Positions 1-64,000 of a stretch of 64,000 nt of DNA are shown piece by piece. The notes beneath the pieces are model-generated. The model saw only the letters and a program-made list of their open reading frames with translations. It searched no databases and was not told the origin of the DNA. Origin of the DNA: an uncultured Acidobacteriota bacterium. Its GTDB lineage: Bacteria > Acidobacteriota > UBA6911. Made by a program: the position numbers and the translations under genes. Each line of letters opens with the position of its first letter. Positions within the stretch are counted from its first letter, which is position 1. The stretch covers positions 280,336 to 344,335 of the forward strand of contig CAWHCF010000020.1 of assembly GCA_963827655.1 (NCBI GenBank). Reading direction: 5' to 3'.

Positions 1-1
1 G

Positions 2-3000
2 TCCGGTCGTGTAACCGACAATACCGGCGCGGTCGTCCCCGGAGCGAGCGTCAAGATTGCCCATCTGGCGACGGGTCGCGAGCGGGATTCAGTCACGAAT
101 GAGCTGGGCGAGTTCTGGGTGCCTGCGCTGCCGGTGGGTACCTATAAAGTCACGGTGACGATGCCCGGTTTCAAACAGTTCGTTCAGGAGGGCATCGTCC
201 TGGAGGTCAACCGTGTCGCCCGGCTCAATCTGCGGCTCGACGTTGGTCAGCTGAGTGAGAACGTGGTGGTCACCGGCGATGCTCCGCTGGTCGAGACTAC
301 CCAGAGTACCGTCAGCAAAGTCGTCGACAGCGCTCAGATCCTCGAGCTGCCGTTGAACGGCCGCAACACCGCGGAACTGGTCCAACTGGTTCCGGGAGTG
401 ACCTCATTTGGCGCGGCCTCCAGCCTCGGCTACGTCGAGTACCGCGTCAGTACCGGGGGCGCCGATGCCTTCAATACCCAGTTCCTCATCGATGGCGGGA
501 CCAATACCTCGGCGTTCCGGAATACCGGCGACGTCCTCCCGAATCCAGACGCGGTCGCCGAATTCCGCCTCATCCGCAACATGACCGCGGAGTACGGAAG
601 ACTGGGGGGCGCCGTCGTCAATACCATCACGCGTTCCGGCACCAACGCCCTGCACGCGACTCTGTTCTCGTTCCATCGTAACCGGGCGCTGAACGCCCGC
701 GAATGGCACCGTCCGGACAAGAGCCCCCTGGTCCAGAACCAGTTCGGAGGTTCCGTGGGTGGGCCGATTGTGCGGGATCGAACCTTTTTCTTCGCGACCT
801 ATCAACAGCTCGAGCGCAGGACGGCCGCATTTGACAATTCCGCGGTGGTGCCTACGGCGCTGGAGCGTCAGGGTGATTTCTCGCAGTCCAGGATCAAGCC
901 AAGAAACCCGCAGACCGGTCAGCCTTACCCGGGAGATATCATTCCGCCATCGCAGTTTGACCCGGTCTCGAAGAATGTCCTGGATCAATACGTTCCGCTC
1001 GCCAACACCGCCGACGGACGTGCTGCGGTTCAGCGGCCTGTGGCTAACGATGACAACCAGCTGCTGGTCAAGATCGATCACGACTTCAGCTCATCTCATC
1101 GGGTGGCCTTTAACTATCTCCTCGGTAACAACTACGATCCGACGCCGCTGGCGGGTAACCTTCCTTACGGAACCCAGATCTTCGACGGGCGGCAGCAGAA
1201 CATCGGGGTCAGCGAGACCTGGACCGCCAGTCCGACGCTGATCAACAGCTTGCGACTCGGTTACCTGCGGACCGTGGGCCAGCGATTCATTGAGCCCGCG
1301 ATCTCGTTGAAGGACCTGGGCGGGAAATGGGAGACCGACGGATTTTCTTTTCCGCCCGAGATCAACGTGATCGGGTATTTCTGGCTGCGCACCCGTTTTC
1401 TGGGTCCCACTTACGACAACAGTTATCAGTTCATTGACACGGCGAACTGGCTTCGAGGCCGTCACAACCTGAAGCTAGGAGGGGAAATCATCCACAATCG
1501 CGGATCGAACTACTCCGGACTGTGGAGCAACGGCTGGTTCGATTTCAACGGGGGATTCACCGGCAACGCCCTGAGCGATTATCTGATCGGCCGGGCCTCG
1601 AATCTTATAGTGTCGAGCGTCAATCGCGCCATCGGGCATGTTTCCTACTACGCTCTCTTTGCCCAGGATGACTTTCGCGTCACGCCCAGGCTGATGCTGA
1701 ACCTCGGCTTGCGCTATGAGATCTTTACCCCGTCGATCGATCCGCACGACCGCATGAGCACCTACATCCCCGGACATCAGAGCAACACCGTGCCAAGCGC
1801 CCCTCCGGGAATCGCTTTCTTTGGAGAGCCGGGAGTGCCAGGCAAACTGCGAAACTACGACAAGGACAACTTCGGGCCGCGGATCGGGCTGGCTTACGAT
1901 CTCTTCGGCGACGGCCGGACCGCCGTCCGGGCTGGTTACGGAGTCAGTTACAGCGCGTCCACCATCAACGCCCAGAGCAACAACACTCCGCCTTACAGCT
2001 TCAACACCAACTATTTCGGAGTTCAGCTCAGCGACCCGTGGAAGGACGCCAATAACGGAGTCTCGCTCTTGCCTTTTCAGTTCGACCCGCAGAATCCAGT
2101 GTTTTTCTATCCGAGCAGCATCGGGTTCGTCGACCAGGACTGGCACGAGCCCTATTTCCACCAGGTAAACCTGACTCTCCAGCAACAGTTGGGCCCGAGC
2201 CACGTCATCGAAGTCGGCTATTTCGGAAACATGGGACGCAAGCTGCGGTCGCAGCTGGACATTAACGAGCCCAGGTACGTTCCAGGCAGCTCGACTGCCG
2301 GCAACGTCCAGGCCCGGCGCCCCACTCTCCCTCAGTTTTACTCCAATCTGAACATGAACTCGAACCAGGCCAGGACCGACTACCACTCGATGCAGGCGTC
2401 GGTCAAAAGGCGTTTCTCCGCCGGTGTCACATTTGACGCGAGTTATGTGCTGAGCAAGGAGACCGAGTTGCCCCAGGGCGCGCCGGTTACCGTGTATGAT
2501 TTCGGGCTGGAGTACGGGCGCAGCATCGTTGACGCGCGCCACCGGTTCATCAGTTCATTCATCTGGGAACCGCTCTGGGCCAGTCAGCTATCGGGTTTTG
2601 CCAGGCATGTCCTGCATGGATGGCAGTTCAGCGGCATCGTCAATCTTCAGAGCGGAATGCCGTTTACCGTTACTGCAGGGTCGGACGTGAACCTGAACGG
2701 CGTCAACAATGACCGCCCGAACGTCAGCCGTGATGCCCAGCTCGATCCCAACCGGCCGCGCGACGAAGTCGTCCTGCAATGGTTCGACACGGCTGCCTTC
2801 AGCCAGCCGGCCGCCGGTCAAATCGGCACGACGGGACGGAACACTCTGGACCGTCCTGGCTTCAAGAACATCGATCTGGGGATCAATCGCAATTTCCGGA
2901 TCGGACCTCACCGGCTGCAGTTCCGCAGTGAATGGTTCAACACTTTTAATTGGGTCAATTTGAGCGCTCCTGTCTCCAACATACGGTCCGCGACAGCCGG

Positions 3001-3070
3001 GCGGATTCTTACGGCCTCAAGTGCCCGCGTGATCCAGTTCGGGCTGAAATTCTTCCTCTTTGCTGACTGA
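2..3070 (+). CDS. TonB-dependent receptor, Oar-like with carboxypeptidase-regulatory-like N-terminal domain (5'-truncated by window edge)
   Basis: Frame open from base 2 (SGRVTDNTGAVVPGASV...). Motifs ELPLNGRN, TAEYGR..GAVVNTITRSGTN, NQFGGSVGGPI, QDDFRV..LNLGLRY and C-terminal RVIQFGLKF. Confidence 0.93.
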   Translation, partial: SGRVTDNTGAVVPGASVKIAHLATGRERDSVTNELGEFWVPALPVGTYKVTVTMPGFKQFVQEGIVLEVNRVARLNLRLDVGQLSENVVVTGDAPLVETTQSTVSKVVDSAQILELPLNGRNTAELVQLVPGVTSFGAASSLGYVEYRVSTGGADAFNTQFLIDGGTNTSAFRNTGDVLPNPDAVAEFRLIRNMTAEYGRLGGAVVNTITRSGTNALHATLFSFHRNRALNAREWHRPDKSPLVQNQFGGSVGGPIVRDRTFFFATYQQLERRTAAFDNSAVVPTALERQGDFSQSRIKPRNPQTGQPYPGDIIPPSQFDPVSKNVLDQYVPLANTADGRAAVQRPVANDDNQLLVKIDHDFSSSHRVAFNYLLGNNYDPTPLAGNLPYGTQIFDGRQQNIGVSETWTASPTLINSLRLGYLRTVGQRFIEPAISLKDLGGKWETDGFSFPPEINVIGYFWLRTRFLGPTYDNSYQFIDTANWLRGRHNLKLGGEIIHNRGSNYSGLWSNGWFDFNGGFTGNALSDYLIGRASNLIVSSVNRAIGHVSYYALFAQDDFRVTPRLMLNLGLRYEIFTPSIDPHDRMSTYIPGHQSNTVPSAPPGIAFFGEPGVPGKLRNYDKDNFGPRIGLAYDLFGDGRTAVRAGYGVSYSASTINAQSNNTPPYSFNTNYFGVQLSDPWKDANNGVSLLPFQFDPQNPVFFYPSSIGFVDQDWHEPYFHQVNLTLQQQLGPSHVIEVGYFGNMGRKLRSQLDINEPRYVPGSSTAGNVQARRPTLPQFYSNLNMNSNQARTDYHSMQASVKRRFSAGVTFDASYVLSKETELPQGAPVTVYDFGLEYGRSIVDARHRFISSFIWEPLWASQLSGFARHVLHGWQFSGIVNLQSGMPFTVTAGSDVNLNGVNNDRPNVSRDAQLDPNRPRDEVVLQWFDTAAFSQPAAGQIGTTGRNTLDRPGFKNIDLGINRNFRIGPHRLQFRSEWFNTFNWVNLSAPVSNIRSATAGRILTASSARVIQFGLKFFLFAD

Positions 3071-3109
3071 CTACGCTGTTCGCAATTACGGTGACGTGTT
3101 TTGGCAGTT

Positions 3110-3312
3110 GAGGCCTGAAGGGCCGACAGAGCGTAGCCGGCCGTAAGGCCGGGATTAGACGTGCATTAAGGACGTGCATTAAGGCGTGCATTAAGAAGGA
3201 GCGCCGAAGGTGCGACACAGCCGGAGTGCCGGTCCTTCGGACCTCGTGTCAGAGGCGTCTTGAAAACCCCGCCCTGACGGGCGGGGCTACTCACTGACGG
3301 GCCTTCGGCCCT
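3110..3312. repeat. Composite palindromic REP/MITE-like element, copy 1, with internal 3x GACGTGCATTAAG tandem
   Basis: Several short hairpins (GGCCGTAAGGCC, GGTCCTTCGGACC, CCCCGCCCTGACGGGCGGGG, GGGCCTTCGGCCC). Inverted near-copy at 29507-29700, partial copy at 59408-59492. Confidence 0.8.
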
Positions 3313-3485
3313 GCGACAACACAGCCGACTCCCGTGGCTCTGCGAAATACGTCACCGTATTTATGAACCAGCCAACAACTAATCGGTTTTTTTCGCGCTC
3401 CCTCGCGCCTTCGGGTCTCTGTGGTTTGGAACACGTTCCACGAGGAGCTTGCCGGGCCGCGGGGACTTTGCTATTTTGGGATCCA

Positions 3486-6400
3486 ATGCAGACAAGATGG
3501 ATTCTGGCGATCGTGTTGGCCGCCACACCGGGGGTGTTCTCTCTCACGACACCCCAGTCGGCCGAGGCTCCGATCTGGCTCTTCGATATGGGAACGGAAA
3601 GTTCACCTGTGGCCGACGGGTACATCCGAATCACGCCGGAATCACTGTTTTCAGCCCAGAAAGGATACGGGTGGAAGAGCACCGGGCAGGCTGGATTTGA
3701 CGTCGAGCGTCCGGCCAAGGATCCTGCATGGGACGGTCCCAGCGCCCAGCTCATCCCGCAGGAATTTGTCATCTACAAGGAGCACGACAATCTCACCCGC
3801 GACGGTGTTCGGAACAAAGACGATCTTGTCTTTCAGGCGAACCTCCCGAACGGCAGATACAGAGTCGCCGTCACGCTTGGGAAACCTGGCGCAGCCGATC
3901 TGCTCGCAGCAGGTCTACGTCAATGACGAGCTCGTGGCGTCCGATATCGATGCCAGGCATCTCGCGCAGCGCGGCGAGGCTGACAACCAGTACGGCTTTC
4001 CGCGAAAGGTGAGGGCGGTAGCCACCGTCAAAGACGGCTCGGTCCGGATTCGCATCCACGGAGATGACAGCGGATTTCGCGCTCGGTTCTTGAAGGAGTT
4101 CGAGAAACCGATCCCCGTCAGCTATCTTACCGGCGCTCCGTTCCGGATGCGAAAGCCGGAACATCCCGATCTAGCCGCCTGGGGCGCTTCCCGGACCAGA
4201 GGTGAACCAGGCCAGGTCTGGGTGTGGGAAGACATCGGAGGGCCTTTCACAGAGAACTCGGTGATGGCGGTCGAGATCTATCCTTTCGTCGAACCGCCGC
4301 TCTGGCGCAAGGATGGGAAGTTAACAGCCACAATACCGGATAGCGCTCTTCAGCGAGGGGCGGACCTGTTCAACGCGGGACGCTTTGCCGAATCGGAGAA
4401 GGCTTTTGAAGCTGCCGGCGGCGAGTATGCCCGCGCTCTTGGCTACCTCTGGCTTGCAGGGAGGCCCGAGTATGAAGAAGAGCAACGCCTGGTTCCGGCG
4501 GCGCTCAAGCTTTTGGAGACGGCGGCTCCTCAGAAGAAGGACGACCGGATGTTCGCCGAGATCTTAGAAAACGCCCGGCGCATGAACCAGGCCATTTACC
4601 GGTTCGTGCACCGCGCCGATCGCCAGCGGACGTATAACGAGCTTCTCCTGATTTCGGGTGAAGTCGCCTCCATGCAGCCCGAGGATCCGACCTACTACAA
4701 AGGACTCATTTACGCAGGTCGCGGCCTCTACATGATCATTCCGCATCGCTGGACCTTTGCCGCGGGCGCAGGCCGGCAGTTGTTCGAGAAGCTGAAGGCC
4801 GCTGGATTTGCCGATAACCGTTTTGTCCGATGGTACCTCGACGACCGCTGGACGGAACACAAACCGGACTGGGTCTTTCCTGATTACAGCGCCGGGAAGC
4901 AGGGCGCGCCGCCATGGGCCGCGGAAGTCTACGAAGCCTTCAACCGGGAGCTGGATCTCGCCGAATGGTGGATCCGGAACCGCCAGGCGGCCGATGGCTC
5001 GCTGGGCGGCGGCTGGGGGGATGACGTCGAGATCCTGCGCACTTTCGGGACCTCTCTCATTATCTGTCCCGACAGCAGTCCTCTGACGCTTGACGGCGTG
5101 CGCAAGCTGGCCAACGGCGCCTGGGACAGCGGTTCCATTGACCGGGAGGCGGGTTATTTCGCGAGCGTCAGCGACACCGAGCATTCAGGCGAGTGGACCG
5201 CCGACACACTGACCGCGATGGTGCGCATCGACTACGGTAATCCTGTCTATGTCGAACGAGGACTCAAGACGGCGCGTCTCATGCGCGACCTGTGGATGGA
5301 CTCTAATCGGTAACGGCCATTTTCTGATGAGGTCAAACTTTCTCGGCGCCACCGGCATCGGGATGGAGCCGACCCGGAATGATTCACGGATTAACTATCG
5401 TCCGGCAGCGCCTGCGCGCGCGGTATTCGAATACAATAATCTGCCGACACTGAAACAACTCTTCGTTCGATGGGCCGATTCCTGGCTGGCTGTCTCGCTT
5501 TCAACGGATCGTGGAAAGCCTCGAGGGATCATTCCGCAGGAGATCGGCTTTGAAGACAGCCGCGTCGGAGGAATTCAGTCTCCCAACTGGTATACCGCCG
5601 ACCATGGTCCCGGGACCGTGAACTATGACTGGGAAGGGGCGGGCGGGTACCATGACGCTATAGTCGATCTCCTCCTTCTGGCTTATCGAGCGACGGGTGA
5701 GCGGAAGTATCTCGAACCGATGGACCTGGAGGCCGCGTTTGTCCGCCAGCATTGCCCGAAGGAGTTGTTGAATTCGAATGCCAATCAAGCTCAAAACTCC
5801 GGCATTCGGCTCACTCCGGGGAGCGCCGAATGGATCGCCTCAAAACTGGCGCCCTGGCCCAAGCAATGGGACGCCACCCGGCGAATTCTCTTTCCTCAGG
5901 AATTACCGGAGCAGGGGGATCTATGGGATCTGGCTGCGGTCGCCCGAATGGCCGTGGACGCGAATGAAGGGGCCAGAAGGCGGTGGCCGCATGTCACGGC
6001 AGAGTGTATCGCTACGGATCGGGTCTACTGGCCGGGCCTGGGGAACGCGCGCCGGATCATGTCGGGATTCGGGGTTCTCGGTTTCGATCCGCTTGTGACT
6101 TACCGCGGACTCGGGCGAGATTTCGCGGCGGCGCTGCTCGCTGCTCACGCGGCCGGCATTCGCGTCGCCATTTTCAATATTTCGCCCGAGACTCGAAACG
6201 CTGCCGTGGTTCCATGGATTCTGGATCTGGGGGCGGAGTACCTTTTCAGGCTGGGTTCTGACGAAAACCATGACGGCAAAATGGACCGCGTAGTCTCCGA
6301 GCAGACGGTCCGGCTCGAGCATCGCGGCCAGGAGGTCGCGTTTCGCCTGCCGGGACGCACCCAGTACGTAGTCGAGATGAAGAGAACCGCGCAGAGTGAA

Positions 6401-6760
6401 GCTCCCGGGCTGTCTGCGGATCTTGCCCTGTCGAGCGACGACATCCAATACCTTCCCGAGTACACCAGGGTCGACGTCACTGTCCACAACCTGGGGAGTG
6501 AGCCGGCCCGGGGGATCTCGGTGACGTTGTACGACGGAGACCGGGAAATTGGCCGCCAGCGAATTCCCGGGATAGAGGCCCCGCTCGGTTTTGATCCGAA
6601 GACCGTGCGGGTAGGTTTCCGTTTTACGCCCGCGCGTGCGAGCCATACATTCAAAGTCGTAGTCGACAGCGCGGCGCCCGAAATCACGAAGCGGAATAAC
6701 ACCATTGTTGTGGAGCGCGCCACCCCGAGCGCTCCGCCCAAGCAGCATGCGACTCCGTGA
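3486..6760 (+). CDS. Large secreted protein: N-terminal galactose-binding-like/CBM domain, helical core, C-terminal CARDB (two frameshifts, ~3880 and ~5305)
   Basis: Signal peptide MQTRWILAIVLAA. FDMGTESSPVADGY..KGYGW and LPNGRYRVAVTLG are typical of YxiM/RGAE-type N-terminal domains. DGSLGGGWGDDVE motif. ADLALS..VTVHNLG..PEITKRNN (CARDB). ORF pieces 3363-3926, 3421-5313 and 5249-6760 join by single indels. Confidence 0.7.
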
Positions 6761-6804
6761 TTCGTTGCGCCTGGCGTATTGATTGTGAAAAGGAGGTGGC
6801 GGGA

Positions 6805-8580
6805 TTGTTGAGCCGAAGAAAGTTTCTCGCGGGAACGGCCGGTGTTTGGGCTGTGCCCGCCCTGGGCCAGCAGAAGACTCGACCGAACGAAGTCGCCGAG
6901 TTCGGCCCGCAACAATCAGGCGAGGCTCAGCTGCTCGACCCGACGGCGCCGTTCGGGTCCGCCGTTGGGCAACCGGGATGGCGCGGTCGCGCGCCCGACG
7001 ATCTGGTCGCCCGCGCGCGCCTGGCGCTGGAAGGGACTCTAACGAACCACATAAGGGATAACGGCCTCCCTTATTTCGATGTCGTCATCAATTACACCAC
7101 CGGCGAGGTGGATCTTCCGTCCAAGGTGACTACCTGGGACCACACCTCGCAGACAGGAAGGAGCGTCAACGCAATCCTCTGCGCCCGGGAAATGACGGAG
7201 GATTGGAAGACCGGCGTGGAGAACGAGCGGAAGATCCGCCGCGTGATGCTCGACGACTTCCGCGAGGACGGCTTCAACTACATGGAAGGCGGCGTGGCCA
7301 TGATGCACGACCAGAACCGCGCGCTTCTTGGGCTGACCGGTTGGTACCGCCACGCCGAAGGCGAGCGGGAGCGCCAGATGCTGAAGGGCTACGGCGACAA
7401 GCTGGTTGCGGCCTTCATTCGGACGGCTCGCAAGCAGGGAGAAGCGTGGGACATGCCGGGCATGTTCTATTCTCCCGAGAAGGGCTTTTATGACGCGGCG
7501 CGCGCTCCCGGCAAGCATGGCCGCACCATCATGCCGCTCATTGAATATGGCCGGACCACGGGTAACTCCGATGCGATCAAGCTGGCGGAGCGATATGCCA
7601 ACCACGTCCTCAGGGTCAGTGACTCCTTCCGCTTCGATGAGGCGGGCAACTTCAAAGATTTTGGCGACGAGGCTCTGCACGTTCATTCGGTGGGGGCTAC
7701 CATCTCCGGTCTCATTCTTCTCGGAACCGAGCTTGGGCGGCGCGATCTGGTGGAACAGGGGCGGGCGCTGTACGAAAACGGGCTGAAGTGGATCGGAAAC
7801 GAATTCGGCTGGATTCCGGAATCGAACCCGAACTCTCCGGTCAATCGCCGCCGGCGCATGCTGCGACAGACTACCTGCGAAGGGTGCTGCGTCACCGATT
7901 ACATCGAAGCCGCCCTCTATCTGGGGCGGGCCGGATACCCGGAATGCTGGGCCGAGGCCGAACGCTACGTCCGGAATCATCTGTTCGAGAGTCAAATCAC
8001 AACGGTGTCGTGGGTGAAGAGCAAGGGGTCCGTCGATATGCAGCCGCGCGTTCTGGGGAGTTCGTCGGCGCGCAGCTCACCCAACCGGCTGTTCGATCTG
8101 TTTCATCCTTCGGGCCCGATTGGCTGTTGCAGCGAGGCCATGGTGAGGGCGCTGCATCTGGCCTGGAAGCATGGCCTGGAGGAGATTCAGGGCGCGGTTT
8201 GGGTTAACCTCTTGTTCGACCGCGATACCCCCTTTGCGAAGCTCGAGACCGGTCTTCCGTCGAAAGGGCAGGTGCGGGTGACGATGAAGCGAGACGGCGA
8301 CCTGTACATCCGGGTGCCGGACTGGGCGCGCCCGACCATTTCATACCAGCCGGCGGAGATTGCAGCCTCGGCCGCATGGAAGGGGCCGTTTCAGCGGCTT
8401 TCGGCGTTAAAGAAAGGACAAACGGTCGAAATGAACTTTCGCCTTCTCCGTTCGAGCCGTGAGTGGTTGCACTCGATTATGGGGATCACCTACAGGTCCG
8501 AGTGGCTGGGAGACACGGTGGTTTCGATCTCGCCTCGCGGCAACTGTTTTCCCTTGTACGAGAGGACGTACCTGCTGTGA
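6805..8580 (+). CDS. Tat-exported GH127/GH146-like (beta-L-arabinofuranosidase-like) protein
   Basis: AGGAGG RBS; SRRKFL Tat motif. HVHS, TCEGCC..D, ERYVRNHLFESQ, GCC and LYIRVPDWA match the GH127 Zn/Cys architecture. Confidence 0.65.
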   Translation: MLSRRKFLAGTAGVWAVPALGQQKTRPNEVAEFGPQQSGEAQLLDPTAPFGSAVGQPGWRGRAPDDLVARARLALEGTLTNHIRDNGLPYFDVVINYTTGEVDLPSKVTTWDHTSQTGRSVNAILCAREMTEDWKTGVENERKIRRVMLDDFREDGFNYMEGGVAMMHDQNRALLGLTGWYRHAEGERERQMLKGYGDKLVAAFIRTARKQGEAWDMPGMFYSPEKGFYDAARAPGKHGRTIMPLIEYGRTTGNSDAIKLAERYANHVLRVSDSFRFDEAGNFKDFGDEALHVHSVGATISGLILLGTELGRRDLVEQGRALYENGLKWIGNEFGWIPESNPNSPVNRRRRMLRQTTCEGCCVTDYIEAALYLGRAGYPECWAEAERYVRNHLFESQITTVSWVKSKGSVDMQPRVLGSSSARSSPNRLFDLFHPSGPIGCCSEAMVRALHLAWKHGLEEIQGAVWVNLLFDRDTPFAKLETGLPSKGQVRVTMKRDGDLYIRVPDWARPTISYQPAEIAASAAWKGPFQRLSALKKGQTVEMNFRLLRSSREWLHSIMGITYRSEWLGDTVVSISPRGNCFPLYERTYLL

Positions 8581-11159
8581 TCACACGCCGGACTTTTCTG
8601 GAAGTGCCTCTGGTCTGGACCGCAGGCCGGTGGCTCTCGCCGGCGGCTCAGACCACCGAAGGCAAATTCACTCTGGTTGATTTCGCCCCGCATGCGACCG
8701 ACGGAGTATTGCCGCGCGACATTCAGACCCGCGGCTGGTTCGAGGGCAGGGTCGAGGGCTTGCCGAACCTGCGGGGAGGGGAAGAGCGGCTCGCCGGCGT
8801 CCCGTTTCGACTTGTGGACTCCGCCGCGCGCCAGCGTATTCTGGTGCTGGGAGGGAAAAGCCGCAGAGCGTCGATTCCTCTGGGCAAAGCCTGCCACTAC
8901 GTCTGCGTGGCCCATTTCTGCGATCGGCACCCGGACGACACCGAAGGCCCCTTCGGTTCCGAAAACCCCCGGTCGGAGTTCGAACCGGTAGCGCAGCGGC
9001 TGGCTTCGTACACGCTCGTCTTCGAGGACGGCACGCGGCACGAACAGGCGATCCGGCGGCGCTACGAAATCAATCCGCCGGGAATGGATCCCTCCCACGT
9101 GCCGGCCGCGGCCCTCCCCGCTTATGAACCCGATTTCATTGGACTGGACGCAGCGCTCGGATCGGCTCTCGAGTGGGCTTACGCGCAAACCTCGGTCTCG
9201 CGCGAGCGGCCTCGCGGTCCCGTGATCTGGGTCTACGCTCTCGGCAATCCGCATGCGGACAAGATTGTACGATCCCTGGACCTGGAAGCAGCGGGCCAGG
9301 ATCTGTTAGGGATCTGCGCGATGACCCTCTTTCATCGTCCTGAACATCCGCTGCAGCGCGCCCCCTTGCGCAGGTTTGGGATCCAGTTGACAGGCGCGTC
9401 CGAGGACTGGCGCAAGCAGTGGCAGATCTCGGTTGACCTGGGAGTGGTCGCGCGAGTGTATCCGGCCCCCGAATTCAACACGCGCGAGTGGCTCGAAAAT
9501 CCCTACCAGGGTCTCGGTGAGCCGGCGCCGGACTTTTCCAAGACAAACCGGCTGATTGCCGAAGTCACGGCCTCTCCGGCGTCCACTCTTACTTTGGAAG
9601 ACAAGCTTGCCGGGAAGCGTTTCTCCTACGATCTGGCGGATGCTCTTCAACCGGAGGTCCGCGTCCTGGAGCCTGCGGCTGCCTGGGTGCACTGCAGAAT
9701 TGTCGATAAGGAAACCGGGAAACCATGCGCCGCGCGCATCAGCTTCCGTGGTCCGTCGGGCCGCTACATTGCTCCTTACGGTCATCCGGAAGACATCAAT
9801 ACGGGATGGATGCAGAACACCGGACCGGACGTGAAGATTGGCGGCGCCTCGTATGCGTATGTCGACGGGAACTGTCAGGTCGAGCTTCCGCCGGGCGAGG
9901 TCTACGTCGAGTTGTCGAAGGGCTTTGAGTTCGCTCCCTTGCGCAGACAATTAACCATCGCACCCGGGCAGCGGGAGATCGAGCTTTCAATTTCACGGGC
10001 GCTGCACAGCGGCCGCGATGGATGGGTAACCGCCGACACCCATGTGCACATCGGATCCCCTGAACTTCTGGTGCTGGAGGGGGCCGCCGAGGGACTCAAC
10101 CTGGTGAATCTGCTGGCCGCGCAATGGGGACGGCACTTCACCAATTTCGCCGATCCCCCCGGCCGTTTTTCGGGGAGCACTGCCGAGACGACGGTATGGG
10201 TCGGGTCGGAGAATCGCAATCACTTTCTCGGACATATCGGCTTGCTCGGCCTTAAGACGCGCGTTCTTCCCTTTTCCGACGCGGGGCCGCCCGTCGCCTA
10301 CTTCGGTTCGCCGTTGACGGCGAGCCTGGCCGATTGGGCCGACGCCTGCCGAAGTCAGGGTGGCGTGACGGTCGGAGTACACTTCCCGATTCCGAATGGC
10401 GAGACCGCGGCCGATGTCGTCCTGGGCAAGCTCGATGCCGCCGAAATCCGCTATGATCGCGGTTTCGCTTCGCTCGGTGTGACCGAGTACTATCGCTACC
10501 TGAACTGCGGGTTCCGACTTGCGGCCGTGGGGGGCACCGACAAGATGTTCCCGACCCGCGCGGTAGGCGCCGTGCGAACCTACGCGCGGCTGGACCGGGG
10601 CGAGCCCTTCAGTTTCGAAGCCTGGGCCAGAGCCCTGCGCGCGGGACGAACCTTCGCTACGGCCGGACCCCTGCTCTTCCTCAAAGTCGACGGAGTGGAA
10701 CCCGGCGGGGTGATCGAAGTCAAAGGCCGCGGCCAACTCGAAGTCCACGCGATGGCTGAGTCCGTTTATCCGCTGGGCGAGATCGAGATTGTTCAGAATG
10801 GGCGTGTCGTTGCATCGGGCTCAAACCCGCTGCGCGCGAAAGTCCCGGTCAAAGGCGCAGGCTGGATAGCCGCGCGTTGTTCCTCGCAGAAGCGACTCTC
10901 TTATGGAATGCGCAACATCGGAGCTCACACGTCGCCGGTCTACCTCACCGAGGATGGGAAAGGTTGTTTCTCGATTCCCGCCGCGGAATACATGCTGAGA
11001 CTCATCGAAGGGGCCGTTCTGTGGGTCGACACACTCGCGGTACGTTCGAGCCGTGAAGATCTGGCTCGCATCAAGAAGCTGTTTGCCGAAGCTCGAACTC
11101 TCTTGGGATCCCGGCTCGGACCCCATACACACCCGCACAATCCAGGAATCAAACCATGA
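8577..11159 (+). CDS. CehA/McbA-family PHP metallohydrolase with Tat signal
   Basis: GTG overlaps the upstream TGA; TRRTFL; GWVTADTHVH, GHIGLLG, YRYLNCGFRLAAVGGTD, AHTSPVY. Confidence 0.8.
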   Translation: MITRRTFLEVPLVWTAGRWLSPAAQTTEGKFTLVDFAPHATDGVLPRDIQTRGWFEGRVEGLPNLRGGEERLAGVPFRLVDSAARQRILVLGGKSRRASIPLGKACHYVCVAHFCDRHPDDTEGPFGSENPRSEFEPVAQRLASYTLVFEDGTRHEQAIRRRYEINPPGMDPSHVPAAALPAYEPDFIGLDAALGSALEWAYAQTSVSRERPRGPVIWVYALGNPHADKIVRSLDLEAAGQDLLGICAMTLFHRPEHPLQRAPLRRFGIQLTGASEDWRKQWQISVDLGVVARVYPAPEFNTREWLENPYQGLGEPAPDFSKTNRLIAEVTASPASTLTLEDKLAGKRFSYDLADALQPEVRVLEPAAAWVHCRIVDKETGKPCAARISFRGPSGRYIAPYGHPEDINTGWMQNTGPDVKIGGASYAYVDGNCQVELPPGEVYVELSKGFEFAPLRRQLTIAPGQREIELSISRALHSGRDGWVTADTHVHIGSPELLVLEGAAEGLNLVNLLAAQWGRHFTNFADPPGRFSGSTAETTVWVGSENRNHFLGHIGLLGLKTRVLPFSDAGPPVAYFGSPLTASLADWADACRSQGGVTVGVHFPIPNGETAADVVLGKLDAAEIRYDRGFASLGVTEYYRYLNCGFRLAAVGGTDKMFPTRAVGAVRTYARLDRGEPFSFEAWARALRAGRTFATAGPLLFLKVDGVEPGGVIEVKGRGQLEVHAMAESVYPLGEIEIVQNGRVVASGSNPLRAKVPVKGAGWIAARCSSQKRLSYGMRNIGAHTSPVYLTEDGKGCFSIPAAEYMLRLIEGAVLWVDTLAVRSSREDLARIKKLFAEARTLLGSRLGPHTHPHNPGIKP

Positions 11160-12181
11160 ACATTCGCGAAGTAGCGCGCAAAGCTGGAGTGGGCATCGGG
11201 ACCGTCTCTCGCGTGCTGAACGGTCGTACCTCGGTCAGCCCGGAAGTCCAGCAACGCGTGCTCGAGGTAGTCAAGGCACTCAAGTACACGCCAAATATTC
11301 ATGCCCGCCGCATGTGGAGGGGACGAACCAATACCATCTGCTTCGTTCTGGCCAACCGCCAGATACTGCTATCCCTGCACGGACATATCTTTCATGGCGT
11401 CGAGGAATTCTGCGGGGTGAACCAGTATAGTGTCCTGTTCACAACGTTCCGGTATTCGCCTCACATTCCTCCGGAGGAGCTGGAGCTGCCGCCGATTCTC
11501 AGGAATAAGGGAGTTGTCGACGGCGTGATTCTGGGAGGAGTGAACTATCCGAACCTGCTCAAGCGCATGGAGTCGGAGGCCATTCCCTACTCGCTGTTCG
11601 GCAACAATCTGATCGATGACAGCCCCCCAAAGAGCAAGGCGGTGCTGTTTGACGATCGTGATGGAGCCGAGCAAGCGGTCGAATACCTGATTCGGCTGGG
11701 CCACCGGGATATCTGGTTTGTAGGCCATACGGCGTGGCCATGGAATCGGCGGCGTCACGAAGCTTACGCCAAGATCATGAAGCGGCACGGCTTCAAACCT
11801 CGAGCCATCATTGAAGGCCCGGCCCAGCCCGGGCACGAACTCGGGCTTCAGGCAGGGCGGCGGATTCTCGAAGGCGATAAACCGTGCTCGGCAGTTTTCG
11901 CGGGCAGCGACTACATCGCGTCGGGATTCATCGAAGCCGCCACGCGGATCGGACGCCGGGTACCGAACAACTTGAGCGTCGTTGGCTTCGATGCGCTCGA
12001 TGAGTTCACATACTACCGGCCCCGCATCACGAGCGTCGGGACTGAAAAGGAAAAGATCGGCGAGTACTGCGCTCTTCTCTTGATCAAGCAGATTGAAGGC
12101 GAGGACCTCGGCCATCAGTCGAGCGTCCGTATCCCCATGCACATCGTTGAAGGCGAATCCTGCGCGCCCGTGCCGCAGTGA
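11156..12181 (+). CDS. LacI-family transcriptional regulator
   Basis: N-terminal HTH MNIREVARKAGVGIGTVSRVLN; VPNNLSVVGFD sugar-binding domain. Confidence 0.95.
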   Translation: MNIREVARKAGVGIGTVSRVLNGRTSVSPEVQQRVLEVVKALKYTPNIHARRMWRGRTNTICFVLANRQILLSLHGHIFHGVEEFCGVNQYSVLFTTFRYSPHIPPEELELPPILRNKGVVDGVILGGVNYPNLLKRMESEAIPYSLFGNNLIDDSPPKSKAVLFDDRDGAEQAVEYLIRLGHRDIWFVGHTAWPWNRRRHEAYAKIMKRHGFKPRAIIEGPAQPGHELGLQAGRRILEGDKPCSAVFAGSDYIASGFIEAATRIGRRVPNNLSVVGFDALDEFTYYRPRITSVGTEKEKIGEYCALLLIKQIEGEDLGHQSSVRIPMHIVEGESCAPVPQ

Positions 12182-12190
12182 CAGCTTCTT

Positions 12191-12220
12191 AACCACAAAG
12201 ACACGAAGAAACACCAAGAC
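12191..12220 (+). repeat. Short intergenic repeat, consensus about ACCACNAAGACACGAAGAAACACCAAG (one of about 9 copies)
   Basis: Related copies at 20278-20312(-), 20330-20359(+), 26743-26775(+), 28499-28521(-), 33163-33185(-), 41540-41568(-), 54588-54621(-) and 61010-61024(-). Confidence 0.75.
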
Positions 12221-12331
12221 TCAAGGTTCGTTGGGACTTCGCCCCGAACGAAGGCCCTTTGAACGACGACATGTTGGTTTGAACGTTCACTAAGCGCCTA
12301 AGCTGAATGCGCTCCATTCAAAGGACAAGGC

Positions 12332-14032
12332 ATGAACGGCTGGAAGCGTTGGCTGCCCGGACTGCAGATCCTCAGCCGGTACGAAGCACGCTGGCTGTCG
12401 CACGATCTGATCGCCGGCCTGGTGCTGACCACGATGCTGGTGCCGGTCGGAATCGCGTACGCAGTGGCTTCGGGCGTCCCGGGAATCAACGGTCTGTATG
12501 CCACTATCGTCCCGCTGCTCGCTTACGCGCTGTTTGGTCCCAGCCGCATTCTGGTGCTGGGGCCGGACTCCTCTCTCGCCCCGGTGATTCTCGCGGTCGT
12601 GCTGCCGCTCTCGGGTGGCGATCCGATGCGGGCCGTGGCCCTGGCGAGCACGATGGCGATAGTGTCGGGGCTGGTGTGCATCCTGGTAGGAGTGATGCGC
12701 CTGGGGTTCGTCACCGAGCTGCTGTCCAAGCCGATCCGCTACGGTTACATGAACGGCATCGCGCTCACGGTGCTGATCAGCCAGCTGCCCAAGCTGTTCG
12801 GCTTTTCGGTCGACGGCGTCGGGCCGCTGCGCGACCTCGCGCAGATCGCTGAATCGGTGCTGGGCGGCCAGGCTAACTGGACCGCGTTCGCGGTCGGCGC
12901 CGGCACGCTGACGGCGATCCTGCTGCTCAAGCGCTTCGAGCGAATCCCGGGCATCCTGATCGCAGTGGTGGGCGCTACTGTCGCGGTCGGTGCGTTCGGC
13001 CTCGACGAGGGCGCCGGGGTGAAGGTGCTCGGTCCGCTGCCGCAAGGTCTGTCGTCGTTCGCACTGCCGTGGATCAATCTCGCGGACCTCGGAGACGTGG
13101 TGATCGGCGCCTGCGCCGTCGCCATGGTGGCGTTCGCCGACACCAGCGTCCTGTCGCGCACGTATGCGGCCAAGACCCGTTCCCAGGTCGATCCGAACCA
13201 GGAGATGGTCGGTCTGGGAGCCGCCAACCTGGCCGCTGGACTGTTCCAGGGGTTTCCAATCAGCAGCAGTTCCTCGCGCACCCCGGTCGCCGAAGCCTCG
13301 GGCGCGAAGACCCAGCTTACTGGCGTAGTCGGCGCCGTGGGCGTCGCCTTGTTGCTGCTACTGGCACCTAATCTGCTGGAGAACCTGCCCACCAGTGCGC
13401 TCGCAGCGGTCGTGATCGCTTCGGCCATCGGCTTGTTCGAATTCGACGACCTGCGCCGCATCTTCCGCATCCAGCGCTGGGAGTTCTGGCTGTCCGTCGT
13501 CTGTTTCCTCGGCGTTGCCGTGGTGGGAGTGATTCCCGGCATAGGCCTGGCGATCGTCATCGCGGTCATCGAATTTCTGTGGGACGGCTGGCGGCCTCAC
13601 TACGCCGTGCTGGGCCGAGTCAACGGCATCCGCGGCTACCACGACATCAAACGCTATCCTGATGCGCGGCTCATACCCGGCCTGGTGCTGTTCCGTTGGG
13701 ACGCACCGCTGTTCTTCGCCAATGCCGAGCTGTTTCACCAGCGCGTGCTGGAAGCCGTGGCGAGTTCGCCGACGCCGGTGCGGCGGATCATCGTGGCCGC
13801 CGAGCCGGTCACCAGCATCGACGTCACTTCGGCGGACATGCTCGCCGAGCTCGAGCAGACCCTGCGCGCATCGCGCATCGAGCTGCGGTTCGCCGAAATG
13901 AAGGATCCGGTCAAGGACAAGCTGAAGCGCTTCGAACTGCTCGAGCGTTTCGGTGCCGCGAACTTCCATCCCACCATGGGCGGCGCCGTCGACGCCTACC
14001 TCGAAGAGCACTCGGTGGATTGGAAACCCTGA
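12332..14032 (+). CDS. SulP/SLC26 anion transporter with STAS domain
   Basis: DLIAGLV..VPVGIAYA, GLYATIVPLLAYALFGPSR, DPNQEMVGLG, SSSSRT, APLFFANA and IDVTSA (STAS). Confidence 0.95.
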   Translation: MNGWKRWLPGLQILSRYEARWLSHDLIAGLVLTTMLVPVGIAYAVASGVPGINGLYATIVPLLAYALFGPSRILVLGPDSSLAPVILAVVLPLSGGDPMRAVALASTMAIVSGLVCILVGVMRLGFVTELLSKPIRYGYMNGIALTVLISQLPKLFGFSVDGVGPLRDLAQIAESVLGGQANWTAFAVGAGTLTAILLLKRFERIPGILIAVVGATVAVGAFGLDEGAGVKVLGPLPQGLSSFALPWINLADLGDVVIGACAVAMVAFADTSVLSRTYAAKTRSQVDPNQEMVGLGAANLAAGLFQGFPISSSSSRTPVAEASGAKTQLTGVVGAVGVALLLLLAPNLLENLPTSALAAVVIASAIGLFEFDDLRRIFRIQRWEFWLSVVCFLGVAVVGVIPGIGLAIVIAVIEFLWDGWRPHYAVLGRVNGIRGYHDIKRYPDARLIPGLVLFRWDAPLFFANAELFHQRVLEAVASSPTPVRRIIVAAEPVTSIDVTSADMLAELEQTLRASRIELRFAEMKDPVKDKLKRFELLERFGAANFHPTMGGAVDAYLEEHSVDWKP

Positions 14033-14448
14033 AAACAAAAAAGAACCCGGCCTTGTTGTCAGCAGAGGGCCGGATTCCGAACCTCAGTGGCCAGATGATC
14101 GGCCGCGGTCGTGATGCAACATAAGAGCTAGTCGAAATCGAAGGCGAGTCTTCAAGGCGCATTCCACTGCGTATCCCAAGTAAGTAGTACGCAGCAGAAG
14201 AAGCGACCGGCGCCGACAAGCATCAAAGCGTCGTCTACCCGAAGGTCAGCTAGGGCTTGGAGGTCCGGTTCTATGCACGGTTGTCGTTTGTCATATGGGA
14301 GATATCGGCACGTGGAGACGGTCGCCAGAGAAGCCGAGTGCTACAGCGCGGCCTCAGGGCAACCTCGGGCAATCGCGGGTGGCGTAGCCGAGATAAACCC
14401 TCTGCGAAGCGCGAAGACGTTCCCGTGAGGGACTAAGGACTGAATGAC

Positions 14449-14712
14449 TCACCGGTAGACGTCTTTCCTGTGACCTACTTTCGCGACGTTCACAACGAGG
14501 GTGCGGTCATCGACTGAATAAACAATCCTGTAGTTACCTTCTCGGACTCTGTAGCGATCGCTCTGTCCCGACAATTTTTCGCAACCGGCAGGTCGTGGGT
14601 TATCGGCAAGAGACTGAATCTGACGGACGATGCGTTGACGATCCTTTTTTTGGCCAACGGCCTCGATTTCTTTGGCGGCCGACGCCTTCATCAGGATCCT
14701 ATATTTTCCCAC
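14449..14712 (-). CDS. Type II TA toxin, RelE/ParE family
   Basis: LADNPRPAGCEKLSG..YRVREGNYRIVY..KVGHRKDVYR. Confidence 0.92.
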   Translation of the reverse strand: MGKYRILMKASAAKEIEAVGQKKDRQRIVRQIQSLADNPRPAGCEKLSGQSDRYRVREGNYRIVYSVDDRTLVVNVAKVGHRKDVYR

Positions 14713-14929
14713 GCCGCCTTAGCTCTCTGACTACGGCTTCGAAGTCCAGATTTTTTTCATCGGCTCGTTCTTCGAACGCTGCCAGGTCTTCGGCGTCTTC
14801 GGCGAGGGCCAGCTGAACGGCTTTGTTGACCATTTCGGAAATGGATTGGTCCGTTGCTGCAGCCTTGAGCCGGAGGGCACGATGGATCGCTGGATCGAAA
14901 TAGACAGTGGCTCGTTTCGGTGCGTTCAT
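14699..14929 (-). CDS. CopG/RHH antitoxin
   Basis: KRATVYFDPAIHRALRLKAA..SISEMVNKAV; overlaps the toxin start. Confidence 0.88.
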   Translation of the reverse strand: MNAPKRATVYFDPAIHRALRLKAAATDQSISEMVNKAVQLALAEDAEDLAAFEERADEKNLDFEAVVRELRRRGKI

Positions 14930-14962
14930 GGGGACATTATGACGCTATGACGTCAAAGCGTC
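14930..14962 (-). promoter_or_regulatory. TA promoter (-10 CATAAT, probably leaderless) with 22-bp palindromic operator
   Basis: GACGCTATGAC|GTCAAAGCGTC at 14941-14962 (one mismatch). On the minus strand CATAAT lies 6 nt before the ATG and there is no RBS. Confidence 0.65.
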
Positions 14963-14965
14963 CGC

Positions 14966-16820
14966 TCAGTGGGCCTTCATCGGCTTCATGTTGACCAGTA
15001 ACTCGGCGATCTCGCCCAGATGCTCGCCGTCGCGCCAGACGTCGCCGGTGATTACCCAGCGTCGATTGACCCGGGTTTCGCCCACCGGAATCTGCACCTG
15101 AAACGGAGCGGAGGATTCGGCTCCGGGCCGCTACCTGCAGCTCGATCGTAGGCGGCGTCACTTTCCATTGATCGGGTACCTGAATGACGGACTTGATGCG
15201 GCTGGCGCGGGGGAGCCAGTTCCGCACCTTCAGCTGATACCGCAGGGTGTCTCCGGGTCCCGCCTCGACCTGGTAGGGATAGAAGGACAGCCAGTTGTTG
15301 TCGACCCCGAGCTGAGGATGCGGCTGATCTACGATCTCCCGGATTGCGGCCACGAAATCCTGCGACGATTTCAAGTACGACTCGAGAACTTCCGGTGTGG
15401 CCCGGGTCCAACCGAAATGATTCGGGCAGACGTAGTCGGGTCTCAGTTCCAGAAGTTTTCTCGCCGCATAGATGTGACTGCCGTCGAGCCGCTGGAAGTT
15501 CCGGCACACGAAATGGCCGAGCAGCGGAGTACCGGGGAGGGGCCGGGCCACGTTGTCGCCCGTGAACAGCAACCGGGTCCCATCAACTTCCGCGAGCATA
15601 CCCTGGCTGTACTCCGTCTGGCCGGGAAGATAAAAGAACTGCAGGGGAATGCCTTCCCAGATGACTTTCTCGCCGTCCGTGAGGACCCGATCGACCTCGA
15701 GCGGCTCATGCCAGAGGCAAGGGAGATTGTAGGCCGCGGGATTCTTCAGCACGTCGATCATGTGAGACATGGCCCAGAGTTTGGCTCCATGACGCTGCTT
15801 CAAAAAACCGATTCCGCCTACATGATCCTCGTGGTAATGGCTTGGAACGACGACATCGATGGTCTTGAAACCGGCCCTTTTCTGCATCTCTTCGAGATAG
15901 CGGGTTTCGACCTCATGGATGTCCCAAAGGAGCGCCCGGCCGGAGTCGCTGACAAAAATGTACGCCACACCGTTGATTTCAGGCGGGCGAATCTGCCAGA
16001 GGTGTTTCGAGATCTGCAGCGGGCCGGTTCGTGGACGAGGTTCCGCCGTGCGATTCCAATCGTATCCGCGGTAGAGCGTGGCCAATCGCGCCAGCAGCGT
16101 CGGTATCCATTCCACGGGATTTCGCGACGGCGCGCCGTGCGAAGGGAGGAGCAGATCGGGTCCCAGCCGGATCACCTGCTTGAGCGAGTTCATCTGGGCT
16201 TCGATTCCGCGCGCTCCGACATAGGGCCACTCCAGGTCGTGGAGGGTGGGAATTTTGTTCTGCGAGGCCACCAGGTCACCGCAGAACAGCGCTCTCTCGC
16301 GGCCGGTATCCAGCAGGAACGAAAGCGAGCCTTCCGTGTGTCCCGGTGTAGCCACCACATCGAGACGGATGTCGCCGTCGGCGAAGACTTTGCCGGGTAC
16401 AAGTCCAAGGTCGACGGGGACGTTCTGTCGCAGCGCGAAGAACTCGTTGCGCAAATCGTACAGCTTGAATACCTTCTTTTCGTCCCAGAGCCTTTCGACC
16501 GCTTCGAAGTACTTCCTTTCGGCGTCGGGAACGGCCAGTCGAATCCCGCGCGAGCGGGCGAGCAGATCCCCCTGGGCCTGGTCGCGATGAAAATGCGTGT
16601 GCACGATCCAGGAGACGGATTCGATTCCGAGCGCCGGAAGCTCGTTCAGGATGGCGCCCGAGCCGAAGTCGACCAGCACGGCTCGCTTGCCGTTGATGAT
16701 CGCGTAAACATTGCAGGTGTCCTTGAAAAGGTAGACGCCGCGGGCGACTTCCTTCAGAGCCGGTTCGAGACGCAGTTGGGGGAGCCAGATCAGAACGGCG
16801 AAGAGAGCGACCCGCTTCAT
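14966..16820 (-). CDS. Tandem MBL-fold metallo-hydrolase (frameshift ~15120)
   Basis: Two MBL motifs (THFHRDQ..TPGHT..GD..PSHG and SHYHEDHVGG..PGQT..GD..PNH). Shifted frame gives C-terminus ...DVWRDGEHLGEIAELLVNMKPMKAH*. Confidence 0.85.
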
Positions 16821-16821
16821 C

Positions 16822-19800
16822 TCAGCGTCTTTGCGCTCTTGGCGGGCTGGGGTTGCTCGGACGCGCGTAGTTGGCCGCCCGGCCCGGGTCGCCGCGATAC
16901 TGATGCGAGACTGCGGCATTGGGACCGGTGCGCTCTCCGCCGACCACGTAAAGATAGCCGTCGCGCGAGCCGAAGATCACGTCGGCGTATCCGTCGCCTT
17001 GCAGATCGGCGATGGCCGGCGAGCCGCTCAATTCATCGTCGGTTTGAAACTTCCAGAGCAGTTTTCCCGCGCTGCTGATTGCGCACAGGTAAGTAGCCCG
17101 CGTACCGGCGATCAGATCGGGTCGTCCGTCGCCGTCGAGATCGGCGCTGACCGGCGCCTGGGTGAAGAAGTCGCGCGAGTTCTCGAGCGAGAACTTCCAC
17201 TGGTCGCTCCCCCGGCCGTCAACCACATGGATGGTCGCGGCATCGGAAACGACGATCTGCCGTGTGCGATCTCCCGAGAGCTGCGAGATTTGAGGCATAC
17301 CGCGCACATCCTTCCGCTCCCAGACAAGATGACCGTCGAGATCCAGGGCCTTCAGGTGTCCCGCGCCCACCACGATGCGCACCGGACCTCCCTCTTCGAG
17401 GGGGCCCGCCGCGGGCGTCATGGTGTTGGGAACCAGCCCGGGCGTGCTTGAGCCAAGCCGGTGATCGTGTTTCCAGCGCAGCTTGCCCTGTGAGTCGAGG
17501 AGATAGGTGCAGCCGTCATCGGCGCTGAAGACGACCGCGGTTGCCTGCCCTTCGGCGCGGATCAGCACCGGAGTCGTCAGACTCAGACCTCGAGTGCGCG
17601 GGCCTGCAGTCGAAAAGCGCCAGCGCAGCCGGCCCGTATGCTCGAGAGCGAAGACCTCGCCTGTGTCGGACGCGGCCACGATCTCCAGATTGCCGTCACC
17701 GTCGAGATCGCCCAGAGCGGGTGATTTCGCGCTGCGGTCGAACTGGCGGATTCCGTCGCGCTTCCAGCGCAGCCGGCCGTCGGCCGACAGCACATAAAGG
17801 ATGCCATCGGAATTGAAGACGATGGACGGTTTTTCACCCGGCACCAGGGGCGCGACCGCGGGTGAAGAGATTACCGTTCCTCCGGAATCGAAACGCCAGA
17901 GCTCCTTCCCCTCTCGGCTGATGGCGTAAAGCGAGCCGTTGTAAGACCCGACCACGATCTCAAGCTGCCGGTCGCCGTCCAGGTCAACCACTGCGGGTGA
18001 CGACAAGAGCCAGCCCGAGTTTGCGAAGCGCCACTCGGTCGCTCCGGCCGCCCAGCCTACCGACGAAGAGGGAGGGCCGCTCTTTTCGCCGCTGAGGGCG
18101 ACGACCTTGTAATAAAACCCATAGCGAGGCGGTTTCGTGTGGTAAGGAGGGGCCGGCACGGTCCCGAGCAGGTTCTCCTTCGAGACGATGAAATCCGGGC
18201 TGGTGCTGCCGTGAATATTGTAGCGATCAACACCCTTCACCGATTCCCACTCCAGTTTCAAATCGCCGGTGTCAGGTCTGGGGACGAGCCGCGTTTCGAG
18301 CTGAGGAGGAGCTTGACGGATCTGGAGTTCGGCGGTGTCTTGAACTTTTGTCCCTTTTCTTTCTCCGGCTGCTTTCAGGGAGTTCAACCCTTCCCGGAAC
18401 TGCACCTCCCAGCTGAAACGCTCTCCCTTGCGACGGGATCCCAGTGACCTGCCATTATGAAAAAGCTCCACAACGTCGCAGTTGCTGAACACTTCAATCG
18501 ATTCAGGCTGGCCGGGAGGCCACGAATCGCGAGGCGTCCACGACTTCTCGCTGATATGAACCATCGGTTCGGTGGTCCAGATGCTCTGGTAATAGTAGTA
18601 GGCGTCCTTCTTCATCTCCTTCATGTCGATGACGCCTTTCCAGGTATGGCGCGGGATCGGCTGTCCCGATTTTGAATCTCGAAAGGCGAAGATCAATCCG
18701 CCGGCGACCCAGGGTCGGCGGGCGATTTCCTGTTCGAAGCGGCGGTGGAACGCCGTGTGATACTCGTGTGAGAAGTCGTTGCGGCGGGGATTTCCGGCAT
18801 GAACGTCGGAATCGGAGGCCGCCCCATAATTCGAAACGATGATGGGCATGTCGCGTCCATAGCGCTCACGCAGGAGGGCGCGATAGGAATCCATGTAGGG
18901 TCCGATGTGTTCGAGTGTGCCTTCGTACCACCCGGTGTAGTTTCCCTGCCCGGCTATGTCGGCGTCGATCAATCCGACCGTCCCCGGCGACCGCCATCCA
19001 AGCTCCACGCAGAAGACCGGGCGGGTCGTGTCCAGGGCTCGAAGAGCCTTGGCCGCTTCGGAGTAGACTTCTCCAGCCGCCGCGTCCTTGCCTTCGCCGT
19101 TGAAGTGCCACGAAATCAGCGACGGATGATTGTATCGCCCCTGAACGTCCCGGCGCATGTTCTCCCGGACGCGCGCGCGGTCCGCGTCAGCATGTACATC
19201 GACCGTGGCCAGGATGCCCGCCCTGTCGAACTCCTCGAGGATGGTCTCGTCGATTCCACCGGCCGTGCGCACGAAGTTGATTCCCATCCCTTTGATGAGT
19301 CCCAGCTCGTACTTCCATAGACTGCCTCGGTCGGCAAACTTGCCAGGCCCGATTTTGTAGTAGACCGTACCCTTCAGCTTGAGATGATTTCCGTTGAAAA
19401 AGAAACCCTTGTCCGCGTCAAAATGAAATCTGCGGAAGCCAAAGTTCGACTCTAGCTTGCGAACCGTGGTCCCCTGTACGCGCAGCTCGGCGACCACCCT
19501 GCAGAGCTGGGGCTTCTCGAGCGACCAGACTGGAGGTTGGGCGATGGTCTCGGTCATGAGCTCCAGACCGCCCTTAGCTCCTGCAGCTACGCTTCGAGTG
19601 CCCGTTTCAGCTTTCGCGAGGAGCTTTCCTTGCGGGTCGAGGACCGAAGCCGTGACCGCGTAGGACTGGTCTTGCGTCGACACGTTTTCGACGGTCGTGC
19701 GGATGCGCACTCGCGCCGCCCCACCCTCCCATCCGGGCGTGTCGATCATGAGAGAGTCTGGCTCCAGATCCAGGGGCGCCTGTACGAACAGCCGGACGCG

Positions 19801-20247
19801 ACCCTGAATGCCAGGAACCTGGCAGCGCAAAACCAGTAGATTCTCGCCCCTGCGGACCAGCCGCGTGACATCCAAATGCAGCCAGGGCTGCCCGGCCGGG
19901 CTCTTGCTCGCGAAGGCCCCGTTGAGCCAGGCCTCGAGTCCGGGCGAGTCGCTGACATCGAGCAAAACGCGATGTCCGGACGGAATCTCCGGAAGGTCAA
20001 AGCGATGGCGAAACCAGACTCTCCGGGTAGATCGGGGCAGCTCGTCTGATATTTCCTGCGCATTATGAGGGACATGAGCAGTTTGCCACTTTGAGTCATC
20101 GAACTCGGGCCGCTCCGCCCCGCTGGCGGGTTCGAGACTGAACCGCCAGCCTTCGGCGATGGTAATGCTAGCCTGCGTGTCTGCCAGAACGCTCTGACAC
20201 CACGCAAGAAAAGCAAGGTAAATGCAAAGCCGACTGATGCGCCCCAT
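16822..20247 (-). CDS. GH2-like glycoside hydrolase fused to an FG-GAP/PQQ-type beta-propeller
   Basis: WRFS..FDDSKW..VPH, WSLEKPQL, FGFRRFHFDADKGFFFNG, YNHPSLISW, KDAYYYYQSIW and VFSNCDVVELFHNGRSLG. C-terminal SSPAVVDLDGD repeats. Confidence 0.85.
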   Translation of the reverse strand: MGRISRLCIYLAFLAWCQSVLADTQASITIAEGWRFSLEPASGAERPEFDDSKWQTAHVPHNAQEISDELPRSTRRVWFRHRFDLPEIPSGHRVLLDVSDSPGLEAWLNGAFASKSPAGQPWLHLDVTRLVRRGENLLVLRCQVPGIQGRVRLFVQAPLDLEPDSLMIDTPGWEGGAARVRIRTTVENVSTQDQSYAVTASVLDPQGKLLAKAETGTRSVAAGAKGGLELMTETIAQPPVWSLEKPQLCRVVAELRVQGTTVRKLESNFGFRRFHFDADKGFFFNGNHLKLKGTVYYKIGPGKFADRGSLWKYELGLIKGMGINFVRTAGGIDETILEEFDRAGILATVDVHADADRARVRENMRRDVQGRYNHPSLISWHFNGEGKDAAAGEVYSEAAKALRALDTTRPVFCVELGWRSPGTVGLIDADIAGQGNYTGWYEGTLEHIGPYMDSYRALLRERYGRDMPIIVSNYGAASDSDVHAGNPRRNDFSHEYHTAFHRRFEQEIARRPWVAGGLIFAFRDSKSGQPIPRHTWKGVIDMKEMKKDAYYYYQSIWTTEPMVHISEKSWTPRDSWPPGQPESIEVFSNCDVVELFHNGRSLGSRRKGERFSWEVQFREGLNSLKAAGERKGTKVQDTAELQIRQAPPQLETRLVPRPDTGDLKLEWESVKGVDRYNIHGSTSPDFIVSKENLLGTVPAPPYHTKPPRYGFYYKVVALSGEKSGPPSSSVGWAAGATEWRFANSGWLLSSPAVVDLDGDRQLEIVVGSYNGSLYAISREGKELWRFDSGGTVISSPAVAPLVPGEKPSIVFNSDGILYVLSADGRLRWKRDGIRQFDRSAKSPALGDLDGDGNLEIVAASDTGEVFALEHTGRLRWRFSTAGPRTRGLSLTTPVLIRAEGQATAVVFSADDGCTYLLDSQGKLRWKHDHRLGSSTPGLVPNTMTPAAGPLEEGGPVRIVVGAGHLKALDLDGHLVWERKDVRGMPQISQLSGDRTRQIVVSDAATIHVVDGRGSDQWKFSLENSRDFFTQAPVSADLDGDGRPDLIAGTRATYLCAISSAGKLLWKFQTDDELSGSPAIADLQGDGYADVIFGSRDGYLYVVGGERTGPNAAVSHQYRGDPGRAANYARPSNPSPPRAQRR

Positions 20248-20384
20248 GTGTAGCCCTTCCGTCACTGTATTAGGATTCTTGGTGTTTCTTCGTGTCTTTG
20301 AGCCTTGGTGGTATTGGTTAGACAGCTCTAACCACGAAGGTCACAAGACACGAAGAAACTCGATTCGTCCCGGGGCGTCAATGC

Positions 20385-21395
20385 TCAACTTTCAAAAAAG
20401 GCCCCGTTACGTTCCTGGCCGAGCGCGGCAAATAAGACATTTTGCGGACCGTCGTCAGATTCGAACATGGCCCCTCTGCGAACGGCCCGCCATTTGATGC
20501 TCGCGCTGGTTTTTTTGTTAAGGTAAACGAATCGGTTCGCGAAGTTGCGGGCTTGCTCCTGGGCCCCACCGCCGAACCACCGCACTTCCATGGACACCGT
20601 GGACGGAAACACCGGCCTCAAGGGCATGCCCGCACCATCAAGAGCTGCCTCCGTCCCACAGCGCGGTGAGAACGTTACCAAAGTCCGGCATCTGGGCATC
20701 ACTCAGACAGAAGATAGCCTCTCCACTGGCGAAGTCCATCGCCACACTCGCCGGCGGGATAGGCATGGTCCAGAAGAGCCCGGTTTCGGACGTTCCTGGG
20801 TTGTGATCATGGAGCTGAAAATCAAATTCGCCGAGGTGACCCACCTCGAAAACGTCCATTCAATAGAGTGCGAAGTTCCGTGGTGTTCGGATCCGTCGGT
20901 GCCGATGTAAAAACCGTTCATGAAACGGGCGTCAACGCCAAAGGGAAGACCGGTAGTTGTCCTTATGACCGCGCCGGTAAAGGGATCCAGCTCGGTCCGC
21001 GTACCCGTTCCCTGGATGTCGAGGACGGCAACGTCTCCTCTGAAATTAAAGATCAGTGATGGCTCCGCCTGCGGTCCCCCGAAAGTAAAGTGGAAGAGTC
21101 TATCAGGAAACCGAGGACCTAGCGCGGCACGAGCATTGAAGCCTCCCGGAATCGGTACCGGGGCGGGGCTGCCAAGTGGATTCACGACAGAGATCGAGGG
21201 ATTCTCCATCGCCTCGGTCTTATTCCGCAATCCAGCACCGGCGACCAGACTCATACCTGCGGCCGCCTGAATGAAATGCCTCCGCGAGACAGCCGGCCCA
21301 GGAGAGCCGGATTGGACGGTGTGACTTGGTCTTCCGCCGGAAGGCGTCGAACCGCGTTTGGACAAGTCGTCCCACAAATGGCGTTGACAGAACAT
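20385..21395 (-). CDS. Tat-signal hypothetical protein, candidate selenoprotein (two compensating frameshifts, in-frame TGA at 20860-20862)
   Basis: SRRHFIQAAAG Tat motif. Adding one T at ACT TC (~20874) and removing one G near 20652 joins ORFs 20703-21395, 20638-20859 and 20385-20702 into 336 aa: ...HHGTFALY-(TGA)-MDVFEVGH...QERNGAFFES. Confidence 0.6.
20832..20848 (-). promoter_or_regulatory. Putative bacterial SECIS element
   Basis: mRNA reads UGA-AUGGACGUUUU-CGAGGUG GGU CACCUCG: a perfect 7-bp stem starting 11 nt after the UGA, with GU in the apical loop. Confidence 0.55.
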
Positions 21396-21665
21396 CGCAA
21401 GATCTCCTTTCTCGCTGAATCGGTGATCAGTTTACCCAGAACCGGAATCGGTCAGTGAAGGTCCGGGTTCACACGGCGTTCCTTGTCGCTAACTGCTTGC
21501 AGCGTAAGGAAAACTCAAGTCCATGTCAAGCGTTTGCCAATCCGTTGCGGGTCTTCGTGGTTGTCCTCGAATCGCCTTGACATGGAGCGATGAAATCTAG
21601 AACATGTTCCACTTCCGGAAGGTTCCAGTCCCAATGTTCCTCTGGCGCGGAAACGCGCGCCCGCT

Positions 21666-23740
21666 TTGAGCGATACCAGCTTGCGAGCATCGATCGTCGT
21701 CGTCATTCTTGCGATTCTGATGAAACCCTCGGTTCACGCGGCCGATGGCGAGGGACGGGTGACGATCTCGCCTGATTTCTCTGTCGCTGGAATGGCGGGT
21801 ACCTGGACCGTCACCTTCACGGCCGGCCCGGGCGGACTTGCAACCGGAGGGAGCATCCGGATCGAGCTGCCAACCGGGTGGTCCGACGCGCGCTTCTCGG
21901 AGCCCCAGTTTACCAAGCCTGCGGCTGCGCACTACACCACGATCCGGACCTCCTCGAAAACGGCAAAACTCTACCGGCATCTTGAGAACTATCTGCCGCT
22001 GGAAGAAAAGCGTCACTGGTTCCGCAGAGTCATCTACGTAGGAGTTCAAGAAGGTGAGATCGCGCCCGGAGAGACGATCACGGTGGTCTACGGCGACACC
22101 GCCGGCGGCAAGAACCCCGGATCCGTAGGACCAAGGTTCGTCAACGATGGCATAGTAGTGGTCGTTTCGGACCAGGATGGCGACGGCCGGGGCAAGAGGG
22201 TCGCTGAAGCCCCGCACCTGGTAACGCGCGCTGCCGATCCGGTCGAGATGCAGTTGATTGCGCCCAGTCAGGCGGTCGTGGGCCGGCCGGTGGAAGTTCA
22301 GATCAATATCACCGACCGATTCGGTAACCTGGTGACCGATTACGCAGGGGAAGTCCGGCTGTCCGCTGCGCAGGGCCAGGTTCGACCCGACCGCGCGCGT
22401 TTCGCCAAGGGCTCGCTTCGGGTCGAAGTTATTCCGGAGAGGACCGGGTTTCTCCGGATTGAAGCGCGCGGAGAGGAGAAATTCGGAACGCCGCTCAGCA
22501 ATCCTATTAATGTCGGGACCAGCCAGGAGAAAACCAGCCTCTATTGGGGAGACATACATTCGCACAGCGGCATCAGCGAGGACGGCAGCGGCGGAGACCC
22601 GTTTCCATACGCGCGCGATGTGTCGCGCCTCGACTTCTACAGCTTGACCGATCACCTGAACGTGCGCGGCGAGGCCCTCAACAATATGGGCAAGGTCGGC
22701 AATGACTATGGCGAGGGAGTGCTGCCCAACGAATGGAAGTGGACGCGCGAGCAGGTCGATCGCTACTATAGGCCCGGCCGTTTCGTTACACTTCTCGCCT
22801 TCGAGTACACGTTGATCTGGCCCTGGGGGCACCACAATGTGTATTATCGCGATAACAAGCAGGATTACTTCATCGGAGACAAGGTGCCCACGACCGAAGC
22901 GCTCTGGGCGGCGCTGGACGAGAAGGGGGCGTTCACGATTCCGCATCACACCGGGATCGACTGGAATGATGGCGGGGTCACGAGCGCAGCCGTGGAATGG
23001 CGCACACGCAACGATCGGATGCGCCCGTCGATCGAAGTCTATTCCGTTCACGGCCAGAGCGAAATGTACGACTCCACCAGCAAGATTTCTTATGAGATTT
23101 CAGGCAGGATTCCGATTGATGGTCCTCACTACGCGCGCGACGGATGGCTCCGAGGTCACCGGATGGGGGTGATTGCTTCGAGCGACAACCATACGTCGCA
23201 GCCCGGGCAGAGGCAATACGGTCTCGCGGCAGTGCGGGCGCCTGGGCTGACGCGGGAGGCGATTTTCGACGCCCTGCGTAGCCGGCGAAGCTATGGCACC
23301 ACGGGCGAACGTATCTGGATGGAGTTCAAGGTGGAAGACCATGACATGGGAGAAGAATTCCAGAGCCGCGCTTCACAGCCCAAGATAACGTTTCGAGTGG
23401 CGGGCACCGACACGGTTGATTTTGTCGAGGTGGTCAAGTTGGATCTGGTGGAAAAGAAGTACGAGCGGTTGGGCGTCCTGAATCCCGGCAGCCAGGATTG
23501 TGACGGCACGTTCTGGGATAAGAGCTTCAAGAACGACAGCATGTATTACCTCCGGCTGCGCCAGCAGAAGCCGGTGCGCGACCGCGAGGTATGGGCCTGG
23601 TCGAGTCCGGTTTGGGTCAGGAAAGCCGATCGGCAAGTGGCAGATGGCTGGAATCCAACAGGATGGTTTGCGTTCCTCGCGTCTTGTCTCGCCGCGCTCA
23701 CTGCGAAGACACTGCGACGCGAAGGGAAGAGGAGGGTGTC

Positions 23741-23744
<4 letters not shown>
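21666..23744 (+). CDS. DUF3604/CehA-McbA-type PHP metallohydrolase
   Basis: LYWGDIHSHSGISEDG, LDFYSLTDH, GHHNVYY, IPHH, EVYSVHG, IASSDNH, YGTTGERI and AWSSPVWV. Confidence 0.85.
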
Positions 23745-26003
<2,259 letters not shown>

Positions 26004-26026
<23 letters not shown>

Positions 26027-26273
26027 GCTTCCATTCTGAGTCGGTGTCTTGACGTTTCTTTGCTAACGCTGAGTCTTCCTCGCCAGCGTCTCTCACTACG
26101 CGCCGTAGAGTCGCTCGCGCTGCATCGGCCTGGCCTGCAATGCGATATCTGCGCAGTGGTGGCTTTTGGTGGCTCGAACCGTCTCCTGAAAACCGGCGGT
26201 AGAGCCAAAAGGTCAGGATGAATGAGAGAAGCATAATCAAGGCGGGGACCACGACACCCCAGAAGAATTTCAT
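26004..26273 (-). CDS. Small single-TM membrane protein (true stop uncertain)
   Basis: MKFFWGVVVPALIMLLSFILTFWLYRRFS. The tail is not protein-like and may be a frameshift extension. Confidence 0.45.
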
Positions 26274-26302
26274 GCCGGCGCCCGGGCTGTTTTAGATGGC
26301 TT

Positions 26303-26425
26303 TCATTCTTTTCCGGCCGATCCTTTCTTCCGGCGGCGGTAGCCGAGGAAAGCGCAGAGCATTCCCAGTAACGACGCCGCGTAGGCGATGGTCATCCCGA
26401 CCACGACAGCCCAACCCTGCTCCAC
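26303..26425 (-). CDS. 40-aa single-TM protein (absent from ORF track)
   Basis: GTG start 1 nt after the upstream stop, GGAGGAG RBS; MEQGWAVVVGMTIAYAASLLGMLCAFLGYRRRKKGSAGKE*. Confidence 0.65.
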   Translation of the reverse strand: MEQGWAVVVGMTIAYAASLLGMLCAFLGYRRRKKGSAGKE

Positions 26426-26426
26426 T

Positions 26427-26717
26427 CTATCTCTCCTCCCAGCTCATGATCCGGTCCAGTTCCTTGAGATACTCCTTCTGCCTTGCTTCGTATTCAAGCG
26501 AAATCGTCCTGAGCTTGGGATCGATAATCCAGTACATGACGCCCGCACACACAAGACCTGCGCCGGTCAGCAATATGCCCCATACAGGCAGCAGAAAGCA
26601 GAGGGCGCTTCCGATCGTAACCAACAAATAGGAGAGAGAGGAGAATACGACCGCCCAATAGTCTTCTTTGGTCCACTCGTCCGCCTCGTGGGCCGTCCAT
26701 TTCCTGCGAAAGACCAT
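26427..26717 (-). CDS. Small 2-TM membrane protein downstream of the SSS transporter
   Basis: GAGGAG RBS; two hydrophobic segments; protein-like throughout. Confidence 0.75.
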   Translation of the reverse strand: MVFRRKWTAHEADEWTKEDYWAVVFSSLSYLLVTIGSALCFLLPVWGILLTGAGLVCAGVMYWIIDPKLRTISLEYEARQKEYLKELDRIMSWEER

Positions 26718-26774
26718 TTATCTCCTCACGGACGTCGTGTTTCCACCGCTAAGACGCGAAGACACGAAGAAACA

Positions 26775-28361
26775 CTAAGGCTCGGCTTTAATCAATCGGA
26801 GCAGGCCGAGTCTTTCGGCTTCTTTCCTCACCGGACCCCAGAAACCGATGGGACGCGATTGCACGTAATATCTCACAAGATGGTTCAATTCGTCTGGCGC
26901 GGTCAGCAGCGTGACCGGGATGTAAATGACGAGGCCGAGCACCAGGAGCAGCCAGAACTGGACGTAGTCGGGGAGTACCGGCAGGATCCCAAAGGCCGGC
27001 AGCACCCACACGACCAGCCAGCTCAGGCCGAGATTGGCAATCCAGGACGCAAGGTAGCCCCAGCTGTTGAAGCGCCACCAGATCACCTGCAGGATATTGG
27101 GAAGCCAGACGCCGGCAGCCATTATCCAGATAGCGAAGATCAACCAGCGGGTGATCTCCTGCATCATGGAGCCGTACACGAAAGAGCCTAGAAGCAGGAC
27201 TAGAGTTGAGAGTCGGCCCACCCACACGAGCCGGCTTTGGCTTGCTTCAGGCCTTACGTAGCGGTGATAGAGATCTCGTGTCACGTAGAGCGCGCCCAGA
27301 TTCAGGGATGAGGCAATCGTCGACAGGTGAATGGCCACAATTGCAGCGAAGAAGAAACCGATCATGCCCGGCGGGAGATAGTCGAAACCGATCCGGTACC
27401 AGGCCATTTCGTATTCAGACGTGTCGGGGATGTTCGGAAAGAGCACGAAGAAGGCAAGCGCGGCGACTGCCCAAAGCGAGTTGGTGACCAGGATCAACAG
27501 CGTGCCTGACCAGATCCCGTAGGCCGCGTCTCGAACCGTGCGCGCCGACTGGATGCGTTGCGCCTCGGTGTACCAGTCGATCGTGGTTCCCATTCCGAAG
27601 CCGCCCAGCAAGGCGATCACCACCATGGTGAGAAACCAGGCCGCCGGGAAATCGCCGGTGAAGAAGCCGGAGAAAGCAAAAGGGTTGATGCGCCAGAGCT
27701 GGTCCATTTCTGTCAAGCGCCGGATAATACCGGCAGGACCGTTCGCCACCACGACGCCCCAGACCGACACGATGACGATGGCGATACCCGCAATCACGCC
27801 CTGCTGGAAATCAGCCATCACCACTCCCCAGTAACCGGACGCGAGCGCGTAGATCGCTGAGACCGAAGAGAAGAGTACCATCCCTACCCATTGATCCCAG
27901 CCGAAGGCATAGTTGCAGACCTTCCCCATGGCCATTCCTACCCAACCCATGATGAACATCTGCATGAAGATCTGCCAGCCGGCCATCCATCCGCGCAGCA
28001 GCTCGGCCCCGAGGCCGCTGAACCGGAGCGTCTGCCACTCAGCCTGGCTGTAGGCCAGAGAGCGGCGAAAGATACGAGTGGAGATGAACGCGCTCGTGGC
28101 GCACCACGCAGCGAAGAAGGCATACCAGATTCCGGTCATGCCGTAGCGATAGATTACGCCGGAGATCCACATCGGAGAGTCGGTGGCCGTGTGGGTGGCA
28201 AATACAGACGACGCCGGCAGCCACCACGGCAGGCCGCGTCCGGCCAGAAAGAAATCAGATTCCGAGCGCTTCCCCAGCCGGTAAAAGAGGACGCCACACA
28301 GAGTCATCAGAACCAGAAATGAAAGAAGCCAGAACCAGTCAAGAAAGGTGAATACGACCAT
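26775..28361 (-). CDS. Sodium:solute symporter family protein
   Basis: DFFLAGRGLPWWL, SGYWGVVMADF, LPPGMIG..AAIVAIHLST and DLYHRYVRPEAS..LVWVGR. Confidence 0.92.
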   Translation of the reverse strand: MVVFTFLDWFWLLSFLVLMTLCGVLFYRLGKRSESDFFLAGRGLPWWLPASSVFATHTATDSPMWISGVIYRYGMTGIWYAFFAAWCATSAFISTRIFRRSLAYSQAEWQTLRFSGLGAELLRGWMAGWQIFMQMFIMGWVGMAMGKVCNYAFGWDQWVGMVLFSSVSAIYALASGYWGVVMADFQQGVIAGIAIVIVSVWGVVVANGPAGIIRRLTEMDQLWRINPFAFSGFFTGDFPAAWFLTMVVIALLGGFGMGTTIDWYTEAQRIQSARTVRDAAYGIWSGTLLILVTNSLWAVAALAFFVLFPNIPDTSEYEMAWYRIGFDYLPPGMIGFFFAAIVAIHLSTIASSLNLGALYVTRDLYHRYVRPEASQSRLVWVGRLSTLVLLLGSFVYGSMMQEITRWLIFAIWIMAAGVWLPNILQVIWWRFNSWGYLASWIANLGLSWLVVWVLPAFGILPVLPDYVQFWLLLVLGLVIYIPVTLLTAPDELNHLVRYYVQSRPIGFWGPVRKEAERLGLLRLIKAEP

Positions 28362-28565
28362 ATGCGCAGGAACGATTTATCACGAAGACGCCCGGACGCA
28401 AAGCGGTTTGACGGAACATGTTCCAGAGCCAGGCGCGATTCTGGCTTGACCCTTCAGTTTTCCATCGGCCAGAATGGGTCCCTTCCGAGAGAGGCGTTTT
28501 CGTGTCTTTGTGTCTTGCGGTATTTGTGACAACCGCGTATCAAGGTCTTGAGGAGTAACGGCACC

Positions 28566-29375
28566 GTGAACTTGCCCTGGGTAGAGACGTCGGCCTTCCG
28601 AGACCGTGTCGTCCTGATTACCGGCGGCGGCAGAGGAATCGGCGAGGGGCTGGCCGAGCGGTTTGCCCAGGCCGGCGCATCGGTCGTGATCAACGATGCC
28701 ATTGCCGCGCGGGCCGGGGAGGTGGCGGCGAGGCTGCAGGGGGCGAATTGCAAGGCCAGCTCCATAACGGCCGATATTACGAGAATCCGAGAGGTTGAGG
28801 CTCTCTTCCAGCAATGCGTCGAGCGCTACGGACGCGTCGATGTCTTTATCAATAGCGCCGGCTTTAGCGAGCGCCGCCCCCTGCTGGAGATTGACGAACC
28901 TTACTGGGATCGAATGCTGAACGTCAACCTCAAGGGCCCCTTTTTCTGTCTTCAGGCGGCGGCAAGGCACATGGCCGGACAGAAGAAAGGGCGGATCATC
29001 TGCCTGACCTCGATCGGCGCCCACGCGGCTCAAATGCACCTTGCTGCCTACTGCGCCGCTAAAGCGGGGATCGTTTTGATGACGAAGGCGGCCGCGGTGG
29101 AGCTGGGATCGCACGGCATTACGGTTAATGCCGTCGGGCCGGGGGCCGTGGAAGGGCCGTGGAACAGGCCCTTCTTTGAGGATCCGGAGTACCGCCGGCG
29201 GTGGCTGGCTACGGCGCCTCTTGGAAGAATGGCGACCAATGACGACATTGCCGCCGCCGTCCTTTTTCTTGCTTCGGATGAAGCCGGCTATATCACGGGA
29301 CAGGTCCTGTATGTCGAGGGAGGCAAGCTTTCTTATATTCCGAGCCCGGACTCCCTGCGCAATTTCTTTGAGTAG
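28566..29375 (+). CDS. SDR family oxidoreductase
   Basis: TGGGRGIG, NSAG, YCAAK, ITVNAVGPG and YITGQVL. Confidence 0.93.
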   Translation: MNLPWVETSAFRDRVVLITGGGRGIGEGLAERFAQAGASVVINDAIAARAGEVAARLQGANCKASSITADITRIREVEALFQQCVERYGRVDVFINSAGFSERRPLLEIDEPYWDRMLNVNLKGPFFCLQAAARHMAGQKKGRIICLTSIGAHAAQMHLAAYCAAKAGIVLMTKAAAVELGSHGITVNAVGPGAVEGPWNRPFFEDPEYRRRWLATAPLGRMATNDDIAAAVLFLASDEAGYITGQVLYVEGGKLSYIPSPDSLRNFFE

Positions 29376-29506
29376 ATCGAGGCTTCTTTGGAGTGCAAGA
29401 ACAGTCTTTTGTTCTGCCAACTCCAGTGACACGGCTTTCTCGAGGCTGTAGTTTGATTACGGCAACGTATTGGGGCAGCGCGGGGAGAGTCGGCTCTGTG
29501 GGCGCC

Positions 29507-29700
29507 AGGGCCGAAGGCCCGGCAGTGAGTAGCCCCGCCCGTCAGGGCGGGTTTTCAACACCTCCAGGAGCGCGGAGGTCCGAAGGACCGGCACTTCGTG
29601 CTGCTGTCGCACCTTCAGGGCGCTCCGTCTTGACAGCACTTCTGAATCCCGGGCTGCGCTTCGCTTGCCCGGGCTAATTTCTGTCGCCCTTTCAGGGCTC
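29507..29700. repeat. Composite palindromic REP/MITE-like element, copy 2 (inverted relative to 3110-3312)
   Basis: AGGGCCGAAGGCCCGGCAGTGAGTAGCCCCGCCCGTCAGGGCGGGTTTTCAA is the near-exact reverse complement of 3260-3312; GAGGTCCGAAGGACCGGCACT and TGTCGCACCTTC also match. Confidence 0.8.
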
Positions 29701-29970
29701 GAACTGCTCCAATGAGCGTTACTGTAGATTGCGAATGCAGTGGTAAGAGCTACGCGTTTCGTGAATGCGGTGTCTATTCCTGATGGCTTGCTGCGCGAGC
29801 ATAGGAGTTGTTCGTCGGCAGTGGGCGAAGCAAGCTTCGCCAAGACCAAAGGCGGTGGCAAGCTACCGCACCCGCGTTACGTGTGATTTGGAAAGCGCTC
29901 GCGTCCCTGATCCGAAGGCTGACAGCTGACTGCTGACAGCTGATAGCTTCATCGTAAGGAGGTTGGATCC

Positions 29971-31036
29971 GTGCCCGACTTGATCGACCTGCGCAGCGAT
30001 GCCTGTACCTTGCCGACTCTCGCGATGCGGCAGGCAATGGCCGATGCTGCCGTGGGTAACGACGATTTTTCGGAGGATCCGACCGTCCGTCGGCTCGAAG
30101 AGACTGTCGCCAGGCTTGCTGGGTAAGGAGGCGGCGATTTTTGTTCAGAGCGGGACGATGGGAAACCTGGTCGGGATCATGTTGCAAGTGGAACCAGGGG
30201 ACCAGGTTCTTGCCTCCTCCAGCTTTCATGTCGTCGATTACGAGCTGGAGGCTATGCTGCGAATCGCCCGGTGTTCGTTCCGGATGATTGCCGAGGAAAC
30301 CCGAGGCGGGGCCACCCGGCTTCTCCTGCCTCCTTCAAAAGCAAACGGAAACGGCCGCGATGCCCGGCTTCTTTCCCTGGAAAACACGGTCAATCGCCTC
30401 GGCGGGACCCTGCTGACGCTCGATCATCTGGAAGAACTCTACAGTTGGGCTGCTCAGCAGCATGTTGCCGTGCACCTGGACGGCGCCAGGCTCTTCAATG
30501 CAGCCTGCGCGCTCGAGGTGTCTCCGGCAGCGCTGGCACGGTTTGCCGACACGGTCATGGTCGTCTTCACCAAAGCGCTCGCCGCTCCGGCCGGCGCAGC
30601 CCTGGCCGGCGCGCGTGACGCCATCGATAGAGCGCGCCGCTTCCGGTGGATGCTTGGAGGAAACTGGAAGCAAGGGGGAATGATCGCGGCGGCTTGCCTG
30701 ACCGGCGTGGAAACCATGGTCTCGCGTATACCCGAAGATCATCGCAGGGCGCGCCGCCTGGCCGAAGGACTGAATTCGATTCCCGGAATTGCGGTCGACC
30801 TGTCGCGTGTGGTAACCAACATTATCCTGATGCGAATCGAGGATAGCCGGATCGATCCGGCGCGCTTGAAGTCGGGTCTCGAGGAGAAGGGCGCGTGCAT
30901 CGGCGCTTTCAGGCCAGGTAACATCTCGCGCCTGGTCACGCACAAGGATATCGACGACGCCGCGATAGACCGTTTCCTCTCACTTGTGGAGCAGGGGGTC
31001 AAGAGCGATCTTGCGCGTTCGGCGCGCCGACGCTAG
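29971..31036 (+). CDS. ltaE: Low-specificity L-threonine aldolase family (frameshift ~30115)
   Basis: AAGGAGG RBS then [31 protein letters not shown]; [22 protein letters not shown] and TKALAAPAG (PLP Lys). Confidence 0.85.
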
Positions 31037-31058
31037 AAATTCCGAAGCGTAGGACGAT

Positions 31059-32315
31059 ATGGTCAGAAAACAAAGTTCAGGTTCAAACACCCGCACCGTT
31101 GCTATCCTTGGCGCTCTGGACACCAAGGGCGCCGAGTTTGAGTTTCTCAAAAATGAGATCGAACAGCGGGGCCATCGGACGCTGGTCATCGACGCCGGCG
31201 TTCTGGCTCCACCGCCGTTTTCACCCGACGTCTCGCGTGAAGACGTTGCCCGCGCGGCCGGAGTCGAGATCTCATCGCTGATCGAAGCTCGGGACCGGGG
31301 CGCCGCCGTAGCCGCGATGGGCCGCGGCGCCGAGGCCGTCGTCTCGCAACTCTACTCGGGAGGCCGCTTCGACGCGATTATCGGAATGGGAGGCAGCGCG
31401 GGGACTGCGATCGGAACTCAGGCAATGCGCGCGCTCCCGCTGGGGGTGCCGAAGCTGATGGTATCGACCCTGGCCGGGGGCGACGTGACCGGCTTTGTCG
31501 GGGTCAAAGATATTGTGATGGTCCCGACCGTGGTAGACATCAGCGGCCTGAATCGAATCAGCCGGCGCGTGCTGGCTCAGGCGGCTGGCGCGATCTGCGG
31601 CATGGCGGAAAGCCGTGTCCGGACGACCGCTGAGAAGGCCCTTGTGAGCGCAACGATGTTCGGCAATACGACCGATTGTGTCGAGCGGGCTCGGGCGCGG
31701 CTCGAGCAGGCGGGATACGAAGTTCTGGTATTTCACGCAACCGGAACCGGCGGGCGCGTGATGGAAAGTCTGGTTGAAGCCGGCGACATCGCGGGCGTGC
31801 TCGACGTAACGACCACCGAGTGGGCCGACGAATTGGTCGGAGGGGTGCTCGCGGCGGGGCCCAGCCGCCTCGAAGCTGCGGCCCGTTCGGGCACGCCGGC
31901 CGTGATTGCGCCCGGCTGCCTCGATATGGTGAATTTTTGGGCCCCGGAGACTGTTCCGCAGAAATTCGCCAGCCGCCGTTTCTATCCGCATAATCCGAAC
32001 GTGACGCTGATGCGCACGACACCGGAGGAGAACGCCGAACTGGGCCGTCTTCTTTCCGGGAAGCTCAATTTCTCGAAGGGTCCGGTCGCGGTCTACCTGC
32101 CGCTGCGTGGAATCTCGGTGATTTCCGCGCCGGGCGGTCCATTCTATTGGCCGGAGGCAGATGCGGCACTCTTCGACGCCCTGAGACGCAATCTTCGCCC
32201 GGATATTCCCGTTTATGAGATTGACGCCAACATCAATGATCCGGTTTTTGCCGACGCCGTCGCACAAGGACTGATTGAAATGCTCGAGAGCAAGAAGATG
32301 AGAGAAACAGTATGA
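31059..32315 (+). CDS. Tm-1-like ATP-binding domain protein (UPF0261)
   Basis: [43 protein letters not shown] and [10 protein letters not shown]. Confidence 0.92.
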
Positions 32316-33163
32316 CGAGACGAGAGAAGTATGCGGTTCAATCGAGAGAACAGATCCTGGATCGCCTGCGTGATCAGGCTTCCAAGGGTATACCGATCAC
32401 GGGCGCTGGCGCGGGTACCGGGATTTCGGGGAAATGCGCCGAGGCGGGCGGAGCCGACCTGATTGTAATCTACAACTCGGGCCGCTTTCGTATGGCGGGT
32501 CACGGATCCTTGTCGGGTCTTCTTCCTTACGGAGATGCCAACGCCATCGTGGTCGAGATGGCGCGCGAGGTCCTGCCTGTAGTTCGCAAGACCCCCGTCC
32601 TGGCCGGCGTTTGTGGAACGGACCCATTTCGCATCATGGATCTGTTCCTGCGGGATTTGAAGGCGATCGGATTCAGCGGGGTTCAGAATTTTCCCACGGT
32701 TGGTCTTATTGACGGCATGTTTCGCCAGAATCTGGAGGAGACCGGCATGAGCTTTTCCAAGGAGGTCGACATGATCGCCGCCGCGCGCGAGCTCGATCTG
32801 CTCACCACGCCCTATGTCTTCACTCCCGGCGAAGCCGTGGAAATGACGCGGGCTGGAGCCGACATTCTCGTTGCACACATGGGTCTCACGACCAAGGGAC
32901 TGATAGGAGCTCAGAGCTCCAAGACCCTTGACGAGTGCGTTGGCGAAATCCAGTCCATTCACGATGCCGCCAAGGCAGAGCGCGACGACATCCTCGTGAT
33001 TTGCCACGGGGGTCCGATCAGCGAGCCGGAAGACGCCCAGTTCATCATGGAAAGGACGCGTGGACTCGCGGGGTTTTTCGGCGCAAGCAGCATGGAACGC
33101 CTTCCGACCGAGCGCGCCATTACCGAGCAGGTCCGTCGTTTCAAGAGTCTTCGGGTTTCCTAG
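32312..33163 (+). CDS. Phosphoenolpyruvate hydrolase-like TIM-barrel protein
   Basis: [32 protein letters not shown] and [12 protein letters not shown]. Confidence 0.92.
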
Positions 33164-33231
33164 CGTCTTCGCGTCCTGGTGGTGAATCGGCGGTCCGCCG
33201 GGACGCGAAGCCAGCAAAAAAGGGAGGATTT

Positions 33232-33534
33232 GTGGCTGAAATCAAGCACATCGTGCTTCTGAAATTCAAGCCTGCGACGACGGAGTCGCAGATTGCGGGC
33301 TTTTTTAAAGAGTTGGACGGATTGACTCACAAGATTCCCGGGCTGAACAACTTCATCGGCGGGCGCTACTCGAGTCCGGAAGGGCTCAACCAGGGCTACA
33401 CCCACGGTTTTATCATGAGCTTCAGAGATGCCGCGGCTCGCGACGGCTACCTCCCGCACCCCGAGCACGAGCGGGTCAAGAGTGGCATCGTTCCTCACGT
33501 CGATCAGATCGTGGCGTTTGATTTCGAGGTGTAG
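33232..33534 (+). CDS. Dabb family stress-responsive alpha/beta barrel protein
   Basis: GGAGG RBS; IKHIVLLKFK, IPGL, YTHGFIMSF, YLPHPEH and FDF. Confidence 0.9.
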   Translation: MAEIKHIVLLKFKPATTESQIAGFFKELDGLTHKIPGLNNFIGGRYSSPEGLNQGYTHGFIMSFRDAAARDGYLPHPEHERVKSGIVPHVDQIVAFDFEV

Positions 33535-33737
33535 TGTCTACTCAATCGGATCTGAGGATTTTCTATTCAGATTCTCAACCCGACGCTCCAACGACGGCAC
33601 GGCTCGCCTGCTCAACGCTTGATCAAAGGCGATTGACTCTGACTCGCCCTCAAATCCCCGCGCGGGATGATTCACGGAGTTCGGACCGAACTAGGGGACG
33701 CGCGGGGATTTCAAGGGGCGAAGCCCCTTGGCTAGGT

Positions 33738-35788
33738 CTATTCACGCGCCGGTGGACTCGACAGATATCGTTCTATGGCAGATCCCACTTCCCAGAGCTT
33801 CGAAGCTCGGAGCGCGGGATCGGTGGAAAGAAAGATCCCGGGGACAAGCGCCGCATCAATACAATGATCCCCGCTCCACTTGCTGTCATTGGGCGCGCTG
33901 AATTCCGGCGGGACCCCACCCAGGGCTGTTTCCCAGGAAGCCCGATAGCCGCGCCCGTATCCGACAATCAGCTCGGGCGAATTTGTTTTATCGATCGATG
34001 GGTCGAGCTCCTGATCCACGAGGACCTGCCGGATAGGTTTGCTTCCATCCTGCGGTAGAGTCCATTGCTCCAGAAGGGTTTTCATCTTTGCAGCCAGTGC
34101 AGGAGCGTCGCGCAAGGCTACAATACCGTGCTGCTCGCGCCCCGCGAGATTGAGGTAAATGGCGTTGAAGCCGAGGGCGTAAGCCTGTGTTCGCGGCCAG
34201 TCCACGCCCGCGAAGAATTGAGCCGAGCTCGGCGAATCATTCTTGAGCTTCAAAAACCCGAGGTCGCGCAGCACGGAGTTAAGGTGGATCGCCGTCCGGA
34301 ACGGGGCAAAACCGTGGTCCGACAAAACTACCAGAGTGCCGCGGCCACCGAGCGCCGCCCGCGCTCTTCCGACCAGGGCATCCATCTGCTCGTACCATCG
34401 GGCAATGGTATCCCGATGCCCCGCTGCTTCCGGCGTCTCGTACAGTGGATGCTCCCGATCGATTCCACGCCAGAACATGTGCTGGATGATGTCGGGCGAT
34501 TCGAAGTAGCTGAAGAGCATTCCGGTTTCGAAGCGCCCCAGCTCGAAGAACAGCATCTTCTCGGTTTCTTCGTCAATTATGCGGCAGTGGGCCAGAAAAT
34601 CTTCGTCGGAAAGAAAGCCATCGGTCAGCGCGGGCGTGTCAAAAGGCATCCCGCGGGTGTGATAGAGGCCGACTGCATCCACCAGGTCCCTGGCGTACGA
34701 CCCGGGATGGCTGATGGGATAATACGGGGCGGCAGGATCGAAGTTGAGCGGTGAGATATAGAGGCTGATTTCGCCTCGTTCGCGCTTCAGGAGCATGCGG
34801 GTCACGGCGCGCACTTTTTGCAGATTGAGAGGACCGAAGCGGAACTCGAGCCTGATCCAGTCGCTCCAGCGACCTTCGGGTAGCGCATAGTCCTTTCCCT
34901 GAAGTTTCAATACTGCGGGACGCTGCGAGGCATCGATCACGAAGGGCTCGCGCACATTGTCGGGCTGCCCGGCATGATAAGGCCCGGGGATCTTACCCCG
35001 CAGCGCGCGGTCTTCCCCCTCGAGCCTGAGAATAATTCCGCGAGCTTCAGGGTGGTCGATGGCAGCAGTTGACAGATAAGTGTAAGTTCCTTCCGTTCCC
35101 CGGATATCCCAAACTCCCATCCCGGCCAGGATCCTGCCTTTGACCACGGGAGGAGGAAAAGACATTGGCATCCGCAGGGCTACTATCCCCAGTCGCGACA
35201 ATGCGGGTCCTTCCCAGAAAGGTGTGCCCTTCCAGGGGAGTGACAGGTGTTCACGATCGGCGATGGCCAGATCCGGCGCATACGACGCGGGATCACGCTT
35301 GATGAAATCAAACATGCCGTGACGGCTCGGCTCGGAGGCGGTAATGAAGGACGACCAGGCTACGGGACTCTGCGGCGGGTTCGTGGTGGCAAGCCTGTGC
35401 AAACCTGACTCAGCCGCCAGGCGTGAAAAATTCGGAAGCCGCGCCTCGCCCATGAACTGTTCTAGAAGCACGGGATCCAACCCGTCCAGCGCCAGTACCA
35501 GTACCCGTTGCGTGCCTGCACTCTGAGAGCTGGTTTTCGTTCTTTAAAGATCGACATGACTGCGAAGAAACCCAGGGGAACGATGATCACGATGCCGATA
35601 ATTGCGCGATAATGGCGCTTGACCAGGGCCGCGCCCGACGACCAGAGCTGGCGGCCGAAAGTTCTGATTGTCAGCCATGCTGCACCAAGCGAAGCAAGGA
35701 TCCCGGACAGAATCGAAACCCAGATTGAGGGGGGCAAGCCGCCGGTGGGATCAATGTAAAGCAGCGTGGATGGAAAAATCGGAAGCAA
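33738..35788 (-). CDS. Alkaline phosphatase superfamily (type I phosphodiesterase-like) membrane-anchored protein (frameshift ~35520)
   Basis: N-terminal YIDPTGG plus TM segment; VLVLALDGLDP, TTNPPQSPVAWSSF..HGMFDF, DIIQH, SDHGF and WSGDH. Confidence 0.85.
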
Positions 35789-35834
35789 TCCCGCTTCTCC
35801 AGCTTGCGTGATGTCACATCGGGGTGTCGCGTCG

Positions 35835-37085
35835 CTAGAGGACGATCCCGGCCCCGGCGGCCACTCCCTTGCGCTCTAGCACTAACCGCCCCAGTGCTGC
35901 CAGGCGCTCGAACGGTTCCGTGACTATAGGCTTGTCCGCGGCAAACACTACATCCCCGACATTGGGAGCGTCAAGCCGTTCGGATCTTCCTTCCTCGATC
36001 GCGAGCGTCGAACTGTCGATGGTGCGCAAGATTTCAGCGACCGAGACCTGCGCCTCCTGGGTGGAGCACCGGAGTGTCAGGTTCTGTCCGACCTGCATCG
36101 GTTCGAGATCCCACCAGAAAACGCGACTCGTTATCTTGCGCGATATGGCTGGGGGATTTTTCCAGGTTTCGCCCACCAGTACGGCTCCGCGTTCCACCTC
36201 GTGCCCTCCCGGAAGGCCTGATGCCGATTCCAGGCACAGGGCGACGCATTCCCCTGCCTCGGCAGGCTCGCGGTTTGTGGGAAAGCGCACGATTTCCCGC
36301 ACGGTCACCACGTCCTGCGAGGGATAAACCGTCAGGCAATCCCCTTCGTGCACGCGTCCAGCCAGGACACGACCCGCCAGGCAGGTCCGCCCGCCCACCG
36401 CATAGGAATCCTGGATCGCGAAACGGACTGGTAGTCCCTCCGGAGTAGCGGTAGGGAGACGCTCAATCGCCTCGATCAGGGTGGGTCCGTGATACCAGGG
36501 GGTTGAAGCTGCCAACGAAGCGATGTTGTCCCCATGAGCCGACGAGACTGGAACGATGCTCAGCGGCTCGATGGACAAAGAGGAGAGCAACTGCTGGGCC
36601 TCCTGAGCGGTTTTTTGGAAGCGCTCCTGGGAAAAATCGAAGAGGTCGATTTTGTTGCAGGCAACAATGACCCGGCAGATGCCGAGGAGCGCGACCAGTA
36701 AGGCATGGCGGCGCGTCTCGGCGCGGACGCCCTCATCGACGGCGACCACCAGCAGGGCGGCCTCGGCGCGTGTCGCGCCTGTCATCATGTTCCGGAGGAA
36801 GCGAGAGTGACCGGGAACGTCGATGAGTACGAGGGCGCGGGCGCCGGTTCGGACAAATACCTGCGCTGTGTCGATAGTCAGGCCGTCCTGGCGCTCGGCC
36901 TCGAGATGGTCGACCAGAAACGCCCACTGATTCTCGCAGCCGGCTTGCCGGCTGAGTACAAGGATTTCCTCAACGCGACGGGCGTCGACGCCGGCGCTGT
37001 CGAGCAGCAGCCGGCCGATCAAAGTCGACTTGCCATGGTCGGGGTGGCCCGTGACGACGAGGTGCAGCGGCGACGTCCGATCCAT
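35835..37085 (-). CDS. cysN: Sulfate adenylyltransferase subunit 1 (GTPase)
   Basis: GHPDHGKSTLIGRLL, LTIDTA, DVPGH, NMMTGA, NKID and PWYHGPTL; adjacent to cysD. Confidence 0.9.
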   Translation of the reverse strand: MDRTSPLHLVVTGHPDHGKSTLIGRLLLDSAGVDARRVEEILVLSRQAGCENQWAFLVDHLEAERQDGLTIDTAQVFVRTGARALVLIDVPGHSRFLRNMMTGATRAEAALLVVAVDEGVRAETRRHALLVALLGICRVIVACNKIDLFDFSQERFQKTAQEAQQLLSSLSIEPLSIVPVSSAHGDNIASLAASTPWYHGPTLIEAIERLPTATPEGLPVRFAIQDSYAVGGRTCLAGRVLAGRVHEGDCLTVYPSQDVVTVREIVRFPTNREPAEAGECVALCLESASGLPGGHEVERGAVLVGETWKNPPAISRKITSRVFWWDLEPMQVGQNLTLRCSTQEAQVSVAEILRTIDSSTLAIEEGRSERLDAPNVGDVVFAADKPIVTEPFERLAALGRLVLERKGVAAGAGIVL

Positions 37086-37086
37086 G

Positions 37087-37890
37087 TTACATGTAGCCCA
37101 GTGATCGAAGCTTTTGCATCAAGTAGGCCGATTCCCCCTCGTGCATTCGGCCTGATCGCTCGGCACTGGCGGGCGTTCGAATCTCATGAAGAATATCGTC
37201 AACTGAAGTGGCCGGCGAGTCGATGGGATGACAGCACGTGCGGCACCCAATGCTTCGATAACGCTTTCCCTCTCGAGCGAAGTAGGGCTCGGCGACCGGT
37301 ATGTTCTCCCGTTTGATATATTCCCAGATATCCAGCTCGGTCATGTGAAGGAGCGGATGAATACGAAAATGTTCGGCCGGGTCTGTGGCTGAGCCGTAAA
37401 GATCCCACAACTCGGGTGGCTGGCTGTTGAAGTTCCAGCGCGATTCGCTGTCTCGCGGCGAGAAGTAGCGCTCCTTGGCCCGGATGCCATGCTCGTCGCG
37501 GCGAATGCCCAGGAAAACCGCTTCGAGCCGGAGATCCCGGACCGCCTGTTTGAGGGCTTCGGTCTTGAGGGCATTGCAGCAGGTCAACATGTCGTAAGCA
37601 TGTCTTCCCATTCCTGCCGAGAGGGCGGCCTCGTTACGCCTGACAACAAGATCGAGGGCCCATTCTTGCGCCAGTTGAGCGCGGTACCGGTAAATCTCAT
37701 CGAATTCGTAGCTGGTGTCGACATGGATGACCGGAAAAGGGATGCGGCCTAGGAAGGCCTTGCGGCAAATCCAGAGCAGTACCGTCGAGTCTTTCCCCAT
37801 CGACCAGAGCAGGGCCAGACGATTGAAGCGGCGGTGAGCTTCGCGGATGATGAAGATGCTCTCATTTTCAAGTTCTGAGAGGTAGTCCAT
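37087..37890 (-). CDS. cysD: Sulfate adenylyltransferase subunit 2
   Basis: LENESIFIIRE, SMGKDS, GIRRDE..RAKERYFS, YRSIGC and ends LRSLGYM. Confidence 0.95.
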   Translation of the reverse strand: MDYLSELENESIFIIREAHRRFNRLALLWSMGKDSTVLLWICRKAFLGRIPFPVIHVDTSYEFDEIYRYRAQLAQEWALDLVVRRNEAALSAGMGRHAYDMLTCCNALKTEALKQAVRDLRLEAVFLGIRRDEHGIRAKERYFSPRDSESRWNFNSQPPELWDLYGSATDPAEHFRIHPLLHMTELDIWEYIKRENIPVAEPYFAREGKRYRSIGCRTCCHPIDSPATSVDDILHEIRTPASAERSGRMHEGESAYLMQKLRSLGYM

Positions 37891-38005
37891 ATATTGCCGG
37901 GAAAGTATAACAGCATCGGATCAAGTTTCCGCGCCGCAAAAGATGAAGACGACCCTGAGACCGCGTTTTAGCGCGCGCTTCAACATCATCGGAGGGGGAC
38001 AGGAT

Positions 38006-38245
38006 TCAGATATTCTCGATCTGAACGAGCTTAATGCGCCCGGACGCCCCGCTTTTGATAGAGACCGCGGACTTGGGACAGCCGAAGCGCTCGGCGACCA
38101 GAGCGACCAGCTCCACATTGGCCTTGCCATCCACTGGCGGCGATTTCAGCTTCGCTTGCCAGAGCCTTCCATCGCTCAATAGTTCCAGCGAGCTTGTCCG
38201 GGCGTTCGGCTTGACTTTCACTTGGATGGTCTTCGTGCTACTCAT
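38006..38245 (-). CDS. DUF167 (YggU) family protein
   Basis: VKVKPNA, SPPVDGKAN and VSIKSGASGRIK. Confidence 0.9.
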   Translation of the reverse strand: MSSTKTIQVKVKPNARTSSLELLSDGRLWQAKLKSPPVDGKANVELVALVAERFGCPKSAVSIKSGASGRIKLVQIENI

Positions 38246-38335
38246 AGCTACCGTCAATGAGCCAAGTGTACCGCCGGCCCACTCGAGTACGCCGGTCACG
38301 TAAACCAACGGCAGCTCAACGCGCTGTTAGGCGAA

Positions 38336-38587
38336 TCACCGCTGTGAGCCTTTTCTTTGGCGTTTGGATTCTGGTAGCGCGGAGATAACGGAGCGTAGGA
38401 AAGCGTTGACCGACTCCGAGGACTTGAATACCGCGGCAACGTCCGGCTCCAAGATGACTGCCACTGTCCGGCTAGCCATCTTCGAGGCAAAGCGATTTGG
38501 CTTCGCTTTCCGGTAGTCGAACCGATATTCCACTGGTAAACCAGCACGGCTTGATTTTCTTTTGTTAAGAACCGACGTTTTCTTCAT
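38336..38587 (-). CDS. BrnA-like antitoxin
   Basis: EYRFDYRKAKPNRFA..VILEPDVAAVFKSSESVNAFLR; overlaps the 3' end of brnT. Confidence 0.8.
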   Translation of the reverse strand: MKKTSVLNKRKSSRAGLPVEYRFDYRKAKPNRFASKMASRTVAVILEPDVAAVFKSSESVNAFLRSVISALPESKRQRKGSQR

Positions 38588-39087
38588 AATCCTTACGCTC
38601 CCATCTTGTCGCTCTTCGAGCGCTGAACAGCCGTACTATCGTTCTGCGCTCGGTGAAATGGACTAGAATCAGTCGGTGTTTGATCGAGTGTCCGATAATG
38701 ATCTCCCGGTGCTCCTCGGTGGAATGTTTCTCGTCGTCGAAAATACGAGCTAAGGGCTCGCGCAGAAATAACTTCACATTCTGGCGCGAGAGTCGTTGGT
38801 GAATCATGAACGGTTTTCTTTTGCTAAGCACGCTGAGAATCGCGCCCCTTCGGGCTGCGGCCCGCAGGCCCGCTGGCTTTGTTGCTCGCTCCTCACGTAC
38901 CGCACCGGGTACGCATCGTCGCTCACGCCTCGCCAGCGGGCCTGGGGGCCTGCAGCAGAATGCGAACTTATTTCTGCGCGAACCCTAAGGGATCTGCAAA
39001 AACGGTTAATGCTTCATCGAATGAAACACCATGTTTCCTCAGATTCGCGCGCGCTTTTCTCCGATCCCACTCGAAATGCAGACTCAT
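38565..39087 (-). pseudogene. brnT: BrnT family toxin interrupted by a MITE
   Basis: 5' part MSLHFEWDRRKARANLRKHGVSFDEALTVFADPL (39087-38986) and 3' part ARIFDDEKHSTEEHREIIIG..FSARRATRWERKDYEE rejoin in frame (95 aa) once the insert and one TAA are removed. Confidence 0.9.
38754..38985. mobile_element. 232-bp MITE with 30-bp terminal inverted repeats and 3-bp TAA target duplication
   Basis: Left GGGCTCGCGCAGAAATAACTTCACATTCTG versus right (reverse complement) GGGTTCGCGCAGAAATAAGTTCGCATTCTG, 27/30 identical. TAA at 38751-38753 and 38986-38988. Confidence 0.9.
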
Positions 39088-39329
39088 TTCCCGAAGGAGA
39101 TGTTACCAGAGGCAGGGCATTTTGTAACCCGGCGGGTTAACGTCGGGCGGTCAACAGCGGCCGGCAATGACGACGCCCTCCGACTTCTGCGCTTCGGACC
39201 TGGGCAGGCGGTCGAACTCCTGGAATAGCTGCGCCAGCGTTTAGCGTCTCTAGCAGCAATCGCGCTCGCCCTCTGACTTTGCCGACAAGTACTTTCGGGC
39301 GGAGAATAACGAACCGTAGATCCTGAGCA

Positions 39330-41513
39330 TTATCTTTTCGTGGAACTAAGCTGTTTGTGTTTTGCGAACTCTTCTTCCGCCTCCTTGGGCATTCCCTTCT
39401 GAAGATATACCTTTCCCAGATAGTAATGTGCCTCGGCGTTTTTGGGATCGATTTCCGTGGCCCGTTTGCAGGCCTCGAGTGCCTCGTCCGTCATACCTTT
39501 ATGCATGAAGACCAGTCCCAGGTTGACATAAGCCTGGACGAGTTTCGCGTCTCTTCGAATGGCTTCGCGGTATGCGTCGGCGGCTTCATCATAACGCTTG
39601 CCAATCTGATGGATCGAACCCAGGGTATTGTATGCCTCCGCGTTATCAGGATTGATCACGATGGCCATCTTAGCCCTAGCCATCGCCTCTTCCAGCAGGC
39701 CGCGGCTGGCGAAAATGACAGCCAGATTATGCATGGCCAAAAAGTCATTTCCATCGACTTTCAGCGCTCTGTTATATTCCCGGATCGCTTCATCGGGCTT
39801 GTTCTGCTTCTGGTAAACAATCCCGAGGTTTGTATGAGCCTTGCTATAGGTGGGATCTAACTCGAGGGCTCTCCTGAATCCCAATACCGCGCCCTCGAGG
39901 TTATTCAAATGCGCGTTGGATAATGCGAGATTGAATGTTGCCAGGACGTTTTGCGGATCCTGCTCCAATACGGCTCTGAATTCCTTTGCGGCCAACCCAT
40001 AATCACCTGTCTTTTGATACTCGATCCCAAGTGCCAGACGGACTGCTGGAATGGTGCGGTCTTTGGTCACAACCTTGCGCAGCAAGTTTATGGCTTCCCC
40101 GGTTCGATTTTCACTGGAAGCGGCCAGTGCCTCTTGAATATCGAGGTACAGGTGAACCTTGTCCTTTGGGTCAGGTAAAGATTTACCGCTTTTGGATAAG
40201 TTCACGCGACTCGATTGCCCCAGATATCCGAGCGACTTTAATCGCTCCTGGGTAGCAGGATCCGGGGGCTTGGTCTGCGGTGTGGCGGTGACCGGCGCCG
40301 AAAGCTTTCTCGTCGTTTCCAACAGCAGCTGTCTCATCTGACGGGATACCGCTCCATTTTGAGAGTAAATGTTCTTTGACTCCCTGGGATCGGCTCGCAA
40401 GTCGTACAGTTCCGGTTTGGGCGCGTCTATAAACTTGAACCTTCCGTCGGAGATTGCCTTCAATTCACTCCAGCCAAAGTGATATCTCGGGTAATAAGAT
40501 TCGCTGTACGATACCCGTTGGTTCTTCGGCTTTGCCCCGAGAGAAAGCGACAGCAGGTCTGATCCTTGCATTGATGAAGGCCTCTGAAAGCCCAGGAACT
40601 GCAGGATTGTGGGAGCAATATCGATACTTCGGACCTGCAAGTCGACTATTTTGCCTCTCTGTGCGGGGTCAACCGACCGAATGATTAAGGGCACATGAAG
40701 GGAGGGCTCATAAAGGAAGAAACCGTGTGTATTCTCAAGGTGTTCGCCTAAAGCTTCTCCATGATCGCTGGTGAACATGATTACTGTATTCTGAAGCAGA
40801 CTTTTCGCCTCGAGAAACGCAACCATATCTCCGATCAGTTTGTCGACAAAAGCGACCTCGCCATCGTAGGGCGCTTTGCTATAGATGGTCTTGAAGGGCT
40901 CTGGCGGATCATAAGGATCATGCGGGTCAAATAGGTGTACCCAGGTAAAGAATTTTCGATTCTTGTTCTCTTCCAGCCACTTGAGCCACTCGGCTACCAC
41001 GAGGTCGCCTCGCCGTTGCACATCGGCCCCGCTGATGCCCTGGTACTTGCTGGCAACGAAGTTGTCGAAATAGTTCTCAAAACCGCGCGCCAGGCCGAAA
41101 CGCCGATCCAGTACGAAGGAACCGACGAAGGCCGACGTGCTGTAGCCATTAGATTTAAGAACCTCCGTCACTGTGGGTATGTCACGCCTGAATTCAAAGT
41201 ATGCGTTATCTCTCACGCCATGAAAAAAGGGATAGGTTCCGGTCAGAATGGACCAATGTGAAGGTAGAGTTAGAGGTACGTGGGCATAAGCTTTCGAAAA
41301 AAGGATTCCTTCCTTAGCAAGCCGGTTGATGTTTGGCGTTTTGATCCGGTCATATCCGTAGCATTCAAGGTGATCCGCTCGCAGGGTGTCTACAGTGATG
41401 AGGATGGCGTTATTAGCACCCGGGGCGCTCGACCCTGAATCGGCTGCCAGACGTGGCCAATCAAGCACCAGTGCAACGAGAATGAACGCCGCCTTGAATA
41501 GAAACTTTGTCAT
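39330..41513 (-). CDS. Sulfatase-like hydrolase/transferase with C-terminal TPR repeats
   Basis: LITVDTLRADH, PLTLPSHWSILTG, WVHLFDPHDPY, SDHGE, ELYDL..DPRE, LKSLGY, followed by TPRs. Confidence 0.92.
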   Translation of the reverse strand: MTKFLFKAAFILVALVLDWPRLAADSGSSAPGANNAILITVDTLRADHLECYGYDRIKTPNINRLAKEGILFSKAYAHVPLTLPSHWSILTGTYPFFHGVRDNAYFEFRRDIPTVTEVLKSNGYSTSAFVGSFVLDRRFGLARGFENYFDNFVASKYQGISGADVQRRGDLVVAEWLKWLEENKNRKFFTWVHLFDPHDPYDPPEPFKTIYSKAPYDGEVAFVDKLIGDMVAFLEAKSLLQNTVIMFTSDHGEALGEHLENTHGFFLYEPSLHVPLIIRSVDPAQRGKIVDLQVRSIDIAPTILQFLGFQRPSSMQGSDLLSLSLGAKPKNQRVSYSESYYPRYHFGWSELKAISDGRFKFIDAPKPELYDLRADPRESKNIYSQNGAVSRQMRQLLLETTRKLSAPVTATPQTKPPDPATQERLKSLGYLGQSSRVNLSKSGKSLPDPKDKVHLYLDIQEALAASSENRTGEAINLLRKVVTKDRTIPAVRLALGIEYQKTGDYGLAAKEFRAVLEQDPQNVLATFNLALSNAHLNNLEGAVLGFRRALELDPTYSKAHTNLGIVYQKQNKPDEAIREYNRALKVDGNDFLAMHNLAVIFASRGLLEEAMARAKMAIVINPDNAEAYNTLGSIHQIGKRYDEAADAYREAIRRDAKLVQAYVNLGLVFMHKGMTDEALEACKRATEIDPKNAEAHYYLGKVYLQKGMPKEAEEEFAKHKQLSSTKR

Positions 41514-41566
41514 GGGTCTAAAAACCGAAATGCAATGCTTTTCGCGTGTTCTTGGTACTTGCGCGG

Positions 41567-43218
41567 TTACGGTTGTGCGGATCGGAATTCCCGAGTCTTC
41601 TGGATCTCATTACCCTCCGTCAGACGGTACAAAAAGCCGGTCGGAAGACTTTGGAATATCTGAGCGTTCCACTTGGCCACGTGACTCCAGCCTCGAGAGG
41701 GGAGTGCGGCGGCTCGATGAAAATCCGCGGATCCTTGCCGAAAGGTAGCTGCCGCTTGTATCCACCATGGCCTGGCTAGTCCGGCGTTGACAACGCAACG
41801 GACCGGCGTTGGATGGCGGAACGGTTGGATTCTTTACCGCAAGTTGAATCATCAGGCGATTGCCTGCAGAGTTTCATTCAAGAGGATTTGTGGCCTGCCG
41901 CCGGAATTGCTGACGACCAGGTCCAGGTCGCCGTCATTATCCAGATCGCCAGAGCGTCCGCGGCTTACAAACACGCCCTCTCGATTAATGGAACTGGCCG
42001 GCGACACATCACAAATAGACCGCCGCGATTTTCAAACAAGAGATTGGGCTGGGCATAAGTAATCGAATCGCTGTAGGCGTCAAGGTTATCGAGAATATGT
42101 ACGTTGGCGACGAACAAGTACAGGTCGCTGTGGGCATAGTAGTCGAAAAAACATGTCCCGAAACCGACGTAGGGCAGCGACGGGAGGGCGAGACCGCTTC
42201 GTGAGTTACGTCACGAAAGAACAGGGGCTTTTCCTGGCGATACAGGGTGTTCGTTTCACCAGAAAAATTCGTTACGAAAATATCGGCTCTCCCGTCCCGG
42301 TCGTAGTCCCCGATTGTGACTCCCATGCCTGCCTCCGCGACGCCGTTCTCGTCGAAGGCGGCCCCTGACTGGAGCGAGATATCGCGGAAGGAGCCGTCTC
42401 CCTTGTTGTGATAGAAAAGATACATCTCGGTGTCGTTGGCTATATAGACATCCAAAAAACCATCATCATCGAAATCCCAGAGACCGATGCCGAGTCCTTT
42501 GCCTTTTAGACCGTCCACGCCTGCGATTCGAGTGATGTCAGTAAAAGTTCCATCTCCATTGTTTGGATAAAGGACATCACGCGCTCCGGGAAAATGGCTG
42601 GGATGGCAATAAGCGCGATGCTTCTCGTCACCGCAGCGCTTGGGATTCTCGAGACCATACTCCAAATAGTTGACCAAGTAGAGATCAAGATCGCCGTCAT
42701 TCTCGAGGTCGAAGAAGGCGGCGCTGCTGCCCCACTGCGTATCTCCCACGCCGGACCTGTCGGTGGCGTCCGTGAAGGTTCCATTTCCGTTGTTCCTGTA
42801 AAGGATGTTCTTTCCAAAATTAACCACGTAGAGGTCGACTCAGCCATCGTTGTTGTAGTCGCCGCAAGCGGCTCCCATACTGTAACCGGTGCCGAGCCAT
42901 GCCGGAAGCGGCAGTGACGTCTGCGAACCTTCCATTCCCGAGGTTTTGATACAGACGATTCTGTGATATGCGTTCCGGACTGACTAGGCTGGCGCCGTTT
43001 GTGAAGTACATATCCAGATGACCGTCATTATCGAAGTCGAATAAAGCCACTCCCGAACCCATGGTTTCCACCAAATATTTGTGTTTGGTCGCGCACCGAT
43101 CATGCCGAAAATCGACTCCGATCTCGTTGGATACGTCGCGAAAAGAGACGCCGTTACCGGGAGACCTGAACAGGAGCGAAAGGAGAGAGACAACGCTGAC
43201 CAGGAAAAACGATTTCAT
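41567..43218 (-). pseudogene. CRTAC1/FG-GAP-ASPIC-UnbV protein, heavily frameshifted (decay or poor consensus)
   Basis: ETMGSGVALFDFDNDG, LYRNNGNGTFTD, ANDT, AGMGVTIGDYDRDG and TNFSGE. 3' remnants GDLDNDGDLDLVVSN, SYLS and WPSG are scattered across frames. Confidence 0.8.
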
Positions 43219-45117
43219 GGGATCTGGCTATAAACTTTGTCAGGATTGGAACGTAAGTTCTGGCGGGTTTGCTCGTTTCTAAATCCCACCAGCTGGCGCA
43301 AGTGATGATCGGCTTGCTCGCGGTTGCCGGTCTCGAGGTAGTGTTGCGCCAGTTGATGGTGCGATGCGATGTGACCGGGATCAGTCTTCAGAGCCTGCTG
43401 CCATAGATCGACGGCCTCAAGGCGGGAACCGGTCCGATGCTTGATGCGCCCCAGCCAGTAAAGCGCTGCGACGTCGCCGGCGTTCAGGCGGAGCGCTCTC
43501 ATCAAGTGACTCTCTGCGGTTTCCAGCCGACCAAGGTGAAATTCAACCTCGCCTAGGGCCAGGATAGCTGCCCGGTGCCGGGGGTCGCGTTCTATGGCTT
43601 TACCGAACAGCGCGGCGGCTTCTTCGTAACGTCCCCAACTGTGAGCGGGAAGAGCGAGATAGTAGTAGGCCTCTGCTCGGTCAGGAGCTATGGCGATCGC
43701 CTGCTCGAGGAAATCGGCGCCCCGCTTTCTCCGATCCATCGAGAACAGCTCTCTGGCGATATCGATAAGAAGATCGTAGTTCGGTTTGATGGCAAGGGCT
43801 TTCTCGAAGTAGTGGACTGCATCATGATGCCTGACCTGTCTCGACATTTCCCTCCCGTATTGGTACAGGACTGGATACGACGACGGGGCCGATTCGAGCG
43901 CGCGCTGGTATTGTTTCAAGGCGTCTTCATGGTTGAAAGCTCGGGTGAACGCCTGGGCTAAGGCGAGGCGGAAAAGCGGATTGTCTGGATTCAGATCGGC
44001 CGCCGCTTGGAGTTGTTGAGTTGCGCGCGCGACGTCACCCGCCTCCAGGTACACAAGCCCAAGCTTGTAAGAAGCAGCGGCCCGGTTCTTGGCGCCAGTT
44101 TTCTCATGTTCCAACTGCTTGACCGCATCGGCAAGACGATCCGCAGCTTCTGTGGTCCGTCCCAAATCTTTCAAGGCTTTTCCGGTTAAATATAGAGCCT
44201 CACCATTGTGAGGCTGGAGCGCCAGAATTTTCTCAAGCTGATGGAGAGCTTGGCTGCTTTGCTTAAGATTCAGGTGATATTCAGCCAGAAGCAGGCGAGG
44301 CACCTCCCATTTCGGGTCAGCTCCAATAGCCGTCTCCAGCCGGGACTCCAGTTCCGGTAGCCTTTGGTCCGGGTACGCCAGCAGCAATGCTTTACAGTAC
44401 AGGCACCCTATTACCGGGCTTTTCATTCCCCGGCTCATGGCCCGTTGCAGTAATTCAAGCGCCTCGCCAGCCGCCCGTGGCGCAACAGCAAGTTGCCCAT
44501 CTCGATGTAAGCGGGTTCAAATCCTGGTACCAGACCTATGACCCGACGGTAGCATTCGAGCGCATCCTGGGTATTTCCCAGCTCCCCTTCCACCACAGCG
44601 AGCAGGTAACCGAGGCGCACGGAATCCGGTATTTGAGCAATGGCCTCGCGCAAGAACTCGCGAGCCTGCGTGTAACGCGACATTTCAATCAGGACGGTCG
44701 CGAGATCAGTTTGATAGTCCTCTCTTCGCGGATCTGTCTGGGCGGCGCTCTTCAACTGCGACAGGGCAGAATCAGACGCGCCGGCTTTGTGCAAAAGCTT
44801 TCCAGCAGATTGAGACTTGCGCCATCGGACACACCGAGGGCGTGAAGCCGCTCGAGAACTGCGATGGCTTCGCGGTGGCGGCCGGTTTCGAAGTAACAGC
44901 GAGCGAGACTATAGGCAGCCGGTAGGGAACGAGGCTCCCCGCTTAGCAAGTTTTTCCAAAGGGAAAGGGCTTCCTCCCAGCGTTCTTCGCGTATCAGGTT
45001 GTATCCTTTGTGCTCGAGCTCCGCATTCCCTTTCTGTGCTGAGGTGAGCACGGCGGGAGAACCCCATAGGACCTCCAGGATAAACAATTGCAGCAGTTGT
45101 GCTCGCCAACTGATCAT
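43215..45117 (-). CDS. Secreted TPR-repeat protein (two frameshifts, ~44780 and ~44440)
   Basis: Three consecutive TPR-like ORF pieces; signal peptide MISWRAQLLQLFIL. Confidence 0.75.
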
Positions 45118-45259
45118 GGCACAAACCGTCTTTAGCAGGCCTTCAAGCGAACCGCGGGCAGTATATCACGCGATCAGAGGCCAGATTCGCGTCTTCCCGT
45201 TTTTGAGGTTGATCTGTCTTTGCGGATTTAGGCTAGAATCGAGGCGGAGTGTTTCCGGG

Positions 45260-47542
45260 ATGAAATCCAAAGAGCGCTCCTCGTTTTAATCCTGATGGTC
45301 GCCGGCGCCGTGGCCTGGACGCAAACGGAATCCCGGCACTACATGTCCGCAGGCACGCGGCGGATGGCGGAACGGCTGGAAGAGCTGGCTCGAACCGCAA
45401 TACCTCCCAATCCCCCGATGACCTCCGAAAGGATAAAAAACTCTCGTCGTCAGATCGTCGAGAGTCGCGATCCGCTAAACGCCTTTGAGTTGCAGATGGA
45501 GCTGGGATACGAACTTCTCCTGGACGGCAGGAGCGAAGAAGCCGCCCATGAATTGCGTGAGGCGGAGCAGCTTCTCGTGAGGCAAAAACTTGCCGTCAAA
45601 CCGGAACTGACTCGTGTCCTGGGCCAGCTTCTGGCTGTTTCGTATCTTCGCCTGGGGGAGCAAGAGAACTGCGTTGCGCAGCACAACAGTGAGTCCTGTT
45701 ACCTCCCGATTCGCGCCTCCGGGATTCACAAGAAAGAGCGTGGTTCACGAGCGGCGATCGAAGTCTTGATGAAAGGGAATCCTGGAGACCTGAGCTCGCG
45801 CTGGCTGCTCAATCTTGCGCATATGACTCTTGGAGAATATCCCCAGCGGGTTCCTCGACAGTGGTTGCTGCCTCCGGCGATTTTCGACTCCGACTATCGT
45901 ATCGAGCGATTCCAGGATGTTGCTCCGCAGGTCGGACTGGATCTTCTGGGTTTGGCCGGCGGCGAGCATCATGGAGGATTTCGACGCCGATGGCGACCTG
46001 GATATCATGGCTTCGTCGTGTGGCTTCAGGGATCAGCTACGCTATTTCCGGAACAATGGTGACGGAACCTTCACCGAGCGCACGGCGGAAGCCGGCCTGA
46101 CAGGCGAGGTCGGGGGACTCAACATCACACATGGCGATTACAATAACGACGGCTATCCGGATGTGCTGGTTCTGCGCGGAGGGTGGCTTTTTGAGCAGGG
46201 AGAGCATCCGAATTCACTGCTGCGCAACAATCGTGATGGCACTTTTAATGATGTGACAGAAGAGGCCGGCTTGCTCACTTTTCATCCGACCCAAGCTGCA
46301 GCCTGGGGCGACTTCGACAACGATGGTTGGGTCGATATTTTCGTAGGCAATGAGTCCGACGGCAAAAAAACCCGCCCTTGCCAGCTTTTTCATAACAACG
46401 GCGACGGCACGTTTACCGAATGCGCCGACGGACTGGGAATCGCCGCGGTTGGCTACGTCAAGGGTGTGGTCTGGGGCGACTACAACAACGACGGCTGGCT
46501 GGATCTCTACGTCTCGCGGATGGGCGGCACCAATATTCTCTACAGGAATGAAGGGCCGAAGCGGAACCCGGGATCGACGGAGAATCTGGCATGGAAGGGT
46601 GGAAGTTCACAGATGTGACGAATCAGGCCGGCGTCGGGAAGCCGATTCAGAGTTTTGCCACCTGGTTCTGGGACTACAACAACGACGGCTGGCTGGACAT
46701 CTTCGTTGCCGGATTCACTCCACAATCGACCAGGTCTCTGGATGATGTCGTTGCCATCTATTCAGGGCGGCCCAGCGCCGGCCGAACGCTCCCGGCTCTT
46801 CCGCAACAATCGCGACGGGACTTTCAGCGATGTCACGCGCGCGGCAAGAATCGATCGAGTGTTGCAAATCATGGGCGCAAATTTCGGCGATCTCGATAAC
46901 GATGGGTTTCAGGATTGCTATCTGGGAACAGGCGAGCCGGATCTGCGGGTCCTTATTCCAAACCGCATGTTCCGTAACGCGGGCGGCCATTACTTTCAAG
47001 ATGTCACTACGTCAGGTGGATTCGGCCACTTGCAAAAGGGTCACGGCGTCTCGTTTGGAGATATCGATAACGACGGGGATCAAGATATTTATGAGGTCAT
47101 CGGAGGGTGGTACTCCGGAGATGTCTTCCAGAATGTTCTGTTTGAAAATCCTGGTAACCGCAATCACTGGCTCACGCTGAGACTCGAGGGAGTCCGCTCG
47201 AACCGCGCGGCAATTGGAGCGCGGATCAAGGTGACTGTGGATACGGCGGAAGGTAAGCGCGAGATTCACTCAACGGTGTCCACCGGGGGAAGTTTCGGTT
47301 CATCGAGCCTGCAGCAGGAAATCGGATTGGGGCGAGCCGATTCGCTTCGGATGATAGAAATCACCTGGCCTGCGACCGGAAGGACCGACTTGATCAGGAA
47401 TGTCGCGATGGATCAGGTGTTCAGGATTCAAGAAGGACAACCGGTTCCGATTCCTGTCAAGGTGAAACGGTTCAAGCTCGCCGGGGCCGAGCCACAAACC
47501 GGATCAGAGCGTCCTCCTCATCACCACCCTCCCTACCAATAG
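45260..47542 (+). CDS. CRTAC1 family FG-GAP/ASPIC-UnbV protein (about four frameshifts)
   Basis: YLRLGEQENC, WLLNLAHMTLG, DYNNDG repeats, MGANFGDLDNDG, GFGHLQKGHGV and SNRAAIGARIKV..GGSFG..EIGLG. Confidence 0.85.
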
Positions 47543-50500
47543 TATTTCAGCCCGAATTGAATCTCTCGCGCAGGTCCGGCGGCGAAGATCTTGCCAAACG
47601 TTGCCGGCGCCAGCACGGTGGCGGATGGGGCGCCGAAATTGGGATGGTTGAAGGCGTTAAAGAGCTCCGTGCGAAATTGCAGAGACTGCCGCTCGCCTAG
47701 TTTAAAGCTCTTGTGAATGGCGAGATCGGAATTGATGATTCCATCGGTGTTTAGAATGTTCGCGCCGGCATTGCCGAAGGCGCCGATATCGTTGGGCACG
47801 AAACAATTGGTATCGAACCACAGGTCCACCGTGCGTTCACCCGACGGCAGGTTTCCGTTGCAGACCCGGTTGGGACGATCCAGGCCGGATCCGGTGCCGG
47901 CGCGATTGGCTCCCGTGACCGCCCGGACCCAGAATCCCGACTGAAGCGAAGTGACTCCCGAGAACTGCCAGCCTCCCAGAAACCAGTCCGCCGGACCTGT
48001 GACATTCAAGAATCGCTTTCCATTGCCGATTGGAAGGCCGTAGATGAAGCTGAACGATAAGCGATGACGGACGTCGAAAACAGCATTTGCCTTCTCCGCG
48101 TTGGTGTTGAGCTCATCCTGGACGTGGACGATGCCTCCAGGGCCCCCTTCCGCGGCGGCATTCTCGATGTTGTGCGACCAGGTGTAAGCCGCCAGAAACG
48201 ATAGATCACCCGAAAAGCGTTTTTCCGCCTTCAGCTGGAGCGAATGGTAACTCGAGGCCGCGCGCGAGTCGGCGATCAGAAACTGGCCCCATAGCGGAAA
48301 GGGCCGCCGAGCCTGAATGTCCCCGGTCCCGGGCCGGGCCGCATTGAGGTTTCTCAACGCATCCAGGTGCGTCCCTTTGTTTCCTGCATACGCGACGTCG
48401 AGCGCCAGATTCTGGGTCAACTGTCTCTGCAGGCTGAAACTCCACTGTTGCACATAACCATCCACGAAGTCGTTTGAAAGCCCCAAGCCGCCCTGAGGAG
48501 CTGTCGAGATCGCCGCCGCCGGGAATGGATTGTTCAAGCTCAGGGTTGGAATAACCGGATCCGCGAAGTATCGCTCCTGAACGAAATGCGGAGGAACGAA
48601 GCTGAGCAGGAACTGGGAATTGAAGATCGCCAGGTTGTAGAAGATCCCGTACCCGCCGCGTAGGGTTGTACTCGCGCTTCCGAAGGGACGCCACGCAAAC
48701 CCAGGCGAGGTCCCCAATTGTTCGTGTCGGGAAAGTAGAGGGCTCTTTTGGCCCGGCCCGTGAAACCAGCCTGTTCCGCCTCGGGCGTGTTCGCGGACAC
48801 GAGCTTTCCTTCGGGAAAGACGCTCTTGAACTCCTTCGCCCCCGTGGTGAACGTGGCCAGAGTATCAAAAAAGTCATCAACCCAGGGCTCGCGGTATTCG
48901 TAACGGATGCCCAGGTTCAAGGTAAAGTTCGTCGTCACTTTCCAGTCGTCGTTGAAATAGAAACTATAGAATCTCGACCGCGCGTCTTGCCGCGTCTCGC
49001 CCAGAGCTCTTTCTGCCTGATTCGGGAATCCCAGCATCAGCTCCGGCAATCCATTCTGCCCTCTGGCATAGACGTTCCGGAAAATGTAGTAGCCACGGTG
49101 ACGATTCTCCGAGCGATCGTCGTTGATTCCGATATAACGGAAGTCCCCCCCCACTTTGAAAGTATGGGTTCCGCGAATGATCGTGAGATCATCGGTAACC
49201 TGGTGGACATTCTCGTGTCGTTGAACCGGCGCATAAAGCCGGTCGCCCACACTCGGAAGCCCCTGGACTGAGAACAACGGAACTCCATCCAACACCGCGG
49301 GAGGATTCGCCCCGGGGATTCCGAACGAGGCCGTCGTGCCGGCTTCTCCGAGCGTGGGAGAGGTGGCGATGTTCTTCTCCCGATTGTATCCGTATCGGAT
49401 CACGTTCAATAACACGGGACTGAAGACGTGAGTCTCGTTGAGCGCAATATTCTGCGCACGATAATCCACCGTCTCGCCGAAGCCGGGGACGTTAGTGCCG
49501 CCGCCGATTGGATTCAGTCTGTCGACGGTGTTTATGACGTATCGGACAAACAATCGATCGTTGGCTGAAAAATCGTGATCGATGCGAGCCATCGCGGAGT
49601 CCTCGTCTTGCCGGAGAGGATCGCTCGCGACATAGTTTCGCGCTAGTCCCGGCAGAATCGGGTCCGGGTAAAAAGACAGGACTTTCCGGGCCGTCGGATG
49701 GATGCGGCTATCCGGAATGATATTCCCGGGAAAGGGTTGCCCGGTCATGGGGTCGAAGATCTGGGTCGGCGTGGGCAAGCTCAACCATTCCGAGAAATTG
49801 CCGCTCTTCATCAAGGGCGTCGGCATCGTGTCGGTTACGGACTGTCCCCGCCGCATGCGCAGGCCTTCGTAATTGACGGCGAAGAAGGTCCGATCCCTAT
49901 AGATCGGCCCCCTCAACGAACCGCCAAATTGATTGCGCTTGAATTCAGGCGGCGCTCCGGGATCGAAGAAATTCCGCGCATCCAGCTCATCATTTCGAAT
50001 GAACTCGAAGAGGACTCCGTGAAAGTCATTAGTGCCCGACTGAGTGGTCAGGTTGATCTGGGCGTTGCCCAGGACGCCGTACTCCGCCGAGTATGTTGAT
50101 TGAATCATCTTGAACTCCCTGACGGCATCGACGGAGGGGAGGACCGAAACGTTCCCGGCTTGGAAACCCCTGGTTTCGATTCCATCCACCAGGAAGGCGT
50201 TATTGGCGTTCCGGCCACCTGCGTGGAACGGCGTGCTCATGGGATTGGCCCAGGTGCCACCCGCGTGCCCACCTGACCCCAGGGTCGTGGAAGTTCCGGG
50301 AGCCAATGTCGCCAGGAGATTAAACCGCCGTTCGTTTAAAGGAAGCTCGACAATGCTATGGTGCTCGACGACAGAACCCACGGTCGCATCCTGCGTGTTC
50401 AAGAGCGGAGCAATCGCTACCACTTCCACTTTTTCTGATACCTCTCCGACCTCCAGTTTGATGTCCACCCGGCCCTGGCTTTCGACACGTAAGACGACTC

Positions 50501-50780
50501 CCCGGACTTCGGCCCTCTTGAAACCCGACAGTTCTGCTATGACGACGTACTCGCCCAGCGGCAGGTAAGGAATTTCATAATACCCGCTCTCATTTGTTAC
50601 GGTGTTTTGTCTCAGGTTTGTCTCTACATTCGTGACCGTGATCGTCACACCCGGTATGATCGCCCCTGTCGGGTCGGTAACGGTTCCCAGAATCGTTCCC
50701 GTAATCCGCTGTCCAAAAACGTTTGGAACCAACGAAAGGTAGAAAATTGCCGGCAATATGGAGAACCTTGGAAGTCTCAT
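47533..50780 (-). CDS. TonB-dependent receptor, Oar-like (frameshift ~48710)
   Basis: GTILGTVTDPTGAIIPG, ELPLNER, YSAEYG, SGTNDFHG, NQFGG, DDWKV..LNLGIRYE and C-terminal REIQFGLKYYW. Confidence 0.92.
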
Positions 50781-51152
50781 ACGTTCCTCGCGGTGGCAGT
50801 ATTGAAAGATCTTTGACAGTTGGTAGCACGTACCAACTCTATGGGGGGAGGGAGCAAGCACGCCAGGGATGTGACCACAATCTATCAGCGGTGACTGGCT
50901 GTCAAGCCTAAAGTTTGCGCGAGTCTTTGGCCGCGCAACCGGCCAGGCTGACGCCGATAGTTATCAACGCTTGTGAGCGATGGGGCCTCACGGGCGAGCC
51001 TTCGGCCGTGGTTAACGGGGACGCGAGAAGAACTTTCGAGAAGCATGCCGCTCTGTCTGAATCGCAGGAAGCTACCGAAGTGGAACTACACAGTCGCTCC
51101 AGATCTGTGACATCATTACCGCGCGAGCTCGGAAACGCGAAGACACCCTCCC

Positions 51153-51824
51153 ATGGACGTGGCTGTATATACGGCGATTACAGATGGCAAAGATCAACTG
51201 CGCGACGATCAAGTCACCGAAGGAGCTGCGTTCATCGCGTATCTGGACGGCGATTATCCAACCACTCTGTGGCAAATCCGGCAAGCCTGTAGCCTGTTCC
51301 GCCATCCGAATCGGAACGCCAAGATTCACAAGGCCCTGGCGCACCAATACCTGGAGGACGCGTCCTGTTCCATCTGGATCGACGGGAATATTGCACTGAG
51401 GGTACCGGCTGCTCTTCTCGTGTCTCAATTCCTGGCAGGTTACGATCTCGCGATGTTCTCACACCCGGAGCGGGATTGCCTGTATGAAGAGGCACGGTTT
51501 TCGTGCCTCTGGGAGGTGGCCGATGTTAACGAGATGCAGGAACAGGTGGAAAACTATCTAAGGCGAGGCTTCCCAGCCAGGACCGGCCTGGTTGAGTGCG
51601 GGGTTATCGTCCGTCGTCATACGCCACAAGTTGAACGGTTTAATGAGATCTGGTGGTCAGAGATATGCCGTGGCTCTTATCAAGACCAGTTGAGTGTGAT
51701 GGTTGCCGCCCGGAAGGCCGGTGTGGAAATAAATCGCATCCCGGGCAGCATTCAGAACGTTCCCCACCTGTCGCCGCGGCGCCGGGGTAATCAATTCGTA
51801 GATTGCCGGAACCATTTGAAATGA
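51153..51824 (+). CDS. DUF616 (TOD1/MUCI70-like) glycosyltransferase-domain protein
   Basis: VYTAITDGKD, KALAHQYL..SIWIDGNI, HPERDCLYEEA, CGVIVRRH, WWSEI..DQLS. Confidence 0.85.
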   Translation: MDVAVYTAITDGKDQLRDDQVTEGAAFIAYLDGDYPTTLWQIRQACSLFRHPNRNAKIHKALAHQYLEDASCSIWIDGNIALRVPAALLVSQFLAGYDLAMFSHPERDCLYEEARFSCLWEVADVNEMQEQVENYLRRGFPARTGLVECGVIVRRHTPQVERFNEIWWSEICRGSYQDQLSVMVAARKAGVEINRIPGSIQNVPHLSPRRRGNQFVDCRNHLK

Positions 51825-51850
51825 CAGGTAACGTGGCGGCAGCGTCTATG

Positions 51851-53852
51851 TTAAAAACCGGAATCAACGGCACTCCGAGACCGCGCCCATCTCACCTTTT
51901 CGACCGCGTCTGCGAGAAAGCTCTCGATCTCTCGGACAGCATGGATGTCTTCAAATAGACGGGCCGAACGGTCCCGGATGGCCGCTCGTATCCTGGACTG
52001 GTGATTCTTGTCAGTGCCGAGGCGGACGGCGATGTCGATATACTCGGAACCACATGAGGCGACACAGTCAGGTATTCCGAGGATCTGGTAGAGGGCATAG
52101 GTTATGCGTCCGCGCAGGAAGGGAGAGGGGAGCGTGACAATGGGTGTGCCCACCGTGAACGCTTCATAACTGGTTCGCCCCCCGCCGAAATCGGGCGGAA
52201 GGAGTAATACATCAACCAGAGACGTCAACTGCATGTAGTCGTCATAGCTGAGGCGAGGAATGATCTTCACCCGATCGGTTACATCCGGTATTGCCCTGGA
52301 GAGTCTGCGGAGCAACAGGGTATCCCAATGCGGCACGTGTCCGCCGGGTAAAGCGATTATTCCTTCAGGATCGCTCCTGAGAATTCCGGCGAGAATGTCG
52401 TCGAACTCAGGGTGGAGCTTGAAGAGGCTCTGAAGGCAGCCGTATATGTGGATGCCGGCCGCGAGGCCGTAGTCGGCTCGGGTCCTGGTAAATTCCGGGA
52501 GAGGAGGCCGATAGACATAGACTCCCAGCGACTTCAACCGCACGAGCTCTTCCGTGTAATGCTGCTCTGCTCCAGCTGATTCCAGGAGATCACTCGAAAT
52601 ATAGTAGTCGATCGTGCGCAATCCACTGGTGACAGGATGTCCCCAGGTTGTGCATTGAACCGGAGCCAGGCGCGACGACGCCAGGGCGTAGACGCCCGGG
52701 TCCATTCCGATGTCCGTATAGAACAGGAGGTCCATGCGCTCGGCCGCAATTTGTTCGCGCGCGGCCGACAGAGCGCCGGGAAGCTGAACGTAGGATTCGC
52801 AGGCGTTCTTTAGAAACTCGGCGACGTAGTCCTGTTGAGGCGAAAGTGAGAAGACATGAACATGAAACCGGGTGCGGTCCAGGTTCGCAACCAGGCCGCG
52901 CCAGAGTACACCGACCGAATGGTCATTCAGATGGCTGGAGACAAATCCTACACGAATCCTGCCGTCTGAGACCCGAGGGCCATGGGAAGAAGTAAGATCT
53001 CTCGAAGCCCCGGCACACAGGTCGCCCAGCAACTCGTAAACCTCCCGGTCATTCTCTCCTTGGTAAGCCAGGAAGAATGTGACGGGCATGTCTTCCACAA
53101 GCGGATCCAGCTGGAAGCCCTGATTCAAAAGGCTCTTGATGCCGGCAATCAGGCGATTACGGTAGTGATACTTCTCCTCGGTGGATGAGCAGATGATCGG
53201 TAACACGGTTGCCGACAGATAACGGAGCGTGTTAGTCGGTGCGATGGCGAGAGCGCGCTCATAAAACGCTATGGCGTCAGCCGGCTCGCTCTTGAACTTT
53301 GAAATGGTGCCAAGATAAGTATATGCGTTGGCCAGCCGAGGATCGCGATCGATGGCCTTCAAGAAGCTTGCGTAGGCTTCGTCCAGCCTGGAAAGCTTGT
53401 AGTAGGCATCCCCAGTGACATAGTGGAGTTCTGCATCTTCGGAGTCGAGGTCCATCGCGCGGCCATAACAGGCCAGTGCCTCGTCGAGTGAGCCCTTGTG
53501 CCTCAAGAGATCACCCAGGTTCTTCAACGCGGCGAAATATCCGGGATCCAGTTCGATCGCGCGCTGGAGACTCGCGAGCGCATCGTCGTAGCGTTCGAGC
53601 GATCCGTATGCGACGGCCAGGTCGTTATGAAAATCGGCTTTCATGGGCTCGATGGAGATTGCGCGGGCAAAGCGATCGATGGCCGTCTCGGGCGTTACCC
53701 TCCATGTATTCAATCAAACCGAGCAGGTGCCAGGCCGAGGAATCAGACGGGTCGTCATCGAGGAGGGTTTGCAGGTGGGATCGCGCACGTTCCGGTTGAC
53801 TGGCCTGAAAGCAAGCCAGGGCGGATGCGAATCGATTCTTGCTATCGGACAC
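51851..53852 (-). CDS. TPR-containing O-GlcNAc transferase/SPINDLY-like glycosyltransferase (GT41) (frameshift ~53690)
   Basis: N-terminal TPRs; RIRVGFVS..HSVG, DLLFYTDIGM, RLAPVQCTTWGHPVTSG..IDY, QSLFKLHP and GGRTSYEAF..GTPIVT..RGR. Confidence 0.9.
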
Positions 53853-53899
53853 TTGACCCTCGTTCCGGTCGCCGTTCCCATGCCCTTGGCACGATGATT

Positions 53900-54571
53900 T
53901 TATGGTAGAGGAACTGGATTCTGGCCTGTCCACTTTTCCCAGAAGAGCTTCTTCTCTTTCTGATACAGCTCGTCAAGGCAGCGTCCCCCTGACTCGTGAT
54001 GCGCATATATATTGGTGGTGCCTAAAACCAGATCGGCTTTGTGACAGGACAGACAGAAATCGAGGTCATACCAATTAAAAGTGAAGCGCTCATCGAAGCG
54101 GACTGTCCCGATCTGCCTCATGTCGACGGCGAGAAACAGGCCGTCCAGAACTAAACAACGATGAGGCACCGGCCCATAGGAGGACCAGTAACTCTGGCCG
54201 GACGGCAGAGTATGTTCGACCGCTCCAGACAGATGCTCGGCAGGCAGGTCGCACCAGGTGAAGTACTCGGCGTCCCGCTGGAATGCGAACTGTGAGGAAC
54301 CGACCAGACCGGATACGGCGAAATTATCAGCAGCGTTAAGGAGCTTCTCACGCAGTAAAAGATCGTTGATCTCTACATCGTCATGCACAAAAGCAAGAAT
54401 CAAGTCCTGGCCCGCGTACTGCTCCAGGAAAGGATTGTAACTTGCCGGCAGCCCGGCCCGGTTGTTCTCGACGAAACATGATTCGGAGAAGCCCAGTCGG
54501 GTTAGAGACTGGTATAGCCGGGAGGTTTCTTTCTTCTGCCGGGTGCAGCAAACAACCAGGATGTTGGTCAT
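53900..54571 (-). CDS. GT-A fold glycosyltransferase (GT2-like)
   Basis: ASYN, AFVHDDV, GLVG, LDGLFLAV, FDERFTFNWYDLDFCL, HESGG and FWEKW. Confidence 0.85.
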   Translation of the reverse strand: MTNILVVCCTRQKKETSRLYQSLTRLGFSESCFVENNRAGLPASYNPFLEQYAGQDLILAFVHDDVEINDLLLREKLLNAADNFAVSGLVGSSQFAFQRDAEYFTWCDLPAEHLSGAVEHTLPSGQSYWSSYGPVPHRCLVLDGLFLAVDMRQIGTVRFDERFTFNWYDLDFCLSCHKADLVLGTTNIYAHHESGGRCLDELYQKEKKLFWEKWTGQNPVPLP

Positions 54572-54629
54572 CGATTTGGCGACATTCTTGGTGTCTCTTC
54601 GTGTCTTTGAGTCTTAGCGGTATACAAAA

Positions 54630-55625
54630 CTACAACTCGACCACGTGCACGAACCACTGCAGTCCGTCGGCGTCGCATTCATATGCGTGTTGAGCGCGGC
54701 ACTCCGCACCCTCATAAACCGAAACCCAGCCGCGAAGGTCCCCCGGAGGGACTCCTTGGCCCGAGAGGATTTGAACCAGATCCTGATTAAACGTATGAAC
54801 GTTTGCCTGAGTCTCACTATCACTGCGCCCCAGTTTTCCATAGTAGTCGGCAATGAAGAAGAGTCGCCCCGGCAGGATCGACCGAAGGTAACGCAGAAAG
54901 TTAATCGCTTCAGCGTTCCCGTTCCCAAAGAACTCATTCATGATGCTGCCGCCATAGACTGCCTGGATTCGATTCAATTCGGCTTCTGGCAGCAGAGTGT
55001 GCAGGTTCCGGCAGTCACCGCAGACAATCGTCGCGCGGGAAGAGAAGCCAGAGCTGCTCAGCCTGGCATTCGCGAGCCGGCACATGGCGGGGCTGAGATC
55101 GACACCCCATCCCACAAACGCCGGGGTCGAGGCGCACAGGTACTCCAGCAACATGCCCGGACCGCATCCAAGATCAAGCAGAGACGCCGCGTTCCATTGC
55201 GAAACAATGTCCGCAATCGTCGCGACTCCGTCTCGGGGGGTGGCAGCGAAGGCTTCGCCGAAAAGGTCATCGTTTACTAGAGCCTTGTCCGCTCGCTCGC
55301 TGTGAAGAATCTGATCCAGGTTTTGAAAAAGCGGGCCATACGCTCCGATGAACTTATCGATGTGGAAACCGAAATCGCCATATGGCTGACAGGTTGGGTT
55401 CACGACATAACACCCGGGAGAAACTGTGTCCAGGATGTCGCTATACGAATACAGGTAGTGCAAGAGATGTTCGAGAACATCGGAGTTCAACCCGAGCCGG
55501 GCCGAAACCTCGGCCGCAGTGGCTGGCCGTGAGAGAAGGGCCAAAATACCGAGGCGATGCAAATGGTAAACGACGGCGCCGAGGTAGTAGCCCTTGACCA
55601 GATCATGCGGTCCTGAAACGCGCAA
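54630..55625 (-). CDS. Class I SAM-dependent methyltransferase with N-terminal wHTH (ApyS-like by context)
   Basis: LLDLGCGPG, GVDLSPAM and VCGD; lies in the MNIO operon. Confidence 0.85.
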   Translation of the reverse strand: MRVSGPHDLVKGYYLGAVVYHLHRLGILALLSRPATAAEVSARLGLNSDVLEHLLHYLYSYSDILDTVSPGCYVVNPTCQPYGDFGFHIDKFIGAYGPLFQNLDQILHSERADKALVNDDLFGEAFAATPRDGVATIADIVSQWNAASLLDLGCGPGMLLEYLCASTPAFVGWGVDLSPAMCRLANARLSSSGFSSRATIVCGDCRNLHTLLPEAELNRIQAVYGGSIMNEFFGNGNAEAINFLRYLRSILPGRLFFIADYYGKLGRSDSETQANVHTFNQDLVQILSGQGVPPGDLRGWVSVYEGAECRAQHAYECDADGLQWFVHVVEL

Positions 55626-55656
55626 CTTGCGGAGTCCTACTGATTACAGAGGTATG

Positions 55657-56515
55657 CTACGTCGCTCGACACAGACCGCTCTGGAATGCAGTCACGAAAA
55701 AAGACCGGACTTCCTCGGGCGTGATCTCCGGTTTTGCGGCCGCTGTCAAGCGCCGGATTATTTCGCCAATTGTGCGACTTCCGGTGATCTCCTGCAGGAC
55801 CGTTAAAACGCCGTAATCAAGCCGAAAGAGACGAACCGACACGCTGCCGGGGTTCCCCCAGTAGCCCCAAATACCGGCGTCTTTGCAAAGACGACTGGAA
55901 TCGAATGCGGACTTTGCAATCTGGTTGGCGATCTCGAGCGGATCGTGCTCGAAAACGCCCACGCGGAAGACGCCGTTCATACGAGGTACCAATTCGTCCA
56001 GATCACCCAAGGCCCGCTCCGGCGGCGTCTCGTCGGTCGATCCAGCGCCGGACGCTGGCGGTTGCGTTCCGGCCGATTCGGCTCGCTTCCCACATGAGCC
56101 ATTCGTGATTCAGGATATCCTCGAGACCCGGTGCGCTATCAGGGGGAAGAGAGGCCAGATATGTCTTCAGAAATGCGACGAAGGCCCGGACCTTTTCTCT
56201 CTTCCCGGGATTTGCAGCCCGCATGCGCTGATGAGTCTCGCGATACGCGCTAAAGACCGGTAGCTCCAGGTCATAGTGGCGGAGCAGAGTATGGGTTTGC
56301 GCCATTTCCGCAATGACGTCGTGATTCTGTATCTTTGTGATAAATCCGGCAAGATATCGGATCCGCCTCAGATCGAGGCTGAGAAAACCACGCTGTTCCT
56401 GTTCATCCAGAGCGTATTCTTTCAGGGTCTCTTCCGTGTTCGAAGCCAACGCATCCAGGAATCGCGGATCCAGTATACACCGGGCTATGATCGAGTTGAC
56501 GGTCGCGGTGCTCAT
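55657..56515 (-). CDS. MNIO partner protein with probable C-terminal RRE (ApyI-like by context) (frameshift ~56030)
   Basis: ATG overlaps the MNIO stop. The C-terminal piece LFRLDYGVLTVLQEITGSRTIGEII..VRSFF..GL has a PqqD/RRE-like pattern. Confidence 0.7.
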
Positions 56516-57381
56516 CCCGGCATGCCTCTTTGAACCACACGGCGCACTCGATCCACCTCATCCACAAGAACACTCTCAACCATGGCCGAGGGCCAGTTAT
56601 ATTCCAGGGTCACTGCCCGGACCTTTCCTCGCTCCAGCACCAGCGGCAACATCTGAAGGATTGGATCAGGAACCGGGCTGGCATGATTGTCCCAGTGAAT
56701 ATCGGCCTGGCAGTCCACGCCCGAGACATGCACTTCGACGACTCGCTCGAGCGGATACTTCAAGAGTTCCCGGCGCGGATCGAAATCGAAATTTCTTGAC
56801 GTTATGTAGAGGTGCGTGAGGTCGAGGAGCAGATTAGCGGAAGTCTGTCCACAGATCGAGCTTATGAAATCGGCTTGCGACATCGTCGTTCCCGGCGGGA
56901 GGAAATAAAGAGGCGGATTTTCGAGAAGCAGGGGGATGCCGAAATGACGCTGGCACGCGTCTACCGATTCCACCACCATGGTGATGGTTTCCTCGTTCAT
57001 CGGCGGGCTTACTGTATACCCGATATTATAGGGCTCTCCAGGGGCGTACTCGTCCCAGTGGCTGGAAGCGCCCGGCTTCTCGGCTGTAATAAAAGAAAGA
57101 TGTTCCCCCAGCCAAGGCGTCTCGGTCCGGTCAATCCACTCGAATATCTGCTGAATAGTTGTAAGGGGCGGGCGCGCTGAGCCGGCGATCGACATACTGG
57201 CGCAATGCAGGATGAACGGCTTGTATTGTTTCAAGTCGATGATTGAAGGGTCATGACGCAAGAGTTCAAACGGGACTTCCAGGTAATCAGCTGAGGCAGG
57301 GTTCCTTTTGATGAGTGACTCGGCCCCCCGATTGTAGGCCAGGCCAATAAGCGGCGAACTTTCTGCAAGAGGCGCCCACAC
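56512..57381 (-). CDS. DUF692 multinuclear non-heme iron oxidative enzyme (MNIO)
   Basis: DYLEVPFE, ILHCASMS, WLGEHLSF, LLLENP, LLLDLTHL, EVHVSG, DNH and VTLEY. Confidence 0.93.
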   Translation of the reverse strand: MWAPLAESSPLIGLAYNRGAESLIKRNPASADYLEVPFELLRHDPSIIDLKQYKPFILHCASMSIAGSARPPLTTIQQIFEWIDRTETPWLGEHLSFITAEKPGASSHWDEYAPGEPYNIGYTVSPPMNEETITMVVESVDACQRHFGIPLLLENPPLYFLPPGTTMSQADFISSICGQTSANLLLDLTHLYITSRNFDFDPRRELLKYPLERVVEVHVSGVDCQADIHWDNHASPVPDPILQMLPLVLERGKVRAVTLEYNWPSAMVESVLVDEVDRVRRVVQRGMPG

Positions 57382-57497
57382 GGCTTACGTCCCCAGGGTT
57401 TCTGACAGCGGCCGGTCGGGCCGTCGAGAATTTCGCGTAATGGTGGAAAAGTCCGACTGACGATCCGTCCGGTTCGAACGAATCACGGAAGACAACA

Positions 57498-57650
57498 CCA
57501 GCAAGCCACGAACTCTTTGCGGCAGGTAACCGTCAGGCCGCGGGCTCTCTCGTTCTAGTGGATATCCGGTTGAAGCGGCAGTGGCTTGCTGGCTATCTCG
57601 CTCGAGTAGTTCCTGCCCGAGCTTCGGAAGGCATCGAGTCGGCGAACTAC
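57498..57650. promoter_or_regulatory. Structured intergenic RNA between precursor and MNIO
   Basis: Perfect 12-bp inverted repeat CCAGCAAGCCAC (57498-57509) / GTGGCTTGCTGG (57581-57592). Second stem GTAGTTC (57606-57612) / GAACTAC (57644-57650). Confidence 0.5.
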
Positions 57651-57672
57651 AATTCCATGAACCTGTACAGCG

Positions 57673-57865
57673 CTAGTCGATTGTCGTTCCGCCGGCAAGC
57701 CTTTTGATCAGGGGAAGCTTCGTGACTGGGACTTCGGCGAAACCAATTCTCAACTTCCCGCGCTCCACGCATTTCTTCAACTTCGCCTGATCGGCTGGCG
57801 ACAAGGACAGCATTATCGTTTCTTCAGTTACTGATCATCTCACCAGGCTTCTTCGGTTCAGCCAT
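57673..57865 (-). CDS. Putative RiPP precursor peptide, about 63 aa (apparent indel near 57835); absent from ORF track
   Basis: GAAGGGA RBS then MAEPKKPGE..., continuing in another frame VTEETIMLSLSPADQAKLKKCVERGKLRIGFAEVPVTKLPLIKRLAGGTTID*. The intact sub-ORF 57813-57673 is 46 aa. Confidence 0.75.
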
Positions 57866-58034
57866 TTTTCTATCCCTTCTGACTTGAATTTGGAAAAAAC
57901 AGCGGTTTCATGCCATCGATTGGAGAGGGTGGTTAAAGAAAAATCCCTGCTTTGGGGGGAGAAAGGATTTGCCCAACCTTGAAATCCTGGGCACCTGCCC
58001 GATTCGAGGCATAGTACATCGTCGGTCAAAAGTG

Positions 58035-59207
58035 TCAAACAAAAATCCTTCTACCCCGGCATTCAAGCTTGAACGTGAGTGTCCCGGGCCTGGTTCTGAG
58101 GGGTCCGTCAGCTCTGTGAATACAGTGCCGTCGGAAGGCTACCGCGGGAACGGGAACAGCCCGTTGACTGTCTCGAGACGCAGATCCGCGCCCGTTTGCC
58201 GCTTTCCTGAGCCAGGACAGGTCTTTGCCGATCAGGAGCTCCGTCATTTTGGCGTGGTGAGTGTTCTTCATCGCAATCGCCTGGGTTTCAAAATTGAACC
58301 TTGAGGCGAGCGTTGCGATTTCACTGGTGTTGTCATAGGTCAGCAGGATGTCGCCCCTGACATTTGCCAGGAGTGCGAAGAGGCTTGGATGATCAACCTG
58401 CCAGTGCGAGTACAGGCGCTTGGATGCAACCGTATATGGCGGGTCGATAAAGAAGGCTGCGGTCTCGTCATCAGCGTATCGTCGAATGACTTCGAAGGCG
58501 TCTCCTTCGATAAAGGAGAACCGTTCACGAACGCTGGCGATTTCCCGAATCCGTCGTGCCAGGGTCTCCGGATACCAGCGGGAACTGAGTCCGCGCCCGT
58601 TCTCGCCCGCCTTCACCAGTCCAGCCCCTTCCGCCATGATTCCACCTCTTTGGACACGGTTTCTGAGGATGACGGTAAAGGCGCGCTCACGCTGGGTCAC
58701 GGGCTCTTTGCGCAAAATGGCTGTGACGTTTTCTCGCGTTAACTCAAAATTCAGGATTCTGTCTTCAAGCCACTTTGCCTGGCCGCCGAATATGGTGTGC
58801 CAGACTGCGCCGACATTCGTATCGCGTTCGACTAGCACAGCGTGTTCCGCGAGACCTTCAAAACCGGCGGTCAGTGCGATGACTCCACCGCCGGCAAATG
58901 GTTCGACCAGAATGCCGACACGAGCTGGCCTATGGGTGAGCCAGGAACGGACATAGGGAACCAGCCACGTCTTGCCTCCCGGATAGCGGAAGGGCGAGCG
59001 TTGCGGGACGGAAGCGACGTTGACAGGTTTGCTGATCTCGACATCCTCCGCGGTTCGGTAAGCAACTGCTGGGTCATGTAGCTCGGATTTCTGGTCGAGT
59101 TCGTGGGCGTAGTTCAGGACAGTCCGCGCAAGAGTTTTGGGAACCCGAATTACCGTGGTATTGCCCAGCTTCCACTTGGGCCGAAATGTAGTTGCTGATC
59201 GAGCCAT
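58035..59207 (-). CDS. Dam/D12-class N6-adenine DNA methyltransferase with N-terminal extension (true stop may be earlier)
   Basis: SPFRYPGGKTW, VEPFAGGG, FFIDPPY and ELLI. Confidence 0.9.
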   Translation of the reverse strand: MARSATTFRPKWKLGNTTVIRVPKTLARTVLNYAHELDQKSELHDPAVAYRTAEDVEISKPVNVASVPQRSPFRYPGGKTWLVPYVRSWLTHRPARVGILVEPFAGGGVIALTAGFEGLAEHAVLVERDTNVGAVWHTIFGGQAKWLEDRILNFELTRENVTAILRKEPVTQRERAFTVILRNRVQRGGIMAEGAGLVKAGENGRGLSSRWYPETLARRIREIASVRERFSFIEGDAFEVIRRYADDETAAFFIDPPYTVASKRLYSHWQVDHPSLFALLANVRGDILLTYDNTSEIATLASRFNFETQAIAMKNTHHAKMTELLIGKDLSWLRKAANGRGSASRDSQRAVPVPAVAFRRHCIHRADGPLRTRPGTLTFKLECRGRRIFV

Positions 59208-59407
59208 GGAGAACCCTTGTAACAGGGGTGGGATTTCGTGGCAAGAAATTTGTTACATGGGTACGATTTCCAAATAGGCGTTAGCTGCCACCAGGTAGCG
59301 AGCAACCTGCATACCGCCCGAAGACTGGCGAAGCAAGCTTCCCCAAACCGAGGCGTAGTAAGCTCTGAGCCTTACACGTAAGTCGGCGCCGACCTGATTG
59401 TTTGATA

Positions 59408-59492
59408 TGTGTCGCGCCTTCGGCGCTCATCAGAACCGGTAACTGATAGCGGCCTTACGGCGGGCCTATTCCCTGTTGGGCCTAACGGGCCC
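59408..59492. repeat. Partial copy 3 of the composite REP-like element
   Basis: TGTGTCGCGCCTTCGGCGCTC and GGCCTTACGGC match the reverse complement of parts of 3110-3220. Confidence 0.6.
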
Positions 59493-59527
59493 AGAGGAAG
59501 CGAGATGAAGAACGGAGTTTGGGCTTC

Positions 59528-61003
59528 TTACCGGGCGCTGTTAGGCGAGGCGAAACAGCTGAGTGCGCCTTGAGTGCGAATGTAGAGACGCCCGTCGGCG
59601 ATTGCCGGTGTGGCATAGACTTCCTCTCCCAGCTCATTTACTGCCAGGATCTCCCACTCACTACCGGCTTTCACCACTGACATGGTTCCCCCTTGACCGA
59701 TCAAGTACACCTTGCCGTCCGCCGCAACCGGTGAAGCGAAGTATTTGTCGATCGCGCCCTTCAGCCTTCCCTGCTTGATCACATTGCCCGTTCCGGGATC
59801 GAACGAAATCAGAATCCCGCTGTCGTTGACCATATAGAGGACGCCCTCATAAAACAACGTAGAAGGAACTTGAGGGACTGGTCTTTGATAGCGCCAGAGG
59901 ACACTGGTCTCGGTCATGTCGCCCTGGCCACCCAGTCTGATCGCGAGCAGACCGTTTTCCGACGCCATCATGGCTCGATATATCCCCCAATCCCGCGCAT
60001 TCAACTTGCCGTCGCGGTCAAGATCGAAAGTGCCGAAGTAAGCGTCTTTCTTCAGACGCCCCTCAGGCGCTTCCGACTTCGAGATGGCCCCGTCCTTGTC
60101 GGTATCGTAGCCGGCGAGCATTTCATCGAAAGATGCCACGGCGATCTGCTTGCCGGGCTGATTCTCCGCGAAACCCCAACCGTTGATGTAAATCGTATCG
60201 CCGTCGAGCGTGGCGATGGATTTCATTTCGCAAGCCAACCCGCGTACCCACCAGAGCCGCATGCCATCTTTGACCGAATACGCTGAAAGTCGAAAGGACT
60301 CTGGGATGATGATCTGCTTGGGCCCGGTTCTGGGCTGATAAACGATGGGCGTCGAGTAGCCGGAAATCACGTCCGGCCGATCAACCTTCCACCGCACGCG
60401 TCCGGTTTTTTGTTCCACGGCAATCAAGAACGAGTTCGTGTCTTGATCGCAAGGCAGCACGGCCAGGTCATCTACCAGAATTGGCGAAGCTCCGAAACCA
60501 TATTGCACGTTGAAGGGGCCGAGCGGCAGGCGCCAGCGCTCCCGCCCATCCGGCGCGTAGGAAAGCAATCCGAAATCTTGAAAGAAGACGTAGGCGTTTT
60601 CTCCGTCAGTGACCGGACTGGGGGAAGCCGGATTGTTTGGCTTGAGCAGGCGATCCAAGCGGTTTCTGGGCGCTTCACGCCGCCAGAGTATCCGGCCCGT
60701 CTTGCGGTCCAGACAGAGAGTCAGAAGGGTTTCGCCTTCGAAGGCCGTGACAAAAATGCGATCCCGGGTCAGCACCGGAGAAGAATGGCCGGGAGGGAGC
60801 GAGGTCTTCCACACCAGGTTACGCTCGGGACCGAGTTCGATGGGCAGATTCCTGGCGCTGGAAATGCCCGTTCCGTTCGGCCCGCGAAATTGCGACCAAT
60901 CGTCCTCCGCCGTTGCCGTCTGTCCAAGGCAGACAAGCAACCAGACGACTATGAAACACGGAAGCTGTGCAAGGTGTCGTTTCGACACGTCCCCTCCTGT
61001 CAT
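59528..61003 (-). CDS. PQQ-binding-like beta-propeller protein with EF-hand-like insert
   Basis: DWSQFRGPNGTG, GHSSPV, ASPSPVTDG, DTDKDGAIS/DLDRDGKLN and YATPAIADGRLYIRT. Confidence 0.9.
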   Translation of the reverse strand: MTGGDVSKRHLAQLPCFIVVWLLVCLGQTATAEDDWSQFRGPNGTGISSARNLPIELGPERNLVWKTSLPPGHSSPVLTRDRIFVTAFEGETLLTLCLDRKTGRILWRREAPRNRLDRLLKPNNPASPSPVTDGENAYVFFQDFGLLSYAPDGRERWRLPLGPFNVQYGFGASPILVDDLAVLPCDQDTNSFLIAVEQKTGRVRWKVDRPDVISGYSTPIVYQPRTGPKQIIIPESFRLSAYSVKDGMRLWWVRGLACEMKSIATLDGDTIYINGWGFAENQPGKQIAVASFDEMLAGYDTDKDGAISKSEAPEGRLKKDAYFGTFDLDRDGKLNARDWGIYRAMMASENGLLAIRLGGQGDMTETSVLWRYQRPVPQVPSTLFYEGVLYMVNDSGILISFDPGTGNVIKQGRLKGAIDKYFASPVAADGKVYLIGQGGTMSVVKAGSEWEILAVNELGEEVYATPAIADGRLYIRTQGALSCFASPNSAR

Positions 61004-61155
61004 TTCTCAGCGTCTTCGTGGTTAATTCTACGCAGAGATGTATAATCTCCTTCAGACAGCGCCGCAATCGGAAATCTGGGTTTGAGCGAGGTTTGCTCAC
61101 GACAATGGGGATACGCAGGCGAACTGTGAACCTGATAGAAGATCGGAGGTATTCT

Positions 61156-64000
61156 GTGCGAGTTAGCAGGCCTTGGTTGGTGTTGGCTCTAGCGTTTGCT
61201 TTCGTACCGGTGATTCCTGGTCAGACTGTTTCCACGGAAATCCTGGGACTGGTCAGTGATCCGACCGGGGCCGTGATCCCAGGCGCCACCGTGACGGTCC
61301 GCCGCGTGGCTACCGGAGATGTGCGCACCGCAATGACCAACGAAACGGGCAACTACATCTTCCCTCTACTCGAGATCGGTGAGTACGAAGTTACCTGCTC
61401 GGCCACGGGATTCAAGACCGAGCTGCGTCGCGGCATCGTGCTCCAGCTGAATCAGAAGGCCCGCCTCGATTTCAAGCTGCAGGTAGGCAATCAGGTAGAA
61501 ACTGTGGAGGTGCGCGCGGCGGCTCCGTTGCTGCGAACCGAAGACGCAACCCTGGGATCGGTCATCGAGCAGAAACGCATGGTGGAGCTGCCGCTCAACG
61601 GACGCAATTTCGGGCAGTTGGCGACGCTGATGCCCGGCGTAGTTTACGGCACCTCTCGCATGGGGATCGATGGGCAACAGACGATTGGGACGCGAGCCAT
61701 GCCGGGGCAGATTGTCGGGCTTTCAGCCAACGGCCAGCGAGACACCAATCAGAACATTACCCTCGACGGCGTAGCCGCGGTGGATGGCTTCAAGAGCGCG
61801 ATGCTCTTTGCGCCTTCGATCGAGGCGGTGGAAGAATTCAAGATCCAGAGCGCAATCTACTCGGCCGAGTACGGAATGAACTCCGGAGCTCAGGCGAATG
61901 TGGTGGTCAAATCCGGAACGAACGAATTTCACGGCGCCCTGTTTGAGTTCCTTCGCAACGACATCTTCGACGCGCGCGGGTTCTTCCTGCCGCCGGGGGC
62001 CGAGAAGAACCGCCTGCGGCGCAACCAGTTCGGTGGCGTGGCTTCGGGTCCAATCCTGAGGGACAAGACCTTCTGGCTGGCCAACTATGAGGGGCGGCGA
62101 GAGAACCGCGGCACTCCGGCGAGACAGGCAGTGCCGACGCTGGCCATGCGCGCCGGTGATTTCTCCGAAATTCTTCAACCCGGAAACCGCTGGTATCCGA
62201 CCGATGCCAATCCCGCGGTGACCCGCGCTATCCGCTTTCCGGGCAGCAGCGAGCCGTTCCCCAATAACATTATTCCTCCGAGCTTGATTAATCCGGCTTC
62301 CGCCAAGATTCTCACGTACCAGAAGACGAGCCCGTTCCCTGAGGGCGGATTCATACCGTTTCCGAACATCGACGAGCAAGCGCGGGCGGCCAGAAGTACG
62401 CTGAATCAGGCGGGTACCAACGATCAGATCCTTAACAGCGATCAATACCTCGGCCGCGTAGATCACCGATTGGGCAACAACGATCGCCTGTTCGGCCGCT
62501 ACGTCATCGTCGAATCCGCCTGGACCAATAATCCGCTGCAGAGGGTCAATCAGTTTGTCACGGATTTTCGCGCGCAGAACCTGGGAATTGGTTATACCAA
62601 AATCCTCGGCGGCACCATGCTGAACGAGGCGCGATTCGGAATGAACCGCATCCGCGCCAACCAGCTCGCCCTCCAGACCGATACTGACTTTACCCACCGC
62701 GATCTCGGGTTGGACTTCCGGGTCGTGGGCGACAACAACCGCCAGCTCACGCCGCGCGAAGAAGGCGTGCCTAACATCAGTATCACGGGTTTTTCGGGGA
62801 CCGGTTCCGGCAATGTCACCTTTAACGTGAACGAAACCTTTAGCGGCTCCGATAACATGGTCATCAACCGGGGCCGGCACAACTTCAAGTTTGGCGCCGA
62901 ATACCGCAGGGACAGGGTAAGCAACGAGGCCAGTAACCTGCCTCGGGGGCAACTCACCTTCACCCGGGATATCGTGGGCATTCCGGATGCTTTCGCTGCT
63001 TTCCTGTTGGGATTTCAACTCAGCGCCAACTCGGCGGAAGGCGCGCCGCCGCAGTTACTGCGCCAGCAGAAGTGGGGATTGTACTGGCTTGACGACTTCA
63101 AGGCGACGCCGAAACTGACGGTCAACTTCGGCGTTCGATGGGACTGGTATGGAACCGTCACAGACCCAACCGGAAAGCTCCGGAATCTATCCTTTGTGCC
63201 CGGCGAGGCGCAGACCATCAATGGAGTTGTCGTACCCATGCTGGTGCCGGACCCCTACGTCACAGAAAAGCTGTATGACCTCAACTGGAAACAGATCATG
63301 CCGCGGCTGGGAATTGCTTACCGGCTGAGCGACACGATGGTGCTTCGAACCGGAGCAGGGCACTTCTACAGCCCGCAGCAGACCAACAACTTCAACATCC
63401 TGGCATTGAATCCACCTTTCTCGGGCTCGACCGTGTTTCAGAACGACCAGAATCGTCCCACGGCGACGATCGACAATCCGTTTGCCGGCGCCCCGGCTGG
63501 CGCCGGACCTGCGGCGCTCGTGATGCTGGGCAATCTCCAGGCGGACCGGGCCAACCGTTCGCTCTACCTCAACAACGATATCTGGCAGTGGAGCTTAGAG
63601 ATCGAAAAGAGCTTCGCCAACGATTTCGTCGCCGGGATTGCCTATGTCGGCAGCCAGGCCTCGAATATCGACATGCCGGTCCAGAATTCCAACAACCCCG
63701 ACCCGGGACTGGGAACCGTGCAGAACCGGCGCCCCTACCCGTTTTACGTGGATTCCCGCGAGCCGGGTCGACCATTGGCGCTCGGCACCGTGCGCCGCCT
63801 GGAATCGTGGACCAGCGCCAATTACAATGCGCTGCAGTTGCGAGCCGAGCGGCGGTATTCCAAGGGTCTCACTTTCGGTGGGTCCTTCAATTTCCAGAAA
63901 GCCCTTTCGATCGGCTACAGCGTCAACGAGGGCCCGCCCTACGGCCGTAACTATACTCAGGATCCCCGGGACCGCGAGGCCGATCGGGGCCGGTCTTACA
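61156..64000 (+). CDS. TonB-dependent receptor, Oar-like (3'-truncated; absent from ORF track)
   Basis: GGAGG RBS and GTG start; GLVSDPTGAVIPGATV, ELPLNGRNF, YSAEYG, KSGTNEFHG, NQFGG and DDFKATPKLTVNFGVRW. Frame appears open to the window end. Confidence 0.92.
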   Translation, partial: MRVSRPWLVLALAFAFVPVIPGQTVSTEILGLVSDPTGAVIPGATVTVRRVATGDVRTAMTNETGNYIFPLLEIGEYEVTCSATGFKTELRRGIVLQLNQKARLDFKLQVGNQVETVEVRAAAPLLRTEDATLGSVIEQKRMVELPLNGRNFGQLATLMPGVVYGTSRMGIDGQQTIGTRAMPGQIVGLSANGQRDTNQNITLDGVAAVDGFKSAMLFAPSIEAVEEFKIQSAIYSAEYGMNSGAQANVVVKSGTNEFHGALFEFLRNDIFDARGFFLPPGAEKNRLRRNQFGGVASGPILRDKTFWLANYEGRRENRGTPARQAVPTLAMRAGDFSEILQPGNRWYPTDANPAVTRAIRFPGSSEPFPNNIIPPSLINPASAKILTYQKTSPFPEGGFIPFPNIDEQARAARSTLNQAGTNDQILNSDQYLGRVDHRLGNNDRLFGRYVIVESAWTNNPLQRVNQFVTDFRAQNLGIGYTKILGGTMLNEARFGMNRIRANQLALQTDTDFTHRDLGLDFRVVGDNNRQLTPREEGVPNISITGFSGTGSGNVTFNVNETFSGSDNMVINRGRHNFKFGAEYRRDRVSNEASNLPRGQLTFTRDIVGIPDAFAAFLLGFQLSANSAEGAPPQLLRQQKWGLYWLDDFKATPKLTVNFGVRWDWYGTVTDPTGKLRNLSFVPGEAQTINGVVVPMLVPDPYVTEKLYDLNWKQIMPRLGIAYRLSDTMVLRTGAGHFYSPQQTNNFNILALNPPFSGSTVFQNDQNRPTATIDNPFAGAPAGAGPAALVMLGNLQADRANRSLYLNNDIWQWSLEIEKSFANDFVAGIAYVGSQASNIDMPVQNSNNPDPGLGTVQNRRPYPFYVDSREPGRPLALGTVRRLESWTSANYNALQLRAERRYSKGLTFGGSFNFQKALSIGYSVNEGPPYGRNYTQDPRDREADRGRSY

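Follow-up and report, generated by a model that had tools for sequence, protein, structure and literature searches.

Sequence evidence for a large, undescribed family of probable exported bacterial selenoproteins at an interrupted Acidobacteriota locus

An interrupted gene of an uncultured Acidobacteriota bacterium raises the question whether its in-frame UGA encodes selenocysteine (Sec) or merely ends one gene in front of another. The gene is located on the minus strand of a 64,000-nucleotide stretch of DNA, hereafter referred to as the window, and a first-pass annotation had proposed it as a new Tat-exported selenoprotein with an fdhF-like SECIS. Taking together reading frame, homologues, RNA structure, and genomic context, we consider it very likely that the locus represents a member of a large and hitherto undescribed family of exported bacterial selenoproteins.

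Because one base is missing and another is surplus, the window copy falls into three ORF pieces, i.e., 21395..20703 in frame 1, 20859..20638 in frame 0, and 20702..20385 again in frame 1 (Table 1). The assumed ATG is supported by the N-terminus MFCQR, common to the window gene and its closest relatives P0001-P0003. From there, frame 1 reads M...SRRHFIQAAAG...GSEHHGT, followed by nonsense until a stop is met at 20703. Through the first indel, HHGT and FALY-UGA come to lie in different frames, homologues having GTFALY or GTFGFY at this place. Frame 0 reads (RN)FALY-TGA-MDVFEVGHLGEF...LTALWDGGSS and terminates there by effect of the second indel, shifting the remainder to frame 1 (...LDGAGMPLRPVF...ERNGAFFES, stop TGA 20385-20387). 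Once both 1-nt indels are corrected and the UGA is translated as Sec, a single protein of 336 aa is obtained, in agreement with the length of homologue L010 (...LWGGGAVDGQGMPL). The frame HHGTFALY-TGA-MDVFEVGH proposed beforehand was thus recovered, and its predicted size with Sec at about residue 179 is consistent with N-terminal halves of 178-179 aa in its closest relatives.

Table 1. Coordinates of the gene and its sequence elements within the window.
Feature	Position	Strand	Remarks
Whole gene as assembled	20385..21395	minus	three ORF pieces; homologue comparison
Shine-Dalgarno AAGGAG	21404..21409	minus	8 nt upstream of ATG 21393-21395; read from sequence
Probable Tat signal, residues 36-56, VSRRHFIQAAAGMSLVAGAGL	21228..21290	minus	TIGR01409 15.7 bits, RR kept
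Indel site 1, one base short (Thr codon position 3)	20874..20875	minus	extra base in X2, X3, and X4 contigs
In-frame UGA, predicted Sec codon (about residue 179)	20860..20862	minus	TGA at same column in 58/58 genome and 2/2 metagenome loci
Hairpin UCGAGGUG-GGU-CACCUCGG, 8 bp, loop GGU	20831..20849	minus	spacing 18 nt to loop, -10.1 kcal/mol
Indel site 2, one base too many	20643..20646	minus	base absent at 20646 (X3) or 20643 (X4)
C-terminal part ...GAGMPLRPVF...ERNGAFFES and true stop	20385..20642	minus	ends in family-invariant E-x-N-G motif

Using the 230-aa ORF of the window as query, 33 proteins were found, all of them 129-179 aa in length. The 31 aligned proteins (leaving out P0010 as well as P0028, which has a deviating C-terminus) terminate without exception at one column, immediately before the UGA, and the N-terminal half of the window protein shares 85-91% identity with P0001-P0003. 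On the DNA level, TGA occupies the Sec column in each of the 58 genome loci (57/57 without L042, a locus in an unpublished genome) and in both metagenome loci, with neither TAA nor TAG among the 60. Carriers of the 58 loci belong to the Acidobacteriota, Actinomycetota, Chloroflexota, Planctomycetota, and Armatimonadota. Downstream of the TGA, about 140-157 codons are conserved in the same frame. Invariant residues are found on both sides, including F at -4 and D at +2 as flanking positions and D151, Q165, D168, W180, T181, W244, E299, N301, and G302 after the UGA. Homologues therefore remain in frame across a TGA, and never across TAA or TAG, as the first-pass annotation had demanded of a genuine Sec codon.

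The same arrangement could be read as a pair of genes, the first for a secreted protein of ~178 aa with an ordinary TGA stop and the second an independent gene of ~150 aa, the hairpin acting as a stability or attenuation element. Gene callers annotate two genes in this way throughout the databases, which carry both halves separately as “hypothetical proteins”, just as had been anticipated, and in the window as well as in L010-L012 the TGA stands directly before an ATG. However, the codon after the TGA is start-capable (ATG, GTG, or TTG) in just six of the 58 loci and noncanonical as a start in the other 52, reading CTN, ATC, ATT, GTC, or CCC. The exclusive use of TGA at this column (60/60) is in contrast to the stops that actually end these genes, being distributed over TAG (27), TGA (22), and TAA (5; n=54). 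Moreover, the halves are always fused in frame and spacer-free across five phyla, the invariant F and D border the TGA, and those homologues lacking a TGA are single full-length proteins. A structure prediction that forms one barrel from both halves and the linkage to selD, selA, and selB in Actinomycetota (both described below) point in the same direction, and we regard a pair of independent genes as highly improbable.

Under the preferred reading as one selenoprotein gene, a SECIS element is expected downstream of the UGA. The 17-nt core CGAGGUG-GGU-CACCUCG of the hairpin in the window (20832-20848) comprises nt 15-31 counted from the U and starts 11 nt past the UGA, so that position and sequence of the perfect hairpin, including its GGUC at +22 to +25, are as claimed in the first-pass annotation. 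PMC8659212 describes the fdhF element as a 17-nt stem-loop of nt 15-31 that lies 11 nt past the UGA, carries G23/U24 in its loop, and has a bulged U17, in line with the values quoted in the first-pass annotation. With nt 15-31 and a loop of G22 G23 U24, the window hairpin has the makeup of an fdhF-type minimal SECIS. The bulged U17, a SelB contact in fdhF, is indeed absent as already cautioned, since position 17 is a paired A within a bulge-free stem. According to PMC13188914 (Fig. 2 legend), the bSECIS model comprises a loop of 3-9 nt with G in its first two positions, an upper stem of 4-16 bp, a UGA-loop distance of 16-37 nt, and an MFE of <= -7.5 kcal/mol, and all four constraints are satisfied by the window hairpin.

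Considered by itself, this hairpin is statistically unexceptional, which would suit the two-gene reading: among windows of the same G+C-rich gene, it is placed at the 13th percentile of folding energy. The post-UGA segments of the family reach a median 24th percentile in comparison to same-gene windows, a weak test when taken alone. Hairpin conservation was judged by alignment-free positional tests. A perfect hairpin of >=6 bp with its loop centre at +20 to +28 from the U was found in 46 of 59 sequences, ~9.6 SD above the mean of 7.5 (SD 4.0, maximum 22) obtained at 253 control offsets. The strict bulge-free bSECIS model is passed by 36 of the 59, compared with a mean of 5.0 and a maximum of 15 at 243 control offsets. 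Correspondingly, no perfect hairpin of 6 bp was seen at this position in 13 sequences, and 23 fail the strict model. The stem sequences are widely different, with loops being mostly GGU, GUU, AGUU, or GGUC; it is the distance that is kept (46/59), supporting the anticipated conservation of a hairpin among homologues. RNAalifold, applied to 58 UGA+45-nt segments aligned with plain MAFFT, predicted zero pairs; varying lengths of loops and stems spread the arms over different columns of this alignment. Two chance-level matches and no SECIS family resulted from an Rfam scan of 20700-20950 (E<=10).

Decoding of a Sec codon requires the dedicated machinery, and the first-pass annotation had recommended looking for it. 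The window's genome was found to contain selB (380 bits), selD (384 bits), selA (398 bits), and tRNA-Sec (74 bits), the latter being called by ARAGORN as tRNA-SeC with anticodon tca, in addition to an intact FdhA with one TGA. Among 50 carrier genomes, selB scored above the cut-off in 42, the remaining eight all being MAGs. Within the window's own class, co-occurrence is uninformative because selB is nearly universal there (58/61 genomes). Sec-machinery genes are located within 3 kb at five of the 58 loci. The complete chromosome of Kribbella sp. NBC_00359 displays the order gene, selD, tRNA-Sec, selA, selB, with a selD-to-gene distance of <=22 nt, and this genome gave no FdhA match. The gene adjoins selD, tRNA-Sec, selA, and selB in three Kribbella genomes, which do not count as three independent cases because they are close kin. 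Across 98 genomes of this genus, the family occurs in three and selA in 12, including all three carriers. A conserved neighbour gene was not detected, the largest neighbour cluster being present at six of the 58 loci and at varying distances.

A further possibility is readthrough of the UGA with a residue other than Sec, by a near-cognate tRNA (inserting Trp, Cys, or Arg) or due to a reassigned TGA. The identity of the inserted residue is deduced indirectly and some database entries have W at the position, but this W is TGA in the DNA where it could be checked (P0199 versus L021). Furthermore, TGA acts as the true stop in 22 of 54 of the same genes, indicating a standard code, the hairpin fits the SelB-binding consensus in its position and its loop G-U, and the carriers have the Sec machinery, in Kribbella adjacent to the gene. 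On these grounds, insertion of an ordinary amino acid appears scarcely credible, and Sec remains the residue we assign to this codon.

In respect to the two indels of the window copy, relatives from soil and rhizosphere metagenome contigs were compared and found in frame at both sites. Contigs of all three covering runs (X2, X3, X4) carry an extra base behind 20874, and the surplus base of the second site is absent in both runs covering it; run X1 contributed 99%-identical contigs covering neither site. The first-pass annotation had restored one T in a TT run. One base is missing at ~20874 as stated, but it is position 3 of a Thr codon (ACA/ACG), leaving the protein unchanged. The second indel, assigned to ~20652, is likewise borne out by the relatives, but its true place is ~20643-20646. 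Frameshifts are not restricted to this gene: one each also interrupts rpoB and rpoC in this assembly (~one per 4 kb), and two more window genes are split, an OMP gene (47536-50960) and an FG-GAP/ASPIC gene (45232-47539). An in-frame TGA in the latter (46616-46618), considered as a second selenoprotein, was rejected because the real FG-GAP/ASPIC frame changes there, revealing a frameshift.

Alternatively, the selenoprotein family could be real and the window copy a true pseudogene, with both indels present in the organism and the gene dead. The two indels lie outside homopolymers and within 230 nt of each other in a gene of 1 kb, above the rate observed for rpoB and rpoC, and frame-1 read-through runs into the stop at 20703. 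selA, in this assembly split by three frameshifts in 1.4 kb, could suggest decay of the Sec trait, and the N-terminal ORF was not found in 40 searched relatives of the window's genome, indicating a dispensable and patchily distributed gene. On the other hand, rpoB and rpoC cannot be pseudogenes and are frameshifted nonetheless, as are the two split genes of the window. FdhA with its TGA, selB, selD, and tRNA-Sec are intact in the genome, the hairpin is perfect, and the rest of the sequence is well conserved, as seen from the N-terminal half. We therefore consider a dead gene unlikely and both indels most likely to be assembly errors, a judgement made with good though not full confidence and based on the equally frameshifted rpoB and rpoC.

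Export of the protein was evaluated on the basis of its N-terminal motif, a Tat substrate being expected to show an S/T-R-R-x-F-L-type sequence ahead of a hydrophobic stretch. The arginine pair is retained in >=90% of 48 members and homologue L018 scores above the TIGR01409 cut-off (22.5 bits), whereas SRRHFIQAAAG of the window itself stays below it (15.7 versus 16.7 bits). The claimed Tat export is hence probable, with the window's own signal falling slightly short. Pfam TAT_signal matches 10 of the 48 members at E<=10, and the family profile matched a single PDB sequence, the NapA Tat signal peptide (E 0.43). Judged from these motifs, the window protein is probably exported via Tat.

AlphaFold2 predicts the read-through protein as a single barrel with strands from both halves and a pLDDT of ~90 over the mature part, the mature domain (~residues 82-303 of the model) consisting of long antiparallel strands. 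No solved structure reached above background, neither with Foldseek against the PDB (TM <=0.26) nor with VIA-align wide (best Z 7.7; according to the tool, best scores of Z <8 are usual for models without a true match). A barrel likeness was noted for BF2706 (3rwx), OmpW (2f1t), and AttH (2ich), with Z 6.5-7.7 over 109-158 aligned residues, and within the same Z range for acetoacetate-decarboxylase-like enzymes (5upb, 4zbo, 4jm3). All of these differ from the family by Z <8, Foldseek TM <=0.26, and identities of 3-10%. An ESM Atlas language-model feature search with the Cys-form homologue P0036 ranked DUF1838 (PF08894) clusters first (score 0.94, 26/30 matches), and both groups are secreted bacterial proteins of ~300 aa. 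This lead was not confirmed, as 0 of 48 members match DUF1838 even at E<=10 and hhalign of the family profile versus the DUF1838 protein from G004 gave a probability of 0.2%. Within the family, Sec co-varies with two invariant Asp, and neither a CxxU/UxxC motif nor a conserved Cys was found in its members. Motif, profile, and structure searches hence yielded no known selenoprotein family or fold, consistent with the initial claim.

The extent of the family became apparent from a profile search of 1.84 billion representatives, resulting in 2,247 clusters at 50% identity with halves counted separately. Most of these matches are N-halves ending at profile position 135 or C-halves starting at 137. 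By hand count, position 136 is spanned by 17 of the best 150 of the 2,247 representatives, the residues being W (8), S (3), G (2), C, L, F, and K (one each). A ninth W protein, P0199, matches locus L021, whose DNA has TGA; W at 136 is therefore explained as TGA read as Trp by the gene caller. The one Cys form among the best 150 of 2,247 representatives is the protein sequence P0036. A search for its DNA returned two more TGA members and two Tat-signal-only matches, the P0036 contig not being among them. Cys forms are thus nearly absent, and the family does not offer the many Cys homologues usually taken as a criterion for selenoproteins.

Congruently, only Tat-signal models matched the three window pieces or six full-length homologues in Pfam-A and NCBIfam 20.0, and a Pfam scan of 48 members gave no family except the Tat-signal model. 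A catalogue of May 2026 comprises 119 prokaryotic selenoprotein families and subfamilies (PMC13188914, Table 1), and the family was not found in it; BSepDB lists 111 families. Our literature search found no experiment demonstrating selenium incorporation in any member. According to PMC12013277, deep-Sep may miss selenoproteins lacking Cys homologues. The family has probably been overlooked because current discovery pipelines require Cys-containing homologues.

Based on the anatomy of the gene, we propose that translation of a single mRNA begins at the ATG (21395) and that at the UGA the hairpin would recruit SelB with Sec-tRNA(Sec), its loop GGU providing G23/U24 as in fdhF. Sec would be inserted in place of termination, with translation going on to the stop at 20385. 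By virtue of its twin-arginine signal, the ~336-aa product would leave the cell folded, its mature part of ~230 aa being predicted as an all-beta barrel. Conservation places the putative Sec in the strand motif G-T-F-x-F-[FYVI]-U-[LIMV]-D and suggests that it may cooperate with two invariant Asp, at U+2 and in H-D-F-N-P-G. As Cys forms are almost absent, we would guess at an enzyme acting outside the cytoplasm, redox or metal-dependent, with Sec itself required in the active site. Going further, we tentatively suggest, as one possibility that we rate below even, an obligate selenoenzyme with a new active site (a lone Sec and two Asp in a beta-barrel, having neither partner Cys nor thioredoxin fold) performing extracytoplasmic chemistry beyond the reach of Cys. 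Some aerobic soil Actinomycetota (Kribbella) might then keep the whole Sec machinery for this protein, co-transferred as one gene island.

If correct, these data fill a gap in the selenoprotein catalogue with a large family of at least five phyla, mostly soil bacteria. Its recognition would allow thousands of “hypothetical protein” entries, now split, to be corrected, and aerobic soil bacteria would gain a selenoprotein that is exported and not of the thioredoxin type. In parallel, it would expose a methodological blind spot, since pipelines need the Cys homologues that are nearly missing in this family. Kribbella could serve as a test system for selenium outside the cytoplasm, since the genus is cultured, includes one carrier with a completed genome, and has the gene next to selD, selC, selA, and selB.

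Among known systems, the formate dehydrogenases of E. coli provide the closest parallel in gene architecture. FdnG is Tat-exported. Genes of the fdhF/FdnG type likewise contain an in-frame UGA followed by a hairpin in the coding region, and by analogy the window gene would share with them the twin-arginine leader (probable in the window) and the dependence on selA, selB, selC, and selD. The 17-nt stem-loop of nt 15-31 with G23 and U24 in its loop is common to fdhF, as described in PMC8659212, and to the window, with the bulged U17 confined to fdhF. In contrast, the window protein is unrelated to formate dehydrogenase in sequence and fold, comprising ~300 instead of ~1,000 aa; the molybdopterin/Fe-S domains are absent (0 Pfam/NCBIfam matches), and the genome has a separate FdhA. 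Compared with the catalogued selenoprotein families, it matches none of the Pfam/TIGR/NF models defining most of them (6 and 48 members searched) and differs in having no thioredoxin-like fold, no CxxU/UxxC, and nearly no Cys homologues. It shares with those families the single Sec (predicted here), the bSECIS-type hairpin, and the mis-annotation as a truncated ORF.

The window gene reads as three ORF pieces on the minus strand: an N-terminal one in frame 1 (MFCQRHLWDDL...VSRRHFIQAAAGMSLVAGAGL...GSEHHGT, then nonsense), a middle one in frame 0 carrying the in-frame TGA ((RN)FALY-TGA-MDVFEVGHLGEFDFQLHDHNPG...LTALWDGGSS*) and a C-terminal one again in frame 1 (...LDGAGMPLRPVF...ERNGAFFES*). Direct reading confirmed the observation of the first-pass annotation, whose layout is correct: the 17-nt core of the hairpin starts 11 nt past the UGA, covers nt 15-31 counted from the U and places GGUC at +22 to +25. 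Searches of Pfam and NCBIfam with the three pieces gave no family match, and the Tat signal is near threshold (TIGR01409, 15.7 bits vs. a cut-off of 16.7, residues 36-56). An imperfect palindrome lies just downstream of the gene; parts of it have ~300 blastn-short matches genome-wide, and metagenome contig depth reaches 248-307 over it vs. ~5 beside it, a pattern suggestive of intergenic repeats of the REP or MITE type.

Coordinates of the window gene, of frameshifted and further genes, and of the selenocysteine (Sec) machinery in the window's genome (G000) and in Kribbella sp. NBC_00359 (locus L088)
Feature	Location	Strand	Remarks
ATG start, window gene	window 21393-21395	minus	Shine-Dalgarno AAGGAG 21404-21409 ahead of ATG
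In-frame TGA	window 20860-20862	minus	
Hairpin	window 20831-20849	minus	UCGAGGUG-GGU-CACCUCGG, 3' of TGA
Stop, window gene	window 20385-20387	minus	frame 1
Palindrome	window 20284-20359		29-nt arms, 83% complementary, 18-nt spacer
FG-GAP/ASPIC (UnbV_ASPIC) gene	window 45232-47539	plus	three ORF pieces
TonB-type barrel gene	window 47536-50960	minus	CarboxypepD_reg + OMP_b-brl_4 outer-membrane protein; two overlapping ORFs
MbnB/TglH/ChrH-family (DUF692) gene	window 56515-57384	minus	RiPP-modification enzyme, 143 bits
rpoB and rpoC	G000, C8:77700-86155		each split into two frames
selA	G000, C23:243631-244996 (L002/L003)	minus	398 bits; three frameshifts, four frame segments, 1.4 kb
selB	G000		380 bits (cut-off 242)
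selD	G000		384 bits
tRNA-Sec	G000		74 bits; ARAGORN: tRNA-SeC, anticodon tca
FdhA	G000, C26:166295-169291 (L095)		formate dehydrogenase alpha subunit, one in-frame TGA, 1381 bits
Family gene	L088 8819-9775	minus	
selD	L088 9797-10888	minus	370 bits
tRNA-Sec	L088 10929-11025	plus	
selA	L088 11075-12373	plus	421 bits
selB	L088 12375-14141	plus	300 bits

With the 230-aa ORF as query, a database of 5.8 billion proteins yielded 33 homologues, every one 129-179 aa long. All 31 aligned proteins (P0028, with a deviating C-terminus, and P0010 were omitted) terminate in one alignment column, with G-T-F-A/G-F/L-F/Y/V, at the place of the UGA. Since the nearest relatives (85-91% identity) end in EHHGTFALY or FGFY, the window is one base short just before FALY. 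On the DNA level, a scan with one genome per species yielded 58 family loci from Acidobacteriota, Actinomycetota, Chloroflexota (Ktedonobacterales), Planctomycetia including Gemmataceae, and Armatimonadota; the Actinomycetota include three cultured Kribbella, one of them a complete chromosome. TGA occupies the column in 58/58 genome loci (57/57 without L042, whose genome is flagged unpublished) and in both metagenome loci. Behind it, the frame continues for 141-275 codons in 54 loci, mostly 141-157 and up to 275 with C-terminal extensions; this count leaves out three loci running off the contig and the degraded remnant L066. The motifs [LIMV]-D-[VL]-[FY], H-D-F-N-P-G, L-F-W-T and E-R-N-G are strongly conserved 3' of the TGA, a start codon (ATG, GTG or TTG) directly follows it in only six of 58 loci, and the true stops of the family are TAG (27), TGA (22) and TAA (5). 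L066 (1458-1649), adjoining a Ser/Thr-kinase-like gene, retains ~60 codons around the TGA and is a genuine pseudogene of the family. No conserved neighbour gene was found across the family loci.

Searching 1.84 billion representatives with a profile of 48 full-length members (U passed as C) gave 2,247 matches with E<=0.001, of which 1,480 also pass E<=1e-10. By hand count, the best 150 of the 2,247 comprise ~44 N-halves with their last residue at profile position 135, ~89 C-halves starting at 137 or later, and 17 sequences spanning position 136, the Sec column. The latter carry W (8), S (3), G (2), C (1) and L, F or K (1 each). W at this position is TGA read as Trp by the gene caller; one such protein, P0199, is near-identical to locus L021, whose DNA has TGA. 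P0036 is the single candidate Cys form among these 17 sequences from the best 150 of 2,247. The annotation of these proteins is "hypothetical protein" in all sources.

The hairpin is a feature of the family. Without any alignment, a perfect stem of at least 6 bp (G-U allowed) with its loop centre at +20 to +28 from the U was found in 46 of 59 sequences; control counts taken within these genes at 253 further offsets averaged 7.5 (SD 4.0, maximum 22). The bSECIS consensus as outlined in PMC13188914 has a loop of 3-9 nt, G in the first two loop positions, a spacing of 16-37 nt and an energy of <= -7.5 kcal/mol; in a strict, bulge-free form with a stem of at least 4 bp, again alignment-free, 36/59 sequences pass (control mean 5.0, maximum 15). 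Stem sequences are diverse (GGGGUC/GACCCC, CCGUGUC/GGCACGG, CGAGCCCG/CGGGCUCG, CAAGUCC/GGACUUG and others), the commonest loops being GGU, GUU, AGUU and GGUC. The evidence for the hairpin has weaker sides: per-sequence folding energy ranks are modest (median 24th percentile), RNAalifold on a plain MAFFT alignment of the family segments returned nothing, and Rfam gave no match for the hairpin region.

Contigs of related strains (90-99% identical) from metagenome runs were placed on the window. All three runs covering the site have an additional base behind 20874, and both runs covering the second site lack one base, at 20646 (X3) or 20643 (X4); runs X2-X4 derive from rhizosphere, rhizosphere and soil. 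With both changes the gene forms one 336-codon frame. The broken frames might also mark a real pseudogene, against which stands that rpoB, rpoC, selA and two other window genes are frameshifted in the same assembly. Essential genes such as rpoB and rpoC cannot be pseudogenes, and their likewise broken state reveals indel errors in the assembly; the broken selA is accompanied by intact selB, selD, tRNA-Sec and FdhA. The ORFs of the TonB-type barrel gene cover profile positions 1-444 and 443-838, hence one frameshift lies near 48.5-48.9 kb. We consider assembly error the probable origin of both indels in the window copy and a pseudogene rather unlikely. The FG-GAP/ASPIC gene has an apparent in-frame TGA (46616-46618), which was rejected as a site of Sec insertion because the true reading frame (…FTDVTNQAGV…) shifts at this point.

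The genome of the window's organism (8.18 Mb, 53 contigs, 90% complete) holds a full Sec set and, with the TGA-containing FdhA, at least one classical selenoprotein. Among 50 carrier genomes tested, a set outside which L060-L067 fall, selB exceeded the cut-off in 42, the eight misses being MAGs. Co-occurrence is uninformative within the window's class, because selB is present there regardless of the gene (58 of 61 genomes, carriers or not); the gene was found in one of 41 genomes, namely G000. Co-occurrence is informative in the genus Kribbella: the family profile matches four of 98 genomes, three of them real with one TGA each and one confined to the signal region (23 bits), and selA occurs in 12/98, including all three carriers (hypergeometric p ~0.0015, although the carriers are close kin). 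Five of the 58 loci have genes of the Sec machinery no more than 3 kb from the family gene; besides the three Kribbella, these are L020, where selA and selB follow immediately downstream, and L040, with selD. The gene of Kribbella sp. NBC_00359 follows selD directly on the same strand, within a compact Sec island (L088 8819-14141) of family gene, selD, tRNA-Sec, selA and selB. FdhA gave no match at E<=1e-20 in this complete chromosome, and the other two carriers showed weak non-TGA FdhA matches only. The compact island, this result and the presence of selA in only 12/98 genomes suggest a joint acquisition of the Sec machinery and the family gene in this strain.

Alignment of the 48 full-length members revealed as invariant (numbering of L011) P51, H72, E81, P82, I85, F88, G90, G99, R127, G131, G138 and F145 N-terminal to Sec, and U149, D151, Q165, D168, W180, T181, W244, E299, N301 and G302 from Sec onward; the RR pair is retained by at least 90% of members, and no Cys is conserved. 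AlphaFold2 predicted an all-beta model with long antiparallel strands (mean pLDDT 79, ~90 across the bulk of the mature portion, pTM 0.78) and Sec in strand 140-153, along which F145, F147, U149 and D151 alternate and thus should face the same side. Among seven aligned non-TGA homologues, D168 is replaced in all and D151 in five, while the scaffold residues H72, E81, R127, F145, W244, E299, N301 and G302 are mostly kept; read by eye, P0109 (G) and P0069 (K) lack D168, too. Sec and the aspartates D151 and D168 thus behave like a single functional unit. The C-termini of L015 (2965-4065) and P0093 are extended by an LPxTG-like motif followed by hydrophobic and basic segments, resembling cell-wall sorting signals, and L046 (2863-3882) has a similar tail; such tails fit an extracytoplasmic location. 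Structure searches retrieved generic barrels only (Foldseek TM <=0.26; VIA-align best Z 7.7, within the tool's stated background), and any biochemical function assigned to the family would be a guess.

Six full-length members compared with NCBIfam 20.0 (June 2026) and Pfam-A, and all 48 with Pfam at E<=10, gave Tat-signal matches only. Table 1 of a May 2026 review, as accessible (PMC13188914), covers 119 prokaryotic selenoprotein families, nearly all Pfam/TIGR/NF-defined, and compared by description holds none with this motif or description. According to the accessible text, BSepDB (PMC13326102) was built from previously reported families, and deep-Sep (PMC12013277) may, by its own statement, miss selenoproteins without Cys homologues. 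A full-text literature search, supplements aside, found no paper on such a family. The first-pass interpretation as a selenoprotein is supported. The window hairpin differs from the fdhF SECIS, as defined in the accessible part of PMC8659212, by the absence of the bulged U17. Recoding itself follows the usual bacterial mechanism. Judged by the libraries and papers searched, the protein family is new, and so are its class of fold among selenoproteins, the near-lack of Cys forms and the U/D/D site.

Follow-up and report, generated by a model that had tools for sequence, protein, structure and literature searches.

Among the closest described systems to the locus reported here is the apy cluster of Burkholderia thailandensis E264, comprising ApyA, ApyH, ApyI, ApyS, ApyD and ApyO. 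According to the available part of that report (PMC11117315), the conserved features of the ApyA precursors are a central C-B-X2-3-G motif and a C-terminal Asp, the precursor Cys is essential for ApyHI, and in the sole system studied ApyHI was inactive unless the P450 cross-link was present. The MNIO is found in 100% of the BGCs covered there, the B12 radical SAM enzyme (B12-rSAM) ApyD in 97% and the P450 ApyO in 74%, i.e. 26% lack the P450 (PMC11117315, same part). Hence, P450-free and non-aromatic Apy clusters are already known, both from the published BGCs and from the NCBI 'broader_ApyA' model. Moreover, sub-nanomolar inhibition of papain-family cysteine proteases is known for aminopyruvatide-type keto-acid peptides: desmethylaminopyruvatide A acts on papain and on cathepsins L and B at 0.3-0.6 nM (PMC13192836, as far as the text is accessible).

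We report that a soil bacterium carries apy-type genes and three glycosyltransferase (GT) genes at positions 51153..57865 of the 64,000-nucleotide stretch that was analysed (hereafter the window). The locus represents a known RiPP family in a new architecture, and we hold with moderate confidence that it consists of two adjacent modules, a minimal apyA-H-I-S operon of the non-aromatic aminopyruvatide branch and a separate GT module, the GT genes probably being neighbours and not part of the pathway. ORFs and profile searches sited all seven genes (7/7) where the sequence-only reading of this DNA had placed them: a co-oriented run of precursor, DUF692 (MNIO), partner, methyltransferase, GT2-like and GT41 genes with a converging DUF616 gene, including the start/stop overlap between MNIO and partner at 56512-56515. 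A promoter-like site upstream of the precursor gene (58011..58038, minus strand) agrees with 10/12 consensus positions; it is a consensus match only, and the region has five such sites against 3.6 expected by chance.

The apyA-like gene (57673..57865, minus strand) is present in the window as two ORFs, one of 13 codons (57865-57824) and one of 46 aa (57673-57813). In L003, a metagenome contig about 97-98% identical to the window (96.7% over 4107 nt), it is a single 63-aa ORF with a start matching 57865, relative to which a single base is inserted in the leader of the window gene (~57833). The scores on the broader_ApyA model NF050152 (cut-off 40) are 33.6 bits for the 46-aa ORF and 39.9 bits for the L003 precursor, while five tested relatives of the non-aromatic clade score 48.6-63.4 bits and L026 34.8. 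Both ApyA hallmarks, the C-B-X2-3-G motif (within K-K-C-V-E-R-G-K) and the C-terminal Asp (Thr-Thr-Ile-Asp), are present, and an alignment of 14 precursors shows no variation at L, C, G and the terminal D.

The MNIO (PF05114, 143 bits; 289 aa; 56512..57381, minus strand) scores 362 bits on the NCBIfam ApyH model NF050151 (cut-off 400), the next family being BufB at 107; it keeps 61/61 invariant columns of a 34-sequence alignment and is 41-46% identical to MNIOs from loci of the experimentally studied type, those with aromatic precursors. The ApyI-like partner gene (55657..56515, minus strand) is split by one extra base (~56079-56081, relative to L003) into ORFs 56003-56515 (170 aa) and 55657-56010 (117 aa), which cover positions 1-134 and 153-237 of the ApyI profile with 50.4 and 39.7 bits, respectively; the unsplit L003 protein (285 aa) scores 92.6 bits on NF050149 (cut-off 200). 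Starting 31 nt after apyI, the gene for the ApyS-like SAM-dependent C-methyltransferase (331 aa; 54630..55625, minus strand) gives 266.7 bits on NF050150 (cut-off 400), and its second match, a 2-ketoarginine C-methyltransferase model (57.9 bits), is consistent with an alpha-keto-acid substrate. For the MNIO, partner, methyltransferase and precursor alike the best NCBIfam match is thus an Apy model, bearing out the earlier proposal of an ApyH/I/S-like trio with a terminal Asp; all scores (362/400, 92.6/200, 267/400 and 39.9/40) lie below the cut-offs and functional equivalence to the Apy proteins is therefore uncertified. The dN/dS values between the window and L003 range from 0.03 to 0.48 across the apy genes (apyS 0.03), indicating recent purifying selection.

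In a phylogenetic tree of 140 MNIOs (IQ-TREE) the window MNIO does not stand apart from ApyH. Rather, it is nested in the non-aromatic sister clade, grouping with L003 and L004 (SH-aLRT 99), adjoining L007 (97), within a clade of 50 rows (95) of which 43 have non-aromatic precursors and seven are without a precursor call. The same clade holds Streptomyces smaragdinus (L083), with an MNIO that passes the ApyH cut-off (444.6 bits) and a precursor scoring 63.4 bits on broader_ApyA; this species is present in the RODEO output of PMC11117315, in the part available. Gene content was compared for 78 loci (the window and 77 others; 150 other loci overall) whose sequence extends 4.8 kb or more downstream of the MNIO. 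A B12-rSAM gene is found in 75 of the 78 and is missing only in the window, in L037 and in the truncated L148. The distance between the MNIO end and the apyS start is 890 nt in the window and 910 nt in L037, and exceeds 2000 nt in all other apyS-bearing loci of this set. Neither an ApyD homologue nor a match to the P450 ApyO was detected in the window region, and the T-T-I-D tail has no aromatic residues at -2/-4, in agreement with what had been claimed from the sequence. The accompanying remark that such a peptide was not known to be described needs correction: P450-free non-aromatic clusters are not new, but absence of the B12-rSAM is unusual, and since the non-aromatic clade normally retains this enzyme we consider it a real oddity.

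On the basis of these assignments we propose the following pathway. ApyI would present the approximately 63-aa precursor to the MNIO ApyH, which would oxidatively convert the C-terminal Asp to an aminopyruvic acid end. C-methylation of the beta-carbon by ApyS would follow, leaving a linear ...Thr-Thr-Ile- peptide that ends in 3-amino-2-oxobutanoate. Such a product may, by analogy, be a keto-acid warhead directed against cysteine proteases. The B12-rSAM gene, located between apyI and apyS in nearly all relatives, would have been lost here, and the GT-A and TPR-GT41 genes, perhaps with DUF616, would make up an independent module for protein or glycan glycosylation that happens to lie next to the operon. 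No demonstration of ApyHI activity on a linear, non-aromatic peptide was found in the literature searched.

Downstream of apyS is a gene for a GT-A-like glycosyltransferase of the Glyco_tranf_2_5 family (223 aa; 53900..54571, minus strand), which scores 20.9 bits on PF13712, under the cut-off of 27, while P0241, a homologue with 49% identity, exceeds this cut-off (37.7 bits); compared with L003 its dN/dS is 0.12 and its nucleotide identity only 92.7%. The TPR + GT41 (OGT/NGT-like) protein glycosyltransferase gene (51851..53852, minus strand; window ORF 51851-53713) matches PF13844 (98.9 bits, cut-off 25) and, N-terminally, several TPR families. The encoded protein keeps 59 invariant columns of a 25-sequence alignment and is 97% identical to P0121 (666 aa); an extra base at ~53689 cuts its N-terminus, the corrected start being near 53852. 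The convergent DUF616/TOD1_MUCI70 glycosyltransferase-like gene (51153..51824, plus strand) gives 70.7 bits on PF04765.

The alternative that fares best places these genes in the pathway: the TPR-GT41 would O-glycosylate the Thr-Thr before or after C-terminal processing and GT-A, perhaps with DUF616, would extend the sugar, yielding a glycosylated linear aminopyruvatide-type peptide. Arguing for this, apyS, GT-A and GT41 are on the same strand with short spacers (58 nt for apyS/GT-A and ~47 nt from the GT-A stop to the corrected GT41 start), and no convincing terminator was found between apyS and GT-A. GT41 enzymes act on proteins or peptides via their TPR domain, and the Thr-Thr ahead of Ile-Asp is not present in the other 12 of the 14 aligned precursors. 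GT-A, the GT41 catalytic domain and DUF616 each occur once in the 8.2-Mb genome, and neither GT-A nor ApyH was found in 400 other genomes of the phylum or in 50 of the order, such that the whole block looks lineage-specific. Pointing instead to a separate module, GT41 genes are present in 12 of these 50 genomes, none of which has ApyH, and are at most 31% identical to that of the window. Adjacency of apyS and GT-A is kept in L003 and that of GT-A and GT41 in contigs from runs X1 and X4, but contigs that keep it are all >95% identical and hence conspecific, so that they do not support the link independently.

The co-occurrence expected from the GT link that the sequence-only reading had drawn was not seen: homologues of GT-A, the GT41 catalytic domain and DUF616 occur in none of the 77 other loci that have 4.8 kb or more downstream (0/77), and among the 150 other loci only the same-species L003 has a GT homologue, GT-A. 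In the non-aromatic clade a MurG-like GT lies directly upstream of the precursor in a tight same-strand array in L015, which favours a role for GTs; however, only two of 107 flanking ORFs of this clade have GT domains, each of another family and unrelated to those in the window, and 2/107 is close to the frequency expected by chance. Moreover, the GT-A domain is fused to TPR and GT41 in P0242 (51% identical), P0296 and P0352, and to TPR alone in P0245 and P0354; such fusions in unrelated proteins, working without apy genes, indicate an autonomous module. Finally, DUF616 is on the opposite strand, and the apyS/GT-A spacer contains a partial REP/MITE-like dispersed repeat (54585..54625, no strand) with 181 matches in the genome (blastn-short, E<1e-3), where contigs break and contig depth climbs to 153 (X1), 176 (X4) and 21 (X3) but remains ~1 in X15. 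Taken together, participation of the GTs in the pathway appears unlikely. A glycosylated product is possible but rather improbable, and we are equally doubtful that this lineage has co-opted the TPR-GT41/GT-A pair (with or without DUF616) for O-glycosylation of the Thr-Thr, with a sugar in place of the decorations that rSAM and P450 enzymes add in other branches.

The locus could also be a decaying remnant, with real frameshifts in apyA, apyI and the GT41 gene, apyD deleted and a strain without product. The sequence-only reading did not include the apyI and GT41 frameshifts. Three frameshifts in 6.7 kb, the missing apyD and a fourth frameshift, in an outer-membrane barrel gene nearby whose Pfam positions 1-444 and 443-838 are divided between two ORFs, are in keeping with decay; furthermore, the inserted bases are outside long homopolymers, and at 56079 the greater part of the run X4 depth is without the deletion, the apyI base being missing in just 3.4 of 11.7 units. 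Against this, L003 is in frame for both precursor and apyI and the X1 contig for apyI, dN/dS relative to L003 is low, and several other genes of the genome also have single internal stops or split matches, which fits an indel-prone assembly better than targeted decay. In addition, RNA-library contigs span apyA, apyH, apyI and apyS, and are read as presence only. Intact alleles occur in the same population; the frameshifts most probably reflect assembly errors or lesions of very recent origin, and we regard decay as a rather unlikely explanation compared with a minimal operon next to a GT module.

Very unlikely, in our view, is that the MNIO performs other chemistry on the terminal Asp (e.g. 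beta-hydroxylation only, like PesH) or acts on another residue to give a product that is not an aminopyruvate derivative: the MNIO is under the equivalog cut-off, MNIO reactions are diverse (PesHI only hydroxylates Asp, according to the accessible part of 10.64898/2026.03.11.711119) and ApyHI depended on the biaryl cross-link in the one system examined (PMC11117315, available part), but PesH is <30% identical to ApyH (10.64898/2026.03.11.711119, same part) as against 41-46% between the window MNIO and those of aromatic loci, the Cys/Gly motif and terminal Asp are retained, and an ApyS-type keto-acid C-methyltransferase kept right after apyI would be pointless without formation of a keto acid.

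With a precursor, MNIO, partner and methyltransferase only, the proposed operon would be the simplest natural system for asking whether ApyHI-type enzymes accept linear peptides, and it bears on how small a keto-acid warhead pathway can be. Should the GT41 and GT-A enzymes act on the peptide, which on present evidence is unlikely, the peptide would be the first of the aminopyruvatide type to carry a sugar and the first RiPP to owe its maturation to an OGT-family (GT41) enzyme, adding a new enzyme family to RiPP tailoring; no GT41-RiPP link was found in those parts of the literature that were searched.

With respect to known systems, the window TPR-GT41 resembles bacterial TPR-GT41 enzymes (OGT/HMW1C-NGT-like) in having N-terminal TPR repeats followed by a GT41 catalytic domain. 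A PF13712-type GT-A is encoded directly upstream, and while the same pair is one polypeptide in P0242, P0296 and P0352, the window has two separate genes that adjoin a RiPP operon. Glycocins likewise combine a small ribosomal peptide containing Ser/Thr with a nearby GT gene, and the known examples use other GT families; unlike in glycosylated RiPPs with a dedicated GT, the window GT is not conserved with the precursor across loci. Like the B. thailandensis apy cluster, as described in the available part of PMC11117315, the window has a precursor with C-B-X2-3-G and a C-terminal Asp, an MNIO followed by an overlapping partner and an ApyS-type methyltransferase; unlike that cluster it has no P450, no aromatic [WY]x[WY] before the Asp and no B12-rSAM. 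Also close are the non-aromatic 'broader ApyA' clusters of S. smaragdinus and of Bryobacteraceae/Solibacteraceae MAGs (L084, L088 and L149), with the order A-H-I-D-S. The window shares with these the MNIO clade, the lack of a P450 and the precursor layout ...C-x3-4-G-K-I/L-x-I/F-x-F-x-E-x-x-V-T-K-L-P ... I/V-D, and differs in that they have a ~650-aa B12-rSAM between apyI and apyS and a precursor tail reading L-D-N-G-K-L-I-D, where the window has A-G-G-T-T-I-D.

The window carries a genuine aminopyruvatide-family cluster, slightly divergent and minimal in its architecture (A-H-I-S). ORF, Pfam and NCBIfam matches recovered every gene that the sequence-only reading had placed in the run at 51153-57865, in the same minus-strand order and with a DUF616 gene converging on it. 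Specifically, an apyA-like precursor ORF of 46 codons (57673-57813, minus strand), ending in Thr-Thr-Ile-Asp and scoring 33.6 bits on the 'broader ApyA' model (cut-off 40), is followed on the same strand by a 289-aa ApyH-like MNIO (DUF692; 56512-57381) with 143 bits on Pfam PF05114 and 362.2 bits on NCBIfam ApyH (cut-off 400; runner-up BufB, 107 bits). The start of the ApyI-like partner gene overlaps the stop of the MNIO gene; apyI consists of two overlapping minus-strand ORFs (56003-56515 and 55657-56010) matching positions 1-134 and 153-237 of the 260-position ApyI model. Then come, also on the minus strand, a 331-aa ApyS-like methyltransferase (54630-55625; 266.7 bits on ApyS, cut-off 400; runner-up 2-ketoarginine methyltransferase, 57.9 bits), a 223-aa GT-A-like protein (53900-54571) and a protein with TPR and GT41 domains (51851-53713), while the DUF616/TOD1_MUCI70 gene (51153-51824, plus strand) is convergent with this run. 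Since the best NCBIfam matches are ApyH, ApyS and 'broader ApyA', this gene run is genuine and goes well beyond what chance would give.

Directly upstream of the precursor lies a gene for a Dam-like D12-class N6-adenine DNA methyltransferase with an N-terminal extension of ~70 aa (58035-59207, minus strand). A promoter-like site (58038-58011, 10/12 positions) at its 3' end, upstream of the precursor, and a terminator-like site (51878-51858) at the GT41 stop are the only well-placed ones, but the counts in these scans were at chance level (5 vs 3.6 expected and 9 vs 6.6 expected, respectively). Folding of the 290 nt that separate precursor and MNIO was no better than that of shuffled sequences (z = -0.09). 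Contigs from the RNA library X15 cover parts of apyA, apyH, apyI, apyS, GT41 and DUF616, which speaks to presence only and not to transcription or operon structure. Between DUF616 and the Dam-like gene, both included, every gene but the 46-codon apyA has a GC3 0.5-1.2 sd below the mean of the long ORFs of the genome, and codon scores are below the mean throughout (crude reference ORF set). A flanking PQQ/EF-hand gene has orthologues in relatives (60-64% identical over four fetched 20-kb regions), and because these four regions have no further gene order in common with the window no island boundaries could be drawn. PQQ/EF-hand paralogues elsewhere in the genome have single internal stops or split matches.

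The window sequence in the current assembly is marred by single-base indels. Compared with L003, a metagenome contig of the same species (96.7% identity over 4107 nt), it has two additional bases, one at ~57833 within the leader of the precursor and another at ~56080 within apyI. The precursor in L003 is a single 63-aa ORF that begins at the position matching 57865, the start chosen in the sequence-only reading, and the residues that this adds at the N-terminus line up with a leader conserved in relatives; apyI is likewise unbroken there, with 285 aa in one ORF. The additional apyI base is also absent from Logan contigs of the sequencing run X1 and part of those of X4, where the deletion accounts for only 3.4 of 11.7 depth units. 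One base at 53689/53690 is likewise missing from X1 and X4 contigs, and without it a 102-aa TPR-bearing ORF (53625-53933) fuses to the GT41 ORF; the fused ORF agrees with the homologous protein P0121 (666 aa, 97% identical) and the corrected GT41 start lies ~47 nt past the GT-A stop. Moreover, a gene for an outer-membrane barrel protein with a carboxypeptidase-regulatory domain (47533-50861, minus strand) is divided into two overlapping ORFs, matching Pfam OMP_b-brl_4 positions 1-444 and 443-838, a frameshift of the kind found in apyA, apyI and GT41. The dN/dS values between the window and L003 were 0.03 for apyS, 0.08 and 0.48 for the two apyI halves, 0.31 for apyH and 0.10 for apyA. The frameshifts are most likely errors of the assembly or lesions of very recent origin, with the X4 depth at apyI as a caveat.

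The window MNIO has 480 relatives at E<=1e-20, five of which are 77-98% identical, followed by a drop to <=60%, where a Streptomyces protein named ApyH by NCBI is found. Three of the close relatives (P0002, P0004 and P0005) are 77-91% identical, with 89% for P0004 (encoded on a 15-kb contig) and 77% for P0005 (6.5-kb contig), and a GT41 protein, P0122 (7.4-kb contig), is 88% identical to that of the window. An ApyH-like gene was found in 0/400 other genomes of the phylum and 0/50 other genomes of the order, and tblastn against a plasmid collection gave no match to the MNIO. The genome of the window has a second MNIO (contig C4:5302-6081), which is ~30% identical to the ApyH-like one and scores 143 bits on the ApyH model.

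We gathered 80 homologous loci from metagenomes and 70 from genomes. The small ORFs upstream of their MNIOs are of two types: those with aromatic tails ([WY]x[WY]D), accompanied by a P450, and those with non-aromatic tails (typically ...V-T-K-L-P-x-x-L-D-N-G-K-L-I-D), which are without it; both types retain the terminal Asp as well as the Cys and Gly that belong to the published C-B-X2-3-G motif. The window peptide (...K-K-C-V-E-R-G-K ... V-T-K-L-P ... T-T-I-D) is of the non-aromatic type. An IQ-TREE phylogeny of 140 MNIO rows (best tblastn segment of >=240 residues without stop) set a 50-row clade apart from the rest (SH-aLRT 95), with 43 non-aromatic rows and seven without a precursor call, and within it the window grouped with L003 and L004 (99), beside L007 (97). 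The window MNIO thus nests among ApyH homologues, in line with the ApyH-like assignment of the sequence-only reading, in a mainly non-aromatic clade. The same clade holds a Streptomyces smaragdinus locus (L083), which scores above the cut-offs for both ApyH (444.6 bits) and broader_ApyA (63.4 bits) and is present in the RODEO output of PMC11117315. Of the 69 BGCs described in that paper, 100% encode an MNIO, 97% a B12-rSAM, 93% a methyltransferase and 74% a P450, and aromatic residues are reported only alongside the P450. With the P450 in 74% only, aromatic residues tied to it and L083 in the published output, P450-free, non-aromatic Apy clusters are already known; the sequence-only reading was right about the lack of aromatic residues and P450, but such clusters are not new.

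For gene content we compared the 78 loci, that of the window among them, in which the sequence extends >=4.8 kb past the MNIO. Of these, 70 encode a B12-rSAM as well as ApyS, five only the rSAM, two only ApyS (the window and L037), and one, L148, with a truncated MNIO, neither. In relatives a ~2-kb gene (Pfam Radical_SAM and B12-binding) lies between apyI and apyS, whereas in the window the gap is 31 nt. Since the lineage of the window lies inside a clade with rSAM-bearing members, secondary loss would be the simplest reading. The other locus with ApyS but no rSAM, L037, is an aromatic-type cluster with the order P450-A-H-I-S (L037:8227-18769). Downstream of it are ORFs with weak metallopeptidase M12 and M1 matches.

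The sequence-only reading had also noted that up to three GTs follow the apy genes and that the product could be glycosylated, a link that we regard as unsupported and improbable. GTs and apy genes do share a strand with short spacers, apyS and GT-A are not separated by any convincing terminator, the genome has a single copy of each GT, GT-A is, like ApyH, found in 0/400 genomes of the phylum and 0/50 of the order, and the Thr-Thr of the window precursor is unique among aligned precursors. The neighbourhoods of homologous clusters argue against the proposal, however: the three GTs are absent from all 77 other loci with long downstream flanks, tblastn with GT-A, TPR-GT41 and DUF616 over 150 loci matched GT-A in the same-species L003 alone, and the TPR-GT41 protein gave TPR-region matches only (L020 and L096). 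Every contig keeping the adjacency (L003, and X1 and X4 contigs bridging GT-A and GT41) comes from the same species-level population, and of 50 further genomes in the order 12 have GT41 genes, <=31% identical to that of the window, but no ApyH. GT-A has 1219 relatives at E<=1e-3 (HMMER, full scan), of which we inspected 25 (P0241 and 24 picked for being longer than the query); three of these (P0242, 51% identical, P0296 and P0352) combine GT-A, TPR and GT41 in one chain, and P0245 and P0354 have GT-A with TPR repeats alone. Because they are fused in one chain in other proteins, GT-A and TPR-GT41 appear to be a module of their own. There is no GC3 or codon-usage step between the apy and GT genes (crude reference ORF set), which does not discriminate, and complex prediction for TPR-GT41 (P0121-led alignment) with the 63-aa L003 precursor scored 0.00 and 0.01, where the mark is 0.32, which is neither for nor against. 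In the RODEO output of PMC11117315 'glycosyl' occurs 50 times, and the 8 of 50 listed are the description of a P450 HMM.

An unrelated GT beside a non-aromatic apy cluster, L015, counts in favour of glycosylation, but Pfam searches of 107 flanking ORFs (from a list of 194; 28 non-aromatic-clade loci, >=150 aa, outside the H-to-S core) found a GT domain in only two, this MurG-like GT28 and a GT21/GT2 in L088, of different families and non-recurrent. In L015 a tight same-strand array (L015:3994-10879, plus strand) precedes precursor and MNIO, with two ORFs, a class-III aminotransferase, a 172-aa ORF, the GT28 (204.5 bits, cut-off 250) and a 204-aa ORF, possibly forming a larger operon that includes sugar chemistry. 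Three loci have a 2OG-Fe(II) oxygenase gene near their non-aromatic cluster (L011:6017-6601, L020:8531-9142 and L022:8695-9387, all minus strand). Accessory enzymes clearly vary within the aminopyruvatide family.

At 54585-54625, within the apyS/GT-A spacer (54572-54629), lies an incomplete copy of a dispersed REP/MITE-like repeat of ~60 nt, also present elsewhere in the window (e.g. ~12196, 20302 and 26745), with 181 blastn-short matches (E<1e-3) in the 8.2-Mb genome; fuller copies, such as the one in the corresponding L003 spacer, are palindromic. Of four runs, X1 and X4 showed a Logan depth of up to 153 and 176 around it, and short-read contigs broke there. GT-A is 92.7% identical to L003:3461-4102 at the nucleotide level (dS 0.25, dN/dS 0.12), compared with 98.6-98.8% for apyH, apyI and apyS; X1 contigs have the same divergent patch, with the neighbouring GT41 98-99.6% identical, and contigs of both X1 and X4 show a replaced GT-A/GT41 spacer as well (joints 53822/53929 and 53851/53930). 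This pattern suggests allelic replacement of GT-A by recombination.

For the aminopyruvatide-family cluster itself, ApyH with ApyI would turn the terminal Asp into aminopyruvate (-30 Da), by analogy with ApyHI/ApyS of Burkholderia thailandensis E264 (PMC11117315), and ApyS would then C-methylate it (+14 Da), leaving a C-terminal 3-amino-2-oxobutanoate on a linear peptide. Such chemistry is supported by a keto-acid-type methyltransferase and by the retained Cys/Gly motif, which the same paper describes as essential in ApyA. Nitrilobacillin-type chemistry was set aside, PesH being <30% identical to ApyH (10.64898/2026.03.11.711119). Our literature search found no paper on the non-aromatic Apy branch. 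As a caveat, B. thailandensis ApyHI is inactive without the P450 cross-link, again according to PMC11117315, and the present cluster has no P450. The same paper found ApyHI active with Burkholderia sp. FERM BP-3421 as the host. Finally, desmethylaminopyruvatide A inhibits cathepsins L and B and papain at 0.3-0.6 nM (PMC13192836), and by this analogy a role as protease inhibitor is a reasonable guess for the window product.
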